A stretch of DNA of 64,000 nt from Escherichia phage RB14. The position numbers and the translations under genes were made by a program. Location: sequence record NC_012638.1; one strand, written 5' to 3'. Below the pieces are notes generated by a model. The model had not been told where the DNA came from and made no database searches. It worked only from the letters and a program-made list of their open reading frames with translations. Positions 1-64,000 of this stretch are shown piece after piece. How positions within the stretch are numbered: position 1 is the stretch's first letter; each line of letters begins with the position of its first letter.

Positions 1-447
1 CAAACCCATGAAAGGGGTATACCCTGCTGTACCAAGGACAACAATCTGCTTGAAACTGGCATATGACATTCCGATAAGCTGTTCAAATTCTGCTTGGAAA
101 TCTTTACTGCTGGCAGATTCATTAAGACGTGTACCGTTAACGGTGATTTCGAAAACGTTTGGTTTTTGTCCTCTTTTGATATAGTACTTTTTCTCATCAT
201 ATTCCATCCACAGTTCAACTAAAAGTTCTTTCTTATTTGTGCTGTTTATTAATTGACCTTTCTTTACATCACGAAATGGCTTACCAAAAAGCCCAAATGT
301 GATGGCTTCTAGCATAGTAGACTTACCACCGCCATTTCGTCCAGTAATAAGAGTTTTTTGAACCTTATCTAATTGAATGTCAATAGGATTTCCACCTACT
401 GACATTATATTTTGATACCTAACTCGGTTTAGTTTAAAATTCTTCAC
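1..447 (-). CDS. 46: Recombination endonuclease ATPase subunit gp46 (SbcC/Rad50-like), 5' fragment; gene continues past window start
   Basis: Uninterrupted minus-strand frame to position 1; N-terminus (V)KNFKLNRV..MSVGGNPIDIQLDK; Walker A GRNGGGKST; start GTG at 447 or ATG at 405; adjacent to gene 47. Confidence 0.85.
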   Translation of the reverse strand, partial: MKNFKLNRVRYQNIMSVGGNPIDIQLDKVQKTLITGRNGGGKSTMLEAITFGLFGKPFRDVKKGQLINSTNKKELLVELWMEYDEKKYYIKRGQKPNVFEITVNGTRLNESASSKDFQAEFEQLIGMSYASFKQIVVLGTAGYTPFMGL

Positions 448-707
448 AAAAGATTCCTTTTAATGTATCTTTTAGACCATTCTATCATATCATCATAATC
501 TAAAAAGTATTCATCAAATTCAGCCATGCAAACAACGCCTTGTGCTGCTTTTGATGTGATATAAATTATTCCAACATATCTAGAATCTTCTTCGGTGTAA
601 TCAATATTTGCTATGAATTCATCATTAATGTCAAATGTCGAAAACTTCACAGTATGCATCCTTAATACAAGATACAGCCATATCTCGTAATGATTTAGGT
701 GTGTCAT
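444..707 (-). CDS. hypothetical early protein (46.x position)
   Basis: ORF track 87 aa; stop overlaps gene 46 GTG; internal ATG at 659 possible. Confidence 0.4.
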   Translation of the reverse strand: MTHLNHYEIWLYLVLRMHTVKFSTFDINDEFIANIDYTEEDSRYVGIIYITSKAAQGVVCMAEFDEYFLDYDDMIEWSKRYIKRNLL

Positions 708-894
708 TATCTAAAATGTTGAAGTTAAAAGATACAGCCCAGTCAGTGCAGACTGTAACCTTTTTAATACAATTATCTTCAACCTCTAACGGTTCAAACC
801 AATATTCAATAATTTCTTTATGCCCAATATCATCTTTTACTTCGCATTCAAAATGCTGACTCATCATAACATTTTTAAATTCATCAAAAGTCAT
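631..894 (-). CDS. hypothetical early protein
   Basis: ORF track 87 aa; start overlaps gp47 stop (ATGA coupling). Confidence 0.45.
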   Translation of the reverse strand: MTFDEFKNVMMSQHFECEVKDDIGHKEIIEYWFEPLEVEDNCIKKVTVCTDWAVSFNFNILDNDTPKSLRDMAVSCIKDAYCEVFDI

Positions 895-1910
895 TGTGTT
901 GCCTCTACATATAGCTGATTTGCATATTGAATAAGTGCTTCACGGTCAGAATCAGTGATGTCTGGAATTGCATTAATATACTCTTCCATTAATGTCTGAA
1001 GCGATTGGACTTCAACTTCTTCACTGTCATCTGACTCGACAGAGTTATCAATCTTTGACACAACTCGTAATGAATGCACAACTTTTTCTAGTTCAGATTC
1101 GAACTTCGTCAGATTTTTGTCTACCTCAGTTACTATAACACGTACTGATAGATTTGTAAAATCTTTATAGTCAATTTTTCCTTTAAATGGATAATGAATT
1201 CTACGATGCCAGGTAGTATTGTTTGGAATAAATTCCATTCGTTCTGTTTCTGTATCAAACATCCAGAACCCACGAGGGTCATTCTCGTCACCTGCAGTTA
1301 GTGTCCATGGTGTCCCAATATATCTGACGTTTGCAGCCTCAGAGATAGTATGGAAGTGACCAGACCACACTTCTTTATAAGTCTTAAGGAAATCAGGTTC
1401 AAGACCGTGAGATTTCATTCCTTTATAAAAATAAAATCCATTCAGTTCCCAGTGACCAACACAAAAAGAAGCAGATGAAGTTTTGATATGCTCAAGAATT
1501 TCACCAGTATTTTCTTCGCACATCCAAGGAATTAAATCAATCAAACATCCGTCAAAATCTACTGTAGTAGGCTTATCATATACTTTAACATTAGGATATT
1601 TAGCCAAAAGCTCAGTAGAAGCATTTGGATGCATTACATTTTTGTAGTGGAGATCGTGATTTCCTACAATAGTATGTAATGTGATTCCAGCACCATCAAG
1701 CATTTGAACTATTTCACGGGCAAACTCCATAGTTTTATGCGTGATCGCTTTTCGCACATCAAAAATATCACCGTATTGAATCCATACCGTAATTCCATTT
1801 TTCTTAGAATATTCTATCGCTTGCTTAATTCCATCAATTTGAATACCGCGAATCCACTCATCATCAGCTTTAACGCCTAAATGCCAATCACCTAAATTTA
1901 GAATTTTCAT
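891..1910 (-). CDS. 47: Recombination nuclease subunit gp47 (Mre11/SbcD-like)
   Basis: 339 aa as in T4; phosphoesterase motifs DWHLG, GNHD, GHWE; synteny with 46 and a-gt. Confidence 0.93.
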   Translation of the reverse strand: MKILNLGDWHLGVKADDEWIRGIQIDGIKQAIEYSKKNGITVWIQYGDIFDVRKAITHKTMEFAREIVQMLDGAGITLHTIVGNHDLHYKNVMHPNASTELLAKYPNVKVYDKPTTVDFDGCLIDLIPWMCEENTGEILEHIKTSSASFCVGHWELNGFYFYKGMKSHGLEPDFLKTYKEVWSGHFHTISEAANVRYIGTPWTLTAGDENDPRGFWMFDTETERMEFIPNNTTWHRRIHYPFKGKIDYKDFTNLSVRVIVTEVDKNLTKFESELEKVVHSLRVVSKIDNSVESDDSEEVEVQSLQTLMEEYINAIPDITDSDREALIQYANQLYVEATQ

Positions 1911-2047
1911 ATATCAAGAACCGTCATTGAAATGCAAAATAAAATTATTGAAATAAATCCATCTGGAGTGCTAAAGAACCCAATCCAACATGCTCTAGTG
2001 AATAGATAAAATGCAAGAAAAAGTATCACATATCCAAGAAATATCAT
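1907..2047 (-). CDS. small hydrophobic protein (46 aa)
   Basis: Manually read ORF MIFLGYVILFLAFYLF...; stop overlaps gp47 ATG. Confidence 0.35.
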   Translation of the reverse strand: MIFLGYVILFLAFYLFTRACWIGFFSTPDGFISIILFCISMTVLDI

Positions 2048-2073
2048 TATATCAAACTCCGTATAAAGCTAAA

Positions 2074-2085
2074 GGGCCGAAGCCC
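2074..2085 (-). terminator. Hairpin GGGC-UUCG-GCCC after a-gt
   Basis: Stable tetraloop stem with U-rich flanks on both strands. Confidence 0.5.
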
Positions 2086-2086
2086 T

Positions 2087-3289
2087 TTATTTTGTAATAA
2101 TATCAAACTGTTCTTTAAAGCAGAAGCTTGAATCTTGATGCTGATACAAAAATTCATATGCTTTTTCTCGCTCACGGTCATAAAGAGCTCGGTCAGATGA
2201 CAGTTCTTTAATACGTTCAAACGTTGATTCCATATCATTTTCATCAAACCAAATGATACCGCTATCATGCGAGGTCAAAGGAGTATTATCAACACGGAAT
2301 TTTAAATTTTCGCCAGTAGATTTCCAAAATACCGGAATTGTTCCACATGCACCAAGCTCGAGATGAGTATATTCTAAAGAGCGTTGTAGATATTTTTTAT
2401 CCAACTTACTCAACTGATAACCAAAACCGGATTTACTCATACGTTCAAGCATTTCGCTATTTACATAACGGTCAAGAATTTGCGTTGGCAAATTAGGAGC
2501 AATTTTAATTTGGTCTACTTGATGAAGACGATAATACTCGTATGGAATTCCTTTTTCTTTAATGGGAATGAACGCTGGAGAACGTTCCAGACCTTCCATA
2601 ATAGTACTTAGTCCTGCAGGTTTAAGATGTTTTTCATGAAAATCAAACATCTGATAAAAACCTTTCCACGTAGTCGTACGACCAATCCAACGGTTAATAT
2701 TCATGTTAATTTCAGAAACATCTTTCCAGTAGGTTGACCGAACCTTCGCAATATCCATAGGAGGCTGAAAGTTATATACGGTCGGTGCTTCTTCAATATC
2801 ATCAAACAGAGAAACTGTTTCAGGATACCATTCTTTCATCAGAACTTTATTAAAATCGCCATTATCAGAATGACTAAAAATAACATCAGCTCGACGAACA
2901 GTTTCTTCTAATCCCAAATTTCGACGCAAAGAAAGAGAAGAATGGTCATGTTGATAAACTACAACACGAACCGAAGGTTTAATGTTATCAATAATTTTTT
3001 TATAGTTATTAATAGTGTCTTCTTCAACTGAAGTAGCAGGAACTGAATTGATAATTAGAATATCACAATCATTTACCAGCTTAAGTGTTTTATCGTATTC
3101 TTTTGCCAATAAAACCGGAATTGAAAATGATTTATAATCATGTGCACAGTTACGAGTAAATGATTTATCTTTAGCATAAACCAAAGTTACTTCATGACCA
3201 TTTTTAATAAACCAATCACGTTGCTCGAGTGAGAATTTTGTCACACCACAACCTTCAAGACCTCGAGCCATAAAAATACATACTTTCAT
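2087..3289 (-). CDS. a-gt: DNA alpha-glucosyltransferase
   Basis: 400 aa; long stretches match T4 AGT as remembered (FMARGLEGCGVTKFSLEQRDWFIKNGHEVTLVYAKDKSF...). Confidence 0.92.
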   Translation of the reverse strand: MKVCIFMARGLEGCGVTKFSLEQRDWFIKNGHEVTLVYAKDKSFTRNCAHDYKSFSIPVLLAKEYDKTLKLVNDCDILIINSVPATSVEEDTINNYKKIIDNIKPSVRVVVYQHDHSSLSLRRNLGLEETVRRADVIFSHSDNGDFNKVLMKEWYPETVSLFDDIEEAPTVYNFQPPMDIAKVRSTYWKDVSEINMNINRWIGRTTTWKGFYQMFDFHEKHLKPAGLSTIMEGLERSPAFIPIKEKGIPYEYYRLHQVDQIKIAPNLPTQILDRYVNSEMLERMSKSGFGYQLSKLDKKYLQRSLEYTHLELGACGTIPVFWKSTGENLKFRVDNTPLTSHDSGIIWFDENDMESTFERIKELSSDRALYDREREKAYEFLYQHQDSSFCFKEQFDIITK

Positions 3290-3342
3290 TTAATATCCTC
3301 TTTGTTTTGGTTTATTTTACCAAAAATTTATAAAGCAATATA

Positions 3343-3356
3343 GGAGCCGAAGCTCC
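3343..3356 (-). terminator. Hairpin GGAGC-UUCG-GCUCC
   Basis: Tetraloop stem followed by UAUAUUGCUUUAU on minus strand. Confidence 0.45.
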
Positions 3357-3529
3357 TATCCGCATAATACGCCATACAGAGGCTCATTAGAACTTTTAAA
3401 TTTTATGCGCTTATATGTTATAATTCCTTCTGCTTTAGCTTTATCATGAGACTCTTTAAAGCGTCTCATCATTTCCTCTTTAGAGGAACAAATTTTATTA
3501 TAATCTATTTCAGAAGTCTGGGTGTTCAT
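3356..3529 (-). CDS. small hypothetical protein (57 aa)
   Basis: Manually read ORF MNTQTSEIDYNKI...; followed by UUCG hairpin. Confidence 0.3.
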   Translation of the reverse strand: MNTQTSEIDYNKICSSKEEMMRRFKESHDKAKAEGIITYKRIKFKSSNEPLYGVLCG

Positions 3530-3532
3530 CTT

Positions 3533-3739
3533 TCACAGTTGCCACCATTTTTTGACTTGATAAGAATCAACCCACACTTTCATATTAGGGTCTGCTCTTA
3601 CAATAGGAGGATTAACTTCTTTAATTGAACTATCATGGTATTCTTTTTCAGAAATTTTCACACAAAGATGACCATTCAAAGATTCAGTAAATCCTGCATT
3701 AATTTTAAGACGCTTGAATTTTACGTGTGTAAGCATCAA
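3533..3739 (-). CDS. hypothetical protein
   Basis: ORF track 68 aa. Confidence 0.4.
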   Translation of the reverse strand: MMLTHVKFKRLKINAGFTESLNGHLCVKISEKEYHDSSIKEVNPPIVRADPNMKVWVDSYQVKKWWQL

Positions 3740-4022
3740 TCATATCCTCAATCTGCGATCTAGTAGTCTTCCAAAGAATACTGATGAGTTCATCGTTATA
3801 TGGCTGTTTTAGAATATCCCGACTTTTCTTGATAGCATATTCGTATTGAGCAAAATTATTGTTTTCAGCTGCGATCTGAGCGTGCTTATAAAGACGATTC
3901 AGTTCGCGTTTGTTTTTAGACAATAACTTATTTGCTTTTCTTTCTGCTTCAAGACGGTTCTTTTCTTCAATAGAAGAAATAAGCTTTTCCACTTCATCAT
4001 TAATTTCGGGTTTATCAGTCAT
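3705..4022 (-). CDS. hypothetical protein, helical/charged
   Basis: ORF track 105 aa. Confidence 0.5.
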   Translation of the reverse strand: MTDKPEINDEVEKLISSIEEKNRLEAERKANKLLSKNKRELNRLYKHAQIAAENNNFAQYEYAIKKSRDILKQPYNDELISILWKTTRSQIEDMIDAYTRKIQAS

Positions 4023-4023
4023 A

Positions 4024-4242
4024 TTATTTCTCTAATATAAAATAAAAATCATCATCTGTTAAATGATACCGATAGTTTAATTCTACACCATTAGATTTAA
4101 AAGCGGTATCATACGGATTTTCTGGATCAATATCAATGTCAAGAGCTAAAACTTCCCTGAGATACATTTTAAGTAAATAGGGAATAGCTTCAACTTCAGG
4201 TATTTCTTCCAAGAATCCGGAGAGGTTAATCGTTAGCCTCAT
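4024..4242 (-). CDS. hypothetical protein
   Basis: ORF track 72 aa; abuts gene 55. Confidence 0.5.
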
Positions 4243-4783
4243 ATAAAAAATCCAAACTAGGAGAATCGTCTACAACACTTTTCTTTTCAGCCCCCGGTGT
4301 TCTATAGGTTGATTCTTCGTAATGCGTCATTTTATCATAGATGTCTTGAATAAAAGTTTCATCTACTAACGCAACCATATCGTCGTCACGGCTGTCATAG
4401 ACATTGTGAACGAAGTAACTATATTTCTTTGCAACTTCCTTACGTTCTTTTTTAATACGTTGGACAAATGCATTAAAACAAGCTTGAGTTATATATGCAT
4501 GCGGGTTTTTATATTTCGTTTCATCAAAATTGTGAAGTCCCTTAATAGAAGCTTCTATACCATCTGCAATCATTTCTTGTTTCCAAGACTGGGTGTATCC
4601 TGAAAAGTTAAAACGTTTAGATAAGCCTTCTGCAATAAGCATAATGGCTAATCCGATAGTATCATTCTGACGAACTACTTTATTTGGGTCTTTATTATTT
4701 GCTAATTCTGTTTTCCAATCAATAATAGCTTGTAAAAGCTCTTTATTGTTTACGTAATTATATTTAGGCTTAGTTTCTGACAT
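4226..4783 (-). CDS. 55: Late-transcription sigma factor gp55
   Basis: 185 aa from [23 protein letters not shown]; ORF-track start at 4789 is two codons upstream. Confidence 0.92.
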
Positions 4784-4861
4784 TTTCACCTCTTAGCTCA
4801 ATTCATAGATCTATTATATCATAATATTTGAAGATCTATCTTAAAGCACAGAGGATATCAG

Positions 4862-5131
4862 TTATCTAAGTAAGCAGTATGCTTGGAACACTTTCTCCAT
4901 CATCTTTTTAAATTCATGAATATCTATATAATGACTAGTTAAATCAGCATGATATAAAAAGTCTAAAAACTTTTCATGTGTGCTAACATATTCACTTTCA
5001 TTTAATTCAGAAACATGACTTTCCCAATATCCAACACCAGTCTTATTTGGGAAAAATGAAATTTTCATGTATTGGTCAACATAGAAAATGCCATAATTTT
5101 CAATAGTAATAGAAATATTAATAAATTTCAT
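4862..5131 (-). CDS. hypothetical protein (55.x region)
   Basis: ORF track 89 aa. Confidence 0.5.
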   Translation of the reverse strand: MKFINISITIENYGIFYVDQYMKISFFPNKTGVGYWESHVSELNESEYVSTHEKFLDFLYHADLTSHYIDIHEFKKMMEKVFQAYCLLR

Positions 5132-5343
5132 ACATTCATCAACTTAGCCGCTTCAAGAGCTGCATCTAGTGAATCAAATTGGTCAACATATTCAATCAAT
5201 TCGCCGTAATTGGCATATAACCACCATTGGCTAAATTCATACTCAAGGATGAATCCGTTTCCTTCAATTTGAGTTAAACCAATGCCATTTGTATTTACTT
5301 CATATCCAGCAAGACGCAAATCGTTAATAAGAGCTTCGTTCAT
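5128..5343 (-). CDS. hypothetical protein (55.x region)
   Basis: ORF track 71 aa; ATGA overlap with neighbour. Confidence 0.5.
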   Translation of the reverse strand: MNEALINDLRLAGYEVNTNGIGLTQIEGNGFILEYEFSQWWLYANYGELIEYVDQFDSLDAALEAAKLMNV

Positions 5344-5345
5344 AA

Positions 5346-5672
5346 TTATACCTTAGTAATTTTCAGGTCTGCAAATTTTTTCTTGCGTTGATTTTTCATA
5401 CGACGAATAGTCTTATCGGAAATTTCATGCTTTTGATAAGCTTTAGATTCTACACCAAAAGCTTTAACATCAAATTCTGACAAGATATATTGAACCAACA
5501 ATTCACGGACAGTATTGCGTCCAATCTTCTGATCATTCTGTTTCATCGTCTGATGAAGCTCTTTTTCCCATTTATCCAAAATTTGAGGAGTTACAATATC
5601 GCCTTTTTCTAGCAAAGAAACTACTTTATCATATGCGTAAGAATTGATGGCGTTTTTAATTTGAATAGTCAT
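5346..5672 (-). CDS. hypothetical protein (55.x region)
   Basis: ORF track 108 aa. Confidence 0.5.
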   Translation of the reverse strand: MTIQIKNAINSYAYDKVVSLLEKGDIVTPQILDKWEKELHQTMKQNDQKIGRNTVRELLVQYILSEFDVKAFGVESKAYQKHEISDKTIRRMKNQRKKKFADLKITKV

Positions 5673-5711
5673 ACATTATCCTCAATTGCATTAAAATTTT
5701 ATTATCCAAAA

Positions 5712-5723
5712 GGGCCGAAGCCC
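5712..5723 (-). terminator. Hairpin GGGC-UUCG-GCCC
   Basis: Same stem-loop sequence as at 2074; followed by UUUUGGAUAAUAAAAUUUU. Confidence 0.55.
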
Positions 5724-5924
5724 TTAGCTAAACTTTTTGGCACCCTTCCAGCCTTCGTACATCATTGCGACTGACAATGACAAAGCTCCTTCACATGCTG
5801 CATACTTATTATTCCAGAACCAATTTAGAAAAACTTCATCCTCAATACCATTGTGTTTCATGTTCTGGAAAAATTTGGCGCGTTCTTCAGCAATTCGCTG
5901 CGATAATTTAGATTCAGGATTCAT
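5724..5924 (-). CDS. hypothetical protein (55.x region)
   Basis: ORF track 66 aa; followed by GGGCC-UUCG-GGCCC hairpin. Confidence 0.5.
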   Translation of the reverse strand: MNPESKLSQRIAEERAKFFQNMKHNGIEDEVFLNWFWNNKYAACEGALSLSVAMMYEGWKGAKKFS

Positions 5925-6056
5925 TTAAATTTTCCAGTTACCGTTTTCATCAATAAATTTAATCCAGTCATTTACTGACCACTTAGTTGTATCGCCTTTT
6001 GGAGTAACATTTAAAGTATATAGCCCTTGCTTAAAAAGCATTCGTTTGATATTCAT
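5925..6056 (-). CDS. small hypothetical protein (43 aa)
   Basis: Manually read ORF MNIKRMLFKQGLYTLNVTPKGD... Confidence 0.3.
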   Translation of the reverse strand: MNIKRMLFKQGLYTLNVTPKGDTTKWSVNDWIKFIDENGNWKI

Positions 6057-6063
6057 ATTTTCC

Positions 6064-6402
6064 TCAGCTGTAACGATAGCACTCGTTTGATTTACGCTTA
6101 GCAACTAGTTGAGAAGTATTATAATCAAAATCATCGTCAATGTAAACAGATTTTTTCAACTTTCTTACTTCACCACGCAGTTGACGATTCAATTCATTCT
6201 TAACCTCTGAATCAACACCTCGCATACGTCGCCATTTATCTGAACGAAAAATGTTTTCAACCATATCTTTATGACTTACCCCATCAGGAGCTTTACGCTT
6301 TCCGAAATAGTCATAATCGCGCACTTTTAAATCTTTACGACGATACGTTTTACCCATGGAGTTTAATTTCCTTAGCAACTGAACTAAATACAGCACGGTC
6401 AC
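6064..6402 (-). CDS. hypothetical basic protein
   Basis: ORF track 112 aa; alternative start at 6357. Confidence 0.5.
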   Translation of the reverse strand: MTVLYLVQLLRKLNSMGKTYRRKDLKVRDYDYFGKRKAPDGVSHKDMVENIFRSDKWRRMRGVDSEVKNELNRQLRGEVRKLKKSVYIDDDFDYNTSQLVAKRKSNECYRYS

Positions 6403-6532
6403 AAATCATCTGTTTATGTAACTTGAGTATAAGATAATAAACTTCAAAACCGTTTACATAAGTAACACGAACAACATTACCATTAATAAAATAATACTGT
6501 CCCTTTTTAATTTCTTTATCAACCACAACCAT
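6350..6532 (-). CDS. hypothetical protein
   Basis: ORF track 60 aa; early promoter and GAGG SD immediately upstream. Confidence 0.45.
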   Translation of the reverse strand: MVVVDKEIKKGQYYFINGNVVRVTYVNGFEVYYLILKLHKQMICDRAVFSSVAKEIKLHG

Positions 6533-6562
6533 ATCAATTCCTCAAAGGCAATTCATATGTTA

Positions 6563-6593
6563 ATAATACCACAGTTTGAACTTCTTGTAAACA
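6563..6593 (-). promoter_or_regulatory. Early (sigma70-type) promoter
   Basis: Minus strand GTTTACA-N17-TATTAT upstream of ORF 6350..6532. Confidence 0.55.
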
Positions 6594-6663
6594 ACTTTGT
6601 GAAAATTATTTTAGGGAATGATAAGAAGGGAACGATAGCTTAGAATGGTAATATACAGAATGT

Positions 6664-6687
6664 GAAAAAGAAAGGCCCAGAGGGCCC
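6664..6687 (-). terminator. Rho-independent terminator after nrdH
   Basis: GGGCC-CUCU-GGGCC stem then UUUCUUUUUC. Confidence 0.6.
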
Positions 6688-6690
6688 GTC

Positions 6691-7014
6691 TTAGTCTTCT
6701 ATGATATCTCTATCATATCCAAGTGAAATGAGAGTTTCTTTGAAGTGTTTAATGTTCTTTTGTCTAGAATCATTAATGAAAATGACTGGATAACGAATGT
6801 TAAGAGATGTGAATCCAGCGCGTTTAGCAAGAGATACAATCAGCGGACGATCATACTCAATCTTACCGTTATTTGTAAGAACTTTATAGAAAGTAAAAGG
6901 AGCATTGAGCTCCTTTAGAAGTTTTGTAACTGATTGACATCCAGGACAACGACCTACTTCTTCGGGGATGCCATAGATTTCAATCTTATTCTTTAAGTTC
7001 GAGTTTTGTTCCAC
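6691..7014 (-). CDS. nrdH: Glutaredoxin-like NrdH
   Basis: CPGC redox motif; about 107 aa from GTG at 7014 with AAGGAA SD; ORF-track version 6691..7143 is probably over-extended. Confidence 0.7.
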   Translation of the reverse strand: MEQNSNLKNKIEIYGIPEEVGRCPGCQSVTKLLKELNAPFTFYKVLTNNGKIEYDRPLIVSLAKRAGFTSLNIRYPVIFINDSRQKNIKHFKETLISLGYDRDIIED

Positions 7015-7297
7015 GAGAAATAATTCCTTGATAAGCCCAGTATGGCGGGTTAACAGAATCCTCACCAGAGTTTTCTTCAGGAAAATAAACCTGGATAACG
7101 AAGCCGGATTCATCAAAGGTGAAATAAGTAGTAGGCAGTTCACCTAACAAATCGGCACGAGCGTTGATTTCTTCGAGGTCTTGTTCACGTCCAGCCCAGA
7201 AGCTTGGGTTCAGACTACATTCATAGAAATAATAGTCATTACCGAACATATCAAAACCATTCCAACTCTCTACTACATACCGCTCAAAACTAATCAT
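6986..7297 (-). CDS. hypothetical protein
   Basis: ORF track 103 aa. Confidence 0.5.
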   Translation of the reverse strand: MISFERYVVESWNGFDMFGNDYYFYECSLNPSFWAGREQDLEEINARADLLGELPTTYFTFDESGFVIQVYFPEENSGEDSVNPPYWAYQGIISRGTKLELKE

Positions 7298-7299
7298 AA

Positions 7300-7515
7300 T
7301 TAAGCCTTTTTATCAAGAACAGCATTCAGCTTGTTAGTAATTTTATCCAGACGCTCATTAAACTCACTAGAAGATAAGCCCTTTTCTGGAGAAATTAAAC
7401 TAATCACGAAAAATATAGCAATAAAAGGAATAAGGAAAATAGCTCCAACTGCCATAAACAGAAAGAATGTTACAGTTGTAAGAAAATCAGCTAAACCTTT
7501 ACGAAATTTATACAT
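7300..7515 (-). CDS. small membrane protein
   Basis: 71 aa; long hydrophobic segment TVTFFLFMAVGAIFLIPFIAIFFVISLI. Confidence 0.5.
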   Translation of the reverse strand: MYKFRKGLADFLTTVTFFLFMAVGAIFLIPFIAIFFVISLISPEKGLSSSEFNERLDKITNKLNAVLDKKA

Positions 7516-7630
7516 ATTTTACCCTTAATTAATTAACCAAGCATTGATAAGCACTAAACTATATTGGGAATAAAATTCTGGACCAAAATGAAAAATCATA
7601 TCATTTATAGTATCCATAATGTAATTCAGT

Positions 7631-8101
7631 TTAATCATGTTTCCACACCCCATCGGTATTTGACCAAAGTCGCTGATTATCTGATCCTCGCCACAGCTTT
7701 TTGGTCGGAAGATTTTTCTCATACTTCCCATCAATAATAACATCAACATATTTAAGCATTTCTAGTTGTTTAATATCTTCAAACTTATATCCTGTCCACA
7801 ACCAAATGCTTTTATTGGGATAAAGATTTTTAATAGTTTGAACCACAGAGTGAATCACGTCTCTGTTATCAGGATAAAGAGGGTCTCCTCCAGTTATAGT
7901 TAATCCTTCTATATAATCATTATTCAAACATTCAATTAATTGTTCTAATGTTTCACCAGTGAATGGAATACCATTTCTAGCATTCCATGTTGATTTATTA
8001 TAACACCCTTCGCATTTATGCAAACATCCAGTAACAAAAAGAACGGTCCTGCACCCAGGACCATTAACAAAATCGCAAGGATAAAATCTATCATAATTCA
8101 T
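7631..8101 (-). CDS. nrdG: Anaerobic ribonucleotide reductase activating protein
   Basis: 156 aa; Cys cluster CLHKCEGC; directly downstream of nrdD. Confidence 0.9.
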   Translation of the reverse strand: MNYDRFYPCDFVNGPGCRTVLFVTGCLHKCEGCYNKSTWNARNGIPFTGETLEQLIECLNNDYIEGLTITGGDPLYPDNRDVIHSVVQTIKNLYPNKSIWLWTGYKFEDIKQLEMLKYVDVIIDGKYEKNLPTKKLWRGSDNQRLWSNTDGVWKHD

Positions 8102-9915
8102 TGGTGTTTAACCCTATGCATGATTTCTTTATTTTTACCGAGATTAAATCCGCGTTCGTTCGGATTTCCCAAATAACCACATGTTCTTCTTATTGTATTC
8201 ATCTTTTTAGGATCAGTTTCTCCACAAATAGAACAAACAAATCCGTTTTCAGTAGGAGTCATTTCATGGGTACTTCCACATGTAAAACATTTATCTACTG
8301 GCATATTAACACCAAAATAATCTAAATGTTGTGCGGCATAATCCCATACAGCCTCAAGACCTTTTAAGTTATTTTTCATATCAGGAAGTTCAACATAAGA
8401 AATGTGACCACCTGTCGCAATGAAATGATATGGCGCTTCACGAGAAATCTTTTCAAACGGAGTAACATTTTCTTCTACTGAAACATGGAAACTGTTAGTG
8501 TACCAGCCTTTATCAGTAACATCCTTTACACTTCCATATTTTTCTGTATCAAGTTTACAGAAGCGATAGCAAAGGTTTTCAGCAGGAGTAGAATACAAAC
8601 TAAAAGCAAACCCAGTTCTTTCAGTCCACTGTTTAAGATGAGCATTCATTTTAGTTAAAATTTCTCGTCCAATATCACGACCGACAAGAATATTCAATTC
8701 GTGAATACCAATGTATCCTAAAGACACTGAACTTCTACCGTTTTTAAATAACTCAATTATGTCGTCATCAGGTTTAAGACGAACCCCGAATGCACCTTCT
8801 TGGTAAAGAATAGGAGCAACAGTCGCTTTAACTCCTTTTAAGGAACTAATTCTGCACATCAAAGCTTCAAAACATAAATCCATTCGTTCATTGAACAATT
8901 CGATAAATTTCTGTTCATTGAACTGTGTTCCAATATAAGAATCTAATGCGATACGAGGAAGATTCAGTGTTACAACACCGAGATTATTACGTCCATCAAG
9001 AATTTCATTGCCAGTCGAATCTTTCCATACGCTCAAGAAACTACGACAACCCATTGGAGAAACAGGAATAGATGAGCCGGTGATAGCTTTATTGTTCTTA
9101 GCTGAAATAATATCAGGATACATCCTTTTGCTTGCGCACTCTAGAGCAAGCTGTTTAATATCATAGTTCGGATCGTCTTTATAAAGATTAACACCTTCTT
9201 CAACGAACATAACAAGCTTAGGGAAAATAGGAGTTATCCCATCACGACCAAGACCTTTAATACGATTTTTCAGAATTGCTTTCTGAATCATTCGTTCAGT
9301 CCAGTCAGTTCCCGTACCAAATGTAATTGTTACAAAAGGCGTTTGTCCGTTTGAACTAAAGAGAGTATTTACTTCATATTCATAAGCTTGGAATGCATCG
9401 TATACATCTTTTTCTGTTTTAGATTGAGCATAATTCAACGCATCAGCGATTTGCCATTTTTCTGCATCCTCAATATGTTTTGCATAGGTGCGTTTAACAT
9501 AAGGAGAAAGTACTTTATCTACATTAGCAAAAGTCGTTCCGCCGTATTGATGGGAAGCAACCTGTGCAGTAATTTGTGCCATAATTGCAGTAGCAACACC
9601 GATTGATTTAGGAGTTTCAATCTGTGCATTACCAAGCTTAAATCCGTTCTCAAGCATTCCTTTTAAATCTACTAAACAACAATTAGTAAATGGAAGAGCA
9701 GGGGAATAATCAATATCATGGAAATGAATAATTCCGCTTTCATGCGCTTTCATAATAAAAGACGGGACCATATTTTTGGCAATGTGTTTAGACACAATAC
9801 CAGCCATAAGGTCCCGTTGAGTTGGAAAAACACGAGAATCTTTATTAGCATTCTCGTTTAAAAGGTCTTTATTAGTTTTATGAATCAATCCTTCAATTTC
9901 TTTTTCAATTGTCAT
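8098..9915 (-). CDS. nrdD: Anaerobic ribonucleoside-triphosphate reductase
   Basis: 605 aa, uninterrupted; C-terminal glycyl-radical motif RRTCGYLG; Cys cluster CFTCGS...CSIC. Confidence 0.95.
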   Translation of the reverse strand: MTIEKEIEGLIHKTNKDLLNENANKDSRVFPTQRDLMAGIVSKHIAKNMVPSFIMKAHESGIIHFHDIDYSPALPFTNCCLVDLKGMLENGFKLGNAQIETPKSIGVATAIMAQITAQVASHQYGGTTFANVDKVLSPYVKRTYAKHIEDAEKWQIADALNYAQSKTEKDVYDAFQAYEYEVNTLFSSNGQTPFVTITFGTGTDWTERMIQKAILKNRIKGLGRDGITPIFPKLVMFVEEGVNLYKDDPNYDIKQLALECASKRMYPDIISAKNNKAITGSSIPVSPMGCRSFLSVWKDSTGNEILDGRNNLGVVTLNLPRIALDSYIGTQFNEQKFIELFNERMDLCFEALMCRISSLKGVKATVAPILYQEGAFGVRLKPDDDIIELFKNGRSSVSLGYIGIHELNILVGRDIGREILTKMNAHLKQWTERTGFAFSLYSTPAENLCYRFCKLDTEKYGSVKDVTDKGWYTNSFHVSVEENVTPFEKISREAPYHFIATGGHISYVELPDMKNNLKGLEAVWDYAAQHLDYFGVNMPVDKCFTCGSTHEMTPTENGFVCSICGETDPKKMNTIRRTCGYLGNPNERGFNLGKNKEIMHRVKHQ

Positions 9916-10385
9916 TTTAAACTCTTTCTAAGCTGCTTCTTAAATGAAGCTATTAATTGTGTTTTAGTGTCAGATTCATTATATTCAAATCCTCTTCGAA
10001 GCATCTCAGCCACCATTTCCTCTTTTCCTAAACGAGAAAATTCCTTTGATTTATCTCCAACAAAGTTAGGGTGAATATTATTTTGGGTGTAATCGGATTT
10101 TAAATAAGTAAGTAAATTTTCTAACCATTCAAGATAATCAACACCTTGTCCCTTTAAGCCAGAACGATTAAATTTATGCTTCATTTGACCTTCTGCGGCA
10201 TTGCATAGATTACAAAGCAATCCACGTACCTTTCCTGCTTTTGGTCCATTTAATTCATGGTCATGATCGAGGTGATTAGCTTGAACATCAGGATTTAGTT
10301 CTCGTTGGCAAATTAAGCATTTACCGTTTTGTGCATCATAAAATTTCTGTTTTTCTTCTTTATATAATTTGCCAGTCAATAACAT
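9912..10385 (-). CDS. 49: Endonuclease VII (Holliday junction resolvase)
   Basis: 157 aa; matches T4 gp49 as remembered (MLLTGKLYKEEKQKFYDAQNGKCLICQREL...HLDHDHEL). Confidence 0.92.
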   Translation of the reverse strand: MLLTGKLYKEEKQKFYDAQNGKCLICQRELNPDVQANHLDHDHELNGPKAGKVRGLLCNLCNAAEGQMKHKFNRSGLKGQGVDYLEWLENLLTYLKSDYTQNNIHPNFVGDKSKEFSRLGKEEMVAEMLRRGFEYNESDTKTQLIASFKKQLRKSLK

Positions 10386-10426
10386 AATAAACCCTTACCT
10401 TAAATAGATAAGGGTATTTATTATTT

Positions 10427-10912
10427 TCAAGTATTGTAAAACATTTGATTCAATCGCTTATATTGCCGAATCTTTTGGTCAGAAAAAGAAATTTGGGTTT
10501 CAAGCCATTCAATATATTCTGCCGCAGCTTGCATCAAATTTCCTTCATAGCCATCGTTATTTTCTTGTGCAGCTAATTTAGCTAATGCGTATGAAATACG
10601 TTCACCTTGAAAACCAGCTTTAGGCTTCTGAACAACTTGATTAGTTCTCTCTACAACTTCCTCGATTTCACCATTTTCTACTGATTCAGTATTCCACAAG
10701 CACCAATACGCAGTTGGCTTATCGTAGATATTAATAATCTTTCCATCAGAAAGTTCAATTTCAATAATTCCAGTATCAGGTTCTATATCATCTTCACATT
10801 CTTTTGCAAGTTCACGAACTTTAAAGACAGTACCTGCACTAAGTTCCGGCCAGTAATTACATAGCTCTTTATCAACACGATTAATTCTAAACCACTTATC
10901 TACTGTAATCAT
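10427..10912 (-). CDS. pin: Pin-like protein (protease inhibitor position)
   Basis: 161 aa from ATG at 10912 (track start at 10930 is TTG); position downstream of gene 49 as in T4. Confidence 0.55.
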   Translation of the reverse strand: MITVDKWFRINRVDKELCNYWPELSAGTVFKVRELAKECEDDIEPDTGIIEIELSDGKIINIYDKPTAYWCLWNTESVENGEIEEVVERTNQVVQKPKAGFQGERISYALAKLAAQENNDGYEGNLMQAAAEYIEWLETQISFSDQKIRQYKRLNQMFYNT

Positions 10913-11051
10913 GTCCCATCTCCATATCAATTAAGTCATTTATCGTTGGTTCATTATATACTGTTTCTTCATCAGTGTAAACCGGTTCTTCCGGCTCTGG
11001 CTCTACAGTTTCCCATCTAGCCGCCCACCAAGGTTTTATAGCGTAATCCAT
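10896..11051 (-). CDS. small acidic protein (51 aa)
   Basis: Manually read ORF MDYAIKPWWAARWETVEPEPEE...; overlaps pin start. Confidence 0.3.
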   Translation of the reverse strand: MDYAIKPWWAARWETVEPEPEEPVYTDEETVYNEPTINDLIDMEMGHDYSR

Positions 11052-11356
11052 TCTCGTACTATCTGAGTTACTACACGTTCATGGGGCTCGACTAGTTCAA
11101 CAGTCGGAACTGCATAATACCAGTCAGAATGATAAGAACCTGACCGAGATTCATTTACCGCTACATGTACATTATGTTTTGGACTAAAGTAAACACACTG
11201 ACGATATTGACATTTACCATCTTGCACCCAGTCTTCTATTTCGACAGGTTTAAGATAATCGGAAAAATCGAAATCATAGTTTTCCGAAAATGCATCATGG
11301 TCTTCAATGATTTCGCTCAGAACTGCATCAACATCTAATTTATTTTCAATAGTCAT
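11036..11356 (-). CDS. hypothetical protein (49.x position)
   Basis: ORF track 106 aa. Confidence 0.5.
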   Translation of the reverse strand: MTIENKLDVDAVLSEIIEDHDAFSENYDFDFSDYLKPVEIEDWVQDGKCQYRQCVYFSPKHNVHVAVNESRSGSYHSDWYYAVPTVELVEPHERVVTQIVREWITL

Positions 11357-11363
11357 TTTTCAC

Positions 11364-11537
11364 CAATTAATTTCGCAATTTATTAAGTTCTTCATCATCA
11401 ATCCAGGATTCTAGTCCTGATGGCAGGGCACATTCAATTTCCCAAAGAAGTTCTTCAATTTTCTGAAGACGTTCTAGTTCTTCGGCTGGAATAGTAACCA
11501 TTGACGGAGCTCGTGATACATTAATATCGTAAATCAT
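11364..11537 (-). CDS. small hypothetical protein (57 aa)
   Basis: Manually read ORF MIYDINVSRAPSMVTIPAEELERLQKIEEL... Confidence 0.35.
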
Positions 11538-11539
11538 AT

Positions 11540-11755
11540 TTACCCCAATTTAACCATACAATCGCCGTATTTCCACTTAGAAATAGACTTTTCACCATTA
11601 GAATAATAAACTTCGAGTTTAGCACGATTATTTTTAATTTGAATAACCTTGGCTGTCATCAAAGTTCCACACCCATAATAAACTGCAACTTCATCACCTA
11701 CATATACCGCGCTTCCGCGGTAATCATGAATATAGTCAGTTCCTTCGAGCATCAT
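11540..11755 (-). CDS. hypothetical protein
   Basis: ORF track 71 aa. Confidence 0.5.
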   Translation of the reverse strand: MMLEGTDYIHDYRGSAVYVGDEVAVYYGCGTLMTAKVIQIKNNRAKLEVYYSNGEKSISKWKYGDCMVKLG

Positions 11756-12015
11756 TTAAAATATTCTCGCAGTTGGTCAAATCCACCAATATGACTTCCA
11801 TCAGGAGCAAATACCTGGGGCATTGTCAAGCCGATTTGAGTATCACGACCTAGTTTAGTCAGAAGCTCAGCAATTTTCTCATCATCAAAAACACCTTTTT
11901 CCGGCATAATGTTGATAAATTCAAACGGCTGTTTCTTCACGGTCAAAAGACGTTTTGCATTATCGCAATACACACATTTATGAATGTTGCTATCATAACC
12001 ATATACTTTAAACAT
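11752..12015 (-). CDS. nrdC: Glutaredoxin/thioredoxin NrdC
   Basis: 87 aa; CVYC active site; T4 synteny. Confidence 0.9.
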   Translation of the reverse strand: MFKVYGYDSNIHKCVYCDNAKRLLTVKKQPFEFINIMPEKGVFDDEKIAELLTKLGRDTQIGLTMPQVFAPDGSHIGGFDQLREYFK

Positions 12016-12016
12016 A

Positions 12017-12259
12017 TTATTCCTTAATTCCTAGTACTTGTTTAAAAGTCTCGTCGTAATCAAGACTTTGGCCCGTTTGTTCTTTATGTTTGTATATAAT
12101 ATCACTTACTTCTGATAGCATATTTTTATATGAACGAGTTAAAGCAGATTTAAGCACGCTGTATCTATCAGGAAATTTACCATGTTCATTATAATAAGCT
12201 ATTGCTAATTCACGGACTGCCTTTTCAGCAGCCTCCATATATTCTTTACGCTTGGTCAT
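12017..12259 (-). CDS. hypothetical protein
   Basis: ORF track 80 aa. Confidence 0.5.
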
Positions 12260-12261
12260 TT

Positions 12262-12651
12262 TTAATCCAAAATATTATTAGGCATTGGTTGAACACTCAC
12301 AAGTTCTTTAAAGAACTCAGTAGAGTCAGGCAATTTAACCATTTCCGGAGCATGCTTACTGAATTTATGTTTACATTGACGGCATTTATATTCAAGCTCT
12401 GGTTTACGCCAGTTAATCAATTGAACTTGTTCAGTTCCACATTCAGGGCAATTAGGAACGTTTTTAGAAGCCCTTTCACGTCGTTCAACCATAGCCATAA
12501 TAGCATCCCATGCTGGAGGTTTAAAATCTAAATCGTCGCAGCCGTGAATCTTTCCACGCATTTCCATATCATCTTCCTCACCAGCCATAATAATTTTAAT
12601 TAAACTGGAATTACTTGAAGCTGCAATGTCTTCTAATAGACGCTTTTTCAT
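12262..12651 (-). CDS. zinc-ribbon protein
   Basis: 129 aa; CPECG...CRQCKH four-Cys motif. Confidence 0.5.
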
Positions 12652-13577
12652 TTCAATACCTCAATAGCATTACGTAAACCATTTGCTTTTGCATTAAGAG
12701 CTTTTAATAATTTGGTGTGTTCTGCAATTTGGGCTTCAACTTCAATCAAACGAGCATTGAGATATTCGCGTTCTTCACTCAGATTATCAGCCTTTTCTGC
12801 TTTAGGTTCTTTTACAACTTGCTTATATGTATTAGGGTTCTTCAGTTTAATTAGAATGCGTGAACTGTACAGCATTGAACCATTATCTTCGGTTTCGTCA
12901 TACATTTCCACTACGTCCATCATCTCCACCATCGTGCAGAGTTTATAAGACAACGAACGAATAATTTTGTTGTGCTTATTAATTTCTCTAGCTGTCATGG
13001 TGCCGAGATTACGTGAGTAATAATAAGGAACCTGGATATTAATTAATACTGATGAACCACCTGGCTTGTGTGTTACTTCATCAGCAATAACCCAATCCTT
13101 AACATGAACTGTATTTGTACGGTCATCGCCCGCGGTAAATAGTTTACGAGCATGCTTAAAAAGCATATTCACTTGGTCATTGAATTGACAAGCGAATTTA
13201 TCAGCAAATTTAGTTTCGGGAATGGTAGATAACCAATCAGCCAAATGGGTCTTTTTAACATCGTTAACAATAGTAAATTGAACCAAATCGGTTATAGATG
13301 TCGCAGATTTAATGAAGCTCGGCTTCATAAAGTTTTTAATGTTATCACGAGCTACAGTAGAAGATAACATACGAGAACGTTTAAACCATTCAAGCAAATT
13401 GCCTAACGAATGAGAATAAGCGTTTTGAGTATCTTTACAGATATGATTTTCCTGACCAACATATTGAAGGAAATCACGAAGAATATTATTGATTACTGCT
13501 CTGTGCCCGATCTGATAATTACGGTGTTTAGTAATAAGACTATCAAAATAATCAATATAATGTTTACGAGTTTTCAT
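12648..13577 (-). CDS. hypothetical protein with C-terminal coiled coil
   Basis: 309 aa; C-terminal heptad-like segment [42 protein letters not shown]. Confidence 0.55.
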   Translation of the reverse strand: MKTRKHYIDYFDSLITKHRNYQIGHRAVINNILRDFLQYVGQENHICKDTQNAYSHSLGNLLEWFKRSRMLSSTVARDNIKNFMKPSFIKSATSITDLVQFTIVNDVKKTHLADWLSTIPETKFADKFACQFNDQVNMLFKHARKLFTAGDDRTNTVHVKDWVIADEVTHKPGGSSVLINIQVPYYYSRNLGTMTAREINKHNKIIRSLSYKLCTMVEMMDVVEMYDETEDNGSMLYSSRILIKLKNPNTYKQVVKEPKAEKADNLSEEREYLNARLIEVEAQIAEHTKLLKALNAKANGLRNAIEVLK

Positions 13578-13629
13578 GTTCTTCTCACTTGGTTAATGAT
13601 TTATGCTCCGAGCCATCCTTGGCTTTAAA

Positions 13630-14631
13630 TTACTTAATTAACTGTAAAGCTTGTTCCAAACGATCAAGACGATTAACAGATTCTTCCCAAATCTTTTTAG
13701 CCTGCTCATATTCTTTCTGCGCTTTATTAGAAATTTCTAGAACTTCCTTATAAGCTTTTTCTAGTGCAATAACTTCTGGACGAATTTCTACCGGTTCAGG
13801 TGAATCATCAAGATTATCCATTAGTTCCTCAAGGGTAGTTTCTTCTTTAGGAGTATTCACAATTTCATCACATTTTTGTTGATAAATTTCTTTATCAGTA
13901 GGTGAGTACGCGCACTTTACTTCACGAAGACTAATTACAATTTTATATCCTTCCCAACCACCCATATTTTTGAAAGGATATGTATGAATACTTTTTACAG
14001 TTTCCATACAATCCAAAGCCGTCTCTAATTGATGAGTTATAGTGCTAGCAATTGAGAAAAATTTATTAATATTCTTTTGGTTAGCTTCTGGTGTAAAAAA
14101 TTCGTAATTCACAAAAATAGCTACTTTATTTTTATCAAGCTCATATTCTTTTACGATAATCATATCAGAAGCCAAAGGATGAATTTGACGATAATCGCCA
14201 TAACATAATTTAGAAGCTGATTTCAGAATTTGTCCTTTAAAAAGTCTGAAATTACTAATCCAACGACGAGTAAAAATATTCTTAGGGTCTTCTTTGATAT
14301 TAAGATGATAAGAATTAACATCACCGAACCAATTGTATCCTATTACACCTTTAGTTCGTTTAATTTCTTTCCCAAAATTACCAAGAATATCCCGATTAAC
14401 CAAATATGAAAGAAGACGAGACCCTTTAAAGATTATCTTAATATCATCTTTATCTACACGGCTAGAAATTTCACGAACTTCATGAATAAATTTACTGGAA
14501 GAAACAATACTTGCATCAATACTGCTGAGCCATTGATTGATAATAGAAAGAACAGCGTTCTGACTAGACATGGGTTTAACTTTATCATCAATAACGCTAT
14601 TGAATGATTTGATATATTCGTTACGAGTCAT
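13630..14631 (-). CDS. hypothetical protein with C-terminal coiled coil
   Basis: 333 aa from ATG at 14631 (GAGGAG SD, early promoter upstream); track start at 14661 translates promoter DNA. Confidence 0.55.
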   Translation of the reverse strand: MTRNEYIKSFNSVIDDKVKPMSSQNAVLSIINQWLSSIDASIVSSSKFIHEVREISSRVDKDDIKIIFKGSRLLSYLVNRDILGNFGKEIKRTKGVIGYNWFGDVNSYHLNIKEDPKNIFTRRWISNFRLFKGQILKSASKLCYGDYRQIHPLASDMIIVKEYELDKNKVAIFVNYEFFTPEANQKNINKFFSIASTITHQLETALDCMETVKSIHTYPFKNMGGWEGYKIVISLREVKCAYSPTDKEIYQQKCDEIVNTPKEETTLEELMDNLDDSPEPVEIRPEVIALEKAYKEVLEISNKAQKEYEQAKKIWEESVNRLDRLEQALQLIK

Positions 14632-14659
14632 ATTAATCTCCTCAGTAGAAAGTAAAAAC

Positions 14660-14689
14660 ATTATACCACATCCTTGTGGTAAAGTAAAC
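14660..14689 (-). promoter_or_regulatory. Early promoter
   Basis: Minus strand GTTTAC-N18-TATAAT upstream of ORF 13630..14631. Confidence 0.6.
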
Positions 14690-15708
14690 TAGTTCAGTGC
14701 ATTTAATGCATTGTTCAGTTTAGAACGTTGCTTCGTGAGATTTTTGACTTTTTCTTGTGCTTTTTCTAGCATCTTTTCAGCTTCTAACACTTCATTGGTC
14801 GCTTTAACGAGTTCATCATCTACTGCCTTAAGAGACTTCTCAATCGCATCCGCGTGCCATTTTTCAACAGGTTTAAGACTCGGATTTTCAATAGGAAGAA
14901 AATTCACTTTATTAAATTTCCATGCATCTTTATTACCTGAGCTATACATCCAAAATTTAGGATCGTTTGATGAGCAATTAGATAAATTTAAGTTATCTTG
15001 CACTTCCTGCTTTTTCTCTTGCGGGACTTCATCCTTTCTCAAAAAATCGTATTTAAATGAAACGATCATATCAAGTTCATACGTTGTTGTATGTTCCCAA
15101 TTTCGCTCAAAATGAGGTAAAATCTTAGACTGAACAGCAGAAACAACATCCATATACTTAAATGCTTCTGTCAGCTGTGATTTAAGACATTCACAAATTG
15201 AAAGAGAATTTTTAGTACTAGGTTTAAAGCTAATTCGTGCAGTTCTATTATTTTCTTTTAATGGTCTTACTTCCATCTGAAGAGTATAACCATCAAATTT
15301 CAGATTCTTTAAGTTAATATCAGAGCCCTTTAATCGACTAGCAGTAGACAAAATTTGCTTTAATTGTTTACGAAATAGAGCAATAAATCTCCATTCAATA
15401 CGATAATGATTTGGATTAAAAAATCCTGTTGATAAATCAACCTTACTCTGACCAACGCCTTGAACAAATAGAGGATTTTTATAATCAATAGTTTTACAGA
15501 AATCGGTGAGCTGCTCACGAGCAGTCATTTGAGTAATATACCCTGCTTCATTAAAATGACGTAACCATTCACTGCTATTCATATACTTAAAGTGAATATC
15601 ACGATTAACTTTATCAGGGTCTAAATTATTTTGGCACAAAAATGTCATAACATTACGGGTATAGCTGGCATTACGAACCATATCTTCAATTTGAGAACGA
15701 GTTTTCAT
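14689..15708 (-). CDS. hypothetical protein with C-terminal coiled coil
   Basis: 339 aa; C-terminal EAEKMLEKAQEKVKNLTKQRSKLNNALNALN. Confidence 0.55.
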   Translation of the reverse strand: MKTRSQIEDMVRNASYTRNVMTFLCQNNLDPDKVNRDIHFKYMNSSEWLRHFNEAGYITQMTAREQLTDFCKTIDYKNPLFVQGVGQSKVDLSTGFFNPNHYRIEWRFIALFRKQLKQILSTASRLKGSDINLKNLKFDGYTLQMEVRPLKENNRTARISFKPSTKNSLSICECLKSQLTEAFKYMDVVSAVQSKILPHFERNWEHTTTYELDMIVSFKYDFLRKDEVPQEKKQEVQDNLNLSNCSSNDPKFWMYSSGNKDAWKFNKVNFLPIENPSLKPVEKWHADAIEKSLKAVDDELVKATNEVLEAEKMLEKAQEKVKNLTKQRSKLNNALNALN

Positions 15709-15716
15709 GGTGTTCC

Positions 15717-16619
15717 TTAAGATTTAAGTAAATCAACAATTTTAATTAATTTTTCACGCTCAGATTTAGCTTTACTACTCAATCCAGATAGTCTGAAAAT
15801 TTCATCGTCATACTGTTGAATAGAAATATTCAGCTCTTCAATTTGCTTATTAAAATAATCAATTTGCTCAGAATGTTTTTCGTTACTACGAACTGGTACA
15901 GGGTTTGTAGGCAATTTAGTTGAACTGGATTCATCCGGGCGATAAATTAAAATACAACTTGAACCAATAGGGCATTTTGCACCAGATGAATATTCTAATG
16001 TTCCGGCTTCTTTTAAAACTTCAAAAGCTAAACAGAGATGATGCCCCATATTAACATAATCAGTAGAGCGAGCTCTGATGTAATAATCATCTCCACGAGT
16101 ACTAAATTTAAAGCATTTAAGGTCTTCTGTATTATTGGTCTTAAAAATCATTTGTTTATCTAGACCTTTAGCTAATCGAGCGCCTAATGCTAATAATCGT
16201 CGTTGATTTTCCCACAAATCTGCGATCATTTGGTCAAATGATAATTTCGGCATTAGTCGACCATAAAGGTCGTATCCTTTATTATAATTGCGAAGGATTT
16301 CACTCGCATTAATACGAGACAACGCTCCAATTTTATTAAGGGCTTTCATGATGCGATTAGATAAACCCATTCCAGACCCGTTTGTTCGTTGTAAATGTTT
16401 ATCTAATCCAAACCCAATATCAACTTTAAATTTATCTAAAATTTCAGCATGAACATCTCTGTCAATAACATTCAAATCCAAAGTTGGGTTAAATCTATGA
16501 AAAAATTTATCTGGCTCTCCACGACGAAGTACAGTCCATTCATTCAATTTTTTATTAACTAAAGATTTAATTACTGCATTGACATTATTAATTACTACTG
16601 ACATATTTTCCTCACTCAA
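15717..16619 (-). CDS. hypothetical protein with C-terminal coiled coil
   Basis: 300 aa; C-terminal QIEELNISIQQYDDEIFRL...KLIKIVDLLKS. Confidence 0.55.
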   Translation of the reverse strand: MSEENMSVVINNVNAVIKSLVNKKLNEWTVLRRGEPDKFFHRFNPTLDLNVIDRDVHAEILDKFKVDIGFGLDKHLQRTNGSGMGLSNRIMKALNKIGALSRINASEILRNYNKGYDLYGRLMPKLSFDQMIADLWENQRRLLALGARLAKGLDKQMIFKTNNTEDLKCFKFSTRGDDYYIRARSTDYVNMGHHLCLAFEVLKEAGTLEYSSGAKCPIGSSCILIYRPDESSSTKLPTNPVPVRSNEKHSEQIDYFNKQIEELNISIQQYDDEIFRLSGLSSKAKSEREKLIKIVDLLKS

Positions 16620-17020
16620 TTTTCAATTTTACTAAATACGCAGAATATGATGGAAAAGACTATATAAGCACCGCATACAGATTGAACTAATACCATTCCA
16701 AAGAACCAAACAATATTATCAAACCATGTCTGTTTTACGTCGAAAGGACGTAAACTTACAGTAATATTATCGCCTTTTTCTATTGATGAATACATCTCTG
16801 GTGAAATATATTCGCTAAATCTATAACCGTCTTTAAGTTCATATACAGCAATAAACGATAAACTAGACCCCTTTCCTTGAGTTCCTGTAAAGGTATTAAC
16901 TACAGTAACATCATAATCTTTATAATGCATATAATCATTAATTGCGTAATAACCATATGCAATTACTATACATAAACAACATATCAATAAATTCAATCTT
17001 TTAATTATCAACTGTTTCAT
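16616..17020 (-). CDS. membrane protein
   Basis: 134 aa; hydrophobic segments near both termini. Confidence 0.5.
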   Translation of the reverse strand: MKQLIIKRLNLLICCLCIVIAYGYYAINDYMHYKDYDVTVVNTFTGTQGKGSSLSFIAVYELKDGYRFSEYISPEMYSSIEKGDNITVSLRPFDVKQTWFDNIVWFFGMVLVQSVCGAYIVFSIIFCVFSKIEN

Positions 17021-17049
17021 AATAATCTCAATTAAAAGGGCTTAGAACC

Positions 17050-17074
17050 ATTATACCATCCTTGGTATAAAGCG
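17050..17074 (-). promoter_or_regulatory. Middle (MotA-box-like) promoter
   Basis: Minus strand CGCTTTA-N12-TATAAT upstream of ORF 16616..17020. Confidence 0.4.
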
Positions 17075-17075
17075 G

Positions 17076-17603
17076 TTATGCGAGTACCGTCTTTAACCGT
17101 TCTTCAAACTTCCGAAGAGTATTTTGGCGTTCAGCTCTTTGCTTTTTGTAAGTTTCAATACGCTCTGAAATGAGAGTGTATCGTTCATTTACTGATTCTT
17201 TCATAAAATCAGGAATTTCACGAGAAGCTTTAATCTCGTCAAATTTATCAATAACAGCTTGCTCTTCAGCAATTAAGTTATCATACATCAAAATATCTTT
17301 CTTGATGAACTCAATATCTTCTTGAGTTACACGAGATAATTTAGATGCTTTATCCTTTTTGTACTGTTCGTTAGTATCACGAGACCAGTGTAATGTACGA
17401 TTTTTATTCGTATTCTTGTAAATTTCTACAATACCAATCTCATCGATAATAACGATCCAATTCCAACGGGATTTGTAAATTTGTCCTCCATCAACAGTGA
17501 TTTCACCTCCGATTGAGATGTCATTAAAGAACTTGCTTTGTGCTTCAGATTTAAATTTACCATCGTTGTAATTTACCAGGTTGAAAATATCTTTAGCGTT
17601 CAT
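17076..17603 (-). CDS. hypothetical protein
   Basis: 175 aa from ATG at 17603 (MNAKDIF...); track N-terminal 20 aa translate the promoter/leader. Confidence 0.55.
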   Translation of the reverse strand: MNAKDIFNLVNYNDGKFKSEAQSKFFNDISIGGEITVDGGQIYKSRWNWIVIIDEIGIVEIYKNTNKNRTLHWSRDTNEQYKKDKASKLSRVTQEDIEFIKKDILMYDNLIAEEQAVIDKFDEIKASREIPDFMKESVNERYTLISERIETYKKQRAERQNTLRKFEERLKTVLA

Positions 17604-17632
17604 TTTGTGTTCCTCCGTAGTTGATAGTTGTA

Positions 17633-17661
17633 TAGTACCACAGAGGAACGGTCTTGTAAAC
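17633..17661 (-). promoter_or_regulatory. Early promoter
   Basis: Minus strand TTTACA-N17-TACTAT; leader ACAACTATCAACTACGGAGG. Confidence 0.6.
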
Positions 17662-17663
17662 AA

Positions 17664-17978
17664 CTAAAAGAAACTTCTTTCACAATTTTTTCCACTGAAC
17701 CACGCGCTCACTGCTTTCTTAGTCTCAGGAGCAGTGTTATCCATAAACCATTCAAAGGCAGCCTTTTTATGATTCTGGAGGGCTTCTCGGGCTTTAATCT
17801 GCTCACGGTCTATTAACACTAACATATGAGCCTTTCTTGTCACCAGGGGCTTCTTATGATTTTTTGAATATTCCCAATCATTTGTCCATCGCATTGTCGT
17901 TGCGAACTGATGAACCGCGTCTTTAATTTTAGTTTCATAAATTTCACGAGCCTTTGAGTATAACATCATTACCTCCAT
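17664..17978 (-). CDS. hypothetical protein
   Basis: ORF track 104 aa. Confidence 0.5.
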   Translation of the reverse strand: MEVMMLYSKAREIYETKIKDAVHQFATTMRWTNDWEYSKNHKKPLVTRKAHMLVLIDREQIKAREALQNHKKAAFEWFMDNTAPETKKAVSAWFSGKNCERSFF

Positions 17979-18048
17979 TTACCAGTTTAATTCTAGTCAT
18001 CTTTTTAATGGCAGTCCATATAATCTATTTCTGAACTGCCTTTTTGTC

Positions 18049-18768
18049 TTACGATTCTTCTAAATGTCTTTTCTGAAAAGTTGATACCATACTACGATAC
18101 GGTTCATTTGGATACCCATGTTTTATAGCTTCCTTTGTAAATTTTCTCCATCCATATTTAGTTTCTTTCCAAAGCTCGAATAATTCATCTTCATATTGCC
18201 ATATAGTTAAATGAGAACGCTTTGCAGCTTTAATTCCATTAATATGCTTTTCTTTTACTACAGGATTGCTTAGTTTCTTTTTAATAATATTACTAACTTT
18301 TCTAACAAAAACTGGGTCCTTATATCGTTGAGAAGTTTTTATTGAAGTGTTTAATTTAGCTTCCGGCGTGGATGTAACCTCTTTCATCTTTTTCTTCATA
18401 TGCTGTATATGATTAGGATTTTTCCATAAATTTATAGAATGCTTTTTGCATTTTATCCTAGTTTCATCTGCAACCTTTCCTCCTTCACCCCCGTATGACA
18501 GGTTAACACAGTTTTTTCCATATTTCAATTTACCTGCCATGATATATAATATTTCAGCTTGTACCATTTTATCATAATTATCAAAAACTTCTAAAACCGT
18601 TTTTGATAATATGTGGTCATTTGACACTTTTACACGTTCTATATAATTTCCACTACCAACATACGAATCATTGATGTTATTAGTTATATGTCGACCATAA
18701 TAGTATTTCTTAATACCTGTCTTTAAATTTAATATTTCAGTTTTATAGATAGTAAAATATTTTTTCAT
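18049..18768 (-). CDS. GIY-YIG (Seg-like) homing endonuclease
   Basis: 239 aa; N-terminal FTIYKTEILNLKTGIKKYYYGRHITNNINDSYVGSGNY resembles the Seg-family GIY...YIG core; basic C-terminal half. Confidence 0.6.
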   Translation of the reverse strand: MKKYFTIYKTEILNLKTGIKKYYYGRHITNNINDSYVGSGNYIERVKVSNDHILSKTVLEVFDNYDKMVQAEILYIMAGKLKYGKNCVNLSYGGEGGKVADETRIKCKKHSINLWKNPNHIQHMKKKMKEVTSTPEAKLNTSIKTSQRYKDPVFVRKVSNIIKKKLSNPVVKEKHINGIKAAKRSHLTIWQYEDELFELWKETKYGWRKFTKEAIKHGYPNEPYRSMVSTFQKRHLEES

Positions 18769-19733
18769 TTTAATAATACCGTTTCAGCAATTTCTTCCCA
18801 ATGATTTTTGTCGGTCATAATAAAGTCAGCAAGATAAAGAGCAGTACGCAGTGAAACATTGCGTAAACGATTAACATTGACTTTCATCCATGATAATGCT
18901 TTATAAGTTTCTTCATCAGAAAGACCGCGCTTTTGCATCATGTCGGTTGAAAGAATAACATCTTCAACCCTGACCATAATTTCTTCATTAGTGTGAACAC
19001 CCAAATCCAAATAAACTGAGCGGGACACTAATGCTTGTAAATGTGGAGCAAGTTTAGTACCACGGTCTAATTCGCGGTCAATGTCAACGTTTGTGATAAA
19101 AACAATCGTTCCTTTAAATTCAAACTCACGCTCAATGCCTTTTTCTTCTAAGTAAGAAGATGCAGTGCTCCAGCAGACTTTACGGGTCTCTCCAGTGTCC
19201 AGAGCAGCTTTTAGAAGATTAAGAATGTCCATATCAGAGAAAACATCCACATCATCAATCAAAAGGACAGAATTCTCTTCACGATTATTCCAAAGCTGTT
19301 CATAAAGACCGATACCAGAGATTTTACCATTAATGCTTTTATATTCAATGTATCCAATATCATTTGCTTTATTTAAAGCTTTATCCAAAGAATACGTTTT
19401 ACCAATACCTGCTGCTCCCGAGATAATTAATGAACGAATGTTTCCGTTAATAATACCATTCGTCATCATTCCCATAACATTAAATCTTTTATTAATGCGG
19501 GTTTTCATATCTTCATATGATTCTTTAACTTCTTCAACTTTTACGCCATCATATGAAATGTCTGATTTGTAAACCCAAACACCGCGACGTTTACCGTCAA
19601 TTTCAACAAAAACTTTACCATCTCCTTGTGCATCTACCGGAGCATTATCCGGGAACCATTCGCCTAAGAGCTCAAAAGTTCCAGAGATTTCTTTACCGAA
19701 GTAGATACCCTTATTGATAGTTACAGTTTTCAT
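18765..19733 (-). CDS. P-loop ATPase (AAA-like)
   Basis: 322 aa from ATG at 19733; Walker A GAAGIGKT, Walker B VLLIDDVD; early promoter upstream. Confidence 0.6.
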   Translation of the reverse strand: MKTVTINKGIYFGKEISGTFELLGEWFPDNAPVDAQGDGKVFVEIDGKRRGVWVYKSDISYDGVKVEEVKESYEDMKTRINKRFNVMGMMTNGIINGNIRSLIISGAAGIGKTYSLDKALNKANDIGYIEYKSINGKISGIGLYEQLWNNREENSVLLIDDVDVFSDMDILNLLKAALDTGETRKVCWSTASSYLEEKGIEREFEFKGTIVFITNVDIDRELDRGTKLAPHLQALVSRSVYLDLGVHTNEEIMVRVEDVILSTDMMQKRGLSDEETYKALSWMKVNVNRLRNVSLRTALYLADFIMTDKNHWEEIAETVLLK

Positions 19734-19767
19734 TTTATTCTCCAAATCCGTATCAGTTGATAGTTGT

Positions 19768-19797
19768 ATAGTACCATAAAGCTTTATGCTTGTAAAC
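19768..19797 (-). promoter_or_regulatory. Early promoter
   Basis: Minus strand GTTTACA-N17-TACTAT; leader ACAACTATCAACT...GGAGAATAAA. Confidence 0.6.
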
Positions 19798-19820
19798 CGT
19801 TTTGTGAAAAATTTTTGAAA

Positions 19821-19845
19821 TAAAAAAGGGAGCCCGAAGGCTCCC
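19821..19845 (-). terminator. Rho-independent terminator
   Basis: GGGAGCC-UUCG-GGCUCCC then UUUUUUA. Confidence 0.7.
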
Positions 19846-19847
19846 TA

Positions 19848-20861
19848 TCATTTATAATAACTTCGATGGTTTTTAAGATAGACCTTCTCAAGGAAGTCAT
19901 CCCAGAAACCCATGTCTACTTTTTGCTGCATACCGTTCTTAGAAGCTTCAATAGATGCTGCTTCTACTTGATCGACCACATCTTCCAAAAACTCTTGAAC
20001 GGTTTTAAATGGATGTTTACCCAACTTCACGTCGAGAATAAATGGAGCATCTTGGAGTGGATAAACCAAGTCACCAGTTTTGTAAATTTCCAATAGTTGG
20101 AGTCCACCACGACAAGCATGACTCAAAGCTTTCCAGTCAATGCCTTCATTGGCTTCGGCCTTACGGGCACGTTCACCATATTCAGCATCTAATTTGTTCA
20201 GTGACTGCTTAAGCTCAATAAGAGAAAGCGTCGTCTGATATTTACGACCCAACACAGTGTAGAACGTTTGTGGGCCTGTTTTCTCATGATTATGGAACAC
20301 CCATTCACAGAATTCGTTTTCTGGAAGACGATGCTTAATATCTTCAACTTTAGTGCGACGCTGCTTAATAGAACCATCTTCTTGGTAATCAACCCATTGC
20401 TCAGGGATTTGATTAACTACTTTCAATACATCACGTAATGCAGCCAAACGAGAACCCTTGACACCGTATTTAGAAGCTTGCTTGCGGACATATCCTAAAT
20501 ATGATTTCATGTTAGTCGTATAAAAACGAGAACGGTTGTCTTGAATAAACTTCCACACATCAGGCAAATCAGATTTAACCACTAGTTCAGGTGGAGTGTG
20601 AAGCATATCTAATGCTACGGTTTCACCATCTGCTGCTAATTTAAAGAAATATTTAAGACTGTATAGTTCATGGTCAATATCATCTTTAGTGTTTTTAGAT
20701 GATGTGTTGTTGGTATTTTTACTCATATGCTCTTTAACATTTCCGATAAGAATATCACGAGCAGGAGGAACAAAGATTTCTTTAAAATCTACATCAGATT
20801 CTGGAGTAGAAGTTCCATAAAGATGACTACCAAAATAGCTTTTCATTACTGTTTTCATCAT
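19848..20861 (-). CDS. Pol-beta superfamily nucleotidyltransferase-fold protein
   Basis: 337 aa; N-terminal GS-x10-DVD (YFGSHLYGTSTPESDVDF) and downstream VALDML acidic site. Confidence 0.55.
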   Translation of the reverse strand: MMKTVMKSYFGSHLYGTSTPESDVDFKEIFVPPARDILIGNVKEHMSKNTNNTSSKNTKDDIDHELYSLKYFFKLAADGETVALDMLHTPPELVVKSDLPDVWKFIQDNRSRFYTTNMKSYLGYVRKQASKYGVKGSRLAALRDVLKVVNQIPEQWVDYQEDGSIKQRRTKVEDIKHRLPENEFCEWVFHNHEKTGPQTFYTVLGRKYQTTLSLIELKQSLNKLDAEYGERARKAEANEGIDWKALSHACRGGLQLLEIYKTGDLVYPLQDAPFILDVKLGKHPFKTVQEFLEDVVDQVEAASIEASKNGMQQKVDMGFWDDFLEKVYLKNHRSYYK

Positions 20862-21319
20862 TCAGCCTTATATTCAATAACAGGACATACTTTAGCTTTA
20901 CGAGCTTTTAAAAATTCAACGATAACCGATTTCTTGGGTTGAATAGGAGGTAAACCTTTATACGCCCTATCAATATTTTCTACGTGTAAAGCATAATCCT
21001 TTTTCCATTTATAATCTTTATATTTTTCACGCAAATGTGCAGGAATAACAAATGAACCGATAATAAGTAAAACAACCAAAAGCGCAAGTATAAATGCTGA
21101 TGGAAGCAAAGTCCATAAACTACCGAAAATAAGCCAACGTTGTAGGCTTTCTACACAAATAATTGTTAGCCCTACGAGTATAGCACATCCAAAAATAGAA
21201 ACGAAAAATGTAGGAATGGCAATAGACCAAAAATATGCGCATAGTGTCTTAGGTCGTTGCCATTCATCGTTAAACAATTTGAATAATTTATAATGCCAAG
21301 AGTTTTCATTAATAATCAT
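20858..21319 (-). CDS. membrane protein
   Basis: 153 aa; two or three hydrophobic helices. Confidence 0.5.
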   Translation of the reverse strand: MIINENSWHYKLFKLFNDEWQRPKTLCAYFWSIAIPTFFVSIFGCAILVGLTIICVESLQRWLIFGSLWTLLPSAFILALLVVLLIIGSFVIPAHLREKYKDYKWKKDYALHVENIDRAYKGLPPIQPKKSVIVEFLKARKAKVCPVIEYKAE

Positions 21320-21321
21320 AA

Positions 21322-21843
21322 TTATCCTTTCATTGAAGGCGTAACGGTTGTTAAATACTTAATCATAGCTTCAGCTTCTGATTTTGATAATGAAATTTCT
21401 CCATTGTTTTGACGAATAGAAATAAAATCTGGATGACGGTCACCACCAGCTTTTAAAACACACATATAAGTATCAACTTCGCCTTCAATATTTGAAATGA
21501 TTGAAGCAGTTCCACATGAATGTGGTTTTTGATAAATCAATACAGCTTTTCTTCCACCGTTTGACTGTTCATAGGCTTTTAATACATCAAGCAAATCAGT
21601 TCTTTTATCAATAGCTAAAATGTTATTTTCATCTTCAATGTTAAATCCTTCGGATACTTCATAAAGTGTTACCCATAAATCACCAATGTCAATAACAGCA
21701 TTTACGTTTCCACGGCTTTCAAGAGTATGACAAATTTTCTTGATTTCGTCATAACTCATTTTAATAATATCATCTCCTTGAATAAGAAAGATGTCATTTT
21801 TAAATTCAACACGAATTAAACCACTTCCACTTGAAATAAACAT
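21322..21843 (-). CDS. hypothetical protein
   Basis: ORF track 173 aa. Confidence 0.5.
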   Translation of the reverse strand: MFISSGSGLIRVEFKNDIFLIQGDDIIKMSYDEIKKICHTLESRGNVNAVIDIGDLWVTLYEVSEGFNIEDENNILAIDKRTDLLDVLKAYEQSNGGRKAVLIYQKPHSCGTASIISNIEGEVDTYMCVLKAGGDRHPDFISIRQNNGEISLSKSEAEAMIKYLTTVTPSMKG

Positions 21844-21998
21844 ATTTCCTCACTTTGAAATCATAGTTGGAATGACAGAATCAAGATAAGTCTTTAGTGC
21901 AATAGCTTCGTCTTTGGTAAATGTGACAATATGCGCTCGAAAATCATCAATTTGACGAATAGTTAAGACATCTCCATCTTCATAACATTTTGATACGT

Positions 21999-22403
21999 TT
22001 AAACAGTTTCATCATTCTGATCGCAAGCGTTAGTAATAATAGCATTGCAATTTTTAAGCCATTTTAAACTATGTTTTCTTTCATTAGAATAATAAAAATA
22101 TTTAATCTTAGTTATAAAATTATCCCAATTATTAATTGATAAGCATATTGACTCGCTTTCAATATTAAATCCTGGGCATAAAGAATAAAAATGAATTTTA
22201 TGCTCATCATTAATGCTTACAATTTTATCAGTATAAGGATTTTCAATTTTGGTTAAATGAATGATTTCACTAGGCGTAAAATACAGCATATCGTCTTCTT
22301 GTGTCAAACGATACATATTATTTACTTTTTCTATAGCCAATTCACCAAAAAGTGAACTAACTTCTAATACTAATCGTTTCATATTAATCCTTTTTAATGG
22401 CAT
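21999..22403 (-). CDS. hypothetical protein
   Basis: ORF track 134 aa. Confidence 0.45.
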   Translation of the reverse strand: MPLKRINMKRLVLEVSSLFGELAIEKVNNMYRLTQEDDMLYFTPSEIIHLTKIENPYTDKIVSINDEHKIHFYSLCPGFNIESESICLSINNWDNFITKIKYFYYSNERKHSLKWLKNCNAIITNACDQNDETV

Positions 22404-22662
22404 GAATTTGTTCTAAAATTTTAGAGTATTCCTTTATATCAGATTTACGTACAATCGATACACTATAAGGCATACTATCGGTGTCTTTTATAAAGCGTTC
22501 CAAATGACACTCTAACAAAATTTCTGGATTATAAATCGTGTACATCAAATTACCTGTTGCTCCACGATATTGACAGATTTCTACTGATTGAGCATCATTC
22601 CACAATTTTGTTAAGACTAAATCACCTACTTCTAATTTAGGAAAGCCCATGTTATTCACCAA
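22384..22662 (-). CDS. hypothetical protein
   Basis: ORF track 92 aa. Confidence 0.45.
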   Translation of the reverse strand: MVNNMGFPKLEVGDLVLTKLWNDAQSVEICQYRGATGNLMYTIYNPEILLECHLERFIKDTDSMPYSVSIVRKSDIKEYSKILEQIHAIKKD

Positions 22663-22837
22663 TTAAAGTTTCAATATAAGAATCAAGATTTACTTTAGCT
22701 TCTTCCATAAGAGTTTTGTATTTAATCTTGTTAGCATGTCCGGAGAAAGCTAATTCATCAATAACTGTTGCTGTATGAACAGCTTTGCTATATGTTTCAA
22801 TTAATTCTCTTAATTTAAAAGCCTGCTCACTTGTCAT
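22652..22837 (-). CDS. small helical protein, TxEQ family member
   Basis: 61 aa from ATG at 22837 (track start is GTG); MTSEQAFKL...YIETLIGE. Confidence 0.45.
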   Translation of the reverse strand: MTSEQAFKLRELIETYSKAVHTATVIDELAFSGHANKIKYKTLMEEAKVNLDSYIETLIGE

Positions 22838-22969
22838 CACATACTCCTCTGAATCATATCAATAATGTTATTCACCAGATTATAGGTAAACAAAGGATAA
22901 TTATATTGAATCATCACATACACAACAAACAAAACTTTCATTCTCTTCTCCTTGGCAGTTGACAAGATT

Positions 22970-22999
22970 ACTATACCATAACCTTGCCAACTTGTAAAC
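22970..22999 (-). promoter_or_regulatory. Early promoter
   Basis: Minus strand GTTTACA-N17-TATAGT. Confidence 0.5.
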
Positions 23000-23001
23000 C
23001 A

Positions 23002-23175
23002 TTAAATGACGTTTTCGATAAAATTCTGAAGCTTTGTATGAGCATCAACCATGATTTTCATTTCTTCTTTGGCGAAAGCTGTACCTCTTTCCCGAGAAGA
23101 ACATTCATAGTCAGAAACTGCGTTAGCATATTCTTCAATTAGTTTCATTAAAAACATCTGCTTTTCAGTTTTCAT
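23002..23175 (-). CDS. small helical protein, possible TxEQ family member
   Basis: Manually read 57-aa ORF MKTEKQMFLMKLIEEY... Confidence 0.35.
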   Translation of the reverse strand: MKTEKQMFLMKLIEEYANAVSDYECSSRERGTAFAKEEMKIMVDAHTKLQNFIENVI

Positions 23176-23359
23176 TATTCCACCTAATCATTTCAAGATA
23201 TTGAACTAGCTTAGCTTTAGATTTATCCAAATCCTTTTTAGCTGCTTCTATACCGTCGTATGAATATCCTTCACAATGCTCAACTGCTAATTGATATGAA
23301 TCTATTTCAATATCACGTGCTAATTTAATGATTTTTTCAAACTGTTCGCGTGTTAGCAT
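23165..23359 (-). CDS. small helical protein, TxEQ family member
   Basis: 64 aa MLTREQFEKIIKL...LVQYLEMI. Confidence 0.45.
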   Translation of the reverse strand: MLTREQFEKIIKLARDIEIDSYQLAVEHCEGYSYDGIEAAKKDLDKSKAKLVQYLEMIRWNNEN

Positions 23360-23361
23360 AC

Positions 23362-23565
23362 TTACACTCTCGTATTATGATCGATAATTTCATCAAGAAA
23401 CATATCTAACGCTTCTATAGCATTATCCACTTTAGTTTCAAAGTCTTTAATGCCTTTATTCGAAATACCCGATGAATACCAAGCAAAGTCAATCAGCTCT
23501 TCATCTGCTTTGCGAATTGAAGCCACTAATTCCTTGATTTTATCCGCTTGCTCTACACTAACCAT
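23362..23565 (-). CDS. small helical protein, TxEQ-like
   Basis: 67 aa from ATG at 23565 ([13 protein letters not shown]...). Confidence 0.45.
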   Translation of the reverse strand: MVSVEQADKIKELVASIRKADEELIDFAWYSSGISNKGIKDFETKVDNAIEALDMFLDEIIDHNTRV

Positions 23566-23753
23566 TATTCCACCACATATGAAAGAGAGAATATTGCACA
23601 CGCCATATGAGTTGCAACTTCATCACACATATTATAACGTTTCTTAAGAAGTTCTACAAGTTCTTCACTGGTAACTTCATCCATGTCGACGAAAAAATCA
23701 CCATTAATGATGACGTAGATATTTCCTTCTTGATTAAGTGCTTCAATTTTCAT
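23565..23753 (-). CDS. small hypothetical protein
   Basis: 62 aa from ATG at 23753; track N-terminus translates promoter/leader. Confidence 0.45.
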
Positions 23754-23781
23754 GATGTTCTCCTCTTTATCCGATGGTTGT

Positions 23782-23811
23782 ATAGTACCACGGCTCAAAC
23801 GAAAAGTAAAC
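23782..23811 (-). promoter_or_regulatory. Early promoter
   Basis: Minus strand GTTTAC-N18-TACTAT; follows hairpin terminator. Confidence 0.55.
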
Positions 23812-23820
23812 CGGTAAAAT

Positions 23821-23843
23821 GAAAAAAGTCTCCCGAAGGAGAC
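23821..23843 (-). terminator. Rho-independent terminator
   Basis: GUCUCC-UUCG-GGAGAC then UUUUUUC. Confidence 0.7.
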
Positions 23844-23848
23844 TAATG

Positions 23849-24235
23849 CTATTCGAGGGAAAGAAGATATTTACTTTGGTAAAACATTCCAGTAATATCA
23901 TCTATCGTGCTTTGGATGGCTGGAGGCATTTCTTTATAAATGCTGTTAGATTGGTCTAGTATGCGATCAATCATTTTAATTGTGTCGGTAGGAAGTTTAC
24001 TGGCATCTGGAATTGAAGGCGTGTATTTTCTACCAGAATACCCCAAATATTGCTCACCAAATTTATCAATCAAATCTGGCAACTCGGAGAAAATAAAATC
24101 GTATGCTTTGTGTCTAGCATAACTTTTAGTTTCAAAATGTGCAGAATGAAAATAAGCTTGTGCAGCCATTAATAAACCTAAGTATTCATCTGCCTTTGAA
24201 GGTTTTCCACTTTGTGAAAAGTCGCTGAATTTCAT
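23849..24235 (-). CDS. hypothetical protein (rI.1 position)
   Basis: ORF track 128 aa; downstream of rI. Confidence 0.5.
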
Positions 24236-24525
24236 TCAGTCTCCAATTTAATGTTCATAATTCTAGCGTATGATTGTGCCATCTCCGCGCCTCGTTCTAT
24301 ACATTCAAAATCAGAAGAGCACGGGTCATTTTTATAGGTCGTTCTCATAAAACTATAGAATTGTTCAGACGATTCTACGCTTTTATTTTCAAAAAGTGTA
24401 TAAACGTGCCTAATACCAGATTCCATAAATTTATCAAAATGAGGATCGACATTCGCTTCAATCGATGGAGATAAAACAAATGACAATCCTAGCATGGCAA
24501 AAAGTGCCGTTGCTTTTAAGGCCAT
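24232..24525 (-). CDS. rI: Lysis-inhibition regulator RI (antiholin)
   Basis: 97 aa; N-terminal signal-anchor MALKATALFAMLGLSFVLSPS; position next to tk. Confidence 0.8.
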   Translation of the reverse strand: MALKATALFAMLGLSFVLSPSIEANVDPHFDKFMESGIRHVYTLFENKSVESSEQFYSFMRTTYKNDPCSSDFECIERGAEMAQSYARIMNIKLETE

Positions 24526-24537
24526 AAAGGCCTCCTA

Positions 24538-24750
24538 TCATTTTTGTCCTGTATTTACTTTATGCCGATGCACGGCCTTAACTTTATCAAGGTATTTTTC
24601 AAAATTTCGCAATCTAGTATAGTCTGCCGGAGATTGGTTGAGCGATACTTCTCGACGCAAAGCTGAAATGATATTTCCAACTTCCCTACGAATTTCATCT
24701 AATTGAAGCACAGTAAGATTGCGAAGTTGCTTTTCAGTTAATTGTAGCAT
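24538..24750 (-). CDS. hypothetical protein (rI.-1 position)
   Basis: ORF track 70 aa; TATAAATA late motif upstream. Confidence 0.5.
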
Positions 24751-24775
24751 ATATACCCCTTTAGTTAGATAAACC

Positions 24776-24783
24776 TATTTATA
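24776..24783 (-). promoter_or_regulatory. Late promoter motif TATAAATA
   Basis: Exact TATAAATA on minus strand upstream of ORF 24538..24750 and rI. Confidence 0.45.
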
Positions 24784-24792
24784 ACTTTTGCA

Positions 24793-25374
24793 CTAACCGA
24801 GCTTTTTAGTTAATTCATTCCAATGTTTTCTACACAAAGAAACATAAATTTCATCACCAATACAGATTTGATTACCTTCTTTAACTGGTGTTCCATCTTC
24901 CATTAATCGAGCTGTCATAATCGCTTTTTTACCGCAATGACAAACTGCTTTTAGTTCAATAAGTTTATCTGCAATCGCTAAAAGTTCTTTAGAACCTTCA
25001 AACAATTTTCCAGCGAAATCAGTCCTTAATCCATAAGCCATAACAGGAACATTATATGTATCAACAATTCGGCTCAATTGATGCACTTGTTCAGTTTTTA
25101 AAAACTGAGCTTCATCTACAAATACGCAATGAATATCTTTTTGTGCTTCAGCCCATTTATAGAACTCGAAAATATCCATATCATCTGTAATAATATTCGC
25201 TTCCTGCTTAATTCCAATGCGAGAAACAACTTCACAGACAGAATCGCGAGTATCAATAGCAGGCTTAAGAACTAATACACTCATTCCACGTTCTTTATAA
25301 TTATGTGCAGCAGTCAAAAGAGAAGCAGATTTTCCAGCATTCATTGCTGCATAAGTAAAAATTAAACTCGCCAT
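24793..25374 (-). CDS. tk: Thymidine kinase
   Basis: 193 aa; P-loop AMNAGKS; C-terminal Cys pairs CHCG / C..C. Confidence 0.93.
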   Translation of the reverse strand: MASLIFTYAAMNAGKSASLLTAAHNYKERGMSVLVLKPAIDTRDSVCEVVSRIGIKQEANIITDDMDIFEFYKWAEAQKDIHCVFVDEAQFLKTEQVHQLSRIVDTYNVPVMAYGLRTDFAGKLFEGSKELLAIADKLIELKAVCHCGKKAIMTARLMEDGTPVKEGNQICIGDEIYVSLCRKHWNELTKKLG

Positions 25375-25375
25375 T

Positions 25376-25564
25376 TTAGTCCTTAGTTAAATTTTCTAAA
25401 TATGTTTCTAAATCATTTTCAGCTTTATCGATAGATTTTACTAATTCGTAATATGTTTCGGCATCTCCATAATCAGAAGATAATTCAAAAGACAAATCCT
25501 TTTCTAAACTAATAATTTCACCAACTAAAAATAATATTTCGTTCTTTTGTTCGCGAGTAATCAT
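25376..25564 (-). CDS. small helical protein, TxEQ family member
   Basis: 62 aa MITREQKNEILFL...TYLENLTKD. Confidence 0.45.
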   Translation of the reverse strand: MITREQKNEILFLVGEIISLEKDLSFELSSDYGDAETYYELVKSIDKAENDLETYLENLTKD

Positions 25565-25746
25565 AAAGAATTTATATAATCAATGAGTTCTTGTTCTTTA
25601 TTATCGAATTCTTTAGAAAGTTCTTCGTATTCATTTGCATTAAAAGGACCGCATTCATCACAAACTTTTTCCAATTCACTGTTTTTATCCATAACTTCGT
25701 GGATAAGAGAAAAGAGTTTGTCTTTTTGTTCTTTGCTTAAACTCAT
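25561..25746 (-). CDS. small helical protein, TxEQ family member
   Basis: 61 aa MSLSKEQKDKLFSL...LIDYINSL. Confidence 0.45.
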   Translation of the reverse strand: MSLSKEQKDKLFSLIHEVMDKNSELEKVCDECGPFNANEYEELSKEFDNKEQELIDYINSL

Positions 25747-25748
25747 AT

Positions 25749-25916
25749 ATTAATTTCCAAAAGTTTTAAAATAATTCGCTTTTGCTTAAATATTTCCACA
25801 GTTAAATGATCAGTATCTTTTTGACCAATTCCAATGGCAAAACCTTTATTAACAGCGAGTTCAATTAAATTATCAAGTTCACGTAACACTTCATATTGTA
25901 ACTCAGAACTATTCAT
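25749..25916 (-). CDS. small hypothetical protein (55 aa)
   Basis: Manually read ORF MNSSELQYEVLRELDNLIEL...; ATGA overlaps on both sides. Confidence 0.35.
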
Positions 25917-26125
25917 TTCGGTTTACCTTCTTTAACGAAATCTGGATAAGGATAAAATCCCGAATAAAATCCTTCACCTTTATGATTGATACATCCTTTA
26001 TTAGAACAATAGCACCAATAATCGAAATCACAAGCCATTTCATCGTTGCATAAAGCAAAAACAACCGGCCATTTACACTTTTCACAGTGGGCATTTTTAA
26101 GAATACTAGTTTGGCTCATAACCAT
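25913..26125 (-). CDS. Cys-rich small protein (probable zinc binding)
   Basis: 70 aa with 9 Cys (CEKCKW...CNDEMACDFDYWCYCSNKGC). Confidence 0.5.
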   Translation of the reverse strand: MVMSQTSILKNAHCEKCKWPVVFALCNDEMACDFDYWCYCSNKGCINHKGEGFYSGFYPYPDFVKEGKPK

Positions 26126-26343
26126 GTCACCTTTAAGCAGTATTCTTCTACATGCTGTTTACGACCTTTCTTATCAATAAAGGTATATTCAACGAATGTT
26201 CCAATGTAGTCTTTATCTACATCGTGTGGACTATTAATTGGACATTTAGTACGGCAAATGCGTTCCCATTGACGAATAATTACTGCCTTATTCTTTGGGT
26301 CATACGGATGTGGATAATGTATATTCATAATAATGGTTCCCAA
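26116..26343 (-). CDS. hypothetical protein
   Basis: ORF track 75 aa. Confidence 0.5.
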   Translation of the reverse strand: MGTIIMNIHYPHPYDPKNKAVIIRQWERICRTKCPINSPHDVDKDYIGTFVEYTFIDKKGRKQHVEEYCLKVTWL

Positions 26344-26792
26344 TCAACAATCACAATTTCTAATTTAGAGGAATACGTATCTAAAATATCTTCAATAATA
26401 TCCCAGTTCCCTTTACCTATGCCTGCACCAATCCTAGGCATATAGATTGTAGGTTTAATTAGTTTATTTTCACCAAACTCATTTAATTCTAACATACAAT
26501 TCATTAAAGCGGAATACTCAAAATTTGGCCCTGGTTGAAATTGAGTATAAAGGTTGAAGCAATACGCTTTATGAGTCCTAAAGTATTTTTCATAGACTGA
26601 ATAAGAACCGAGTTTAGTTACATCACCCCATTCAGTCTGTAATTTATCAGCTTCCAAAATTTTAGGGAAAGCTTTGGTTAATTGACCCGCTACGCCTGAA
26701 CCCATAGTATGAAAACAATTGCATCCATGCGCAATATTTTTACCTTCAGCGAAAAGGGCGACAATATCGCCCTTGATATATTTTACAATCAT
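26325..26792 (-). CDS. Macrodomain protein, TARG1/DarG-like
   Basis: 155 aa; IKGDI...NIAHGCNCFHTMGSGVAGQL...KAF and YMPRIGAGIGKGNW match the OARD1/TARG1-type macrodomain pattern. Confidence 0.65.
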   Translation of the reverse strand: MIVKYIKGDIVALFAEGKNIAHGCNCFHTMGSGVAGQLTKAFPKILEADKLQTEWGDVTKLGSYSVYEKYFRTHKAYCFNLYTQFQPGPNFEYSALMNCMLELNEFGENKLIKPTIYMPRIGAGIGKGNWDIIEDILDTYSSKLEIVIVDWEPLL

Positions 26793-27136
26793 CTAGTACT
26801 CAATCCTCGATTATAAGAATCTACCAAACGGTCAACCATTGAATGACAAGCGGCTTTATCTTTCTCCTCCGCAACTGAACATTCTAAAGTATTCCACTTT
26901 TTAGCATATCGTTTTAACAATGTATAGTTTTTGTATCTGCTTGATTTATCCCTTTCTCCGTCTTTATATGCATATATTAATTTCTGTGCAAATTCAGCTT
27001 GACATGCTTTATTTTTCCCACAATAATCTGCCGCAGTGCGGTTTACATATTCTCTAATTTCAGTATATGATGTATCTGCTGACGCAGAAGCAGAAAATGA
27101 AATTAATCCTATACATAAAACCAAAATTTTAGTCAT
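26789..27136 (-). CDS. secreted Cys-containing protein (vs position)
   Basis: 115 aa; signal peptide MTKILVLCIGLISFSASASA; 4 Cys. Confidence 0.5.
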   Translation of the reverse strand: MTKILVLCIGLISFSASASADTSYTEIREYVNRTAADYCGKNKACQAEFAQKLIYAYKDGERDKSSRYKNYTLLKRYAKKWNTLECSVAEEKDKAACHSMVDRLVDSYNRGLSTR

Positions 27137-27674
27137 TTACTATTTCCAAAAGTTTATTATTTTTAAGGTAATTAGCCTTTTCTAGGACTTCAGAAGCATA
27201 TTTAGAACCTGCTTTAACATTCCATCCCGAATTATAAGAGGATATTGCTTTTCTTATATCTCCCTTATGTATATTTAACCAATAAGAAAGTTCAATGTAC
27301 GCCCAGGAAGCTGAATTGGACCGTTTATTCAACATTCTTTTTATTTCAGCATCGGTCATATTATAACCAAGTTCCTTAACTCTTGCTCGCATAGTAGGCA
27401 AATAATTTTGGAACATTCCGTAGGCGTGATGCTTTGGTTTAGATTTTAAATTAACTCCGCCAGAGCTTTCTTGCCATAAAATAGCAGCCATTATATGACC
27501 TAATCCGCTCTTGTGGATATTTTTGTGTGTTTTATATTTTCCATCCTTAGAAAATTGTTCCCCGAATTGATACGCGTAACGCATGTTATCGAGTTGGACA
27601 TTACTGAAAGTATGCTCGGAGCTATGTGCCATCATTGAAATGGCCAATAGACCAGCGAGTAGTGCTTTTCTCAT
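27129..27674 (-). CDS. lytic transglycosylase-like periplasmic protein
   Basis: 181 aa; signal peptide MRKALLAGLLAISMMAHS; SLT-like motifs QESSGG and YGMFQ. Confidence 0.55.
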   Translation of the reverse strand: MRKALLAGLLAISMMAHSSEHTFSNVQLDNMRYAYQFGEQFSKDGKYKTHKNIHKSGLGHIMAAILWQESSGGVNLKSKPKHHAYGMFQNYLPTMRARVKELGYNMTDAEIKRMLNKRSNSASWAYIELSYWLNIHKGDIRKAISSYNSGWNVKAGSKYASEVLEKANYLKNNKLLEIVND

Positions 27675-27681
27675 GCTTACC

Positions 27682-28143
27682 TCATTGAGTTTTAATTACT
27701 GCTTTAGAAGCCTTTCCTGGTAAACGACGACTGTTGATAATTGCCATCCTACATTGAAGTGACGGGTCTTTGAACTTCTCATTAGGTTTACAAACCGTAA
27801 ATCCAAGCCAAAGATTTCCATCTGTGATTTCTAAACGTCCAGGACGATATTCAACCCCATCAATAAAATCCTCGTCAATGTCAGGACGCGGAGGCATACT
27901 CAGAAATTCATTAACTTCTAAAACATGGTCTTTTATTTTATGGAATAATTCAAAAACGTATGTCTCATCAATCTCCCGTTGAATTGCGCGATCAAGAAGA
28001 TGCTGAGAATATTTTAGATGAAACGATGAGACCCCTGCTGCTTTTGATGCCTCACGAATCTCATTGTTAATTTGACGAAACTCCGACTCAAAGTGACGAC
28101 GAAGCTTATTTCGACGGATAAAAACTTCTGTATTGATAGTCAT
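27682..28143 (-). CDS. regB: Endoribonuclease RegB
   Basis: 153 aa; N-terminus MTINTEVFIRRNKLRRHFESEF as remembered for T4 RegB; early promoter directly upstream. Confidence 0.85.
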   Translation of the reverse strand: MTINTEVFIRRNKLRRHFESEFRQINNEIREASKAAGVSSFHLKYSQHLLDRAIQREIDETYVFELFHKIKDHVLEVNEFLSMPPRPDIDEDFIDGVEYRPGRLEITDGNLWLGFTVCKPNEKFKDPSLQCRMAIINSRRLPGKASKAVIKTQ

Positions 28144-28170
28144 GTTATTCTCCTCTTAACTGATAGAAAA

Positions 28171-28200
28171 ATTATACCACAGTCAAGAGGAAAAGTAAAC
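28171..28200 (-). promoter_or_regulatory. Early promoter of regB
   Basis: Minus strand GTTTAC-N18-TATAAT, GAGGAG SD, regB ATG. Confidence 0.65.
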
Positions 28201-28202
28201 AG

Positions 28203-28481
28203 TTATTCTTTAAATCTAATCAATTTATTCATAGACTTTGAAACTTCTGCACGAACCTCATGTAAGTTTTTAAGCTGTTCAAGACGCTGCTCATAGTAAG
28301 CAATTTCATCTTCTTCGAGACAGTCCTGTGAATCTTCTTTAAGATAACGTGCATAGTCCTGAAAAGCTTTACGGACTACTTCCTGGAAGTCATCAAGACT
28401 TTGAATTTTCTTAGGAGCGGCAGATACACGACGAGGTGCAGTATAATACTCATAACCAAACCCTGCACTTAATTGAGCCAT
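28203..28481 (-). CDS. hypothetical protein (vs.x region)
   Basis: 92 aa from ATG at 28481; track start 28523 is upstream. Confidence 0.45.
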
Positions 28482-28783
28482 TAGTATTTTTCCTCTGGTT
28501 GGAACACTGCACGACAAGCCCACATACTGGCTTCTTTGAGTTTCGTTTTAGCAATAGTTAACTGATCGAGGCTTTCAGCATAATTCTTCGCGAGTTCATC
28601 ATCTTCACAGCTATCGAATGCTTCCCAGAATTCATCGTATAAAGCATCAAAGATAAGTCCTAAACGAACTTCAGCGTCTTTGATAGCATTCACTTTACCG
28701 ATTTTCTCTTCAGTATGCGGCTTATAACCTTTAATGTCTTCAATCATATTTGACTTCCTCACCAGTACATAAATCATATTCAA
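28481..28783 (-). CDS. hypothetical small helical protein (vs.x region; possible Acb2/Vs.4 position)
   Basis: 100 aa in track; 88 aa if started at 28747. Confidence 0.4.
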
Positions 28784-28961
28784 CTAAACGAATAGGTTCA
28801 TGAATGCCATATCCTTGAACAGAAATTTCTGTCGTAGGATAAATTCCATCAATATCACCCATATTCCAGGCTTCATTAAATTGCTGTTCGCCTGAATTAC
28901 TAAACCACTCGGCGAAAGCATTTAGCACATCTTTAGAACCTTCAATAATTATCTTTGCCAT
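28740..28961 (-). CDS. hypothetical protein (vs.x region)
   Basis: ORF track 73 aa. Confidence 0.45.
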   Translation of the reverse strand: MAKIIIEGSKDVLNAFAEWFSNSGEQQFNEAWNMGDIDGIYPTTEISVQGYGIHEPIRLVEYDLCTGEEVKYD

Positions 28962-29323
28962 TACAAACTCTCAGTAAAGGTACGAGCGATAACGTCGCGC
29001 TGCTGTTCCGGAGTCAGAGAGTTAAAGCGAACTGCATAACCGGATACACGGATGGTCAGCTGCGGATATTTTTCCGGATGCTTAACTGCATCTTCCAGAG
29101 TTTCACGACGCAGAACGTTAACGTTCAGGTGTTGACCACCTTCAATTTTAACTGTAGGTTGTTGCTCAATTTCAATTTCACGGGCATGCAAACCATAGAA
29201 AATTTCTGGGTCTACAAAAGAGTCCTCTTTAAAGGTTTTAGAGACAATAATTCGTGCTTGAATATCATCTTCAAAATAAATAGTACCTTTATGTGTGCCT
29301 TCAAGAATTTGATATGCTTTCAT
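28961..29323 (-). CDS. Autonomous glycyl-radical cofactor, GrcA/YfiD-like
   Basis: 120 aa; C-terminal [29 protein letters not shown] glycyl-radical motif; 3' half about 51 percent GC versus about 33 percent in 5' half. Confidence 0.85.
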
Positions 29324-29330
29324 ATAAACC

Positions 29331-29711
29331 TCAATTAGAAAATAAATTTATCCAAGATTGTTCTTTAATTAAAAATGGCTCAGAATCATATGCCATTAAA
29401 CTTTGGGTGATTAGTCCTTTAAAAGGTCCATCAATAAATTCCATGGTAAAATATGGAATTTTATTCATTAGCCGTGCATTAGGAGCAGTACACAAAACTC
29501 TGCATCCTTTGAATACGCCTTTTTGTAATTTGTATTGCTTGGGATAAAATTCGCTTAAAATGTTGTTATTTGCCAAAATTTCAAAATGATTTACCAATTT
29601 ATTTTTAATAGTTTTTGGCGAAAAATAGAGATATTCGAAAAGCTGCGTGTCTGTCATCATTGCATTCCGATTACGAAAAACTGCGGACGAGTAATACCAC
29701 CAATGCAACAT
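29331..29711 (-). CDS. hypothetical protein
   Basis: ORF track 126 aa. Confidence 0.45.
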
Positions 29712-30244
29712 TTACTATTACAGCAGTAGTGTACAGTGTCAATATGGACGCTATAAATCTTATCCATATCAGGAGATTTGACAGGCTCATCAATTATATA
29801 CAAAATTCGCGAAAGCGATAAACCTCTGAACTTGCTTCCTTTATTACCAATAAAACTGCGCACAGAATCAGTAAATAAACGAAAACGTATATCATCATTA
29901 GAATAACGCGAAAATTCCTTTTTAATGTTATTTGCAGAAATTTTAGCGTAAGCTGAAGTATTAGAAAGAACAATAACTGTTCCGCCATCATACAGCCAAT
30001 TAGCGGCAAAGTTAGTCACAGCAATTGATTTACCGGATTGACGTCCACCATCTATACGAAGTGTGCAGTACTGTTTAAGTAATTCTTCAAATGGCGGGAT
30101 ATATTCGTTTTTACAAATTTCTTCTACTCTAGCATCAGAATGGTGTGTAAAAGCATTCATCAGGGATAGATAAGGACCAGTTAAAAATGTTCTCATTTTA
30201 TTCTCTCTAAATTTGGGCCATTCCATGGCGCATGAATTGTCCAT
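29657..30244 (-). CDS. P-loop NTPase (terminase-ATPase-like Walker A)
   Basis: 195 aa; Walker A GGRQSGKS, Walker B ILYIIDEP; C-terminal Cys cluster CCNSKCC. Confidence 0.55.
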   Translation of the reverse strand: MDNSCAMEWPKFRENKMRTFLTGPYLSLMNAFTHHSDARVEEICKNEYIPPFEELLKQYCTLRIDGGRQSGKSIAVTNFAANWLYDGGTVIVLSNTSAYAKISANNIKKEFSRYSNDDIRFRLFTDSVRSFIGNKGSKFRGLSLSRILYIIDEPVKSPDMDKIYSVHIDTVHYCCNSKCCIGGITRPQFFVIGMQ

Positions 30245-30337
30245 TTCTGTATTTACCCATTACCGCACTCAGGCTCGACCTTATTACAGGTTGGCGGGAA
30301 TCCCTCATAGAATCATGAGGTCCAGGTTGTTCCCATA

Positions 30338-30811
30338 TTATTTGAACGATTTAACGTACTGAATAGAACCTTTACTATTCACAAAGGCAATTTTACCATT
30401 TTTGTTATACATGGTAGCAGTACGTTGATAGCCATAAGTTTGTTTACCAGATTGATAACCAACTAATGCAAAATTATCTTCACCCATTTTATTCTGTTTA
30501 GCACGAATGCGTTCATGGCCATGTGCCATAAGAACCTTAGCATCACCTGTTGCAATGGATCGACGAGTTTTTTCATCTTCAACTGTATTAACAAAGTCGT
30601 CAAATGAATCAAATTTAGCATGAGATTTATTATACAGTTTTCCATCTACTGCATAATTATATCCTTGTACATCCATCTCAACTTCTGTACCATCATCCAA
30701 TACAGCAGTGATTTTCTGTCCTTTTTTAAATTTCAAAAGATCAGTAAAAGATTCAGCAATAATTTGAGAATTAATAGCTGCTTCAGTAATAAATTCTTGA
30801 TATGTTTTCAT
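30338..30811 (-). CDS. Internal protein with capsid-targeting sequence (ipII/ipIII locus)
   Basis: 157 aa; N-terminal MKTYQEFITEAA matches the T-even CTS; adjacent to e. Confidence 0.65.
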   Translation of the reverse strand: MKTYQEFITEAAINSQIIAESFTDLLKFKKGQKITAVLDDGTEVEMDVQGYNYAVDGKLYNKSHAKFDSFDDFVNTVEDEKTRRSIATGDAKVLMAHGHERIRAKQNKMGEDNFALVGYQSGKQTYGYQRTATMYNKNGKIAFVNSKGSIQYVKSFK

Positions 30812-30871
30812 GTGTATCCTTTAAATGTAAATATTTTAATTAATAATTTATCTCTTCAAATAACTGTGAAT

Positions 30872-30901
30872 ATACTATCACAATTCTAGGAGAAAGTAAA
30901 T
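30872..30901 (-). promoter_or_regulatory. Early-type promoter
   Basis: Minus strand TTTACT-N17-TAGTAT upstream of IP gene 30338..30811. Confidence 0.45.
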
Positions 30902-30905
30902 AACT

Positions 30906-31436
<531 letters not shown>

Positions 31437-31892
31437 TTAAAAGAGGCTGTTCATTATTCGGTAAAGTGAAGGACCCATCACATATTGCCACTGAGTACGA
31501 GGAATAAGAGCAAAAGCATCCATCTCTGGAATCATAACGCCATCTTTATTTTCAAAATAAGACTCGCAGCGGCAATTTCTAAACATCTCATGCTCTACTG
31601 GAATCGTATAGTAAAATAGCTGTAAGTCTTTATTACTAGAATATTTAAATACACCTAGGTCTTCTAGAAGGTCTGGATTATAATTGCTAAAGCCAGTCTC
31701 TTCTAAACATTCTCTTCGTGCTGCATCTAGCGCGCTTAAATCAGAATTTTCTACACGGCCCTTTGGAATATCCCAGCGATGGGCCATCATTCCAGGCTTA
31801 CGAGAACCGGTAACACGACCCATAAATAAATCTTTATCTTCTGTCATAAAGATAATACCAGCTGATAATGTTTTCATTTTAATTTCCTGCAT
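31437..31892 (-). CDS. nudE: Nudix hydrolase
   Basis: 151 aa; Nudix box GRVENSD-x7-RRECLEETGF. Confidence 0.8.
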   Translation of the reverse strand: MQEIKMKTLSAGIIFMTEDKDLFMGRVTGSRKPGMMAHRWDIPKGRVENSDLSALDAARRECLEETGFSNYNPDLLEDLGVFKYSSNKDLQLFYYTIPVEHEMFRNCRCESYFENKDGVMIPEMDAFALIPRTQWQYVMGPSLYRIMNSLF

Positions 31893-32362
31893 TCAGTGAT
31901 AAAGTTATTTAAATTTTGAGTATATTTCTTTTCATCAAAAATCTTTTGTTGTCTGCGTAAACGCCATGGCATTTCAATGAACGTATACCATATCCCAGAT
32001 AATATTGCTGCTGTAAAAATATTAACAAGTATGGTTAAAAGAATCCAATCTCCTATTCTGTCCATTGGATTTTTTATAAAAAAATAAAATACAAATGATG
32101 TCACAGGAAGACTAATAATATACCACAGAATTATAATTTTATCTGTGAACCAATCAGCGTTCGTTAACTTAGCGCGACCATTATGAATACACACGAATTT
32201 ATCATCTGTTATAATAGATGGCTTAGCTGCTTGATATCCCATTCTAAACTCCCTAATCAACAAATTTTTCATATCTTCGGAACAACCATTCCAGTCAACT
32301 CTATCAACTGAAATGCCATCATCCCCATCATCTAAATCATACCAGCGAGTTTTTAAAATCAT
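31874..32362 (-). CDS. membrane protein, tandem paralog 1
   Basis: 162 aa; two TM helices; C-terminal ...NFITECRKLK. Confidence 0.5.
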   Translation of the reverse strand: MILKTRWYDLDDGDDGISVDRVDWNGCSEDMKNLLIREFRMGYQAAKPSIITDDKFVCIHNGRAKLTNADWFTDKIIILWYIISLPVTSFVFYFFIKNPMDRIGDWILLTILVNIFTAAILSGIWYTFIEMPWRLRRQQKIFDEKKYTQNLNNFITECRKLK

Positions 32363-32721
32363 TTAATTTTCCTACAATCACTCACAAACTCTTTCACTGA
32401 TTCATTTTCAATATAAGACATGTAGTTGTTATATTCTTTTAATTGTATTTTGTAATCCTTTTTTCTTTGCCAATTTATTTTAAAATTATCATAATGAAAA
32501 TATAATATAATACCAAAAAATGAAAACAATGAAATAATTTTGGTATAGTGAAGTTCACTCCAAACTTCTATTATATTTACTGTGCCGTCAATGTTTAAAA
32601 TAAGACAGTCAATTAACAATCCAAAAAGACTACCCGCAAGAGCTGCAGCCAACGCCACAGCAAAAATTAAAAATGACTCAGGAAACGAATATTTGACTTT
32701 ATTTAGTTTTGGCTTTTGCAT
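32359..32721 (-). CDS. membrane protein, tandem paralog 2
   Basis: 120 aa; two TM helices; C-terminal ...EFVSDCRKIK. Confidence 0.5.
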   Translation of the reverse strand: MQKPKLNKVKYSFPESFLIFAVALAAALAGSLFGLLIDCLILNIDGTVNIIEVWSELHYTKIISLFSFFGIILYFHYDNFKINWQRKKDYKIQLKEYNNYMSYIENESVKEFVSDCRKIK

Positions 32722-33095
32722 CGTGATTCCTTAACAAATTTCATAATTTCATCAAATTCATACGCAGCAAGTTTAAGCTGGTGTTCCTTTTTAATCTTTT
32801 TACACTGTGCTTTCCAATCACGTACGCGTTTACGATAATGTCTTCCTTGATACCAGTATCCTACCCAATTTACAGGTACTAATAAAAATGGAACTATCAT
32901 TGGAAGAATTAGTGTTGACGCAAATATTATATTAGATTCAATATTAGTCATAACATCTATAATTATTCCAACCCCCAGTAGAATTACAAATGATACAGCT
33001 ATTACAGGACCTATTAATACATCAGTAGGAATTAGCTGGCGCTTTAATTCATACTTTAAGGGTTTACTTGGAAGATACATTGATGGCTTTGACAT
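32703..33095 (-). CDS. membrane protein, tandem paralog 3
   Basis: 130 aa; two TM helices; C-terminal ...KFVKESRCKSQN. Confidence 0.5.
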   Translation of the reverse strand: MSKPSMYLPSKPLKYELKRQLIPTDVLIGPVIAVSFVILLGVGIIIDVMTNIESNIIFASTLILPMIVPFLLVPVNWVGYWYQGRHYRKRVRDWKAQCKKIKKEHQLKLAAYEFDEIMKFVKESRCKSQN

Positions 33096-33672
33096 ATTCT
33101 CTGCATTCCTTCACAAATTTTTCTAGTAATAAATCGCTTTCAAAATTGGGATTTTCTACGAATTTATCAAAAAGATCATCAACAATAGTTAAGATATTCT
33201 TTTTACTAAGAATACGTTTATTTTCATGCTTCGTTTCAGAATCAACTATAAGAGTAAAGAAATATTTCTTGCCCTGAAATTTTACCGTAGTATCAATATA
33301 AAATAAATTTGACTTTTGTAAGTTACGTTTAAACCATGCGTCACTTAAACTATAAACACCGAGATAATCAAAATCGTCGTTTAAATAACAAACTGACCAT
33401 TCAGGAGAAATGAAATCAGTAAATTCAACATCAAAATCACATGTCAATGAATGAATTGATTCAATACTGTTAATAAGTATTCCAGGACGTATTAAAGACT
33501 TTTTACCTCTGGAAAATCTTCCAGAAAGACTTTCATCAGTTTCATATGAAGAACCCCAATAATAATTACGTCCTTCTGCCATACGTTTAAGAGCATTTAG
33601 TAATTGGTCTGGAACATCAACCTGTCTTTGGAACTCTTCAAACATTGAATTGAAATCACTTTGCATTTTCAT
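33064..33672 (-). CDS. hypothetical protein
   Basis: ORF track 202 aa. Confidence 0.5.
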   Translation of the reverse strand: MKMQSDFNSMFEEFQRQVDVPDQLLNALKRMAEGRNYYWGSSYETDESLSGRFSRGKKSLIRPGILINSIESIHSLTCDFDVEFTDFISPEWSVCYLNDDFDYLGVYSLSDAWFKRNLQKSNLFYIDTTVKFQGKKYFFTLIVDSETKHENKRILSKKNILTIVDDLFDKFVENPNFESDLLLEKFVKECREYVKAINVSSK

Positions 33673-33693
33673 TCCTATTTACTCCAAGTAATA

Positions 33694-33707
33694 GGGGCCG
33701 AAGCCCC
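33694..33707 (-). terminator. Hairpin GGGGC-UUCG-GCCCC
   Basis: Tetraloop stem after ORF 33714..34307; U-tract weaker. Confidence 0.45.
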
Positions 33708-33713
33708 TTATCA

Positions 33714-34307
33714 TTATTTCAGAGAATTAATGTATTCCTGAACATCAGCAGAAGTAGTTTCAACCCCAGAAATATTACCGTTAAAGGTTTCAACTCGAGC
33801 AAGAGTATCTTCAATATCAACCTTAGTCAGCGCTGCAATTTCAACTACATCATCGGCAGTACTAATTCCAAGGGCATTTGCTGCACGAGTTTCACGGATA
33901 TATTCCAATTTAACTGCAAGTTCTTGGCGAGCATCATCTAACTCAACTACTTTCTTGGCGATTTCAATTCGCATTTCAGCATAACCATCAGCTTTAGTAG
34001 TCAGTTGTTCAGCTGTTCGACGATATAGCAAACCGAGTTTAGCATGCATTGTTACATCTTGACCTTCGGAAAGAAGCTTGCGAATTTCACGCTCTTTTGA
34101 TTCAGCCTGTTTATTCTTTTCAACAATAAGTTCACGAATACGTTTTTCTTCATTAATAGATTTAACAGAAGCAGTTTTTAGGTCTTTAATTTTATCAAGT
34201 AGTTTTGCTGCTGCGGCAGTATACTGTTCTTCAACAGATAGATTTTTAGCCATAGCAGAACCAAGTTTAGTGCGAATAAACTCAACAATTTTCTTCAGTG
34301 TGTTCAT
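33714..34307 (-). CDS. coiled-coil protein, PspA/IM30-like (tentative)
   Basis: 197 aa; amphipathic N-terminus then long heptad-rich helix; family call is pattern-based only. Confidence 0.45.
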
Positions 34308-34350
34308 AGTATTTCCTTAGGTTAATTAAGATTTAAAATCCATGAGAGTA

Positions 34351-34527
34351 TTATACTCCGGATAGTTTGTAAACTATTTCAACATCGCCTTTTGCTGCTT
34401 TATAACCTTCAGCCCAAGATACAACCGAGTTTTTATCTGAAGATTCAAATTCTGGCATTGGGCTTTCGCCAATGTTCACGCAGTATGTTTCTTCATTTTC
34501 GTCGAACCAAATAATTAAAGTAGTCAT
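34351..34527 (-). CDS. small hypothetical protein (58 aa)
   Basis: Manually read ORF MTTLIIWFDENEETYCVNIG... Confidence 0.3.
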   Translation of the reverse strand: MTTLIIWFDENEETYCVNIGESPMPEFESSDKNSVVSWAEGYKAAKGDVEIVYKLSGV

Positions 34528-34595
34528 TTATTTCTCCGTTTCTGTATTTGTTTTGATAAGTCTATAATAACACCGTCCTTGGTGTTTGTACACAA

Positions 34596-34859
34596 TTATT
34601 TCATATTATTGAAATATTCTTCTGCGATTTCGTCGTTATCATGGTAAACTTTAGAAGACAGTTTAACATAACCTTCAGCAGTGAACATATTAATCACAAC
34701 CTTTACAGTATACCACTGACCATCTTCATTACCCATTACTGCATAGGTTTCAAACATCGGATGGTCAGGACCAATAACTTTAATATCATTCACTGTACGA
34801 CCAAAATCTTCTGAAACACATTTCATAAAGAAGTTGAACAGTTCACCGTAATTATCCAT
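34596..34859 (-). CDS. hypothetical protein
   Basis: 87 aa from ATG at 34859 (MDNYGELF...); early promoter and conserved leader upstream. Confidence 0.5.
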   Translation of the reverse strand: MDNYGELFNFFMKCVSEDFGRTVNDIKVIGPDHPMFETYAVMGNEDGQWYTVKVVINMFTAEGYVKLSSKVYHDNDEIAEEYFNNMK

Positions 34860-34902
34860 TTTATTCTCCAAGTTGTTTTCTGTATCAGTAGTTGATAGTT
34901 GT

Positions 34903-34932
34903 ATAATACCATAGAAGAACAGGGATGTAAAC
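34903..34932 (-). promoter_or_regulatory. Early promoter
   Basis: Minus strand GTTTACA-N17-TATTAT; leader ACAACTATCAACTACTGATAC. Confidence 0.6.
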
Positions 34933-35063
34933 AGTTTTGTGAAAAAATTTTTAAAAAGTTTTAGGGAATTCTAGGGCGGGGAAGGGCAATTAAAAGATAG
35001 GATAATATATTATAAAGGGTATAAACTAAATGATGCCTAGAGAGGTCTGGAAAGGCCTAGATA

Positions 35064-35090
35064 CCAAAAAGCCCTATCATTTAGATAGGG
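35064..35090 (-). terminator. Rho-independent terminator
   Basis: CCCUAUC-UAAAU-GAUAGGG then CUUUUUGG after ORF 35099..35662. Confidence 0.6.
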
Positions 35091-35098
35091 ATTTAAAA

Positions 35099-35662
35099 TT
35101 ATTTACCTAGTTTAGTTATTATAGCTTCGGCAGCAGCTTTTAGCTTAGATGCAGTGTTAATACGATTTTTAATTTCAGTATAAGCATCGCCAAGAACATC
35201 AAGGCTATCAGAATAAACACTTACACTATTGCGTTCGCTATTTGAAATAGAACCTTTAGTTTTACGATCAAAATCGGTATACACGTCTTGAAGATCGCGG
35301 GCTGCCTTCTTTGCATCATCCAATGCATCAAGAGCTTTATTCAAAGCATTAACATATTTTTTAGTGTCGAACATATTCTTAGAAATTTTGACAGGTGCGC
35401 GTTCAGGAGTAGCTAAGGCAGATTTAGGAACTTGAGCGCCAGATGCTAGTTTCTTAGAAATTTTGAAAAATGCTTTATTGAAATTATTTTCTTGACTCAT
35501 CGTAAAAGAACTATTATCGATGTTATACATTTCAATAGCTTTAGCTTTCCACTTAAGAAAATCGCCACGGTCTTTTGGGTCCAAGTGGAAGAATACTTTA
35601 GTAAGATCTGCTTCAGATGGTAATTTTGCTGCTTCGGTTAAAAATTCGGCATAAGTTTTCAT
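35099..35662 (-). CDS. Internal-protein-like protein with capsid-targeting sequence
   Basis: 187 aa; N-terminal MKTYAEFLTEAA; hairpin terminator downstream. Confidence 0.6.
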   Translation of the reverse strand: MKTYAEFLTEAAKLPSEADLTKVFFHLDPKDRGDFLKWKAKAIEMYNIDNSSFTMSQENNFNKAFFKISKKLASGAQVPKSALATPERAPVKISKNMFDTKKYVNALNKALDALDDAKKAARDLQDVYTDFDRKTKGSISNSERNSVSVYSDSLDVLGDAYTEIKNRINTASKLKAAAEAIITKLGK

Positions 35663-35744
35663 TTAAAATCCTTGAAATAATTTATTGGTTATTAATTATT
35701 TATCACGTTGTTATCATCCATGTTAGCATTCTCTGAGTGATTCA

Positions 35745-35775
35745 AACTAAAAAGCCCCAACCTTTCGGTCGGGGC
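35745..35775 (-). terminator. Rho-independent terminator at end of tRNA/stable-RNA cluster
   Basis: 9-bp stem GCCCCGACC/GGUUGGGGC with GAAA loop then UUUUUAGUUUG. Confidence 0.7.
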
Positions 35776-35824
35776 TAAGCCTTGCGGCAACCTTGTCGGG
35801 GTTCCACCTGCTAAGGCAAGTGTT

Positions 35825-35919
35825 TGTACGAAACGCCGGGATTCGAACCCGGTTATTAAGCAGTTGACGCTACTCAATATTTTTAAAAGGCCATATCTCG
35901 ACCATATCCGAACGTTCCG
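35825..35919 (-). ncRNA. tRNA-like small stable RNA candidate (T4 species 1/2 RNA position)
   Basis: 7-bp acceptor-like stem CGGAACG/CGTTTCG flanking a canonical T-arm CCGGG-TTCGAAT-CCCGG, but 60 nt between them with no standard D/anticodon arms; no CCA. Confidence 0.35.
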
Positions 35920-36092
35920 TCAAAAACGCTACTCGGCTTATGGCAAAGATATTTCCTCGAATCGATAATTCGGTGCGCCGTTTCTGCTGTGATATAAGGG
36001 GGCATTAACAAAACATAAAGATTTATTAATGCCAGTCCTTAAACAGGGAACATCAGTCCGACGACTTGCCGGTAGCGACCCGGCTTCTTGTC

Positions 36093-36168
36093 TGGTCGAG
36101 GCAGTAGGGATCGAACCTACGACCCAGGACTTAGAAGGTCCTTGCTCTTCCTTCTGAGCTATGCCTCG
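36093..36168 (-). tRNA. tRNA-Arg (anticodon UCU)
   Basis: Cloverleaf read by hand: acceptor CGAGGCA/TGCCTCG, anticodon loop CTTCTAA, T-loop TTCGATC, encoded CCA. Confidence 0.85.
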
Positions 36169-36172
36169 TATT

Positions 36173-36247
36173 TGGCGGACGTGATAGGATTCGAACCTAT
36201 AACCAATCGCTTAACAGGCGATCGCTCTGCCATTGAGCTACACATCC
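36173..36247 (-). tRNA. tRNA-Asn-like (anticodon GUU), atypical, possible pseudogene
   Basis: D-arm GCTC/GAGC, anticodon arm ATCGC-CTGTTAA-GCGAT, T-arm ATAGG-TTCGAAT-CCTAT, CCA; 5' acceptor strand looks 2 nt short. Confidence 0.45.
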
Positions 36248-36249
36248 AA

Positions 36250-36336
36250 ATTGGTGGGGAGTGATGGAGTCGAACCACCCGAGTCGCAATGACAATGAAT
36301 TTACAGTCCACACCGCTACCTCTACGGGATAACTCC
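36250..36336 (-). tRNA. tRNA-Tyr-like (anticodon GUA), class II with long variable arm
   Basis: Acceptor GGGGAGT/ACTCCCC, anticodon loop CTGTAAA, 15-nt variable arm, T-loop TTCGACT, CCA; D-arm atypical. Confidence 0.55.
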
Positions 36337-36347
36337 CCTAATTAATT

Positions 36348-36422
36348 TGGTGGCCCTGGGTGGAATTGAACCACCATCTGGCGATTATGAGTCGCTTGCT
36401 TGAACCTTCCAGCTACAGGGCC
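36348..36422 (-). tRNA. tRNA-Ile (anticodon CAU, T4 type)
   Basis: Acceptor GGCCCTG/CAGGGCC, anticodon loop CTCATAA, T-loop TTCAATT, CCA. Confidence 0.85.
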
Positions 36423-36423
36423 T

Positions 36424-36499
36424 TGGTGCTGATTGACGGAATCGAACCGCCGACCTTCTCATTACAAGTGAGTTGCTCTACCTACTGAGCTAAATCAGC
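36424..36499 (-). tRNA. tRNA-Thr (anticodon UGU)
   Basis: Acceptor GCTGATT/AATCAGC, anticodon loop CTTGTAA, T-loop TTCGATT, CCA. Confidence 0.88.
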
Positions 36500-36504
36500 A
36501 AAAC

Positions 36505-36594
36505 TGGCGGAGGCGATAGGATTTGAACCTATGAGTCGCCGGAGCGACTGCCGGTTTTCAAGACCGGTGCATTAAACCACTCTGCCACGCCTCC
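36505..36594 (-). tRNA. tRNA-Ser (anticodon UGA)
   Basis: 90 nt class II; acceptor GGAGGCG/CGCCTCC, anticodon loop CTTGAAA, long variable arm, CCA. Confidence 0.9.
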
Positions 36595-36596
36595 AG

Positions 36597-36668
36597 TCTC
36601 CATACAAGGATTTGAACCTTGGACCTCCTGATCCCAAATCAGGCGCTCTACCAAACTGAGCTACACGG
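36597..36668 (-). tRNA. tRNA-Pro (anticodon UGG), CCA not encoded
   Basis: Anticodon loop TTTGGGA, T-arm CAAGG-TTCAAAT-CCTTG; 3' end 2 nt from tRNA-Ser 5' end. Confidence 0.8.
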
Positions 36669-36678
36669 AGTAAATTAA

Positions 36679-36752
<74 letters not shown>

Positions 36753-36757
36753 GCAAA

Positions 36758-36844
36758 TTTGGTGCGAGAAGTGGGACTCGAACCCACAAGGAAATCATTC
36801 CGCAGCATTTTAAGTGCTGTGCCTTTACCAATTTGACCATTCTC
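36758..36844 (-). tRNA. tRNA-Leu (anticodon UAA)
   Basis: 87 nt class II; acceptor GCGAGAA/TTCTCGC, anticodon loop CTTAAAA, long variable arm, CCA. Confidence 0.88.
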
Positions 36845-36845
36845 G

Positions 36846-36918
36846 CGCTGGGAATAAAGGACTCGAACCTTTGCATCCTGGAATCAAAATCCAGTGCCTT
36901 ACCAACTTGGCTAATTCC
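36846..36918 (-). tRNA. tRNA-Gln (anticodon UUG), CCA not fully encoded
   Basis: Acceptor TGGGAAT/ATTCCCA, anticodon loop TTTTGAT, T-loop TTCGAGT; abuts tRNA-Leu. Confidence 0.85.
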
Positions 36919-37017
36919 CAATTATTAACAAAGGCTCTCTAACAAGAACCCTTGATGATAGAGGGTATTAATCAGTGCGGTATGAGTTAATAATAACAAA
37001 TAATTCTTAAAGCATAT

Positions 37018-37305
37018 TTACCATTTATGATAATACGTATTTACGATACATTCAAGACCCAAAGGATTCTTGAAAATATCATATTCAAGAGGACCTTTTT
37101 CTGTTTCAATAAAGAAATCAAAATTTACTATATTAAATTTACGGTCTTCCTTCACTAATTTAACCTGAGAAGATGAACGGTCAATGTAAACCTTTTCAAC
37201 TTCAAAACATGTTAAAATGCCATAATCATCAATCAAGGCTTTAGCTGCTTCTTGATCATATTTATATCCATTTTCAATGGATGATACTTTAGCATAAAGA
37301 ATCAT
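37018..37305 (-). CDS. hypothetical protein
   Basis: ORF track 95 aa. Confidence 0.45.
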   Translation of the reverse strand: MILYAKVSSIENGYKYDQEAAKALIDDYGILTCFEVEKVYIDRSSSQVKLVKEDRKFNIVNFDFFIETEKGPLEYDIFKNPLGLECIVNTYYHKW

Positions 37306-37307
37306 TA

Positions 37308-37718
37308 TCAGCCTCTATCAACGATAGTATGAGTATGGGCATTTACGATTTGCCACCAATCAAAGCGATTGGAACCATAATCCGGTTTATTTTCATTTTC
37401 TTTAATGATATCACGTAGTTTATCTTCTGTTTCAGCATACGCAATTAAATCATCATATCCACCACAAGGATAATAATTATCACCTGCAAATAAAAGAAAA
37501 TTTACCTTAGATGGATTTACGTAATAATGATCTTTAGGATATTTAGTTCCTCTCCAATCAGTTACTTCAACATAACGGTAAGAAAATCCATTTTTACTTT
37601 CAATCCAACTCCACGCTTCAAAAGGAGTATTAAAAACTTTATCAGGTATTAAATTACCTTCAAAATGAGAAGGATTTGCATAATCCCCAGCATAAACATA
37701 ATATTCGTTAATACTCAT
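37308..37718 (-). CDS. hypothetical protein
   Basis: ORF track 136 aa. Confidence 0.5.
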   Translation of the reverse strand: MSINEYYVYAGDYANPSHFEGNLIPDKVFNTPFEAWSWIESKNGFSYRYVEVTDWRGTKYPKDHYYVNPSKVNFLLFAGDNYYPCGGYDDLIAYAETEDKLRDIIKENENKPDYGSNRFDWWQIVNAHTHTIVDRG

Positions 37719-37904
37719 TTATTCACCTTTAGAAATTTTATCCATAACAATAGCGATTAAACCAATTAAAAATGCTACTACAAGTGAAAACACATTTTCT
37801 GCTGTAGTCAATAATCCGCATATAAATCCAACAAACATTGAAAAACTAAAAGCAGAAGCAGAAATTGCAATAGCAACATTTCGAATTAATTCACAGCGTT
37901 TCAT
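37719..37904 (-). CDS. small membrane protein
   Basis: 61 aa from ATG at 37904 (MKRCELIRN...); track N-terminal 20 aa translate promoter/leader. Confidence 0.45.
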   Translation of the reverse strand: MKRCELIRNVAIAISASAFSFSMFVGFICGLLTTAENVFSLVVAFLIGLIAIVMDKISKGE

Positions 37905-37933
37905 TTTATTCTCCTCGGTAGTTGATAGGGTAA

Positions 37934-37962
37934 TAGTATCACTACTAAAACCCCATGTAAAC
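37934..37962 (-). promoter_or_regulatory. Early promoter
   Basis: Minus strand GTTTACA-N17-TACTAT upstream of ORF 37719..37904. Confidence 0.55.
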
Positions 37963-37980
37963 AACTTTGTGAATTATTTA

Positions 37981-38268
37981 TTACAAAAGATTTTTAGCAA
38001 TAATCTTGAGATGTGCCGCAGAAATGTGTTTAGCTTTAAACAACGCAGTTTCTTCAGCAGGAGAGATAACGATTGTAGCACCATCCTTTTTAGCAGACCA
38101 CCCATCACCTAGGTAAACAGTACCTTTGATTTCTTCACCATCAACCAGACTAATCATCGGTTTACCTTCTCGTCCTTTATTTGCTTTAATAACTTCAGAA
38201 GTAAGAGTAGCTTCAGTAATAGTAGAAACCGGGGTAGTCGTAGAAGTAAATTCTTTGAAAGTTTTCAT
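37981..38268 (-). CDS. Internal protein with capsid-targeting sequence (ipI locus, copy A)
   Basis: 95 aa; MKTFKEFTSTTT N-terminus; own early promoter. Confidence 0.6.
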   Translation of the reverse strand: MKTFKEFTSTTTPVSTITEATLTSEVIKANKGREGKPMISLVDGEEIKGTVYLGDGWSAKKDGATIVISPAEETALFKAKHISAAHLKIIAKNLL

Positions 38269-38298
38269 TTTATTTTCCTAATTAATTTTGATGAGATA

Positions 38299-38328
38299 AT
38301 AGTATCATAACTAAAACCCCATGTAAAC
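38299..38328 (-). promoter_or_regulatory. Early promoter of IP copy A
   Basis: Minus strand GTTTACA-N17-TACTAT. Confidence 0.6.
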
Positions 38329-38340
38329 AACTTTGTGAAA

Positions 38341-38598
38341 TTATTTTAAATCTTCTAATCGTTTCTTCATCTTAGAACCGTTCTTAGCGATTTCGCCTGC
38401 GTCAGAGCATAATGCTAAAAGCGCTTTAACTTTAGTTTGGTCTCCTTTAAAAGATGAAGGATCGACTGCAGCAGCAAGTTCTTTAATACGAGAGAAAAGA
38501 CGCTCAGCTTCAGCTAAAGCCATTCCAAGCTTTACTTCCATACCGTGGGAAGATTCAGTGATAGTAGTTTTTGTAGCAAACTCTTTGAAAGTTTTCAT
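38341..38598 (-). CDS. Internal protein with capsid-targeting sequence (ipI locus, copy B)
   Basis: 85 aa; MKTFKEFATKTT N-terminus; near-identical promoter/leader to copy A. Confidence 0.6.
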   Translation of the reverse strand: MKTFKEFATKTTITESSHGMEVKLGMALAEAERLFSRIKELAAAVDPSSFKGDQTKVKALLALCSDAGEIAKNGSKMKKRLEDLK

Positions 38599-38618
38599 TT
38601 TATTTTCCTAATTAATTT

Positions 38619-38648
38619 TGATGAGGTAATAGTATCACTACCTCATCA
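38619..38648 (-). promoter_or_regulatory. Early promoter of IP copy B
   Basis: Minus strand GTTTACA-N17-TACTAT; -10 sits in loop of inverted repeat GATGAGGTA/TACCTCATC. Confidence 0.55.
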
Positions 38649-38670
38649 GCATGTAAACAACTTTGTGAAA

Positions 38671-39355
<685 letters not shown>

Positions 39356-39356
<1 letters not shown>

Positions 39357-40081
39357 TATAGTACCTTTAGTGTATTTTTAATTTTAGAAAAAAGTTCTTC
39401 AAGAGAACCATCGTTTGTAATTACTAAATCGCCATCACGAATTGGCAATCCAGCTTCTGTAATATGTGTATCATTGGATTTTTGACCAGGACGAACTACA
39501 TGAATTACTGTAGCACCCATCGCCCTAGCCGCATCCATTTCATGATCTTGACGGGTATCAGGAACGATATAATAATCATAACCTGAGTTAAATTTATCAA
39601 GATAATCTAAAGCAAATAATTTTACCCAGTACATGCGGTCGAAGTTATTAACAATCAAATCCGTACCTAGGGCTTGCATCAGACGACGGACTGACCATTG
39701 ATCTTCAATATTATTTATAACGTCAATAATCTTGTTAAATGCTACAGAATTAACTGATTCTTGTCCTTCGTCATCAAAAACAAACACACCCTTAATTGGG
39801 CTTTTACCATTAAGATAGCAAAATGCTTGTTCCATAATCGTGATTACTTCTAATTTAGTCAGATTTAAATTAGTCTCACGATCATAGTCAATTCCTTCAA
39901 ACTCTTTACGAGTTAAGCAAGGATAGTCAGTGTTTGCTGCAAATACTCCCCATGCATAAGCTAATGCATCTTTAATAGGACCAGCAAGTTGATATTTAAC
40001 TGCAGAATAATTATTCATGATAAAATCTGCAGTAGTATCTTTTCCACTACGCTTTACACCGCTTAAAAAGATTAGTTTCAT
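39356..40081 (-). CDS. 1: Deoxynucleoside monophosphate kinase gp1
   Basis: 241 aa from ATG at 40081; P-loop GVKRSGKDT. Confidence 0.9.
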
Positions 40082-40130
40082 GTGTTTCTCCTCAAATTTA
40101 ATTAAGATTATAACACACAAAACTGAAGCA

Positions 40131-40661
40131 TTAAACTTCTGCTATAATTTTACCATCTTTTTCTACTTGAAAATAGGTGTAAGGAATCGTTGCAGTACAT
40201 ACTAAAGCCGGGTCTGAATCTTCTGTGTAGCTAAATTCTACTTCAGATAGGTCAGAAACCCAAGGCTTATAAAAATTTATTGACATCACGATTTCAGTTT
40301 TACTATTATCTAAAATGTAAAGCGTAATGTATTCAGGGCCTGTTTTTTGGGCAGTATTTTCACCTGTAAGATAGTTACTAGTTCCTAACATCCATTCATA
40401 CATTCCTATCCACGACTTAAGTTCTTCATCAACTATAAATCTCACAATGAGTGGATCATACTCAAATGTAACACCTGGACGTTGTGCTCGACCCAGGCCA
40501 AATGGCCCAGTCACGGTATCAGTAACAGGTATTCTAATTCCTGGAATAGGAACTGACTGAGCATTTAAAGTAAAAGCAGATGTAGTATTACTATGTGGTA
40601 TTGATACTACAAAGTTAGTTGTATTTGCTTGGTTAAAAATTTGTTGCAGAGCTTGCGACAT
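40131..40661 (-). CDS. 3: Tail completion/sheath stabilizer gp3
   Basis: 176 aa from ATG at 40661 (MSQALQQIFNQANTT...); T4 length and synteny. Confidence 0.85.
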   Translation of the reverse strand: MSQALQQIFNQANTTNFVVSIPHSNTTSAFTLNAQSVPIPGIRIPVTDTVTGPFGLGRAQRPGVTFEYDPLIVRFIVDEELKSWIGMYEWMLGTSNYLTGENTAQKTGPEYITLYILDNSKTEIVMSINFYKPWVSDLSEVEFSYTEDSDPALVCTATIPYTYFQVEKDGKIIAEV

Positions 40662-40767
40662 ATATTCCTCATAATGCTTTATAACTGTTGGTGGTATAAT
40701 GGGTCTAAGTCCCTTCCATTCAATTCCATTTAGAACAAACAACAGAAAAGAATGGAAGATAATAGAA

Positions 40768-41592
40768 TTAGATATTTGACCAGACTTTGTTTGCAGAGAA
40801 ACGTTTTCCTTTTGAAACGAACTGCTGAAGTGGCATCAACACAACGTTCGCCCAGTCTTTCGGGGCGATTTCAACAAGGCTACCCATAATATTACCAGGT
40901 ATATATGCCTTAATCATTTGGTCTGCACCCCTAAATCCTTTCACTTGACTCCAATCAATTTTTAATTTCGTTTTATTAGTAATAGTAGGTGTATTTGCAT
41001 ATTGCTTTAAAAGCTCTTCTAGAAATTGCTGACGAGCTTTAGGTGGAATATAGTGCAAGTTCAATCCGTACATTAAATTATGCTTGCCTAAACCAAGGTA
41101 AATTATCAAAGGAAATTTATCCCAGTAAGGAAGAGTTTCCTTGTGTTTAGCATCATAAGCAAAAGCATATATTCGTCCCGGCTGCGGGCGAACAACTTTA
41201 TGTCCTTTTACTTGCTTAATAGTTTCAGCAAACCATTTTCTGGTTTTATTATTAATTGCTGCGCCTTCATTACGAATTTTATCGCGCAATGTTTGTCTGA
41301 ATGAATTTATCATAAGCAGTTGTCTTTCTTGCTTATTGAGTTTATTCATTGGTTTTGATTCAAGTTTTTGAATCTTTTCAGCTGTTTTAATTCCTGAAGC
41401 ATATTTTGACATTGCCGAAGTAAACGTAGAGTATTTGATTCCTCTTTCTTCAGCAAATTGCTTTCCTGTCATTCCTTTTGCTTTGGCCTTTTTGTATTCA
41501 AGACCTATTTGAATCCATTTCTTTTCGTTTAATGATTGCTTAACCTTTGGAACTTGGGGAGTGCTTTCATTAATTATTTGAAAAATAGCCAT
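40768..41592 (-). CDS. 2: DNA end-protector protein gp2
   Basis: 274 aa as in T4; synteny. Confidence 0.85.
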
Positions 41593-42044
41593 TATGCCCC
41601 CTTAAAGCCAAGAGCTCGTAATCCATCTTCTGTTAGAATTCTAAATTTTATTCCACGCTTTTCAGCTAAAGACTGTGCTGCTTTCCATTTGTCAGTATTA
41701 ACAGAATATGTATAAATTTCATTCATAAATCTTTTCTTCGCTGCAGTTGTTAGATGTGCTGGTTTAACTGGTGGTTGTGTTTCTTTTTTAGGTTTTATTT
41801 CAATAAAAAATTCTTGTCCAGAAGAATCTTTCATCCAAATATCCATGAAGTATCTACGTTTTTTCCCTTCTGCATTACAAAAATAAGGAATTACTGCTGT
41901 TTCACTACCCCATGCAATAATTTCTGGATTTTTATCTAACCATTCAAAAAAGAATTTTTCCCAATTTGATCTATACGTAATTTTTTTAGGGTCACCTCTA
42001 TACTTTGATATATTTTTAGGAACCCATTTTCCAGAATATGCCAT
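41592..42044 (-). CDS. 4: Head completion protein gp4
   Basis: 150 aa as in T4; divergent from gene 53 across late promoters. Confidence 0.85.
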
Positions 42045-42055
42045 TGGATTCTCCT

Positions 42056-42063
42056 TATAAATA
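42056..42063 (+). promoter_or_regulatory. Late promoter TATAAATA for gene 53
   Basis: Exact motif about 29 nt upstream of gp53 ATG. Confidence 0.6.
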
Positions 42064-42070
42064 GATAATA

Positions 42071-42078
42071 TATTTATA
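42071..42078 (-). promoter_or_regulatory. Late promoter TATAAATA for gene 4
   Basis: Exact motif on minus strand about 27 nt upstream of gp4 ATG. Confidence 0.55.
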
Positions 42079-42091
42079 AACAGGAGGGCCC

Positions 42092-42682
42092 ATGCTCTTT
42101 ACATTTTTTGATCCGATTGAATATGCGGCCAAAACGGTGAATAAAAACGCGCCGACTATTCCTATGACAGATATTTTTAGAAACTATAAAGACTATTTCA
42201 AACGTGCTCTTGCGGGATACCGCTTACGTACTTATTATATTAAAGGTTCACCACGCCCGGAAGAATTAGCAAATGCTATATATGGAAATCCGCAGTTGTA
42301 TTGGGTTTTATTGATGTGTAATGATAATTACGATCCGTATTATGGATGGATTACTTCGCAGGAAGCTGCTTATCAAGCATCTATACAAAAATACAAAAAT
42401 GTAGGTGGAGACCAAATAGTATATCATGTAAATGAGAACGGTGAAAAATTTTATAATTTAATATCATACGATGATAATCCATATGTTTGGTATGATAAAG
42501 GCGATAAAGCTAGAAAATATCCTCAATATGAAGGAGCACTTGCTGCGGTCGATACGTATGAAGCTGCTGTTCTTGAAAATGAAAAACTTCGTCAAATAAA
42601 AATAATAGCAAAATCAGACATCAATTCATTTATGAACGACCTTATACGTATAATGGAGAAATCTTATGGAAATGATAAGTAA
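42092..42682 (+). CDS. 53: Baseplate wedge protein gp53
   Basis: 196 aa as in T4; late promoter upstream. Confidence 0.9.
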   Translation: MLFTFFDPIEYAAKTVNKNAPTIPMTDIFRNYKDYFKRALAGYRLRTYYIKGSPRPEELANAIYGNPQLYWVLLMCNDNYDPYYGWITSQEAAYQASIQKYKNVGGDQIVYHVNENGEKFYNLISYDDNPYVWYDKGDKARKYPQYEGALAAVDTYEAAVLENEKLRQIKIIAKSDINSFMNDLIRIMEKSYGNDK

Positions 42683-44393
42683 TAACCTCAACTGGTTTGT
42701 TGGTGTTGTTGAAGATAGAATGGACCCATTAAAATTAGGTCGTGTTCGTGTTCGTGTGGTTGGTTTGCATCCACCACAAAGAGCACAGGGCGACGTAATG
42801 GGTATTCCAACCGATAAATTACCATGGATGTCAGTTATTCAACCTATAACTTCGGCAGCAATGTCAGGAATTGGAGGTTCTGTTACAGGGCCAGTAGAAG
42901 GAACTAGAGTTTATGGTCATTTTTTGGACAAATGGAAAACTAACGGAATTGTCCTTGGCACTTATGGCGGAATAGTTCGCGAAAAACCTAATAGACTTGA
43001 AGGATTTTCTGACCCAACTGGACAGTATCCTAGACGTCTAGGAAATGATACTAACGTATTAAACCAAGGCGGAGAAGTAGGATATGATTCGTCTTCTAAT
43101 ATTATCCAAGATAGCAATCTAGACACTGCGATAAATCCCGATGATAGACCGCTATCAGAGATTCCAACTGATGATAATCCAAATATGTCAATGGCTGAAA
43201 TGCTTCGCCGTGATGAAGGATTAAGACTAAAAGTTTATTGGGATACCGAAGGATATCCGACAATTGGTATTGGTCATCTTATCATGAAGCAGCCAGTTCG
43301 TGATATGACCCAAATTAATAAAGTTTTATCAAAACAAGTTGGTCGTGAAATTACCGGAAATCCAGGTTCTATTACAATGGAAGAAGCGGTAACTTTATTT
43401 GAACGCGATTTGGCTGATATGCAACGTGACATTAAATCACATTCTAAAGTAGGACCAGTCTGGCAAGCTGTCAACCGTTCTCGTCAAATGGCATTAGAAA
43501 ATATGGCATTTCAGATGGGTGTTGGCGGTGTAGCTAAATTTAACACAATGTTAACTGCTATGTTAGCAGGAGATTGGGAAAAAGCATATAAAGCTGGTCG
43601 TGATTCGTTGTGGTATCAACAAACAAAAGGCCGTGCATCCCGTGTTACCATGATTATTCTTACCGGAAATTTGGAATCATATGGTATTGAAGTTAAAACA
43701 CCAGCTAGGTCTTTGTCAGCAATGGCTGCTATCGTAGCAAAGTCTTCTGACCCTGCTGACCCTCCTATTCCAAATGACTCGAGAATTTTATTCAAAGAAC
43801 CAGTTTCTTCATATAAAGGTGAATATCCTTATGTGCATACAATGGAAACTGAAAGTGGACATATCCAAGAATTTGATGATACCCCTGGGCAAGAACGATA
43901 CAGATTAGTTCATCCAACTGGAACTTATGAAGAAGTATCACCGTCAGGAAGAAGAACAAGAAAAACTGTTGATAATTTGTATGATATAACAAATGCTGAT
44001 GGTAATTTTTTGGTAGCTGGCGATAAAAAGACTAATGTCGGTGGTTCAGAAATTTATTACAACATGGATAATCGTCTTCACCAGATAGATGGAAGTAATA
44101 CAATATTTGTACGTGGCGATGAAACTAAGACAGTTGAAGGTAATGGAACTATCCTAGTCAAAGGTAATGTTACTATTGTAGTTGAAGGCAATGCTGACAT
44201 TACAGTTAAAGGAGATGCTACCACTTTAGTTGAAGGTAATCAGACTAATACAGTAAATGGAAATCTTTCTTGGAAAGTTGCTGGAACAGTTGATTGGGAC
44301 GTTGGTGGTGATTGGACAGAAAAAATGGCATCTATGAGTTCTATTTCATCTGGTCAATACACAATTGATGGATCGAGGATTGACATTGGCTAA
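42666..44393 (+). CDS. 5: Baseplate hub + tail lysozyme gp5
   Basis: 575 aa; N-terminus MEMISNNLNWFVGVVED; internal lysozyme domain resembles gene e; C-terminal beta-helix VEGN repeats. Confidence 0.95.
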   Translation: MEMISNNLNWFVGVVEDRMDPLKLGRVRVRVVGLHPPQRAQGDVMGIPTDKLPWMSVIQPITSAAMSGIGGSVTGPVEGTRVYGHFLDKWKTNGIVLGTYGGIVREKPNRLEGFSDPTGQYPRRLGNDTNVLNQGGEVGYDSSSNIIQDSNLDTAINPDDRPLSEIPTDDNPNMSMAEMLRRDEGLRLKVYWDTEGYPTIGIGHLIMKQPVRDMTQINKVLSKQVGREITGNPGSITMEEAVTLFERDLADMQRDIKSHSKVGPVWQAVNRSRQMALENMAFQMGVGGVAKFNTMLTAMLAGDWEKAYKAGRDSLWYQQTKGRASRVTMIILTGNLESYGIEVKTPARSLSAMAAIVAKSSDPADPPIPNDSRILFKEPVSSYKGEYPYVHTMETESGHIQEFDDTPGQERYRLVHPTGTYEEVSPSGRRTRKTVDNLYDITNADGNFLVAGDKKTNVGGSEIYYNMDNRLHQIDGSNTIFVRGDETKTVEGNGTILVKGNVTIVVEGNADITVKGDATTLVEGNQTNTVNGNLSWKVAGTVDWDVGGDWTEKMASMSSISSGQYTIDGSRIDIG

Positions 44394-44403
44394 TATACTT
44401 CCA

Positions 44404-44922
44404 ATGAGCGCTGATTTAGGAGAATCCATGGAAGGTTCTTCTATCGACGTCACCTTTACCGCTCAATTAGAAACGGGTGAAACGTTAGTATCTATAAATA
44501 TAACTAGTTACGAAGAAACTCCTGGGGTTTTAGTAGAAGAAAATCGTTTATATGGAACGTATGAATCTGTATTTGGATTTGGAAATGACGCATTGAAATA
44601 TCGTTTAGATGATGAATTTAAAACTGCTGCTTCATGGGAAGAACTTCCTACTGATTCTGATACTCAGTTGTATTTGTGGAAAGCTCCTCAAAACCTCCAG
44701 AAGACATTCACTTATGAAGTAACATTAATATATGACTACCAAGAACAAAGTGAATCTGGAGGTTCTGGCAGTAATTCTAGGTCATCTTCTGATACTACTG
44801 AACCGACAGATCCTCCTGCTCCAGTAAGAAAAACTCTAGTTAAAAATTACACAAAAACTATAGTTGGAAATTGGAGTCGTTGGGCTAATAAATTAAGAAG
44901 CTATGTATATGAGAGGTCATAA
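44404..44922 (+). CDS. 5.1: gp5.1-position protein
   Basis: 172 aa from ATG at 44404; track start 44365 overlaps gp5 end. Confidence 0.6.
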
Positions 44923-45216
44923 ATGTCAGGATTGAGTTATGATAAGTGTGTTACTGCTGGCCATGAAGCGTGGCCTCCAACAGTTGTGAATGCTACACAA
45001 AGTAAAGTATTCACTGGAGGAATTGCTGTTCTAGTAGCAGGCGATCCAATTACAGAACATACAGAAATTAAAAAGCCATATGAAACACATGGCGGAGTGA
45101 CACAACCTAGAACTTCTAAGGTATATGTCACTGGAAAGAAAGCTGTTCAAATGGCTGATCCAATATCATGCGGTGATACTGTGGCTCAGGCATCATCTAA
45201 AGTATTCATTAAATAG
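44923..45216 (+). CDS. 5.4: PAAR-repeat spike-tip protein gp5.4
   Basis: 97 aa as in T4; PAAR-like Gly-rich motifs. Confidence 0.85.
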
Positions 45217-45224
45217 GATTTAAA

Positions 45225-47207
45225 ATGGCAAATACCCCTGTAAATTATCAATTAACAAGAACAGCAAATGCTATTCCCGAGATATTCGTCGGGGGTACAT
45301 TTGCTGAAATAAAACAAAACCTCATTGAATGGCTTAATGGCCAAAATGAATTTTTGGATTATGATTTTGAAGGCTCAAGATTAAACGTTCTATGTGACCT
45401 TTTGGCTTATAATACATTATACATTCAGCAGTTTGGTAATGCTGCCGTGTATGAAAGCTTTATGCGTACTGCTAACTTACGTAGTTCAGTAGTTCAAGCT
45501 GCACAAGATAATGGATATTTACCTACTTCAAAATCAGCTGCTCAAACTGAAATTATGCTAACTTGTACAGACGCATTGAATAGAAATTACATTACTATTC
45601 CTCGCGGTACTCGCTTTTTAGCATATGCAAAAGATACTTCTGTTAATCCTTATAACTTTGTCTCTACCGAAGATGTTATTGCTATTCGTGATAAAAATAA
45701 CCAATATTTTCCACGATTAAAATTGGCCCAAGGACGTATAGTAAGAACTGAAATCATTTATGATAAATTAACACCTATTATCATTTATGATAAAAATATT
45801 GATAGAAACCAGGTTAAATTATATGTTGATGGAGCGGAATGGATTAACTGGACGAGAAAGTCAATGGTTCATGCTGGTTCAACATCAACGATTTATTATA
45901 TGCGTGAAACTATTGATGGAAACACTGAATTCTATTTTGGTGAAGGTGAAATTTCTGTTAATGCTTCTGAAGGAGCTTTGACCGCTAATTATATCGGAGG
46001 TCTTAAACCTACCCAGAACTCTACGATTGTTATTGAGTACATCAGTACTAACGGTGCAGATGCGAATGGTGCAGTCGGATTTTCATACGCAGATACATTA
46101 ACAAATATAACTGTCATCAATATTAACGAAAATCCAAACGATGACCCAGATTTTGTTGGGGCAGATGGAGGCGGTGATCCAGAAGATATTGAGCGTATTC
46201 GCGAATTGGGTACTATTAAACGCGAAACCCAGCAACGCTGCGTAACTGCGACTGACTATGATACATTCGTTTCAGAGAGATTCGGTTCTATTATTCAGGC
46301 AGTTCAAACTTTCACTGATTCTACTAAACCTGGGTATGCATTTATTGCTGCTAAACCTAAATCAGGTCTGTATTTAACTACTGTACAACGTGAAGATATT
46401 AAAAATTATCTCAAAGACTATAATTTAGCTCCTATTACGCCATCAATTATTTCTCCTAATTATCTTTTTATTAAGACTAATTTAAAAGTCACATATGCTT
46501 TAAATAAACTGCAAGAATCCGAGCAGTGGCTTGAAGGTCAAATAATTGATAAAATTGATCGCTATTATACCGAAGATGTGGAAATTTTTAACTCGTCTTT
46601 CGCTAAATCTAAGATGTTAACTTATGTAGATGATGCAGATCATTCTGTCATTGGTTCATCAGCGACTATTCAAATGGTTCGTGAAGTACAAAACTTCTAT
46701 AAAACGCCTGAAGCGGGTATTAAATACAATAATCAAATAAAAGATCGTTCTATGGAATCTAATACGTTTTCATTTAATTCTGGACGAAAGGTTGTAAATC
46801 CTGATACTGGTTTAGAAGAAGATGTATTATATGATGTTCGTATAGTATCAACAGACCGAGATTCTAAAGGAATTGGTAAAGTTATTATTGGTCCATTTGC
46901 TTCTGGCGATGTTACAGAAAATGAAAACATTCAGCCATATACAGGCAATGATTTTAATAAATTAGCAAATTCTGATGGACGTGACAAATACTATGTTATC
47001 GGTGAAATAAACTATCCAGCCGATACAATTTATTGGAATATCGCTAAAATTAATTTAACATCTGAAAAATTTGAAGTTCAGACTATTGAATTATATTCTG
47101 ACCCAACCGATGATGTTATCTTTACTCGCGATGGTTCACTGATTGTATTTGAAAATGACTTACGTCCACAATACTTAACTATCGATTTGGAGCCTATATC
47201 ACAATGA
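45225..47207 (+). CDS. 6: Baseplate wedge protein gp6
   Basis: 660 aa as in T4. Confidence 0.9.
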   Translation: MANTPVNYQLTRTANAIPEIFVGGTFAEIKQNLIEWLNGQNEFLDYDFEGSRLNVLCDLLAYNTLYIQQFGNAAVYESFMRTANLRSSVVQAAQDNGYLPTSKSAAQTEIMLTCTDALNRNYITIPRGTRFLAYAKDTSVNPYNFVSTEDVIAIRDKNNQYFPRLKLAQGRIVRTEIIYDKLTPIIIYDKNIDRNQVKLYVDGAEWINWTRKSMVHAGSTSTIYYMRETIDGNTEFYFGEGEISVNASEGALTANYIGGLKPTQNSTIVIEYISTNGADANGAVGFSYADTLTNITVININENPNDDPDFVGADGGGDPEDIERIRELGTIKRETQQRCVTATDYDTFVSERFGSIIQAVQTFTDSTKPGYAFIAAKPKSGLYLTTVQREDIKNYLKDYNLAPITPSIISPNYLFIKTNLKVTYALNKLQESEQWLEGQIIDKIDRYYTEDVEIFNSSFAKSKMLTYVDDADHSVIGSSATIQMVREVQNFYKTPEAGIKYNNQIKDRSMESNTFSFNSGRKVVNPDTGLEEDVLYDVRIVSTDRDSKGIGKVIIGPFASGDVTENENIQPYTGNDFNKLANSDGRDKYYVIGEINYPADTIYWNIAKINLTSEKFEVQTIELYSDPTDDVIFTRDGSLIVFENDLRPQYLTIDLEPISQ

Positions 47208-50200
47208 CAGTAAAAGCACCTTCAGTCACTAGTCTCAGAATTTCCAAGTTATCCGCAAATCAGGTGCAAGTACGCTGGGATGACGTTGGTGCTAATTTCT
47301 ACTATTTTGTAGAAATCGCTGAGACAAAAACAGACTCGGGGGAAAATCTCCCGAGTAATCAATACCGATGGATTAATTTAGGATATACTGCAAATAACAG
47401 CTTCTTTTTTGATGATGCTGATCCACTAACATCATACATCATTAGAGTAGCTACGGCGGCGCAAGATTTTGAGCAGTCTGATTGGGTTTATACAGAAGAG
47501 TTTGAAACTTTTGCTACGAATGCTTACACATTTCAAAACATGATTGAAATGCAATTAGCCAATAAATTCATTCAGGAAAAATTTACTCTTAACAATTCTA
47601 ATTATGTCAATTTTAATAATGACACTATAATAGCTGCATTGATGAATGAATCGTTCCAATTCAGCCCATCATATGTTGATGTTTCATCAATAAGTAATTT
47701 TATTATTGGTGAAAATGAGTATCATGAAATACAAGGTTCTATTCAGCAAGTATGTAAGGATATTAACCGTGTTTATTTGATGGAATCAGAAGGGATTCTA
47801 TATCTTTTTGAGCGTTATCAACCCGTAGTTAAAGTATCTAATGATAAAGGACAAACCTGGAAAGCTGTGAAGCTCTTCAATGACCGTGTAGGATATCCTT
47901 TATCTAAGACAGTATATTACCAATCTGCGAGCACAACATACGTTCTAGGATACGACAAGATTTTCTATGGCCGCAAATCTACTGATGTTAGATGGTCAGC
48001 TGATGATGTCAGATTTAGTTCGCAAGATATAACATTCGCTAAACTTGGTGATCAACTTCATTTGGGATTTGATGTTGAAATCTTTGGTACTTATGCTACA
48101 TTACCTGCAAATGTGTATCGTATAGCTGAAGCTATTACTTGCACCGATGATTACATTTACGTTGTCGCCAGAGACAAAGTTAGATACATAAAAACGAGTA
48201 ATGCACCTATAGATTCTGATCCATTATCTCCAACATATTCGGAAAGACTTTTTGAACCTGATACAATGACTATAACCGGAAATCCTAAAGCAGTATGCTA
48301 TAAAATGGATTCTATCGGTGATAAAGTTTTTGCTCTTATTATTGGTGAAGTTGAAACATTAAATGCTAATCCTAGAACATCAAAAATAATTGATTCTGCT
48401 GATAAAGGAATATATGTTTTAAATCATGACATGAAAACATGGAAAAGAGTTTTTGGCAACACTGAAGAAGAAAGAAGACGTATTCAACCTGGATATGCGA
48501 ATATGTCAACTGATGGTAAATTAGTTTCTCTGTCTTCGAGTAATTTTAAATTTTTAAGTGATAACGTTGTTAATGACCCTGAAACTGCAGCGAAATATCA
48601 GTTAATCGGTGCTGTTAAATATGAATTTCCTCGTGAATGGCTAGCCGATAAGCATTATCATATGATGGCATTTATAGCAGATGAAAAATCTGATTGGGAA
48701 ACTTTTACGCCTCAACCGATGAAATATTATGCAGAACCATTCTTTAACTGGTCTAAAAAATCTAACACACGTTGTTGGATAAACAACTCTGACAGAGCTG
48801 TAGTAGTTTATGCTGATTTAAAATACACTAAAGTTATAGAAAATATTCCGGAAACATCGCCAGATAGATTAGTTCATGAATACTGGGATGATGGTGATTG
48901 TACGATAGTAATGCCAAATGTTAAATTCACAGGATTTAAAAAATATGCGTCTGGGATGCTTTTTTATAAATCTTCTGGTGAAATAATTTCTTACTATGAT
49001 TTTAACTATCGAGTGAGAGACACGGTTGAAATAATTTGGAAGCCAACTGGAATATTTTTAAAAGCATTTTTACAAAACCAAGAGCGTGAAACTCCTTGGT
49101 CACCAGAAGAAGAGCATGGATTAGCTGACCCTGATTTAAGACCATTGATTGGCACAATGATGCCTGATTCTTATTTACTACAAGATTCGAATTTTGAGGC
49201 ATTTTGCGAAGCATATATTCAGTATCTTTCTGATGGATATGGAACTCAGTATAACAATTTACGAAATTTAATTCGTAATCAGTATCCACGAGAAGAGCAT
49301 GCATGGGAATATTTGTGGTCAGAGATATATAAAAGAAACATTTATTTGAACGCGGATAAGCGAGATGCTGTAGCAAGATTTTTTGAATCACGTAGTTATG
49401 ATTTTTATTCTACTAAAGGAATTGAAGCATCATACAAATTTCTTTTTAAAGTTCTTTATAATGAAGAAGTTGAAATTGAAATTGAATCTGGAGCTGGTAC
49501 TGAATATGATATAATCGTTCAATCTGATTCTTTGACTGAAGATTTAGTAGGACAAACGATTTATACGGCAACAGGAAGATGTAATGTTACTTATATAGAA
49601 AGAAGCTATTCTAATGGTAAATTGCAATGGACCGTAACTATTCATAATCTTTTGGGACGATTAATTGCTGGTCAAGAAGTTAAAGCAGAAAGACTCCCTA
49701 GTTTTGAAGGCGAAATTATTCGTGGAGTTAAAGGAAAGGATTTGCTTCAAAACAATATAGACTATATTAATAGAAGTAGATCATACTATGTAATGAAAAT
49801 TAAATCCAATTTACCTTCTTCCCGCTGGAAATCTGACGTTATTCGTTTTGTTCATCCAGTAGGATTTGGATTTATAGCAATTACCCTTTTAACGATGTTT
49901 ATTAATGTTGGTTTAACTCTTAAACATACAGAGACTATAATTAATAAATACAAAAACTATAAATGGGATTCTGGATTGCCTACTGAATATGCTGATAGAG
50001 TAGCTAAATTAACTCCAACCGGTGAAATTGAGTATGATTCGGTAACAGGCGAAGCAATTTATGAGCCTGGCCCAATGGCTGGTGTAGAATATCCTCTTCC
50101 TGATGACTATAATGCTGAAAATAACAATTCAATATTTCAAGGTCAATTGCCATCTGAACGACGTAAATTAATGAGTCCTTTATTTGATGCATCTGGAACA

Positions 50201-50302
50201 ACATTTGCGCAATTTAGAGATTTAGTTAATAAACGTCTAAAAGACAATATAGGAAATCCAAGAGACCCTGAAAATCCAACACAGGTTAAAATAGATGAAT
50301 GA
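47204..50302 (+). CDS. 7: Baseplate wedge protein gp7
   Basis: 1032 aa as in T4; ATGA overlap with gp6. Confidence 0.9.
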   Translation: MTVKAPSVTSLRISKLSANQVQVRWDDVGANFYYFVEIAETKTDSGENLPSNQYRWINLGYTANNSFFFDDADPLTSYIIRVATAAQDFEQSDWVYTEEFETFATNAYTFQNMIEMQLANKFIQEKFTLNNSNYVNFNNDTIIAALMNESFQFSPSYVDVSSISNFIIGENEYHEIQGSIQQVCKDINRVYLMESEGILYLFERYQPVVKVSNDKGQTWKAVKLFNDRVGYPLSKTVYYQSASTTYVLGYDKIFYGRKSTDVRWSADDVRFSSQDITFAKLGDQLHLGFDVEIFGTYATLPANVYRIAEAITCTDDYIYVVARDKVRYIKTSNAPIDSDPLSPTYSERLFEPDTMTITGNPKAVCYKMDSIGDKVFALIIGEVETLNANPRTSKIIDSADKGIYVLNHDMKTWKRVFGNTEEERRRIQPGYANMSTDGKLVSLSSSNFKFLSDNVVNDPETAAKYQLIGAVKYEFPREWLADKHYHMMAFIADEKSDWETFTPQPMKYYAEPFFNWSKKSNTRCWINNSDRAVVVYADLKYTKVIENIPETSPDRLVHEYWDDGDCTIVMPNVKFTGFKKYASGMLFYKSSGEIISYYDFNYRVRDTVEIIWKPTGIFLKAFLQNQERETPWSPEEEHGLADPDLRPLIGTMMPDSYLLQDSNFEAFCEAYIQYLSDGYGTQYNNLRNLIRNQYPREEHAWEYLWSEIYKRNIYLNADKRDAVARFFESRSYDFYSTKGIEASYKFLFKVLYNEEVEIEIESGAGTEYDIIVQSDSLTEDLVGQTIYTATGRCNVTYIERSYSNGKLQWTVTIHNLLGRLIAGQEVKAERLPSFEGEIIRGVKGKDLLQNNIDYINRSRSYYVMKIKSNLPSSRWKSDVIRFVHPVGFGFIAITLLTMFINVGLTLKHTETIINKYKNYKWDSGLPTEYADRVAKLTPTGEIEYDSVTGEAIYEPGPMAGVEYPLPDDYNAENNNSIFQGQLPSERRKLMSPLFDASGTTFAQFRDLVNKRLKDNIGNPRDPENPTQVKIDE

Positions 50303-51299
50303 TTCAAGTGTTATCTATCGTGCGATAGTTACTTCAAAATTTAGAACAGAAAAAATGTTGAATTTTTATAATTCAATTGGAAGTGGTCCGGATAAAAACA
50401 CTATCTTTATCACATTTGGAAGATCAGAACCGTGGTCATCAAATGAAAATGAGGTGGGCTTTGCCCCACCTTATCCTACCGATTCTGTATTAGGTGTAAC
50501 TGACATGTGGACTCATATGATGGGAACAGTAAAAGTTCTTCCATCTATGCTTGATGCAGTTATTCCTCGTCGAGATTGGGGAGATACTAGATATCCGGAT
50601 CCATACACATTTAGAATTAACGATATTGTAGTGTGCAACTCAGCTCCTTACAACGCTACTGAATCAGGCGCGGGATGGTTAGTGTATCGCTGTTTAGATG
50701 TTCCTGATACTGGAATGTGCTCAATTGAGTCTTTAACTAATAAGGATGAATGCCTTAAGTTAGGTGGAAAATGGACTCCTTCTGTTAGGTCAATGACTCC
50801 TCCTGAAGGTCGAGGAGACGCGGAAGGAACAATAGAACCCGGCGACGGATATGTTTGGGAATATCTTTTTGAGATTCCGCCTGATGTATCTATAAACAGA
50901 TGCACAAATGAATATATCGTCGTTCCTTGGCCCGAGGAATTAAAAGAAGACCCGACTAGATGGGGGTATGAAGATAACCTCACTTGGCAGCAAGATGATT
51001 TTGGATTAATTTACCGGGTTAAGGCAAATACTATTCGTTTTAAAGCATACTTAGATTCAGTTTATTTTCCTGAAGCTGCATTGCCAGGAAATAAAGGATT
51101 TAGACAAATATCGATAATCACAAATCCTCTTGAAGCTAAAGTTCATCCAAATGACCCAAACGTTAAAGCTGAAAAGGATTACTATGATCCGGAAGATTTA
51201 ATGAGGCATTCGGGCGAAATGATTTATATGGAAAATAGGCCACCTATTATTATGGCAATGGATCAAACAGAAGAAATCAATATTCTGTTTACATTTTAA
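50295..51299 (+). CDS. 8: Baseplate wedge protein gp8
   Basis: 334 aa as in T4. Confidence 0.9.
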   Translation: MNDSSVIYRAIVTSKFRTEKMLNFYNSIGSGPDKNTIFITFGRSEPWSSNENEVGFAPPYPTDSVLGVTDMWTHMMGTVKVLPSMLDAVIPRRDWGDTRYPDPYTFRINDIVVCNSAPYNATESGAGWLVYRCLDVPDTGMCSIESLTNKDECLKLGGKWTPSVRSMTPPEGRGDAEGTIEPGDGYVWEYLFEIPPDVSINRCTNEYIVVPWPEELKEDPTRWGYEDNLTWQQDDFGLIYRVKANTIRFKAYLDSVYFPEAALPGNKGFRQISIITNPLEAKVHPNDPNVKAEKDYYDPEDLMRHSGEMIYMENRPPIIMAMDQTEEINILFTF

Positions 51300-51304
51300 A
51301 TTAA

Positions 51305-51330
51305 GGGAGCCCATGGGCTCCCTTTTTCTT
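51305..51330 (+). terminator. Rho-independent terminator after gene 8
   Basis: GGGAGCCC-AUG-GGCUCCC then UUUUUCUUU. Confidence 0.7.
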
Positions 51331-51338
51331 TATAAATA
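51331..51338 (+). promoter_or_regulatory. Late promoter TATAAATA for gene 9
   Basis: Exact motif directly after the gp8 terminator. Confidence 0.6.
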
Positions 51339-51362
51339 CTATAAACTCATAAGGAAACCGCT

Positions 51363-52229
51363 ATGTTCATTCAAGAACCAAAGAAATTGATTGATACCGG
51401 CGAAATTGGTAACGCTTCTACTGGTGATATCTTATTCGACGGTGGTAATAAAATTAATAGTGATTTTAATGCAATTTATAACGCGTTTGGCGATCAGCGT
51501 AAAATGGCAGTAGCAAATGGTACTGGTGCTGACGGCCAAATTATCCATGCTACTGGATATTATCAAAAGCATTCTATCACAGAGTACGCAACTCCAGTGA
51601 AAGTTGGCACTAGACATGATATTGATACCTCTACTGTAGGTGTTAAAGTTATCATTGAAAGAGGCGAACTTGGCGACTGTGTTGAATTTATTAACTCTAA
51701 TGGATCAATATCAGTTACTAATCCTTTAACTATTCAAGCTATTGATTCAATTAAAGGCGTTTCAGGTAATTTAGTAGTAACTAGTCCATATAGTAAAGTT
51801 ACTTTACGTTGTATTTCATCTGATAATTCTACGTCGGTTTGGAATTATTCTATTGAAAGTATGTTTGGCCAAAAGGAATCACCGGCCGAAGGTACATGGA
51901 ATATTTCTACGTCTGGATCAGTTGACATTCCGCTATTTCATCGTACTGAATATAACATGGCTAAATTGTTAGTTACATGCCAATCAGTAGATGGAAGAAA
52001 AATTAAAACAGCAGAAATAAATATTCTTGTAGATACTGTTAATTCAGAGGTCATTTCTTCTGAATATGCTGTCATGCGGGTTGGGAATGAAACCGAAGAA
52101 GACGAAATCGCTAATATTGCATTTAGTATTAAAACAAATTATGTAACGGCGACTATAAGTTCTTCAACTGTCGGTATGAGAGCAGCAGTTAAAGTTATCG
52201 CTACGCAGAAAATCGGGGTGGCTCAATAA
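51363..52229 (+). CDS. 9: Baseplate/long-tail-fibre socket protein gp9
   Basis: 288 aa as in T4; TATAAATA upstream. Confidence 0.9.
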   Translation: MFIQEPKKLIDTGEIGNASTGDILFDGGNKINSDFNAIYNAFGDQRKMAVANGTGADGQIIHATGYYQKHSITEYATPVKVGTRHDIDTSTVGVKVIIERGELGDCVEFINSNGSISVTNPLTIQAIDSIKGVSGNLVVTSPYSKVTLRCISSDNSTSVWNYSIESMFGQKESPAEGTWNISTSGSVDIPLFHRTEYNMAKLLVTCQSVDGRKIKTAEINILVDTVNSEVISSEYAVMRVGNETEEDEIANIAFSIKTNYVTATISSSTVGMRAAVKVIATQKIGVAQ

Positions 52230-54034
52230 TGAAACAAAATATTAATATCGGTAATGTTGTTGATGATGGTACCGGTGACTACCTGCGTAAAGGTGGTATA
52301 AAAATAAATGAAAACTTTGATGAGCTTTATTACGAGCTTGGTGATGGAGATGTTCCATATTCAGCCGGTGCCTGGAAAACTTATAATGCTTCATCTGGTC
52401 AAACATTAAAAGCTAAGTGGGGAAAATCATACGCTATTAATACCTCTTCTGGAAGAGTAACTTTACAACTTCCTAAAGGAACTGTTAATGATTATAATAA
52501 AGTAATTAGAGCTAGGGATGTATTTGCAACATGGAACATTAATCCAGTTACTTTAGTAGCTGCTTCTGGAGATACAATTAAAGGGTCGTCATCATCGGTT
52601 GAAATTAATACTCAATTTAGTGATTTAGAGCTCGTTTATTGCGCTCCAGGACGTTGGGAGTATGTCAAAAACAAGCAAATTGATAAAATTATTAGTTCAG
52701 ATATTAGTAATGTAGCTCGCAAAGAATTTTTAGTCGAAGTTCAAGGACAAACAGACTTTTTAGATGTTTTTCATGGAACTAGTTATAATGTCAATAACAT
52801 CAGAGTAAAACATCGTGGTAACGAATTATATTACGGCGATGTATTTAGTGAAAACAGTGACTTTGGCTCTCCAGGGGAAAATGAAGGAGAACTAATTCCT
52901 CTCGATGGATTTAATATTAGGCTAAGACAGCCATGTAATATTGGTGACACTGTTCAAATTGAAACATTTATGGATGGTGTATCACAATGGAGAAGTTCAT
53001 ATACAAGACGCCAAATAAAAGTACTAGATTCAAAACTAACATCAAAGACTTCATTAGAAGGAAGTATTTACGTTACTGATTTATCGACGATGAAATCAAT
53101 TCCATTTTCCGCTTTTGGATTAATTCCTGGTGAACCTATTAATCCTAACTCTCTTGAGGTTCGTTTTAATGGAATTTTACAGCAACAAGCTGGAACAGCT
53201 GGATATCCTCTGTTTTTGTGTGAAGGCGCTAGTTCAGATACGCAAGAAGGATGTATATCTCTTGGTGGTGAATGGAAAGAATCAAACACAGATTATTCTA
53301 TAGAATATGAAGATGGAAAACCTACCAGTCTTTTATTTGATAGAAAATTTGAATCAGGCGATATAATCGTTATAACGTGGTTCAATAATGATTTAGGAAC
53401 TCTTTTAGAAAAAGATGACATTATTGAATTAACGGATGACCGTTATGTTAGCAAAGGATCATCTACCGAAGTTACTGGTGATGTAGCCTTAACGGATTTT
53501 GATAAAATCGGTTGGCCAAATGTTGAAAAAGTTGATTCTTATACTAGAACGTATAATTCAATATCATCTATTTTCGATAGCATTTATCCTGTAGGTTCAA
53601 TTTATGAAAATGCTATAAATCCAAATAATCCGGCGACTTATATGGGATTTGGTTCATGGAAATTATTTGGTAAAGGACAGGTTTTAGTAGGATGGAATGA
53701 TGATGTTACGGATCCAAACTTTGCTTTAAACAATAATGATTTAGATTCTAGCGGAAATCCTTCACATACTGCCGGTGGAACAGTTGGAACAACAACAGTG
53801 ACACTTGAGAATGCAAATCTTCCTGCGACTAAAACTGATGAAAGGGTTTTAATTGAAGATGAAAATGGATCAGTTATTATTGGAGGTTGTCAATATGACC
53901 CAGACGAAACTGGTCCTATATATACAAAATATCGTGAAGACTACGCAACAACAAACTCTTCACATACTCCTCCTGCTAATATTAGTAATATTCAACCGTC
54001 TATTACTGTATACCGTTGGATAAGGATTGCATAA
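52229..54034 (+). CDS. 10: Baseplate wedge protein gp10
   Basis: 601 aa (T4 602). Confidence 0.9.
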
Positions 54035-54693
54035 TGAGTTTACTTAATAATAAAGCGGGAGTTATTTCCCGCTTAGCAGATTTTCTTGGTTTTAGAACTA
54101 AGAAAAATGATATTTCGGTTATGAATAATCAGCCAGTAGGCGCTGTAACAATTTCACAAATAGCAAAAGGTTTTTATGACCCAAATGTAGAATCTGCTAT
54201 CAATGATGTTAGAAATATGGCAGAGCAACAGGTTGGAGCTGTATTAGTTAATATAAGCGGCGTATCTCCTACTGGCGTGCAACAAACCGACTATTGGTCA
54301 TTTGAAGGAACTGTTACTGATACTTCAGCCAAACCAGGTGACCCAGTTATTGTTAACATGTTTGGTATTCCAGTTAAAGCTACTAATGGAATGACTTCAA
54401 TTGAATTTACTAGTGCTGTTAGAACAGCTCTACAGGAAATGGTTGTAAAATTTATTGCAATTGATTCATTTGAAGACCATCCTACTATAGGAAATAAAAT
54501 ACAAGTTAAGTATTTAGATAACCAAGAACATATCTTAGAACAATACTCTGATAAAGGAATTACTTTCAAACAGGAAATAATTTCTCCTTCTAAACCTGGG
54601 TACGGAACTTGGCAATTATTAGGTGCGCAAACTGTCACGCTAGATAGTCACACACAACCTACAGTATTTTATTATTTTGAGAGAATAGCATGA
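54034..54693 (+). CDS. 11: Baseplate wedge/short-fibre connector gp11
   Basis: 219 aa from ATG at 54034 (MSLLNNK...), overlapping gp10 stop. Confidence 0.9.
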
Positions 54694-56240
54694 GTAACAA
54701 TACATATCAGCACGTATCAAATGAATCAAAATATGTTAAATTCGATCCTACTGGATCGAATTTTCCTGACACTGTTACGACAGTGCAGTCTGCATTATCA
54801 AAAATAAGTAATATCGGCGTAAATGGTATTCCTGATGCAACTATGGAAGTTAAAGGAATAGCAATGATTGCATCAGAGCAAGAGGTTTTAGATGGAACAA
54901 ATAATTCTAAAATCGTTACACCAGCTACATTAGCAACAAGATTATTGTATCCAAATGCTACTGAAACTAAATATGGTTTAACGCGCTATTCAACAAATGA
55001 AGAAACATTAGAAGGCTCAGATAATAATTCATCAATAACGCCGCAAAAACTGAAATACCACACTGACGATGTGTTCCAAAATAGATATTCGTCTGAGTCA
55101 TCAAACGGGGTTATTAAAATATCATCTACACCTGCAGCTTTAGCTGGAGTTGATGATACTACGGCAATGACTCCATTAAAAACACAAAAACTTGCAATAA
55201 AATTAATTTCACAAATAGCTCCTTCCGAAGATACTGCATCAGAATCTGTGAGAGGTGTAGTTCAATTATCTACTGTTGCGCAAACTCGTCAAGGAACTCT
55301 CCGCGAAGGATATGCAATTTCTCCGTATACCTTTATGAATTCTGTTGCAACACAAGAATATAAGGGTGTTATACGTTTAGGAACACAATCGGAAATTAAC
55401 AGTAATTTGGGAGATGTTGCAGTAACAGGTGAAACACTAAATGGTCGAGGAGCTACTGGTTCTATGCGCGGAGTAGTTAAATTAACGACGCAAGCCGGTA
55501 TTGCCCCTGAAGGTGATAGTTCTGGAGCATTAGCATGGAACGCAGATGTAATTAATACTCGTGGTGGACAAACTATTAATGGTTCTTTAAATTTAGACCA
55601 TCTTACAGCAAACGGAATTTGGTCGCGCGGCGGAATGTGGAAAAATGGCGATCAACCTGTTGCCACTGAAAGATATGCGTCCGAAAGAATTCCAGTTGGG
55701 ACTATTATGATGTTTGCAGGTGATTCAGCACCTCCAGGTTGGATTATGTGTCATGGTGGAACCGTGTCAGGTGACCAATTTCCTGATTATAGAAACGTAG
55801 TTGGAACAAGATTTGGTGGGGATTGGAATAATCCAGGGATTCCTGATATGCGAGGTCTTTTCGTCAGAGGAGCCGGCACAGGCGGTCATATTTTAAATCA
55901 ACGTGGACAAGATGGCTATGGAAAGGATAGACTGGGCGTAGGATGTGACGGAATGCATGTTGGTGGTGTTCAGGCACAACAAATGTCATACCATAAACAT
56001 GCTGGTGGTTGGGGTGAATATAACAGAAGTGAAGGCCCATTTGGCGCGTCAGTTTATCAAGGATATCTTGGAACTAGAAAATATTCCGACTGGGATAATG
56101 CTTCATACTTCACTAATGATGGATTTGAATTAGGTGGACCGAGAGATGCTCATGGTACACTTAATCGTGAAGGATTAATTGGTTATGAAACTAGACCATG
56201 GAATATATCATTAAACTATATTATTAAAGTTCATTACTAA
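54690..56240 (+). CDS. 12: Short tail fibre gp12
   Basis: 516 aa (T4 527 as remembered); N-terminus [13 protein letters not shown]. Confidence 0.9.
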
Positions 56241-56249
56241 GGATTACAA

Positions 56250-57707
56250 ATGATTGAATTAAAAGAGTTACCTTTTGTTGATAGCGTTCCTGACGAAGGT
56301 CAGGAACGTATTTCATGGATTAAAAATGGTGAAGAAATATTAGGAGCTAGTACTAAGTATGGAAATGATGGATCAATGAATAGACCAATTGTTTCCGTGT
56401 TTAAAAACGTCGAAGTTCTTGATGAAAATGTGGGAATTCTTAAAACTGCCATTGAAACATCACAGAAAGATATTAAAACAATTCAAGGAGTTTTAGATGT
56501 ATCAGGAGATATAGAAGCACTATCGCAGATCAGTGTTAATAAAAATGACATATCAAATTTAAAGACACTTACCAGTGAACACACTGATATATTAACTGGA
56601 ACTAATAATACAGTTGACAAAATTATTGCTGATATAGGTCCATTTAATGATGAAGAAAACTCTGTTTATAGAACAATTAGAAATGATTTATTGTGGATTA
56701 AACAAGAACTAGGGCAATATTCTGGCCAAGACATTAACGGTCTTCCTGTTGTTGGTAATGCTAGCACAGGAATGAAACACAGAATAATAACAAATAGTAC
56801 ATTATTATCTTCACAGGGCATTCGTTTAAGCGAATTAGAAAATAAATTTACTGAATCTGACGTAGGATCATTAACTGTTGAAGTTGGTAAATTACGTGAT
56901 GAACTTGGTAATAAACCGGTAGATTTTGGACCAAATATTTATAATAGATTAAACACTATAGATGATAAACAAACTTTAATAAATTCTGATATAGCAGAAA
57001 TTAAATCTTCTATTGGATACCCAGAAAATGTTTCTATAATAACAGAAATTAATAATAACAAAAGTAGCATTGAAGCTATTAATAATGAATTAAATCAGAG
57101 TGAAGGTGTTAAACAACGCTTAACGGCTATTGAAACTTCTATAGGTTCAGATGATATTCCTTCTAGCATTAAAGGAAAAATTAAAAATCACACAACTTCT
57201 ATTGAGTCTTTAAACGGAATTGTTGGTGAAAACACTTCGTCTGGTTTAAGAGCGAATGTTTCGTGGTTAAATCAAATTGTTGGAACTGACTCCAGCGGAG
57301 GACAACCGTCTCCTTCTGGATCTCTATTAAATAAAGTTTCAGTGCTTGAAGGAGAAGTTTCAGTTTTAAACAATAATGTTCAAAATATACAAGTTGAAAT
57401 AGGAAATAATAGAACAGGAATTAAAGGTCAAGTTATTGAACTTACTTCACTTATAAATGGAAATAATCCTGACGGATCAACTGTTGAAGAACGAGGATTA
57501 ACTAATTCTGTAAAAACGAATGAAACCAACATTGCGGCAGTCACACATGAAGTAAATACAGCTAAAGACAATATATCCTCTTTACAGAGCAGCGTTCAAG
57601 CTCTACAAGAAGCAGGTTATATTCCTGAAGCTCCAAAAGATGGCCAAGCTTACGTTCGTAAAGACGGCGAATGGGTACTACTTTCTACCTTTTTATCACC
57701 AGCATAA
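56250..57707 (+). CDS. wac: Fibritin (whisker)
   Basis: 485 aa; coiled-coil body; C-terminal foldon [27 protein letters not shown]. Confidence 0.92.
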
Positions 57708-57710
57708 CAT

Positions 57711-57726
57711 GGGGCCGCAAGGCCCC
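57711..57726 (+). terminator. Hairpin GGGGCC-GCAA-GGCCCC after wac
   Basis: GNRA-loop stem between wac and gene 13; U-tract weak. Confidence 0.4.
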
Positions 57727-57738
57727 AAAGGATTTTAA

Positions 57739-59440
<1,702 letters not shown>

Positions 59441-59481
59441 TAAATATTATAAACTAATTAAAGCCCAGATTAGGAGAAGTC

Positions 59482-62622
<3,141 letters not shown>

Positions 62623-62650
62623 TATTAAAGCATATTAAAGAGGATTAAAA

Positions 62651-64000
62651 ATGACTTTATTATCTCCGGGCATTGAGCTCAAAGAAACCACGGTTCAAAG
62701 CACCGTGGTTAATAACTCTACTGGTACAGCAGCTTTGGCCGGTAAATTCCAGTGGGGTCCTGCTTTTCAGATCAAACAGGTTACAAATGAAGTAGATTTA
62801 GTTAATACTTTTGGTCAACCTACAGCTGAAACTGCTGACTATTTTATGTCTGCAATGAATTTCTTACAATATGGAAATGATTTGCGAGTTGTGCGTGCTG
62901 TCGATAGAGATACCGCTAAAAACTCATCTCCGATTGCTGGTAATATTGAATACACTATTTCTACTCCAGGTAGTAACTATGCAGTTGGAGATAAAATCAC
63001 GGTCAAATATGTTTCGGATGATATTGAAACTGAAGGTAAAATTACTGAAGTAGACGCAGATGGAAAAATTAAGAAAATTAATATTCCTACTGCAAAAATT
63101 ATCGCTAAAGCTAAAGAAGTCGGTGAATATCCGGAATTAGGTTCTAACTGGACTGCGGAAATTTCTTCGTCTTCCTCTGGTTTAGCTGCAGTAATAACTC
63201 TTGGAAAAATTATTACTGATTCTGGTATTTTATTAGCTGAAATTGAAAATGCTGAAGCTGCTATGACAGCGGTTGACTTTCAAGCAAATCTCGAAAAATA
63301 CGGAATTCCAGGAGTAGTAGCTCTTTATCCAGGCGAATTAGGCGATAAAATTGAAATTGAAATCGTATCTAAAGCTGACTACGCAAAAGGAGCTTCTGCA
63401 TTACTGCCAATTTATCCAGGTGGTGGTACTCGTGCATCTACTGCTAAAGCAGTGTTTGGATATGGACCACAAACTGATTCACAGTACGCTATTATAGTTC
63501 GTCGTAATGATGCTATTGTTCAAAGTGTTGTTCTTTCAACTAAGCGTGGTGAAAAAGATATTTACGATAGTAACATCTATATCGATGACTTTTTCGCAAA
63601 AGGTGGCTCAGAATATATTTTTGCAACTGCACAAAACTGGCCAGAAGGATTCTCTGGAATTTTAACTCTGTCTGGTGGATTATCATCAAATGCTGAAGTA
63701 ACAGCAGGAGATTTGATGGAAGCTTGGGACTTCTTTGCTGACCGTGAATCCGTTGATGTTCAGCTTTTTATTGCTGGTTCTTGTGCCGGTGAATCTTTGG
63801 AAACAGCATCTACTGTCCAAAAACATGTTGTTTCAATTGGTGATGCTCGTCAAGATTGCTTAGTATTGTGCTCACCTCCGCGTGAAACTGTAGTTGGAAT
63901 TCCTGTAACCCGCGCAGTAGATAATTTAGTTAACTGGAGAACTGCTACAGGTTCATACACCGATAATAACTTTAATATCAGTTCAACCTATGCAGCAATT
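62651..64000 (+). CDS. 18: Tail sheath protein gp18, 5' fragment; continues past window end
   Basis: Open frame from ATG 62651 to window end (MTLLSPGIELKETTVQS...); TATAAATA upstream. Confidence 0.9.
   Translation, partial: MTLLSPGIELKETTVQSTVVNNSTGTAALAGKFQWGPAFQIKQVTNEVDLVNTFGQPTAETADYFMSAMNFLQYGNDLRVVRAVDRDTAKNSSPIAGNIEYTISTPGSNYAVGDKITVKYVSDDIETEGKITEVDADGKIKKINIPTAKIIAKAKEVGEYPELGSNWTAEISSSSSGLAAVITLGKIITDSGILLAEIENAEAAMTAVDFQANLEKYGIPGVVALYPGELGDKIEIEIVSKADYAKGASALLPIYPGGGTRASTAKAVFGYGPQTDSQYAIIVRRNDAIVQSVVLSTKRGEKDIYDSNIYIDDFFAKGGSEYIFATAQNWPEGFSGILTLSGGLSSNAEVTAGDLMEAWDFFADRESVDVQLFIAGSCAGESLETASTVQKHVVSIGDARQDCLVLCSPPRETVVGIPVTRAVDNLVNWRTATGSYTDNNFNISSTYAAI

Follow-up and report, generated by a model that had tools for sequence, protein, structure and literature searches.

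T-even phages destroy host DNA, and to our knowledge they are not regarded as regular importers of host sequence. In cyanophages, intragenic recombination between host and phage was reportedly found in psbA and psbD by Zeidner in 2005. Passages of Sullivan 2006 (PMC1484495) likewise describe intragenic host-phage recombination in cyanophage psbA and psbD, and exchange in both directions is proposed there for psbA. A second described system concerns a protein. According to passages of PMC8683613, which cite Wagner 2001, E. coli YfiD (GrcA) and the T4 protein Y06I are activated by the pyruvate formate-lyase (PFL)-activating enzyme (PFL-AE) and restore PFL that has been cleaved by O2; a mass of about 14 kDa is given for Y06I in the same source.

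Identity and surroundings of vs.6

The window, i.e., the whole 64-kb stretch of Escherichia phage RB14 DNA analyzed here (64,000 nucleotides of NC_012638.1), comes from a T2-like Tequatrovirus, and the open reading frame (ORF) under study is its vs.6 gene (Table 1). T2 vs.6, named "autonomous glycyl radical cofactor GrcA" in RefSeq, shares 99.2% nucleotide identity with the gene of the window, and the two proteins differ at 2 amino acids. The T4 vs.6 protein is identical to that of the window at 117 of 120 residues (97.5%), the three substitutions in T4 being D20G, Q54P, and R73H. T4 Y06I appears to be the vs.6 product, because vs.6 is the sole gene annotated as GrcA between positions 60000 and 67000 of NC_000866 and because the predicted mass of 13.9 kDa is close to the published value. 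The gene and its biochemical role were known beforehand, and the annotation itself is not new.

The initial annotation had recognized a GrcA-like glycyl-radical gene orthologous to T4 vs.6/Y06I, an identification borne out by the protein domain, by a structural match, and by the T2 and T4 orthologs. Residues 60 to 101 of the protein match the Pfam Gly_radical domain (PF01228) with a score of 66.9 bits (cut-off, 22.2). The GrcA structure (PDB 6OWR) matches with an E value of 1e-41, with residues 21 to 120 aligned to GrcA residues 27 to 127 and residues 1 to 20 left outside the alignment. NCBIfam TIGR04365 aligns residues 18 to 120 with profile positions 23 to 126 of 126 and scores 155.7 bits, missing the curated equivalog cut-off of 170 because the N terminus of the vs.6 protein has diverged. 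Residues 58 to 120 share approximately 78% identity with residues 697 to 759 of PflB (PDB 1H16 and 2PFL); vs.6 nonetheless encodes a small stand-alone protein without a catalytic barrel, from an ORF located between vs.7 and vs.5. Gly95 is presumably the radical-bearing glycine, since its RVSGYAV motif aligns opposite the same motif in GrcA (6OWR) and PflB (1CM5/1H16).

The gene order vs.7-vs.6-vs.5 is the same in the RB14 window and in T4, although T4 has denV and vs.8 as neighbors and the T2-like window lacks them. Similarity to the host stops at the vs.6 stop codon, the megablast match covering window positions 28957 to 29145. The TAATG junction that follows is phage operon context and not the 3′ flank of the host gene. 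A promoter and terminator scan around vs.6 returned no more candidates than shuffled controls did.

Table 1. Positions in the 64-kb window of vs.6, its parts, and the other features discussed
Feature	Position	Strand	Basis or remark
vs.6 CDS, phage GrcA/YfiD homolog (T4 "Y06I" protein)	28961..29323	(-)	ATG-started ORF; 120 aa, 13.9 kDa
Phage-type 5′ half, gene nt 1-180, codons 1-60, diverged GrcA N-terminal region	29144..29323	(-)	Composition and alignments
Core assigned to a host origin, gene nt 181-351, codons 61-117, glycyl-radical domain	28973..29143	(-)	171/171 nt identical to E. coli grcA
Gly95 codon, motif RVSG95YAV, C-terminal domain	29039..29041	(-)	Position computed from the ORF
Phage-type tail, last three sense codons GAG AGT TTG	28964..28972	(-)	Three synonymous differences from E. 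coli
TAATG overlap, vs.6 stop codon and vs.5 start codon sharing one base	28959..28963	(-)	Sequence and ORFs
Shine-Dalgarno-like GAGG, 5 nt 5′ of the ATG, overlapping the vs.7 stop codon	29329..29332	(-)	Read from sequence
vs.7 ORF, upstream neighbor of vs.6	29331..29711		ORF list
nrdD, anaerobic ribonucleotide reductase, not part of the feature	8098..9915	(-)	Pfam NRDD, 571 bits

Identity to E. coli grcA and base composition within vs.6

The last 61 residues of the vs.6 protein (E60 to L120) are identical to those of E. coli GrcA, so that the initial description of the C-terminal 60 or so codons as essentially E. coli GrcA was right. Just before this block, the protein has K58 and I59 where E. 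coli GrcA has R and V, both conservative changes. At the nucleotide level, identity to E. coli grcA sets in abruptly at about gene nt 180, and the 171-nt core downstream of this junction matches a common E. coli allele at every position; at least 99% identity over the core is found in 5,156 of 5,426 complete E. coli genomes. Over the slightly longer segment from nt 179 to 363, identity to grcA is 98.4% in all 5,426 genomes, and the differences are three, all synonymous and all in the final sense codons (GAG AGT TTG in the phage versus GAA AGC CTG in E. coli). The 5′ half, by contrast, gave no nucleotide match in the complete E. coli genomes searched. Apart from matches to tRNA genes on some plasmids and one 52-nt match in one genome, the core is also the sole megablast match of the entire window to E. 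coli genomes. The plasmid matches, which fall in the middle part of the window, are tRNA genes unrelated to grcA and were set aside.

Base composition changes within the gene as well. The GC content is 32.6% (GC3, 18.6%) in nt 1 to 178 and 48.1% (GC3, 42.6%) in nt 179 to 363, with 49.7% (GC3, 42%) in the core only, compared to 34.9% for the whole window. The step from about 33% to about 51% GC reported initially is thus real, although the upper figure was slightly high. Composition was not uniform in a windowed analysis, either: only 0.8% of 171-nt windows match or exceed the GC content of the core, and all of them lie within vs.6 or within positions 35703 to 36709, a GC-rich stretch that overlaps the tRNA cluster at positions 36093 to 36920. 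E. coli grcA itself has no composition step, GC3 being 42% in both halves. In the homolog of phage CC31, whose core is not of host type (hereafter, unconverted), GC rises from 34% in the 5′ half to 42% in the core and GC3 from 15% to 26%. About half of the GC rise is already present in such unconverted phage homologs, and part of the step therefore reflects amino acid composition. Judged by its sequence, the core is E. coli grcA DNA of host origin.

Apparent recurrence of the host-type core and position of its junctions

When Tequatrovirus and Mosigvirus genes are compared, the 5′ halves differ at 17 to 21 of 177 nt (approximately 10%), including 12 to 13 of 59 third positions, whereas the cores differ at 0 to 4 of 171 nt (about 0 to 2%). 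The contrast between the two parts yields Fisher P values from 5e-6 (window versus L008) to 8e-5 (window versus L165), and the flanking DNA of the two genera is 65 to 85% identical. Among approximately 645 database phages, identity in the 5′ half goes down to 87.6% but stays at or above 96.8% in the 3′ half, barring three records at 90 to 95%; RB55, the one of these three that was inspected, has a deletion. The conversions in Tequatrovirus and Mosigvirus appear to have been independent. Conversion is not universal, since the cores of RB16/RB43, ECD7-like, and T5-like phages are unconverted although E. coli is their host.

An alternative is that just one lineage of E. coli phages underwent conversion, once, and that the patch was then exchanged between Tequatrovirus and Mosigvirus when phages recombined in mixed infections; among E. 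coli phages, conversion would then not be recurrent. T-even phages recombine freely, and all 13 sequenced examples share the 5′ junction. They also have in common a tail with G354 and T357, except for T4 (A354) and L006 (C357), which show the host state. In addition, E. coli alleles barely separate donors, the coliphage donors being indistinguishable because E. coli grcA is almost monomorphic. However, genus-specific sites reach within 11 nt upstream (nt 170) and 7 to 9 nt downstream (nt 358 and 360) of the tract, such that spread would have needed crossovers almost exactly at the host junctions despite 177 nt of approximately 90% identity upstream. The T/C polymorphism of E. coli at nt 219, the single known shared polymorphism, is moreover present in both genera, and independent events are found in Jiaodavirus (below). 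We thus consider a single conversion followed by spread unlikely.

Klebsiella phages of the genus Jiaodavirus carry a Klebsiella-type core, with a GC3 of 60 to 67% versus 19 to 25% in the 5′ half. Relative to a first host sample of genome contigs from 80 species, in which K. pneumoniae was absent, these cores were only 88 to 93% host-like. Klebsiella grcA, which encodes the protein GRCA_KLEP7, was then represented by nine distinct alleles recovered by a metagenome pattern scan, a sample that is biased because it was recovered with a 35-nt exact pattern; two of them, A and B, were compared site by site. Over nt 181 to 336, a metagenomic Jiaodavirus-type contig (L178) matches one Klebsiella allele at 156 of 156 nt, and phage PMBT63 matches a second allele at 155 of 156 nt. 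The differences between the two phage types are exactly the five sites that separate alleles A and B (219, 225, 282, 294, and 306). Jiaodavirus cores hence follow either allele A or allele B at these linked sites; the events are independent and traceable to different donors. The conversion also alters residues to the host type (LLDAVEH versus LEDAVKH). In four Jiaodavirus pairs with identical 5′ halves, comparison of core and flank divergence gave P values of 0.001 to 0.01. For L168 versus L169, divergence was 3.5% in the core and 2.4% in the surrounding 3 kb. Against this 2.4% background, the core does not stand out as more divergent, and the Jiaodavirus case was accordingly based on allele matching and not on rates.

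Several related phages carry the gene without a host-type core. CC31/PG7-like, RB16/RB43, and KP15-like phages as well as SonariX have a full-length gene that shares the N-terminal half, with a diverged, phage-like core that is 77 to 84% identical to any sampled host and has a low GC3. An N-terminal peptide of 24 residues is conserved in Mosigvirus, Karamvirus, RB16/RB43, KP15, Jiaodavirus, and RaK2-like phages, and phage contigs L021 to L026 have intermediate N termini. One further "viral" contig (L031), whose GrcA is fully bacterial, was set aside as probable bacterial DNA. At the 5′ edge of the host tract in vs.6 stand the phage-type codons for K58 and I59. At the other edge, the tract ends 9 nt short of the stop codon, and the tail that follows (GAG AGT YTR) is shared with unconverted phages, G354 and T357 being common to the unconverted phages L014 to L020 and Mosigvirus. 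The full-length nonhost homologs in related phages and the phage-type last codons therefore place both junctions inside an older phage grcA homolog. By these alignments, the mosaic points to homologous patch replacement, i.e., gene conversion, in a preexisting homolog. Gene vs.6 accordingly falls into the class of host-phage intragenic mosaics: a segment with host identity and host composition is flanked by phage-type sequence within one ORF, and the unconverted genes represent the preexisting phage homolog.

This arrangement bears on the origin first proposed for the gene, in which a host grcA 3′ fragment was captured in a single illegitimate event and joined to an unrelated phage ORF, creating a new chimeric gene. 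The host derivation of the 3′ half stands, but fusion to an unrelated sequence does not fit an older homolog with internal junctions. A capture would account for the sharp step in composition and identity near gene nt 180 and for the N-terminal 17 to 20 residues, which do not align to GrcA. On the other hand, the 5′ half aligns to the GrcA family from residue 18 (TIGR04365) or residue 21 (6OWR), residues 18 to 60 having counterparts in the N-terminal region of GrcA; full-length genes with a nonhost core exist in at least five other phage groups; and the tract gives way to a phage-type tail rather than to host 3′ flanking DNA. We regard such a capture as very improbable.

Proposed function, mechanism, and relation to known systems

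We consider it highly probable that vs.6 is an old, full-length phage homolog of grcA that encodes a spare part for PFL and whose core, nt 181 to 351, has been overwritten repeatedly by host grcA. Rescue of PFL by the protein of the window is suggested by its identity to the T4 ortholog. In the proposed sequence of events, vs.6 would be expressed together with the neighboring early genes, and the host PFL-activating enzyme would put the radical on Gly95 of its product. The protein would then dock into host PFL that oxygen has cleaved at its radical glycine, and conversion of pyruvate to acetyl-CoA and formate would be restored while infection runs under micro-oxic conditions.

The initial annotation had suggested that the protein may serve the anaerobic ribonucleotide reductase (NrdD) system. 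In such a reading, the vs.6 protein would be a spare part for the phage enzyme and not for host PFL. NrdD is likewise a glycyl-radical enzyme cleaved by oxygen, nrdD is encoded within the window, and RaK2-like jumbo phages have a grcA-like gene just downstream of nrdD. A passage of PMC8683613 also speculates that some GrcA-like proteins may repair other glycyl-radical enzymes. However, nrdD lies 19 kb from vs.6, and the core of the protein is 100% identical to GrcA and approximately 78% identical to the PflB C terminus. No significant similarity to the NrdD of the window was detected by BLASTP (E = 2.7), and none of the 33 PDB matches to the vs.6 protein at an E value of ≤0.001 is an NrdD chain. 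Since the published activity of Y06I also concerns PFL, the NrdD proposal has little chance of being correct.

Passage of the core in the reverse direction, from phages to bacteria, has nothing specific in its favor beyond the two-way exchange proposed for psbA and is extremely unlikely: the core shares its GC3 with the remainder of bacterial grcA and not with the phage, the two Klebsiella alleles differ evenly along their length (8 differences within the first 201 nt, 6 within the last 183), and grcA is found at the ung-grcA-eamB locus in 5,426 of 5,426 E. coli genomes. That no transfer occurred at all, and that extreme purifying or codon selection on a conserved domain maintained the nucleotide identity, can be dismissed, because even though the core peptide is almost invariant across Enterobacterales and many phages, RB16-type phages with an identical core peptide show only 83% nucleotide identity to E. 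coli, bacterial species with identical peptides differ at 10 to 20% of core sites, and Jiaodavirus cores match Klebsiella rather than E. coli.

Under repeated conversion of an older homolog, the core segment would be replaced by E. coli grcA through homologous recombination, with host DNA present during infection as the likely donor and the phage recombination machinery acting on it. The tract would coincide exactly with the stretch over which the phage gene and the host gene can still pair, its two ends being set by the loss of similarity before codon 61 and within the final three codons. Recombination by single-strand annealing or through a heteroduplex would account for a tract that takes up the entire block of homology. 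The same replacement would have occurred separately in Mosigvirus, with an E. coli donor, and at least twice in Jiaodavirus, with two Klebsiella alleles. As a consequence of such repeated replacement, the radical domain of the phage would track the pool of host alleles instead of the descent of the phages. The data fit equally a conversion that is selected and one that is a neutral by-product of homology. We also lean, with less confidence, toward a broader proposal: in Tevenvirinae, the radical-domain half of vs.6 may be a permanent hotspot at which host sequence converts the phage gene, in that a pairing block of approximately 170 nt is overwritten at each host encounter and perfect identity eases later conversions. 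The protein would thereby be kept matched to the local host PFL system and would evolve in concert with the chromosomal gene of its prey.

The 171 nt of present-day E. coli DNA lie inside the approximately 645 sequenced T2/T4-like and Mosigvirus genomes, with a Klebsiella equivalent in Klebsiella T4-like phages. The vs.6 core could hence serve as a natural, sequence-readable marker for the rate and route of recombination between lytic phages and the host chromosome. It would be a poor marker for phage phylogeny but possibly a recorder of recent host species, and short reads from this block are expected to be misassigned between phage and host. If the hotspot proposal is true, vs.6 would offer a measurable natural case of lytic T-even phages taking host chromosomal DNA by homology, and of host tracking through conversion rather than mutation. 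A full-text literature search that found the PFL-rescue biochemistry found no description of the host-identical patch, although an earlier mention is possible; the host-tracking mosaic in vs.6 thus looks undescribed in the literature searched, with cyanophage psbA as its precedent.

Compared to E. coli GrcA (YfiD, 6OWR), the phage protein has 120 instead of 127 residues and shares the last 61, including RVSGYAV. The same mechanism is proposed for both, namely, activation by PFL-AE, after which the protein takes the place of the C-terminal domain that PFL loses on cleavage by O2, as described for GrcA in passages of PMC8683613. Unlike E. coli GrcA, the phage protein has a strongly diverged N-terminal region of 60 residues and is 7 residues shorter, and its gene belongs to an early-gene cluster of a lytic phage, is preceded by a phage ribosome-binding site, and shows stop-start codon overlap. 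The C-terminal glycyl-radical domain of PflB is the part that the vs.6 product, a stand-alone 14-kDa protein, is thought to replace. As for cyanophage psbA and psbD, vs.6 resembles them as a host metabolic gene that T4-like myoviruses carry in a phage version with patchy %G+C and segments exchanged with the host. In contrast to psbA and psbD, vs.6 has one continuous tract that occupies the homology region completely and matches the present host allele with 100% identity; the phages concerned are enteric T-even phages, which degrade the DNA of their host, and independent events can be assigned to specific host alleles.

The vs.6 gene and its host-identical 3' half

The ORF lies within a T-even early cluster carried entirely on the minus strand (nudE, e [lysozyme], ipIV, vs.7, vs.6, vs.5, vs.4, vs.3, regB, vs.1, vs, and tk.4), at the position of vs.6 in T4, and its TAA stop and the start codon of the following gene share a base in TAATG. 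Its DNA is 99.2% identical to T2 vs.6, and the predicted 13.9-kDa protein differs at three residues from that of T4 and at two from that of T2, both of which are labeled "autonomous glycyl radical cofactor GrcA" in RefSeq. vs.6 is already a known gene, and its family assignment is secure on domain, motif, and size. A Gly_radical domain is present; by sequence, GrcA is the closest structural relative, and the last 63 residues of PflB come next. The NCBIfam equivalog cut-off was missed (155.7 versus 170 bits) because of the vs.6 N terminus. Between e and vs.6, comparison with T4 and T2 revealed a T2-type layout (ipIV, one ORF, and vs.7) without the ipIII, ipII, denV, and vs.8 genes of T4.

Coordinates and composition of the features discussed
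Feature	Window position	Strand	GC	GC3	Remarks
vs.6 ORF, 120 codons	28961..29323	-			ATG start, GAGG 5 nt upstream
Gene nt 1-178			32.6%	18.6%	
Gene nt 179-363			48.1%	42.6%	
Core, gene nt 181-351	28973..29143		49.7%	42%	
Whole window			34.9%		
Region between e and vs.6	29331..30811				
nrdD	8098..9915				
52-nt match	19779..19830				
GC-rich region	35703..36709				
10 tRNA genes	36093..36920	-			Arg, Asn, Tyr, Met, Thr, Ser, Pro, Gly, Leu, Gln

The initial annotation described the C-terminal 60 or so codons as essentially identical to E. coli GrcA, and the last 61 residues are indeed all identical. At the nucleotide level, gene nt 179-363 match grcA at 98.4% identity in 5426/5426 complete E. 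coli genomes. The inner 171 nt (the core) are identical to a common grcA allele, and in 5156 of these genomes their identity is 99% or higher, while the three mismatches, all synonymous, are confined to the last three sense codons. The step in composition within the gene was also confirmed, although the core GC is slightly below the 51% first estimated. Just 0.8% of 171-nt windows are as GC-rich as the core, all of them in vs.6 or in a single other region, which overlaps the tRNA cluster. No such step exists within E. coli grcA, so it is a property of the phage gene. In a CC31-like gene that has kept a diverged, phage-like core (hereafter unconverted), GC rises from 34% in the 5' half to 42% in the core; about half of the rise is thus intrinsic to the domain.

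A megablast search of all 64 kb against E. coli genomes returned no further match beyond tRNA similarity to some plasmids and one 52-nt match. The latter pairs, at 96% identity, with a site that lacks annotation and that only strain BE104 has among the 5426 genomes. Over its Tyr/Thr part, the tRNA cluster shares 82-90% identity with tRNA genes carried by E. coli plasmids ~93-100 kb in size.

Replacement within an older phage homologue

Related loci were drawn from IMG/VR and GenBank phages. An N-terminal peptide family (24 letters) is common to Mosigvirus, CC31/PG7-like Enterobacter phages, RB16/RB43-like, KP15-like, and Jiaodavirus phages, and RaK2-like jumbo phages. The CC31-like, RB16/RB43-like, and KP15-like cores have low to moderate GC3 and reach at most 77-84% identity to any of the 81 bacterial grcA alleles sampled. 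The N-terminal half of vs.6 itself aligns with GrcA from residue 18 (TIGR04365) or residue 21 (PDB 6OWR). Together, these unconverted full-length homologues and the alignable N-terminal half indicate that a complete, diverged phage grcA homologue predates the host sequence.

Upstream of the host-identical tract, vs.6 has the phage-type codons K58 and I59 (R and V in the host), and downstream it ends in the phage-type tail GAG AGT TTG, of which G354 and T357 are common to unconverted phages and Mosigvirus (A and C in the host). Nucleotide alignment to grcA thus places both junctions inside the gene, and no host flanking sequence was found beside the tract by megablast of the window against E. 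coli genomes. Such an arrangement is the signature expected of homologous patch replacement. The tract covers essentially all of the block where phage and host genes can pair, as a heteroduplex or annealing route would be predicted to yield. Accordingly, the host origin proposed in the initial annotation for the 3' half stands, whereas its one-off fusion gives way to homologous replacement, probably repeated.

T4 vs.6 carries R73H (CGT to CAT) within an otherwise host-identical core; at nt 354 in the tail it has the host's A, which sets it apart from the remaining T-even phages examined. T5-like contigs (L045-L068; 104-122 kb) encode their own 127-aa GrcA homologue, in which core identity to the host alleles sampled does not exceed about 72-76%. 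This core is hence unconverted, so that some coliphage lineages escape the process. A 19-kb IMG/VR contig classed as viral (L031) encodes a fully bacterial-type GrcA (MITGIQITKASNEALL...) with a core identical to a Yersinia allele at 167/183 positions; bacterial DNA or misclassification is the probable explanation.

Probable recurrence in E. coli and Klebsiella phages

We compared a Tequatrovirus set (the window, T2, T4, and L003-L006) with a Mosigvirus set (L007, L008, SF, phi25-307, PTK, and MRostami-2023e). The two genera differ at 17-21/177 sites of the 5' half, including 12-13/59 third positions, versus 0-4/171 sites of the core (Fisher p from 5e-6, window versus L008, to 8e-5, window versus L165). 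Flanking DNA is 65-85% identical, and each core has 0-4 differences from E. coli. Spread of one converted core between phages is the less favored explanation: genus-specific sites reach nt 170, 11 nt upstream of the tract, and restart at nt 358/360, 7-9 nt downstream of it, so that crossovers would have been needed almost exactly at the host junctions. Separate conversions in Tequatrovirus and Mosigvirus are therefore considered more probable. A common T/C polymorphism of E. coli grcA at vs.6 coordinate 219 (alleles L206 and L208) also varies in both genera, C being present in a single phage of each (L005, L164). Different E. coli donors would fit this pattern, albeit weakly as it is a single site.

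This gene type occurs in about 645 GenBank phage genomes, among which identity to the window ranges from 98.9% down to 87.6% in the 5' half but is at least 96.8% in the 3' half, save three records at 90-95%; the one inspected, RB55, carries a deletion. Protein conservation is ruled out as the cause of the nucleotide identity by RB16-type phages, which encode the same core peptide at just 83% nucleotide identity, as are nucleotide-level selection by synonymous divergence elsewhere and assembly artefact by hundreds of independent phage genomes.

In Klebsiella Jiaodavirus phages, GC3 is 19-25% in the 5' half and 60-67% in the core, and a phage-type tail starts at nt 339-345; the architecture is that of the E. 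coli phages, with a different donor. Bacterial grcA genes on long gut contigs, found by scanning metagenome contigs for an exact pattern, provided the Klebsiella alleles, the encoded protein being exactly K. pneumoniae GrcA (GRCA_KLEP7). A metagenomic Jiaodavirus-type contig (L178) matches allele A at 156/156 nt (nt 181-336), and phage PMBT63 matches allele B at 155/156 nt. The two types differ at exactly the five core sites that distinguish the alleles (219, 225, 282, 294, and 306), with matching states. Further isolates show mixed or additional states, and in three of them nt 339 is of the host type, a sign that tract ends differ. It is hard to escape the conclusion that host-to-phage transfer happened independently at least twice within this one genus. 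Because Jiaodavirus core divergence does not exceed that of the surrounding 3 kb, the case there is one of allele matching and not of rate.

A single model in which the core tracks the host allele pool would account for all these data: with almost no variation in E. coli grcA, E. coli phages would converge on one core sequence, while the more diverse Klebsiella alleles would make Klebsiella phages differ. Transfer went from host to phage, since the core shares its composition with the remainder of the bacterial gene rather than with the phage, differences between the two Klebsiella alleles are spread evenly over the full gene, and bacterial grcA sits at a fixed ung-grcA-eamB locus. The replacement process has probably been repeated.

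Function and comparison with known systems

E. coli YfiD and T4 Y06I, a protein of roughly 14 kDa, are described in PMC8683613, which summarizes Wagner et al. (2001), as being activated by PFL-AE and restoring the activity of O2-cleaved PFL. Y06I would correspond to vs.6, the sole GrcA-annotated gene in T4 NC_000866 60000-67000, whose predicted mass fits. From the 117/120 identity to T4 vs.6, we infer the same PFL-rescue mechanism in RB14. Conversion gives vs.6 the same radical domain as the spare-part protein of the host, and in Jiaodavirus it shifts residues to the Klebsiella type; in this way the phage protein may stay matched to the PflA and PflB of its host. In RB55 (KM607002, locus about 1560-1600), a 13-nt deletion takes out the radical-site codons for G-Y-A-V and causes a frameshift, and the locus has no annotated vs.6 CDS. 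Loss of the radical glycine in this way suggests that vs.6 is dispensable in laboratory stock or culture.

That the protein instead serves the anaerobic reductase NrdD, as initially suggested, is very improbable: nrdD lies 19 kb away, vs.6 has no significant similarity to the window's NrdD, and no NrdD chain is among its PDB matches. Other targets are speculated on in PMC8683613, and the only synteny hint tying phage GrcA homologues to this reductase comes from RaK2-like jumbo phages (L027, L028, and L030; 345-357 kb), where a grcA-like gene follows the nrdD 3' end at a distance of about 40-900 nt.

The gene itself is ordinary; its pattern makes host-to-lytic-phage recombination directly testable. 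We found no account of a host-phage patch in vs.6/grcA or in enteric T-even phages in the openly searchable literature. Intragenic host-phage recombination with patchy %G+C is reported for cyanophage psbA and psbD (PMC1484495), and the vs.6 mosaic is of like kind. Compared with these, the vs.6 case is unusually clean, with one block, perfect identity to the allele of the living host, and donors that can be identified from their alleles.

Follow-up and report, generated by a model that had tools for sequence, protein, structure and literature searches.

Does the gene of a P-loop NTPase located between vs.6 and e in Escherichia phage RB14 occupy the place of denV, the T4 gene of pyrimidine-dimer glycosylase (endonuclease V)? 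The question was addressed using a 64,000-nt stretch of the phage genome (sequence record NC_012638.1), hereafter referred to as the window. Inspection of its positions 29,331 to 30,244, conducted without database searches, had led to the prediction that denV is absent and that its position is held by an orphan P-loop NTPase, accompanied by a partner ORF.

Gene order between vs.6 and e

Two segments of the window, 28900-31450 and 18001-43000, were compared with GenBank phages by megablast, and were found to be 95-98% identical to many Tequatrovirus genomes. The nearest by identity were vB_EcoM_Maryam and vB_EcoM_112 (98%), followed by RB27, 303Ecol101PP, AR1, and T2 (ca. 97%); in the case of 303Ecol101PP, 61.2 of the 64 kb of the window could be aligned, with 91-98% identity. 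By this measure, the window is from a T2-like T-even phage, Tequatrovirus, and the flagged region can be assigned as the minus-strand counterpart of the T4 early region tk-vs-regB-vs.x-denV-ip-e. The relevant features of the window are as follows.

28961-29323, minus strand: vs.6, GrcA-like glycyl-radical cofactor gene, downstream neighbor of vs.7 (PF01228, E 3e-18; product 97.5% identical to T4 Vs.6)
29331-29660, minus strand: vs.7, 109 codons plus stop; its ATG at 29660 overlaps the vs.8 stop codon (ATGA); PHROG 2049, E 3e-54
29657-30196, minus strand: vs.8, 179 codons plus stop, start ATG at 30196; predicted stand-alone P-loop (ASCE) ATPase with a TerL-like core
30197-30337, minus strand: conserved 141-nt vs.8 leader, which bounds the variable region of ip/denV cassettes and is itself fixed, with a hairpin (CCTCAT-N6-ATGAGG) and a 33-codon upstream ORF
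30338-30811, minus strand: ip4, internal virion protein IV (PF24183/DUF7412, E 6e-96; PHROG 3155; Ip4/ipIV in AR1 and T2)
30821-30846, minus strand: denV deletion scar between ip4 and e, ca. 600 bp from the flagged ORFs
30906-31400, minus strand: e (T4 lysozyme), identified by translation and by the e/endolysin annotation in all relatives; upstream of the variable cassettes, it forms their fixed border

In the T4 RefSeq record, the order is vs.6 - vs.7 (109 aa) - vs.8 (219 aa) - denV - ipII - ipIII - e. By annotation, the vs.6-vs.7-vs.8 block is followed by denV-ipII-ipIII in T4, by ip4 in vB_EcoM_112, and by ip4-denV in teqhad. Since T4 carries both vs.7 and vs.8 as well as the adjoining denV, neither of the two flagged ORFs stands in denV's place. 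The position of vs.8, between the e-ip/denV cassettes and vs.7/vs.5-regB, was the same in all 41 T4-like IMG/VR contigs that were surveyed, and also in the annotated records of T4, vB_EcoM_112, teqhad, T2, and 303Ecol101PP. The nearby gene vs.4 is Acb2 (PF24729). A scan for promoters and terminators revealed sites that were no more numerous than in shuffled sequence.

Loss of denV from a variable cassette region

That denV is missing, the first part of the original prediction, was confirmed. A tblastn search of the window with six DenV queries (T4, teqhad, and four divergent ones) returned chance matches only. An HMM built from 79 DenV sequences was run, with filtering disabled, against every six-frame segment of the 64-kb window, and the best score was 12 bits; in control searches, T4 and teqhad scored 219-225 bits, and a 42-residue remnant in the IMG/VR locus L005 scored 43 bits. 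The 12-bit match, at 9915-10394, corresponds to the gp49 endonuclease VII gene, and was rejected as a chance match. The same six queries revealed no DenV match in the complete genome of 303Ecol101PP. We conclude that denV is absent from the 64-kb window, while its absence from the genome as a whole is judged from relatives. In the survey of the 41 T4-like IMG/VR contigs, 34 were found to have denV upstream of vs.8, at most 1.6 kb away, and none of the seven contigs without denV at the locus was among the 138 denV-encoding stretches found in IMG/VR.

The interval between e and vs.8 is, as comparison of the layouts indicates, a variable cassette region, which contains denV-ipII-ipIII in T4, ip4-denV in teqhad-like phages, and ip4 alone in the window. 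The ip4 gene is thus found in place of the T4 denV-ipII-ipIII block, and its match to T4 ipII and ipIII is limited to the MKTYQEFI leader, the N-terminal capsid-targeting sequence that marks T-even internal proteins. Homology to T4 stops at position 30338, the ip4 stop codon, which is equivalent to the T4 denV stop codon, and resumes at 30780, within the leader common to ip genes. On the other side, the vs.8 leader is shared with T4, 303Ecol101PP, and teqhad at more than 95% identity, regardless of the gene that lies upstream. The leader was also considered as a structured RNA, which found no support (folding z-score 0.25, no Rfam match).

Two sites could have held denV. In the T4 layout it would lie at the vs.8/ip4 junction, at ca. 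30338; in the teqhad layout, in the spacer between ip4 and e (30821-30846). A remnant was found in the spacer. Nucleotides 30837-30821 (AAAATATTTACATTTAA) are identical to the 17 nt, including the stop codon, at the 3' end of the teqhad-type denV ORF (which ends in NIYI-stop), and are located directly upstream of the ip4 ribosome-binding site. The adjoining nucleotides 30846-30838 (TTATTAATT) may derive from denV codons 3-5, an 8-nt match to which (TATTAATT) may represent a second remnant. Positions 29601-30837 and 30847-31000 of the window align to teqhad around a 400-bp gap that corresponds to the denV ORF. In the same way, vB_EcoM_112 lacks exactly the ca. 400-bp denV found between e and ip4 in teqhad. 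The scar junction is common to vB_EcoM_112 and 303Ecol101PP; in T2 and in the IMG/VR locus L004 the junction is the same, with 6 nt more removed, while L005 retains a C-terminal denV fragment. Different phages, as aligned here, thus appear at different stages of denV loss. Based on the 17-nt scar and these graded remnants, we conclude that denV was lost by deletion, and the scar shows that the ancestor was teqhad-like, with the ip4-denV-e arrangement, rather than lacking denV from the outset. Of the T4 endonuclease V gene (Pyr_excise, product ca. 138 aa), the window keeps only the 17-nt 3' remnant and no coding sequence.

The internal-protein genes of T-even phages have been described as exchangeable cassettes (Repoila et al. 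1994, cited in PMC12373910), and T2 and T6 lack Ip2 (PMC12373910). Cassettes with the MKTYQEFI leader swap between fixed borders, and the window provides one more example, in which denV is among the cassettes lost. The closest parallel is T2 (NC_054931.1), whose locus has the same order, vs.6-vs.7-vs.8-ip4-e, without denV, at 97% identity; the vs.8 gene of T2 is broken by two 2-nt deletions, while that of the window is intact. T2 is the classical naturally v-minus phage, and the likeness to T2 that had been noticed in the original reading was borne out by this identical layout. The phage studied here is expected to be devoid of pyrimidine-dimer glycosylase and to be UV-sensitive like T2. The literature searched on T2 and denV contained nothing relevant.

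A scenario in which the P-loop NTPase gene and the partner ORF were acquired at the denV locus and replaced denV would agree with the absence of denV between vs.6 and e in the window and with the fact that Vs.8 has no Pfam family. However, vs.7, vs.8, and denV lie side by side in T4, Vs.8 and denV are encoded within 1.6 kb of each other in 34 of the 41 contigs, Vs.8 is present in 1008 phage records, and the actual denV deletion junction is 600 bp away from the supposed replacement, between ip4 and e. The T4 annotation and the synteny survey already refute replacement, and we give it practically no weight. A slightly less remote, though still very improbable, scenario is that denV was relocated rather than lost, and that a copy resides in the ca. 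100 kb of the genome outside the window. The part of the genome read is 64 kb, and the slot occupied by denV does vary within the e-vs.8 interval among phages; yet denV lies inside this interval in all 34 T4-like contigs that have it, the seven contigs without denV at the locus have no denV match anywhere, and the complete genome of 303Ecol101PP, the closest relative, lacks it. The best explanation as a whole, which we consider highly probable, is that the flagged interval represents the usual vs.6-vs.7-vs.8 segment of T-even phages, configured as in T2. The arrangement is an already known T-even polymorphism and not a gene replacement; there is nothing new in it, because the same layout is known from T2-type phages.

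The vs.8 and vs.7 genes

The 195-aa ORF of the original prediction (29657-30244, minus strand) does exist, and contains the predicted GGRQSGKS (nt 30049-30026) and ILYIIDEP (nt 29806-29783) sequences. The list of ORFs and the start sites of homologs, all of which begin with M-K/R-x-(F)-L-T, indicated that it is an in-frame over-extension of vs.8, whose product is 179 aa long. When T4 Vs.8 was used as a tblastn query, the match extended over 29660-30244 of the window, with three substitutions over the 179-aa core; the 179-aa Vs.8 of teqhad was 100% identical at 29660-30196. The protein belongs to PHROG 1488 (E 4e-79, residues 3-179). Its T4 ortholog (NP_049732, [quoted passage not shown]; PHROG 1488) is encoded in the same slot, between vs.7 and the ip/denV cassettes. 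The T4 product is 219 aa, while that of the window is 179 aa, as in most relatives. The longer T4 form is due to a TAG-to-TAT change and a 9-nt duplication, by which vs.8 is fused to the 33-codon upstream ORF; the upstream frame terminates in TAG in the window, teqhad, and 303Ecol101PP.

The protein is therefore not an orphan, as had been supposed. Homologs were present in 1008 GenBank phage records, nearly all of them labeled hypothetical. At 50% identity, no more than 41 clusters of the family were present in a set of 1.84 billion proteins, and all 41 IMG/VR vs.8 loci were on contigs consistent with T4-like genomes, mostly of 144-178 kb. The dN/dS ratio of Vs.8 versus relatives at unsaturated distances was 0.09-0.12, which shows that the protein is under purifying selection. 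In T2, vs.8 is a pseudogene, with the two frameshifts being present in two independent T2 sequences, and the role of the gene must therefore be dispensable in the laboratory. Vs.8 is thus a conserved T4 vs.x protein, without a defined function; no publication on Vs.8 was found in the literature searched.

The 126-aa partner ORF (29331-29711, minus strand) likewise corresponds to a real and tightly linked gene that had been over-extended, in this case by 17 codons: it is vs.7, with a product of 109 aa. T4 Vs.7 (NP_049731; PHROG 2049) was 99% identical at 29334-29660 (tblastn), and its gene has the same ATGA overlap with vs.8, with no notable difference. Because the vs.7 ATG overlaps the vs.8 stop codon, vs.7 can be regarded as a translationally coupled partner. 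In 36 of the 40 T4-like loci with downstream sequence, a vs.7 homolog begins at, or overlaps, the vs.8 stop codon; in the four exceptions vs.8 is followed by vs.5 in place of vs.7. This tight coupling supports the idea of a partner. The conserved core of Vs.7, Y-x-F-x-DGPFKG ... EFI-x-GP-x-KG-L-x-T-x-SL-x-YD, contains two GPFKG-like motifs, and no Pfam or PDB match to the protein was found. The motifs resemble KOW/SH3-like ones by eye, but no family member matched Pfam KOW at E<=1, and the likeness is kept as a tentative lead.

Vs.8 as a putative terminase-like ATPase

To describe Vs.8, an alignment of 32 family members, with identity down to 20%, was used. The following elements were located.

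30026-30049, minus strand: Walker A/P-loop, G50-G-R-Q-S-G-K-S57, of the RQxGK[ST] form (compare SRQLGKT in T4 gp17), nearly invariant in the 32 homologs
29822-29830, minus strand: F123-R124-G125, consensus FRG across the family and a candidate arginine finger acting in trans; the Walker B aspartate follows 12 residues later
29783-29806, minus strand: Walker B, I131-LYIIDEP-138, with putative catalytic Glu137; invariant in the T4-like subgroup and aligned to the gp17 Walker B
29705-29725, minus strand: cysteine cluster C158-C-N-S-K-C-C164, in the window and close T4 relatives only

Across the alignment, G55 and A59 were invariant, while Walker A residues G51, R52, Q53, and K56 were at least 90% conserved, as were R113 and G125 of the FRG motif. 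The Walker B pattern (hhhh[DE]E / hhhhDEP) was retained in most of the 32 homologs, and a C-terminal P-LFFVIGMQ was also conserved. Sequence hallmarks of ASCE ATPases, i.e., a GxxxxGK[ST] Walker A and an hhhhD Walker B followed by a putative catalytic Glu, are therefore present in Vs.8. A structural model was obtained with AlphaFold from the 32 diverse sequences (pLDDT 86), and replaced an earlier one based on 13 close homologs (pLDDT 53.5). The predicted fold is RecA-like alpha/beta, with the extra strand between the P-loop and Walker B strands that is expected of ASCE proteins, and the chain ends at residue 179, directly past the fifth beta-strand. The C-terminal cysteine cluster that had also been pointed out is present (CCNSKCC), but it is confined to close T4 relatives, is absent from more divergent members, and falls in the stretch that was modeled with the least confidence (residues 161-170, mean pLDDT 55); it is not a defining feature of the family. 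Given this lack of conservation, a below-threshold Pfam match of the cluster to Conotoxin (E 0.003) was dismissed as a chance effect of low complexity.

The suggestion of a terminase-type core was upheld by profile comparisons and by the predicted fold. Vs.8 matched PHROG 2 (TerL) with an E of 6e-6. When the Vs.8 family profile was compared with T4-type gp17 by hhalign, residues 158-262 of gp17 were aligned over 97 columns that included both Walker motifs (probability 81%, E 1e-5), and GRQSGKS was paired with SRQLGKT, FRG with VRG, and LYIIDEP with MIYIDEC. Vs.8 thus shares the TerL-type combination of RQxGK[ST], an Arg ca. 10 residues before Walker B, and a Walker B DE. In control comparisons with ten P-loop proteins of the same phage type (Dda, UvsW, gp41, UvsX, gp44, gp46, gp1, Tk, PseT, and NrdC.x), probabilities were 31% or less, and only the P-loop was aligned. 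No curated threshold was reached by this likeness. The Pfam Terminase_6N score of Vs.8 was 12.7 bits versus the gathering score of 22, and 16 of the 32 family members matched Terminase_6N at E<=0.05, all below threshold. Profile searches of PDB sequences (HMMER) gave no significant match; the match to gp17 had an E of ca. 0.02, with the P-loop aligned to gp17 residues 161-167. No match was found in NCBIfam for either Vs.8 or Vs.7. Structural comparison alone did not separate terminases from the RecA1 domains of SF2 helicases. In BFVD, structurally similar uncharacterized proteins of 145-170 aa were present in other T4-like, large, and jumbo phages, which hints, at the level of predicted structures, at a broader class of mini-ATPases.

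We conclude that Vs.8 is a predicted ATPase that stands alone and that resembles the catalytic core of large terminases more than anything else. Vs.8 itself is no terminase, since it lacks a lid, a nuclease domain, and a packaging context, and scores below the Pfam threshold. Compared to large terminases (subdomain I of the T4 gp17 N-terminal part, Terminase_6N, P74-26 TerL, Sf6 gp2, phi29 gp16), the 179-aa Vs.8 has no lid subdomain, nuclease domain, or portal-binding region. Its gene is located in the early accessory region between ip4 and vs.7, whereas terminase genes are in the packaging module; the genuine TerL of 303Ecol101PP, 610 aa long, is encoded elsewhere in the genome.

The following mechanism is proposed from these likenesses. 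Vs.8 would be an active single-domain ASCE ATPase, akin to the N-terminal ATPase core of large terminases, that binds and hydrolyzes ATP using K56 and D136/E137, with the C-terminal beta-strand ending in GMQ at what may be the sensor position. Having neither a second RecA domain nor a lid, it would most likely hydrolyze ATP as a homo-oligomer. By analogy with terminase and phi29 ATPases, R124 of the FRG motif, the candidate finger, would complete the active site of a neighboring subunit in trans. Vs.7, made in stoichiometric amounts through translational coupling, could be the adaptor or the substrate-binding partner of Vs.8. The role of Vs.8 would be non-essential and accessory, played early in infection and functionally separate from denV, to which no sign of a functional link was seen.

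The main rival to this class assignment is that Vs.8 is a lone RecA1 domain of the helicase type (SF1/SF2-like), i.e., an ATPase stimulated by nucleic acid, whose active site would have to be completed by a partner, either Vs.7 or a host protein. We regard this as unlikely, though deserving of serious attention. The failure of structural comparison to tell the two classes apart leaves room for it, but the hhalign probability is higher for TerL (81%) than for the phage proteins Dda (31%) and UvsW (0.4%), and the two tandem RecA-like domains with motifs I-VI that define SF1/SF2 helicases are not found: Vs.8 has no motifs Ia, Ib, and III-VI and no second RecA domain, and no similarity to RecA2 was seen in Vs.7 (109 aa, with beta-rich motifs). 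A different kind of alternative concerns function. Avs proteins sense TerL, and Vs.8, with or without Vs.7, might act in anti-defense, for example as a mimic of the terminase ATPase that engages such host TerL sensors (Avs-type STAND NTPases). The TerL-like core of Vs.8, its dispensability in T2, and its location in an accessory region rich in counter-defense genes, with vs.4 (Acb2) nearby, fit this idea, as does the fact that injected Ip proteins, whose genes are neighbors of vs.8, inhibit GmrSD-type restriction (PMC12373910). Yet the strict conservation of catalytic residues in Vs.8 is not what would be expected of a passive decoy, and no match to PADLOC or anti-defense families was obtained apart from a chance HerA match of Vs.8 (E 0.017); the idea seems improbable. 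Only marginally better are the prospects of a bolder proposal, in which a minimal terminase-derived ATPase, Vs.8, and its co-translated partner, Vs.7, constitute a two-gene module, conserved in T4-like phages, that performs a new ATP-driven task early in infection. Candidate tasks of such a module would be countering host terminase sensors, or remodeling a nucleic-acid or protein target.

For the biology of the locus, the result is mostly a correction of annotation. Among T-even phages this locus is hypervariable, and its T2-type state, in which denV is missing, has long been known. The supposed orphan is a T4 gene that is conserved, and the replacement claim therefore leads to no new biology. 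The loss of denV is now pinned to a precise scar, which predicts T2-like UV sensitivity. Vs.8 can be described as a TerL-like, single-domain predicted ATPase that is under purifying selection and translationally coupled to Vs.7, and this description offers clear point mutants, K56A, R124A, and E137A. T2, a natural double null for vs.8 and denV, is a useful genetic background. What remains of interest is Vs.8/Vs.7 as an uncharacterized, conserved putative ATPase module of T4-like phages.

Sequences flanking the variable cassettes

In the region between e and vs.8, where cassettes vary among T4-like phages, a sequence resembling T4 early promoters was found downstream of e, and a leader precedes vs.8, the gene for a TerL-like P-loop ATPase:

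30860-30900, minus strand: T4 early-promoter-like sequence downstream of e (ATTTAC-N17-TAGTAT, with TG upstream)
30197-30337, minus strand: vs.8 leader, 141 nt, upstream of vs.8

The early-promoter-like sequence is conserved whether or not a phage carries denV. As a putative early promoter, it would have denV as its target in teqhad-type phages, where ip4 and denV are both present; in the window, the same putative promoter directly drives ip4.

The vs.8 leader begins directly past the stop codon of the upstream gene and is more than 95% conserved irrespective of the preceding cassette (denV in T4, ip4 in the window). It contains a hairpin, CCTCAT-N6-ATGAGG. An upstream ORF of 33 codons also lies within it and is fused to vs.8 in T4. 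Comparison of the 141-nt leader with Rfam revealed no match, and nothing unusual was observed in its folding energy. One possible role of the leader is that of a junction in the cassette region, for recombination or for regulation.

Two T4-like loci that carry vs.8 have different contents in this interval. In IMGVR_UViG_2974742932_000001, denV is reduced to its C-terminal 42 residues (locus positions 2800-2925), which are 74% identical to T4 DenV; we conclude that this is an independent, partial deletion of denV. IMGVR_UViG_2938479101_000005, a close relative, contains an extra small ip-type gene (MKTYQEFIAESAAGQRVEGG...; locus positions 3050-3385) between e and ip4, preceded by the same shortened version as in T2 of the denV scar (the end of the denV ORF that is left in the window). 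This arrangement illustrates the shuffling of cassettes at the e-ip4 locus.

Neighbouring genes

Three genes downstream of vs.8 lies a vs.4 homologue:

28481-28783, minus strand: vs.4 homologue, matching Pfam Acb2_Tad1_hairpin (E 1e-19)

The matched family is that of Acb2, an anti-CBASS cyclic-nucleotide sponge. In the alignment of the Vs.7 family (window 29331-29660), two GPFKG-like motifs are present in the conserved core. By eye, they resemble tandem KOW/SH3-type motifs; no match supporting this likeness was obtained from Pfam or PDB.

Relatives of Vs.8 and its state in phage T2

In Klebsiella phages Roth78 and Roth16 (PQ657822.1 and PQ657790.1), one feature under the Vs.8 match is labelled "terminase large subunit"; should this label refer to the Vs.8 homologue, it is an over-call by automated annotation that reflects the TerL-like Walker motifs. 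The "endoribonuclease" label of vs.7 or vs.8 in some other phage records is carried over from the adjoining regB. Comparison of the predicted Vs.8 model with BFVD yielded uncharacterised 145-170-aa proteins whose predicted folds resemble it (TM 0.5-0.67); their source phages are Proteus phiP4-3, Aeromonas phiAS5, Acinetobacter 133, Ralstonia phiRSL1, and Pseudomonas 201phi2-1, PhiPA3 and EL. These proteins may represent a broader group of mini P-loop ATPases encoded by large phages.

In phage T2 (NC_054931.1, positions 958-1640 of the extracted locus), two deletions of 2 nt each, one near codon 32 and the other near codon 115, break vs.8, of which only a 110-aa fragment is annotated. In an independent T2 sequence from 2025 (PV958097.1), the Vs.8 match is split into three pieces. 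With its vs.8 interrupted, phage T2 is therefore a natural double null for vs.8 and denV.

What the first reader, a model, noticed from the sequence alone, without database searches (positions are those of the whole stretch)
35745..36092. tRNA-like module without D or anticodon arms next to tRNA-Arg: candidate stable small RNA
Downstream of tRNA-Arg there is a perfect T-arm (CCGGG-UUCGAAU-CCCGG) flanked by a 7-bp acceptor-like pairing (CGGAACG/CGUUUCG). The 60 nt between them cannot form standard D and anticodon arms. The region also holds other hairpins and ends in a strong terminator. T4 encodes two stable RNAs of unknown function at the equivalent position.
Basis: partly seen in the sequence, partly recalled or inferred. 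Interest (0 to 1): 0.5.

Follow-up and report, generated by a model that had tools for sequence, protein, structure and literature searches.

The report
T4 stable RNAs rnaC and rnaD

Summary
The interval lies on the minus strand, at the 3' end of a 10-tRNA operon of a T4-like phage. It holds orthologues of T4 rnaD (35972-36091) and rnaC (35828-35964; 136/139 identical to T4), then a 51-nt trailer and an intrinsic terminator (35749-35776). The T-arm is real and belongs to rnaC. The proposed acceptor pairing (internal CGGAACG with CGUUUCG) can form but is not the conserved one. In 27 distinct homologues from about ten phage genera, the partner of CGUUUCG is the mature 5' end CGAUUCG. That stem shows A-U/G-C covariation and is fully paired in Tegunavirus, while the internal pairing breaks in 14/27. 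rnaC is therefore a 137-nt tRNA-shaped RNA. It has a 7-bp acceptor stem, U73 and a canonical T-arm. A ~65-nt arm replaces the D-arm, and a 10-bp arm with a 6-nt loop replaces the anticodon arm. The two non-tRNA loops (UUGACG/CGUCAA) are complementary in 27/27 sequences, with two independent compensatory changes, which suggests a kissing interaction. The ends fit tRNA-type maturation. The locus is already known and expression is documented for T4; the function remains unknown.

The parts
36093..36168 (-). tRNA-Arg(UCU), last of 10 tRNA genes (36093-36920). Context only; the stable RNAs follow it on the same strand.
   Evidence: ARAGORN; Rfam tRNA 65.8 bits.
35972..36091 (-). rnaD (species 2 RNA) orthologue, 120 nt. 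It starts 2 nt after tRNA-Arg and ends in ...GGCGCACC. T4 encodes ACCA here; this window has ACCG.
   Evidence: Alignment to the T4 and T2L annotated misc_RNAs. 734 phage records match. Folding z = -3.8. Consensus fold has 5 covarying pairs.
36068..36084 (-). rnaD 5' hairpin GCCGG-GUCGCUA-CCGGC, with an invariant 7-nt loop. The closing pair covaries (G-C here, A-U in T4).
   Evidence: Its antisense is the spurious '+ strand terminator'.
35965..35971 (-). AU-rich spacer GAAUUAU between rnaD and rnaC. U at -1 precedes the first base of the rnaC acceptor stem. The same AAUUAU spacer follows tRNA-Trp in Karamvirus.
35828..35964 (-). rnaC (species 1 RNA) orthologue, 137 encoded nt, running from C+1 of the acceptor stem to the discriminator U73.
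   Evidence: 136/139 identical to T4 rnaC. The ends follow the X03016 annotation of species 1 RNA. 100% identical to Shigella phage Shfl2 over rnaC plus trailer. Folding z = -4.1.
35958..35964 (-). Acceptor stem 5' strand CGAUUCG. It pairs with 35829-35835 as 5 Watson-Crick pairs plus a tandem U.U.
   Evidence: Present in the minimum-free-energy fold. Column pair 14-149 is G-C in 15 and A-U in 12 sequences; the two U.U become U-A and C-G in Tegunavirus.
35888..35957 (-). Long irregular arm in the place of a D-arm: an AGG/CCU base, then 7+6+4+6 bp. The sequence is replaced in some genera but the architecture and length are kept.
   Evidence: The apical stem has 5 of 6 pairs with compensatory changes.
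35918..35923 (-). Apical loop UUGACG of the long arm, the candidate kissing partner of 35864-35869.
   Evidence: Six of six positions are complementary in 27/27 sequences. UUGGCG/CGCCAA occurs in Marfavirus and UUGAUG/CAUCAA in Tegunavirus. Partners slid by 1-3 columns pair in only 17-50% of cells.
35913..35919 (-). It is in fact the 3' part of the apical loop and stem of the long arm.
35880..35887 (-). Conserved single-stranded A-rich junction UUUAAAAA.
   Evidence: AAAA(A)U is invariant across the genera.
35854..35879 (-). 10-bp arm with the 6-nt loop CGUCAA (35864-35869), lying 1 nt before the T-arm. It occupies the anticodon or variable-arm position and cannot decode.
   Evidence: 8 of 10 pairs have compensatory changes; 95% of cells are paired.
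35836..35852 (-). T-arm CCGGG-UUCGAAU-CCCGG.
   Evidence: Unique in the window. 100% paired in 27 sequences, with 2 covarying pairs.
35829..35835 (-). Acceptor stem 3' strand CGUUUCG, followed by the discriminator U (35828) and then ACAAA. CCA is not encoded here; Marfavirus homologues encode U-CCA.
35777..35827 (-). 3' trailer with small hairpins. It is removed from the mature RNA and is conserved even in Dhakavirus, where rnaC is absent.
   Evidence: (H95-H98).
35749..35776 (-). Intrinsic terminator of the tRNA/stable-RNA operon: AGCCCCGACC-GAAA-GGUUGGGGCU followed by a U-run.
   Evidence: Annotated as a potential terminator at the equivalent T4 position.

Best explanation
The interval is the rnaD-rnaC locus (species 2 / species 1 stable RNAs) of a T4-like phage. 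It is transcribed on the minus strand as the tail of the tRNA operon and ends at an intrinsic terminator.

The flagged T-arm belongs to rnaC, a 137-nt tRNA-shaped RNA. Its first seven bases (CGAUUCG) pair with CGUUUCG to give a 7-bp acceptor stem. That stem stacks on a canonical 5-bp T-arm and is followed by the discriminator U73. The D-arm is replaced by a ~65-nt irregular hairpin. The anticodon arm is replaced by a 10-bp stem with a 6-nt loop.

The loops of these two arms (UUGACG and CGUCAA) base-pair with each other. The pairing is either within one molecule (a kissing loop that locks the fold) or between molecules.

Inferred mechanism of biogenesis: because its termini are tRNA termini, rnaC is excised like a tRNA. 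RNase P cuts after U-1, the 3' trailer is trimmed back to U73, and the host enzyme adds CCA. This would explain why the RNA accumulates as a stable ~140-nt species.

The RNA cannot decode. Its most likely role (inferred, low confidence) is to present the acceptor/T-arm 'top half' of a tRNA to a tRNA-recognising host or phage factor late in infection, as a decoy or adaptor. rnaD is a separate, independently inherited structured RNA with a tRNA-like ...ACC(A) 3' end.
For: Identity. 136/139 identity to T4 rnaC and about 90% to rnaD, in the same order after tRNA-Arg. The same features are annotated in the T2L, RB33 and X03016 records. 804 phage records match rnaC and 734 match rnaD.

Structure. 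On 27 distinct homologues the model is 90.2% paired, against 36-47% when partners are slid. 18 pairs have changes on both sides, and 0 of 500 shuffles reach the observed score. The terminal acceptor stem covaries, and the minimum-free-energy fold of nearly every homologue reproduces the same four-way shape even where the long-arm sequence is replaced.

Kissing loops. 100% paired in 27/27 sequences, with two independent double changes.

Termini. X03016 places species 1 RNA exactly from C+1 to U73. U-1 is nearly invariant. Marfavirus copies encode U-CCA. In Karam-, Moon-, Gelderland-, Teguna- and Kagamiyamavirus the gene sits flush between tRNA genes.

Expression and background. Host nucleotidyltransferase is known to complete some T4 tRNAs (reference list seen). 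A stable late-accumulating transcript was shown for T4 by RNA-seq and Northern blot.

Autonomy. rnaC occurs alone in Kanagawavirus, with no tRNA within 500 nt. rnaD occurs alone in Dhakavirus and in Providencia phage PSTCR6.
Against: Nothing about expression, processing or CCA addition can be tested on this window itself; all of it is carried over from T4 or inferred from the sequence.

The acceptor stem has a tandem U.U in 25/27 homologues, so only 73.5% of its cells are standard pairs.

The kissing-loop covariation rests on two lineages (3 plus 2 sequences). The long arm (~25 bp) must kink for an intramolecular kiss. In KaAlpha the complementarity extends into an alternative ~19-bp duplex.

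The GG/CC base of the long arm is invariant, so covariation cannot test it. Record annotations disagree by 1-3 nt on the RNA ends.

No evidence here bears on the decoy/adaptor function. Reviews from 2010 to 2025 still call the function unknown.
Confidence: 0.9

Rival explanations
1. One reading: a minimal tRNA-like module consisting only of a T-arm plus an acceptor stem formed by the internal CGGAACG (35913-35919) and CGUUUCG (35829-35835), with about 60 nt of unstructured insert between them.
For: The pairing is possible in this window and in all T4-type sequences (6 Watson-Crick plus 1 G-U). Overall 83.6% of its cells are paired in the 27-sequence alignment. It could exist as a minor alternative conformer, because the terminal stem is weakened by two U.U.
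Against: None of its seven pairs shows a change on both sides, and the third pair is broken in 14/27 sequences. At that same 3' column the terminal stem shows perfect A-U/G-C covariation in 27/27. In Tegunavirus three of the seven pairs are lost, while the terminal stem becomes 7/7. The internal strand belongs to the apical loop and stem of the long arm, where 5 of 6 pairs covary. The minimum-free-energy fold uses the terminal stem. The annotated mature 5' end coincides with the terminal stem.
Confidence: 0.05
2. rnaC is only a decayed tRNA gene or a cis-acting processing and stability element of the tRNA operon (a 3' structural cap or RNase P entry site), with no trans function of its own.
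For: It always has tRNA-type termini and usually lies in or next to tRNA clusters. From my own knowledge, not checked here, the tRNA region is dispensable in the laboratory.
Against: The two non-tRNA arms and their 6-nt loops are conserved and covary across about ten genera. A pseudogene, or a mere cap, would not be expected to retain that. rnaC persists alone between protein genes in Kanagawavirus. It accumulates as a discrete stable late RNA in T4.
Confidence: 0.12
3. The interval encodes small proteins, as many GenBank records annotate ('hypothetical protein' over rnaC/rnaD). In this window these would be the 61-aa ORF 35692-35877(-) and the 42-aa ORF 35883-36011(-).
For: ORFs of 42-61 aa exist on the minus strand. 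Dozens of automated annotations call CDSs here.
Against: The substitutions are paired and compensatory in RNA stems. Single-nucleotide indels occur between close relatives (L100, ZX13). The ORFs start with TTG and run across the boundaries of structured RNA elements. The curated T4, T2L and RB records annotate RNAs, not CDSs.
Confidence: 0.02
4. The complementary loops reflect a DNA-level inverted repeat (a protein-binding palindrome) or an alternative extended RNA duplex, rather than a kissing-loop tertiary contact.
For: TTGACG...CGTCAA is an inverted repeat in the DNA as well. In KaAlpha and Marfa-type sequences the predicted minimum-free-energy fold uses the complementarity in a nested long-range helix.
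Against: In 27/27 sequences both hexamers sit exactly in the 6-nt loops of separately covarying hairpins. In T4-type sequences the complementarity stops at the loop borders.
Confidence: 0.15

Closest known systems
Bacteriophage T4 rnaC (species 1 RNA) and rnaD (species 2 RNA)
   Same: Orthologous sequence (136/139 for rnaC, about 90% for rnaD). Same order after tRNA-Arg, same trailer and terminator. The function is unknown in both.
   Different: Nothing essential. This phage has the T2-type tRNA set (10 tRNAs, no segB) and ACCG instead of ACCA at the rnaD 3' end. The covariation-supported fold and the loop-loop pairing described here are not in any record or paper I could read.
Canonical tRNA
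   Same: A 7-bp acceptor stem closing the 5' and 3' ends, a discriminator base, a 5-bp T-stem with a UUCGAAU loop, 12-bp acceptor/T coaxial geometry, flush placement among tRNA genes, and CCA encoded in some homologues.
   Different: No D-arm; a ~65-nt hairpin takes its place. The 10-bp arm has a 6-nt loop, so there is no anticodon loop. The acceptor stem has a tandem U.U. ARAGORN and the Rfam tRNA model do not recognise it.
tmRNA tRNA-like domain
   Same: An acceptor stem plus T-arm retained on a larger RNA that does not decode by an anticodon; processed by RNase P.
   Different: No tag reading frame and no pseudoknot series. The insertion is at the D-arm side rather than replacing the anticodon arm. 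No G3.U70. ARAGORN finds no tmRNA here, and the Rfam tmRNA models give only sub-threshold hits (11.0 and 10.1 bits against a gathering score of 47); the only one inside this interval covers just the rnaC T-arm (35836-35852).
   Same: Two short, mutually complementary hairpin loops that covary between relatives.
   Different: No sequence or Rfam similarity. From my own knowledge, T4 packaging needs no RNA. Whether the rnaC loops pair within or between molecules is untested.
Bacterial Y-RNA-like YrlA and viral tRNA-like structures
   Same: A tRNA-mimicking module fused to extra helices in a non-coding RNA.
   Different: No Rfam match. No Ro-binding helix was identified. Not located at a genome or mRNA 3' end.

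Membership tests
T4 rnaC (species 1 RNA) | Sequence homology to the T4 gene | tested here: met
   136/139 identical over the full length; nhmmer E about 1e-48.
T4 rnaC (species 1 RNA) | Position: downstream of tRNA-Arg and rnaD, upstream of the operon terminator | tested here: met
T4 rnaC (species 1 RNA) | Accumulates as a stable RNA of about 140 nt in infected cells | not testable with these tools
   Shown for T4 only (Northern blot and RNA-seq, PMC9697503).
T4 rnaD (species 2 RNA) | Sequence homology and position immediately 3' of tRNA-Arg | tested here: met
   The conserved 5' 45 nt and 3' 25 nt flank a variable centre.
Canonical tRNA | 7-bp acceptor stem joining the 5' and 3' ends, plus a discriminator base | tested here: met
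   35958-35964 pairs with 35829-35835, with covariation. There are two U.U mismatches. U73 is invariant.
Canonical tRNA | T-arm: 5-bp stem and 7-nt loop UUCRANY | tested here: met
Canonical tRNA | D-arm (3-4 bp, GG loop) and anticodon arm (5 bp, 7-nt loop) | tested here: not met
   A ~65-nt arm and a 10-bp/6-nt-loop arm take their places.
Canonical tRNA | Recognised by tRNA detectors | tested here: not met
   ARAGORN finds none. Rfam tRNA is below threshold; tRNA-Sec scores 16.6 bits against a gathering score of 47.
tmRNA | tRNA-like domain plus a tag reading frame and pseudoknots | tested here: not met
   ARAGORN reports no tmRNA. Rfam tmRNA and permuted tmRNA score 11.0 and 10.1 bits against 47; the 11.0-bit hit lies at 36173-36200, in the neighbouring tRNA-Asn gene, and only the 10.1-bit hit (35836-35852, the T-arm) is inside the interval.
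Any curated Rfam family | Score at or above the family gathering threshold | tested here: not met
   Only tRNAs pass in the window. Nothing passes in 35745-36092.

The most novel reading that the evidence does not exclude
rnaC is a CCA-tailed tRNA mimic. With an invariant U73 it might even be aminoacylated. It would act late in infection as a decoy or adaptor for a tRNA-recognising factor, for example a host tRNA-targeting defence nuclease or a processing or translation factor. That would give the 50-year-old orphan RNAs of T4 a role in host-specific fitness.
Probability: 0.15. Interest if true: 0.7.

Novelty: already known. Interest (0 to 1): 0.3.

Why it matters
As a discovery it does not matter: the scan re-found T4's species 1 and species 2 RNA genes, known since the 1970s.

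The locus is still one of the oldest unexplained features of the best-studied phage. The comparative fold derived here corrects the naive reading of the tRNA-like part. It shows that rnaC and rnaD are separable modules kept across about ten genera. It also points to a specific, mutable tertiary contact (UUGACG x CGUCAA) and to tRNA-type ends, both of which give clean handles for genetics and biochemistry.

Two practical points follow. No Rfam family covers these RNAs. Many deposited genomes mis-annotate them as hypothetical proteins.

Tried and rejected
- **Alanine identity.** I dropped this once the true acceptor stem showed A-U or G-C there.
- **Rfam at permissive E-values.** This gave only noise: tRNA-Sec, isrK, sar and others, all far below their gathering scores.
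- **Looking for more distant homologues.** Two further IMG/VR pattern scans, one metagenome scan and nhmmer over 256 loci added only T4-type and Marfa-type copies. No third independent loop covariation event was found.
- **UGGUCGAG in the rnaC arm.** It is perfectly complementary to the 3' end of this phage's tRNA-Arg (CUCGACCA, I7). T4 has a different tRNA-Arg and UGGUUGAG, so I treat the match as chance.
- **rnaD/rnaC complementarities.** I3 and I5, and the rnaD loop CGCUAC against rnaC GUAGCG, are at chance level for RNAs of this size and were not pursued.
- **Old primary papers.** Paddock & Abelson, Mazzara et al. and Miller et al. 2003 are not held in the library. Statements about the 140-nt RNA length, RNase III cleavage and the p2Sp1 precursor rest on my own knowledge and were not verified.
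- **Late promoter.** A TATAAATA motif is at 37259-37266(-), but such motifs occur at the chance rate in the window.

Full report
**What is in the sequence**

ARAGORN finds ten tRNA genes, all on the minus strand, from 36920 down to 36093. In order they are Gln, Leu, Gly, Pro, Ser, Thr, Met, Tyr, Asn and Arg. The flagged interval 35745-36092 must therefore be read on the minus strand, as the region downstream of tRNA-Arg.

On that strand the T-arm CCGGG-UUCGAAU-CCCGG is at 35836-35852. It is followed directly by CGUUUCG at 35829-35835, and CGGAACG lies at 35913-35919. The 17-mer T-arm occurs once in the 64-kb window even when 3 mismatches are allowed, against 0.02 expected by chance.

No tRNA or tmRNA is called in the interval by ARAGORN. 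No Rfam family reaches its gathering score there. At permissive E-values the best hit is tRNA-Sec, at 16.6 bits against a threshold of 47. A 10-bp GAAA-loop hairpin followed by a U-run lies at 35753-35776.

**Identity**

BLAST against phage records finds 804 matching genomes, almost all T4-like phages of Escherichia, Shigella, Yersinia, Salmonella and related hosts. One of them, the T2L tRNA-cluster record, annotates the matching stretch as 'rnaD: species II RNA' and 'rnaC: species I RNA'. The T4 reference genome has the same two misc_RNAs directly after tRNA-Arg.

Alignment places the rnaC orthologue at window 35827-35965, with 136 of 139 positions identical to T4. The rnaD orthologue is at 35972-36091, about 90% identical. 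Over rnaC plus the trailer the window is 100% identical to Shigella phage Shfl2 (H41).

The interval is thus the known stable-RNA locus of T-even phages. It consists of rnaD, a 7-nt spacer, rnaC, a 51-nt trailer and the operon terminator.

The literature I could read calls both RNAs 'of unknown function' in 2010, 2022 and 2025. The 2022 study confirmed them by RNA-seq and Northern blot as late-accumulating T4 transcripts.

**The acceptor stem**

The minimum-free-energy fold of rnaC instead pairs CGUUUCG with the extreme 5' end, CGAUUCG (z = -4.1 against shuffles).

To decide between the two, I collected homologues from outside Tequatrovirus. The sources were Karamvirus, Moonvirus, Tegunavirus, Gelderlandvirus, Kagamiyamavirus, Kanagawavirus, Mosigvirus and Marfavirus, together with IMG/VR and metagenome contigs. 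This gave 27 distinct sequences, aligned as A3.

For the terminal stem:
- The third pair is G-C in 15 sequences and A-U in 12, with no exception.
- The two central U.U mismatches become U-A and C-G in the two Tegunavirus sequences, which gives a perfect 7-bp stem there.

- No pair changes on both sides.
- The third pair is broken in 14 of 27 sequences, exactly where the terminal stem covaries.
- Three of the seven pairs are lost in Tegunavirus.
- The strand it uses belongs to the apical stem of a hairpin in which 5 of 6 pairs show compensatory changes.

The old T4 record X03016 independently annotates species 1 RNA from the C of CGATTCG to the T that follows CGTTTCG. That is from position +1 of the terminal stem to the discriminator.

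**Architecture of rnaC**

Counted on A3, the full model is 90.2% paired, against 36-47% when the 3' partners are slid by 1-3 columns. It has 18 pairs with changes on both sides, and 0 of 500 shuffles reach the observed covariation score.

The parts, in window coordinates on the minus strand, are:
- Acceptor stem: 35958-35964 paired with 35829-35835.
- Long arm: an AGG/CCU base, then an irregular arm, together 35888-35957.
- Junction: single-stranded UUUAAAAA, 35880-35887.
- Second arm: 10 bp with the loop CGUCAA, 35854-35879. Eight of its ten pairs are compensatory.
- One A as a linker.
- T-arm: 35836-35852, 100% paired, with 2 covarying pairs.
- Discriminator: U73 at 35828.

In Gelderland-, Kanagawa- and Marfavirus, and in some Karam- and Moonvirus copies, the sequence of the long arm is replaced. 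Each of these homologues still folds on its own into the same four-way shape, with an arm of similar length.

This is a tRNA-shaped molecule with a normal 'top half' (acceptor stem plus T-arm). It has no D-arm and no 7-nt anticodon loop, so it cannot decode.

**A loop-loop pairing**

The apical loop of the long arm is UUGACG (35918-35923). It is the exact reverse complement of the loop of the 10-bp arm, CGUCAA (35864-35869). Both hexamers are conserved even where the surrounding arm sequence is replaced.

They change together twice, in unrelated lineages: UUGGCG with CGCCAA in the Marfavirus group, and UUGAUG with CAUCAA in Tegunavirus. All 162 cells are standard pairs, against 17-50% for slid partners.

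The simplest reading is a 6-bp kissing interaction. I cannot tell whether it forms within one molecule or between molecules. An intramolecular kiss would require the ~25-bp arm to kink at its internal loops.

In Klebsiella phage KaAlpha the complementarity extends into the stems, and an alternative ~19-bp duplex is predicted. The covariation rests on only two events, and further scans did not add a third.

**How it is probably made**

This part is inferred. The evidence is as follows:
- The mature 5' end coincides with the first base of the acceptor stem, and a nearly invariant U precedes it.
- The 12-bp acceptor/T helix and the T-loop are intact.
- In Karam-, Moon-, Gelderland-, Teguna- and Kagamiyamavirus the gene lies flush between tRNA genes, typically tRNA-Trp and tRNA-Gly. 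The same AAUUAU spacer that follows rnaD in T4 is found upstream of it there.
- After U73 the genomes read ACA (T4-type), UCA (Tegunavirus) or CCA (Marfavirus).
- The X03016 gene is 137 nt. From my own knowledge, the sequenced RNA was reported as 140 nt, and the T2L record annotates 140 nt.

Together these fit excision by RNase P, 3' trimming to U73 and CCA addition by the host nucleotidyltransferase. That route is known for the T4 tRNAs that lack an encoded CCA (references listed). None of this can be tested with the tools here.

**rnaD and modularity**

rnaD has a conserved 5' hairpin at 36068-36084, with the invariant loop GUCGCUA and a covarying closing pair. It has a central domain that exists in at least three unrelated sequence versions. 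A 6-7-bp stem leaves ...A-CC(A) single-stranded at the 3' end. CCA is encoded in T4 and in Providencia phage PSTCR6, while this window has ACCG. Five pairs covary in the consensus fold.

The two RNAs are inherited independently:
- Dhakavirus has rnaD joined directly to the trailer, with rnaC missing.
- PSTCR6 has rnaD alone, between tRNA-Arg and tRNA-Ile.
- Kanagawavirus has rnaC alone between protein genes, with no tRNA within 500 nt.

This argues that each RNA has its own function, and that rnaC is more than a processing signal for neighbouring tRNAs.

**Function**

No result here shows the function. Given a conserved tRNA top half, a sequestered 'anticodon-side' loop, late accumulation and dispensability in the laboratory, my best guess is tRNA mimicry towards a tRNA-recognising protein, as a decoy or adaptor. 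I put that at about 0.2.

One published hint of host-specific selection exists. All lines of a T4-like phage adapted to the semi-permissive host ECOR34 acquired the same SNP in rnaD.

The rivals are a mere pseudo-tRNA or cis element, small ORFs, and a DNA-level palindrome. All are less consistent with the covariation pattern.

**Verdict**

The interpretation as a stable RNA equivalent to those of T4 is right, but the proposed module anatomy is wrong. The locus is already known, so novelty is nil at the level of the finding.

The added value is threefold: a covariation-supported secondary structure, a candidate kissing loop, and a clearer picture of the family's range and modularity. Rfam has no family for either RNA, and many deposited genomes annotate hypothetical proteins over them.

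Noticed in passing
L133 (Dhakavirus CLBP2) 351-487; L137 (Providencia phage PSTCR6) 502-633; L126/L128 (Kanagawavirus) 497-646: rnaC and rnaD are separable. Dhakavirus keeps rnaD fused straight to the trailer and terminator, with rnaC precisely absent. PSTCR6 has rnaD alone, between tRNA-Arg and tRNA-Ile. Kanagawavirus has rnaC alone, with no tRNA within 500 nt.
   Followed up: partly
L005, L003, L004, L007, L008, L129 (Karam-, Moon-, Gelderland-, Kagamiyamavirus): In these genera the rnaC homologue sits inside the tRNA cluster, flush between tRNA genes (usually Trp and Gly). The same AAUUAU spacer lies upstream of it as in T4.
   Followed up: yes
L001 1343-1693 (T2L trna.2), L136 2-352, L134 112-351; L138 869-1342 (RB33): Optional ORFs are inserted at the borders of the stable-RNA genes in many relatives. 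One lies between tRNA-Arg and rnaD, and a 474-bp ORF lies between the rnaC trailer and e.8. These explain the two-piece BLAST hits. This window has neither ORF, and it also lacks segB.
   Followed up: partly
window 35692-36011 and the equivalent regions of many GenBank records: Dozens of deposited T4-like genomes annotate 'hypothetical protein' CDSs, and one annotates 'tRNA-OTHER', over rnaC/rnaD. These are likely mis-annotations of RNA genes. No Rfam family exists for either RNA.
   Followed up: partly
window 35926-35934 and 35867-35875 (-): The 9-nt direct repeat GAGUAGCGU forms the 5' strands of both loop-bearing hairpins of rnaC. This may be a trace of an internal duplication.
   Followed up: no
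window 35976-35984 vs 35830-35838; 36079-36091 vs 35828-35840: The rnaD 3' segment GAAACGGCG is 8/9 complementary to the rnaC 3' strand CGGCGUUUC. The rnaD 5' end is 10/13 complementary to the rnaC 3' end. These could form long-range helices in the dimeric precursor, or they could be chance.
   Followed up: no
L008 (Klebsiella phage KaAlpha) rnaC homologue, about 629-765: The loop-loop complementarity extends into the flanking stems, so an alternative ~19-bp long-range duplex is the predicted minimum-free-energy fold. This suggests a possible conformational switch.
   Followed up: no
window 35099-35662 (-): The 187-aa ORF just after the terminator matches only phrog_2280 (unknown function, E = 1e-53). 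Its Pfam match (cytochrome b562) is weak and below threshold.
   Followed up: partly
window 36252-36338 (-): ARAGORN calls tRNA-Tyr here, but it is absent from the Rfam gathering-threshold list, which has 9 tRNAs against ARAGORN's 10.
   Followed up: no
window 36068-36084 (+): The '+ strand terminator-like site' of the consensus scan is simply the antisense of the rnaD 5' hairpin. It is an artefact.
   Followed up: yes
window 37259-37266 (-): A T4 late-promoter-like TATAAATA lies about 340 nt upstream of the first tRNA gene. The motif count in the whole window is at chance level.
   Followed up: no

What the first reader, a model, noticed from the sequence alone, without database searches (positions are those of the whole stretch)
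37934..38670. Tandem duplication of an early promoter plus internal-protein gene at the ipI locus, with diverged coding bodies
Two adjacent ORFs (95 and 85 aa) both begin with a capsid-targeting-sequence-like MKTFKEF N-terminus. Each is preceded by a nearly identical roughly 70-bp module (GTTTACA-N17-TACTAT, AGGAAAATAAA-ATG), while the mature parts differ completely. T-even internal proteins are injected with the DNA, and IPI* is a known restriction inhibitor, so this looks like a diversified pair of injected anti-defence candidates.
Basis: partly seen in the sequence, partly recalled or inferred. Interest (0 to 1): 0.65.

Follow-up and report, generated by a model that had tools for sequence, protein, structure and literature searches.

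The report
Known T-even internal-protein cassettes ip5 and ipI
This is the well-described variable "ipI locus" of a T4-like phage, holding two head-packaged, host-injected protein genes (ip5 and ipI) that share a promoter and packaging-signal module; the arrangement was published in 1994, so it is ordinary, though the target of Ip5 has not been identified.

Summary
Two minus-strand ORFs, 38341-38598 (85 aa) and 37981-38268 (95 aa), both start MKTFKEF. Each follows a 72-nt module; the two are 63/72 identical, with TTTACA-17-TACTAT and an AGGA ribosome-binding site. The mature parts show no similarity.

The pair is already known. The 95-aa protein has the same amino-acid sequence as T4 IPI (Pfam IPI_T4, PDB 2JUB). 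The 85-aa protein has the same amino-acid sequence as Ip5 of phage RB15 (GenBank Z35082, Repoila et al. 1994). The RB3 genome record carries the same ip5-ipI order, with the ip5 gene noted "Ip5". T4 lacks exactly the 330-nt ip5 cassette.

"Tandem duplication with diverged bodies" is not the best reading. The bodies are unrelated. The same cassettes occur in other combinations: T2 ip5-ip7, RB15 ip5-ip9-ip7-ip8, KAW1E185 ipI plus another IP. The junction promoter is a hybrid of two types. The evidence fits cassette shuffling by recombination in the conserved modules, as already proposed in the literature.

IPI is a proven GmrSD inhibitor. I found no functional test of Ip5; it is under purifying selection (16 synonymous and 0 non-synonymous codon differences in two comparisons), so an anti-defence role is plausible but inferred. 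Novelty: already known. Interest: low.

The parts
38671..39129 (-). Gene 57B = acb1 (anti-CBASS nuclease), the upstream neighbour. Its last codons D-L-K-stop are part of the repeat.
   Evidence: Pfam PF23474 Acb1, E 2.7e-60. 98.3% nt identity to T4 57B. T4 57B shown to be Acb1 in PMC9117128.
38599..38670 (-). Module 1: T4 early-type promoter (-35 TTTACA 38657-38652, -10 TACTAT 38634-38629), a 13-bp stem-loop across the spacer and -10, the leader and an AGGA ribosome-binding site. It drives ip5.
   Evidence: RNA fold -17.4 kcal/mol, z -3.7. It has the same spacer hairpin and leader as the T4 57B-ipI intergenic promoter, which is annotated 'put.' PE2 plus 'pot. stem-loop' in X03016.
38341..38598 (-). 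ip5, internal head protein Ip5, 85 aa. The capsid-targeting propeptide is codons 1-15 (38554-38598), with predicted gp21 cleavage after I13-T14-E15. The mature product is about 70 aa, pI 9.2.
   Evidence: Same protein sequence as RB15 Ip5, Z35082.1. phrog_3499 'internal head protein', E 1e-49. I13, T14 and E15 are invariant in the close homologues. 10 synonymous/0 non-synonymous codon differences vs RB3 and 6/0 vs RB15. AF2 two-helix hairpin, pLDDT 71.
38269..38340 (-). Module 2: the second copy of the promoter/leader (-35 38327-38322, -10 38304-38299), driving ipI. It is a hybrid: the spacer left arm is of the trna.4 type (ATGGGGT) and the right arm and leader are of the 57B-proximal type.
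   Evidence: 63/72 identical to module 1. Alignment A1. Weaker stem, -12.3 kcal/mol. Comparison with the T4, T2 and RB15 junctions.
37981..38268 (-). ipI, internal protein I, 95 aa. The propeptide is codons 1-19 (38212-38268). Mature IPI* is residues 20-95 (76 aa), the injected inhibitor of the GmrSD type IV restriction enzyme.
   Evidence: Pfam PF11634 IPI_T4, E 7e-54, over residues 20-95. PDB 2JUB matches residues 20-95. Protein identical to T4 IPI, with 7 synonymous differences only.
37905..37980 (-). Module 3: the third copy of the promoter part (-35 37961-37956, -10 37938-37933), with a stem-loop and the generic early leader TATCAACTACCGAGGAGAATAAA. It drives trna.4.
   Evidence: Fold -18.0 kcal/mol. 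The matching T4 site is annotated 'put.' PE1 / 'pot. IpI terminator' in X03016.
37719..37904 (-). trna.4, a 61-aa predicted membrane protein with no capsid-targeting sequence. It marks the downstream boundary of the variable IP locus.
   Evidence: Protein identical to T4 Trna.4. phrog_1692.
39712..39719 (-). TATAAATA late-promoter motif inside gene 1, matching T4 PL1. It is a possible source of late transcripts running through 57A-57B-ip5-ipI.
   Evidence: Motif found and aligned with the X03016 feature 'pot. -10 region (PL1)'. Its use is inferred, not shown.

Best explanation
This segment is the hyperplastic ipI locus (between 57B/acb1 and trna.4) of a Tequatrovirus close to the RB3 group. 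It carries two internal-protein cassettes, ip5 and ipI.

Each cassette is a T4 early-type promoter overlapped by a stem-loop, then a shared leader and ribosome-binding site, then a shared 5' coding end for the capsid-targeting sequence (CTS), then an unrelated protein body.

Mechanism for IPI (shown in T4, not here):
- The CTS takes the protein into the prohead scaffolding core.
- The gp21 prohead protease cuts after L/I-X-E, here I17-T18-E19.
- About 360 copies of the 76-residue IPI* stay in the head and are injected with the DNA.
- IPI* blocks a GmrSD-type type IV restriction enzyme that cuts glucosyl-hmC DNA.

Mechanism for Ip5 (inferred): the same route, with cleavage after I13-T14-E15. 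This gives a basic product of about 70 residues, predicted to be a helical hairpin. It most likely disarms another host defence that acts at DNA entry, most plausibly a different GmrSD-family variant.

Origin (inferred from comparisons): the repeated modules serve as homology patches for T4 recombination. Recombination adds, removes and re-pairs cassettes. The 330-nt ip5 cassette is exactly what T4 lacks here.
For: Identity:
- IPI: PF11634, E 7e-54; 2JUB matches residues 20-95; protein identical to T4 IPI.
- Ip5: same protein sequence as RB15 Ip5, Z35082.1.

CTS and cleavage rules:
- The CTS is a 10-19-residue propeptide. Targeting depends on residues 4 and 7, and gp21 cuts after L/I-X-E (PMC9026906).
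- Both ORFs have F4 and F7 and an ITE site.
- ITE-S is invariant in the close Ip5 homologues, even in a variant that has lost five CTS residues.

Promoters:
- Three TTTACA-17-TACTAT sites.
- They match sites annotated as putative early promoters PE2 and PE1, with potential stem-loops, in T4 record X03016.
- All three fold into stem-loops.

Cassette shuffling:
- T4 lacks window 38273-38601, about 330 nt, which equals the repeat period.
- Other phages have other combinations: T2 ip5-ip7, RB15 ip5-ip9-ip7-ip8, KAW1E185 ipI plus a 77-aa IP.
- The 57B-proximal promoter keeps its own spacer type whichever IP gene follows it. The sequence after ip5 always has the GGGTTTTAG type, and the sequence after the -10 follows the next cassette.
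- Against RB3, mismatches are dense from 40152 to 38380 and absent from 38379 to 37597. The lineage breakpoint therefore sits at the ip5 3' end or junction module.
- Only 10 phage records hold the direct ip5-ipI junction, although each gene alone is widespread.

Selection: ip5 shows 10 synonymous/0 non-synonymous codon differences vs RB3 and 6/0 vs RB15. ipI shows 7/0 vs T4.

Anti-defence context:
- Ip1, Ip2 and Ip3 each block a distinct GmrSD variant (PMC12373910).
- acb1 lies next door, and this is described as an anti-defence island (PMC9117128).
- PMC2839356 credits Repoila 1994 with PeSL-like elements at the IP loci.
Against: Nothing here shows that Ip5 is in virions, is cleaved or is injected. 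No target is known, and I found no paper that tests Ip5.

The Ip5 structure model is only moderate (pLDDT 71, from a 5-sequence alignment). Its fold matches are generic helical hairpins with E > 0.4, so they say nothing about function.

Ip5 has two further L/I-X-E motifs (LAE at 28, IKE at 38), so the cleavage site is not certain.

The breakpoint and hybrid-promoter evidence is consistent with recombination in the modules but does not prove the mechanism. Part of the module similarity is simply the extended T4 early-promoter consensus.

The primary paper (Repoila 1994) could not be read here. I rely on its GenBank record and on papers that cite it.
Confidence: 0.9

Rival explanations
1. One reading: a local tandem duplication of promoter plus IP gene, after which the two coding bodies diverged beyond recognition while the 5' module stayed conserved.
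For: There is a strict 330-nt period, and the repeat covers the promoter, the leader, the first ~11 codons and even the last codons D-L-K-stop of the preceding gene. In the window, ipI codons 3-4 (ACT TTC) match ip5 rather than T4 ipI (ACA TTT). That could reflect local homogenisation between neighbouring copies.
Against: The mature parts give no alignment at E <= 100. They belong to different fold classes: solved alpha/beta IPI* versus a predicted two-helix hairpin. All differences between phages are synonymous, so the proteins are not changing quickly. Identical ip5 and ipI cassettes occur separately and with other partners in T4, T2, RB15 and KAW1E185. An Ip5 relative (48% identity) sits in the other IP locus, next to the e lysozyme gene, in Mosigvirus.
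Confidence: 0.05
2. Ip5 is a packaged internal protein, but its main role is structural: neutralising DNA charge, or helping core and head assembly as reported for IPIII. It would not be an inhibitor of host defence.
For: Mature Ip5 is basic (pI 9.2, 13 K+R vs 10 D+E). T4 IPs bind DNA at low salt, and IPIII mutants assemble heads more slowly with a lower burst size (PMC9026906).
Against: IP genes are dispensable on laboratory hosts, and their presence varies between close relatives. That pattern fits accessory, host-specific functions. All three T4 IPs, including IPIII, now have a specific GmrSD target (PMC12373910). The locus lies next to acb1.
Confidence: 0.15
3. Ip5 is an injected inhibitor of a defence other than type IV (GmrSD-family) restriction.
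For: No GmrSD link is shown for Ip5. Its predicted fold is unlike the solved IPI* fold. Its neighbour acb1 targets a different kind of system, CBASS.
Against: All three characterised internal proteins of T4 target GmrSD-type enzymes, and the known GmrSD diversity is very large (PMC12373910). That makes another GmrSD variant the prior expectation.
Confidence: 0.2

Closest known systems
T4 internal protein I (IPI / IPI*, Pfam PF11634, PDB 2JUB)
   Same: The 95-aa ORF has the identical protein sequence, the same flanking genes (upstream side shifted by ip5), the same ITE19 processing site and the same promoter class.
   Different: Seven synonymous nucleotide differences from T4. In the window its promoter is the hybrid junction module, not the 57B-proximal promoter that drives ipI in T4.
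Ip5 of phages RB15, RB70, T2 and RB3 (GenBank Z35082.1; Repoila, Tetart, Bouet & Krisch, EMBO J 1994)
   Same: The 85-aa ORF has the same protein sequence as RB15 and RB3 Ip5, and it sits in the same position directly after 57B.
   Different: 6-10 synonymous differences. The downstream partner differs: ipI here and in RB3, ip9 in RB15, ip7 in T2.
Promoter-early stem-loop (PeSL) cassettes of RB49/phi1 (Arbiol et al. 2010, PMC2839356)
   Same: An intergenic module combines an early promoter with a stem-loop and an SD/start, flanks small variable genes, and is proposed to be the site of homologous exchange that shuffles them. The three window modules have all these parts.
   Different: The authors themselves call the T-even IP-locus elements analogues, not homologues. 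They say these elements are built on T4 early promoters, with weaker AT-rich stems that lack polyG/polyC. Here the homology also runs into the coding sequence (the CTS).
T4 Ip2 and Ip3 (GmrSD inhibitors; Silas et al. 2025, PMC12373910)
   Same: CTS-bearing, head-packaged, injected small proteins with unrelated bodies, each specific for one defence variant. This is the functional model proposed for Ip5.
   Different: They are encoded in the other IP locus near e, which in this window holds ipIV instead. Their activity has been shown; none has been shown for Ip5.

Membership tests
T-even internal proteins (CTS-bearing, head-packaged) | N-terminal capsid-targeting sequence of the MKT(F/Y)(K/Q)EF type, with the targeting residues at positions 4 and 7 | tested here: met
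   Both ORFs start MKTFKEF, with F4 and F7. The rule comes from PMC9026906.
T-even internal proteins (CTS-bearing, head-packaged) | A gp21 protease site L/I-X-E at the end of a 10-19-residue propeptide | tested here: met
   IPI has I17-T18-E19, and the solved IPI* begins at residue 20. Ip5 has I13-T14-E15, invariant in the close homologues. Ip5 also has LAE28 and IKE38, so the site actually used is inferred.
T-even internal proteins (CTS-bearing, head-packaged) | Encoded in one of the two IP loci (57B-trna.4, or near e) | tested here: met
   The order is 57B-ip5-ipI-trna.4.
T-even internal proteins (CTS-bearing, head-packaged) | Physically present in virions in processed form and injected with the DNA | not testable with these tools
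   This needs virion mass spectrometry or injection assays. It is established for T4 IPI (PMC9026906). No data were found for Ip5.
IPI_T4 nuclease inhibitor (Pfam PF11634) | Match to the family HMM above the gathering score | tested here: met
   The 95-aa ORF scores 180 bits against a cut-off of 25. Ip5 (38341-38598) does not match this family: its only Pfam hit is a sub-threshold DUF (13 bits vs 26), and mature Ip5 vs IPI* gives no alignment. Ip5 is therefore not a member.
Inhibitors of GmrSD-type type IV restriction | Blocks a GmrSD enzyme, or rescues phage plating on a GmrSD-carrying host | not testable with these tools
   Shown for the T4 IPI sequence, which is identical to the window's (PMC3012670; PMC12373910). 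Untested for Ip5.
PeSL-like mobile regulatory cassette | Early promoter plus overlapping stem-loop in an intergenic module that flanks variable genes | tested here: met
   Three promoter matches. Stem-loops of -17.4, -12.3 and -18.0 kcal/mol, z -3.7 to -2.5. The flanked genes vary between phages.
PeSL-like mobile regulatory cassette | Terminator/attenuator activity of the stem-loop, and recombination (mini-circles) at the modules | not testable with these tools
   The consensus scan found no intrinsic-terminator-like site, because no T-run follows the stems. The recombination evidence here is comparative only.

The most novel reading that the evidence does not exclude
Ip5, a roughly 70-residue basic protein predicted to be a helical hairpin and delivered pre-made with the DNA, inhibits a host defence that is not a GmrSD-type restriction enzyme. 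If so, the CTS cassette locus next to acb1 would be a general delivery platform for first-minute counter-defence, not a dedicated anti-type-IV arsenal.
Probability: 0.15. Interest if true: 0.55.

Novelty: already known. Interest (0 to 1): 0.12.

Why it matters
As a discovery it adds nothing. The gene pair, the conserved leader motif, the flanking promoter and stem-loop blocks, and the cassette-shuffling idea were published in 1994, and the arrangement is annotated in the RB3 genome.

What remains is practical. I found no identified target for Ip5. In 2025 Ip1, Ip2 and Ip3 were each shown to disarm a different GmrSD restriction variant. Ip5 is widespread (≥95% identical in 248 phage records) and strictly conserved, which makes it an obvious next candidate for the same kind of screen. 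Finding its target would extend the map of which injected protein defeats which defence, and that map bears on predicting the host range of T4-like therapeutic phages.

Tried and rejected
- Function of Ip5 from sequence. Pfam gave only a sub-threshold DUF. NCBIfam and PADLOC gave nothing. A PDB sequence search gave only noise, E >= 0.76.
- Function of Ip5 from structure. The AF2 model is a two-helix hairpin with pLDDT 71. Foldseek against PDB and BFVD returned only generic or designed helical hairpins, E > 0.4, which is uninformative.
- Homologue search. It returned only five near-identical proteins, so the alignment behind the model is shallow. The 48%-identical Mosigvirus relative came from tblastn instead.
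- Literature. No paper was found that tests Ip5; the whole-word 'Ip5' search was swamped by inositol-phosphate papers. Repoila 1994, Bair 2007 and Rifat 2008 are not in the held library. They are cited here through their GenBank record and through papers that quote them.
- My first pattern search for the promoter used a spacer one base too long and found nothing. The corrected search is.
- Intrinsic terminators. None was found between the cassettes, so I do not claim that the stem-loops terminate transcription.
- Rejected readings: that the ORFs are chance ORFs (the differences are all synonymous; ip5 is ≥95% identical in 248 phage records), and that the module similarity is only promoter consensus (the leader plus CTS is 33/34 identical, against 6-17/34 for other early promoters).

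Full report
**1. What is in the sequence**

Everything in this region is on the minus strand. The gene order is:
- gene 1 (dNMP kinase)
- 57A
- 57B (38671-39129)
- an 85-aa ORF (38341-38598)
- a 95-aa ORF (37981-38268)
- a 61-aa membrane-protein ORF (37719-37904)
- two more small ORFs
- ten tRNA genes (36093-36920)

Both focal ORFs begin MKTFKEF.

The intergenic stretches 38599-38670 and 38269-38340 are 63/72 identical without gaps. Eight of the nine differences lie in the promoter spacer. Each stretch has TTTACA-17-TACTAT, with a TG two bases upstream of the -10 hexamer, and AGGAAAATAAA before the ATG.

- It spans 123 nt at 87% identity, with a period of 330 nt.
- It takes in the last codons plus stop (D-L-K-stop) of both 57B and the 85-aa ORF.
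- It also takes in about the first 11 codons of each internal-protein gene.
- A 43-nt core is exact in both copies, with none expected by chance.

Two qualifications apply. First, a third copy of the promoter part precedes the 61-aa ORF (37931-37973). Second, the upstream half of the module (TTCACAAAGTTGTTTACA) belongs to an extended early-promoter consensus that recurs at 6592, 34932 and 19797. Only the leader plus N-terminal coding part is specific to the pair: 33/34 identical, against 6-17/34 for the other early promoters.

**2. What the genes are**

The 95-aa ORF is ipI:
- It hits Pfam IPI_T4 at E 7e-54 over residues 20-95.
- The solved 76-residue IPI* (PDB 2JUB) matches exactly residues 20-95.
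- The protein is identical to T4 IPI; the seven nucleotide differences are all synonymous.

The 85-aa ORF is ip5:
- Its protein sequence is identical to Ip5 of phage RB15 in GenBank Z35082.1. That record is titled 'Bacteriophage RB15 DNA for Ip5, Ip9, Ip7, Ip8'.
- It belongs to phrog_3499, 'internal head protein'.

The neighbours and the closest genomes:
- The upstream gene 57B is Acb1, the anti-CBASS nuclease (PMC9117128).
- The 61-aa ORF is trna.4.
- The whole 2.1 kb is 98.2% identical to the RB3/RB5/RB6/RB7/RB9/RB10 group. The RB3 RefSeq record carries 57B, 'internal head protein (note Ip5)', ipI and trna.4 in this order.
- T4 lacks only window 38273-38601, about 330 nt, which is one repeat period and equals the ip5 cassette.

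**3. Duplication or cassettes?**

The proteins align only over residues 1-26 and 1-22. The mature parts give no alignment at E <= 100.

IPI* is a solved alpha/beta fold (PMC3012670). Ip5 is predicted to be two long antiparallel helices (residues 17-44 and 54-84, pLDDT 71).

Both genes show only synonymous differences between phages. For ip5 the counts are 10 synonymous/0 non-synonymous vs RB3 and 6/0 vs RB15. For ipI they are 7/0 vs T4 and 9/0 vs KAW1E185. The proteins are therefore conserved rather than diverging quickly.

The same cassettes occur in other combinations:
- T4: ipI alone
- T2: ip5-ip7
- RB15: ip5-ip9-ip7-ip8
- KAW1E185: ipI plus a 77-aa IP

The direct ip5-ipI junction is found in only 10 phage records. 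By contrast, Ip5 at 95% identity or better is found in 248 records. A relative with 48% identity sits in the other IP locus, next to the lysozyme gene e, in Mosigvirus.

The modules are themselves mosaic:
- The 57B-proximal promoter keeps its CTGATGAGGTAG spacer whichever IP gene follows it.
- The sequence after ip5 always carries the GGGTTTTAG-type spacer.
- The sequence after the invariant TGATACTATTA follows the next cassette.
- The window's ip5/ipI junction promoter is accordingly a hybrid, with a weaker stem-loop: -12.3 kcal/mol, against -17.4 and -18.0 for the other two.

Against RB3, mismatches run at about one per 40 nt from 40152 down to 38380. They then stop completely until 37596. 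This places a lineage breakpoint at the 3' end of ip5 or in the junction module.

All of this fits recombination in the conserved modules. It does not fit in-place duplication followed by divergence.

**4. How it most likely works**

Shown for T4 in the literature:
- Internal proteins carry a 10-19-residue N-terminal capsid-targeting sequence. Residues 4 and 7 direct packaging into the prohead core.
- gp21 cuts after L/I-X-E.
- About 360 copies each of IPI, IPII and IPIII stay in the head and are ejected with the DNA (PMC9026906).
- IPI* inhibits the GmrSD type IV enzyme that cuts glucosyl-hmC DNA (PMC3012670).
- Ip1, Ip2 and Ip3 each block a distinct GmrSD variant, with no cross-protection (PMC12373910).

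Inferred here:
- Ip5 has F4 and F7 and an invariant I13-T14-E15-S16. It should therefore be packaged and cut to a basic product of about 70 residues, pI 9.2.
- That product is injected and most likely disarms another defence that acts at DNA entry.

Transcription:
- The promoters match sites annotated in T4 record X03016 as putative early promoters PE2 and PE1, with potential stem-loops.
- A TATAAATA motif equivalent to T4 PL1 is kept at 39712-39719. It could supply late transcripts for head assembly. This too is inferred.

**5. Comparison with what is known, and novelty**

The ten ip ORFs, their conserved leader and the variable IP loci are credited to Repoila et al. 1994. PMC12373910 cites that paper for 'at least 10' Ips and for the N-terminal signal. 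[quoted passage not shown]

The finding is thus a correct re-reading of a published and annotated locus. What I could not find is a target for Ip5: no functional test turned up. My attempts to infer one from sequence families and from fold gave nothing.

**6. Verdict**

- Observation: confirmed.
- Interpretation: partly supported. The locus, the protein class and the anti-defence expectation are right. The duplication-and-divergence origin is not supported, and the third module was missed.
- Novelty: already known.
- Interest: low (0.12).
- Most novel reading not excluded: Ip5 targets a defence other than GmrSD (probability about 0.15).

Noticed in passing
window 37905-37980 (-): A third copy of the promoter/stem-loop module drives trna.4, a 61-aa membrane protein with no capsid-targeting sequence. 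Its leader (TATCAACTACCGAGGAGAATAAA) is a generic early leader also seen downstream of the promoters at 34932, 19797 and 17661.
   Followed up: yes
window 38671-39129 (-): Gene 57B is Acb1, the anti-CBASS cyclic-nucleotide nuclease (PF23474, E 2.7e-60). It lies directly upstream of the two IP genes, so this stretch is a small counter-defence island. Its nucleotide sequence is closer to T4 (98.3%) than to RB3 (96.3%), whereas ipI and trna.4 are 100% identical to RB3. The backbone is therefore mosaic.
   Followed up: partly
window 30338-30811 (-): The second IP locus, just downstream of the lysozyme gene e (30906-31400), holds a single 157-aa CTS-bearing gene (MKTYQEFITE...). It is identical to the gene annotated ipIV in phage PP01. 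T4 has ipII and ipIII at this place. About 68-70% identical homologues occur in Klebsiella phages.
   Followed up: partly
window 36093-36920 (-): Ten tRNA genes lie in one uninterrupted cluster (Arg, Asn, Tyr, Met, Thr, Ser, Pro, Gly, Leu, Gln), as in RB3. T4 has Ile instead of Met after Thr, and the segB homing-endonuclease gene splits its cluster. Alignment with T4 breaks down below about 36410.
   Followed up: partly
window 39712-39719 (-) and 37259-37266 (-): Two TATAAATA late-promoter motifs correspond to the sites annotated PL1 (inside gene 1) and PL2 (inside trna.2) in T4 record X03016.
   Followed up: partly
window 6561-6603 (-): An early-promoter-like site shares the upstream element TTCACAAAGTTGTTTACA with the IP-locus modules (3 mismatches over the 30 specified bases of the 43-nt pattern). 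It sits upstream of a 60-aa ORF (6350-6532). All 12 GTTTAC(A/T)-N-TA(C/T)(T/A)AT matches in the window are on the minus strand.
   Followed up: no
L005 (T2, PV958097.1) 1501-1755; P0004: Ip5 variants exist with small in-frame deletions. T2 lacks one Ala in the A42-A44 run. A metagenomic variant (P0004, 81% identical) lacks five residues of the propeptide but keeps ITE-SSHG. This supports ITE/S as the processing site.
   Followed up: partly
LR597657.1 (Escherichia phage T4_ev240) 70509-72904: This record, labelled as T4, also carries the ip5-ipI junction (97.3% over the junction query). Its match to the 2.1-kb query spans about 2.4 kb in two pieces, which suggests a further insertion in the locus.
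   Followed up: no
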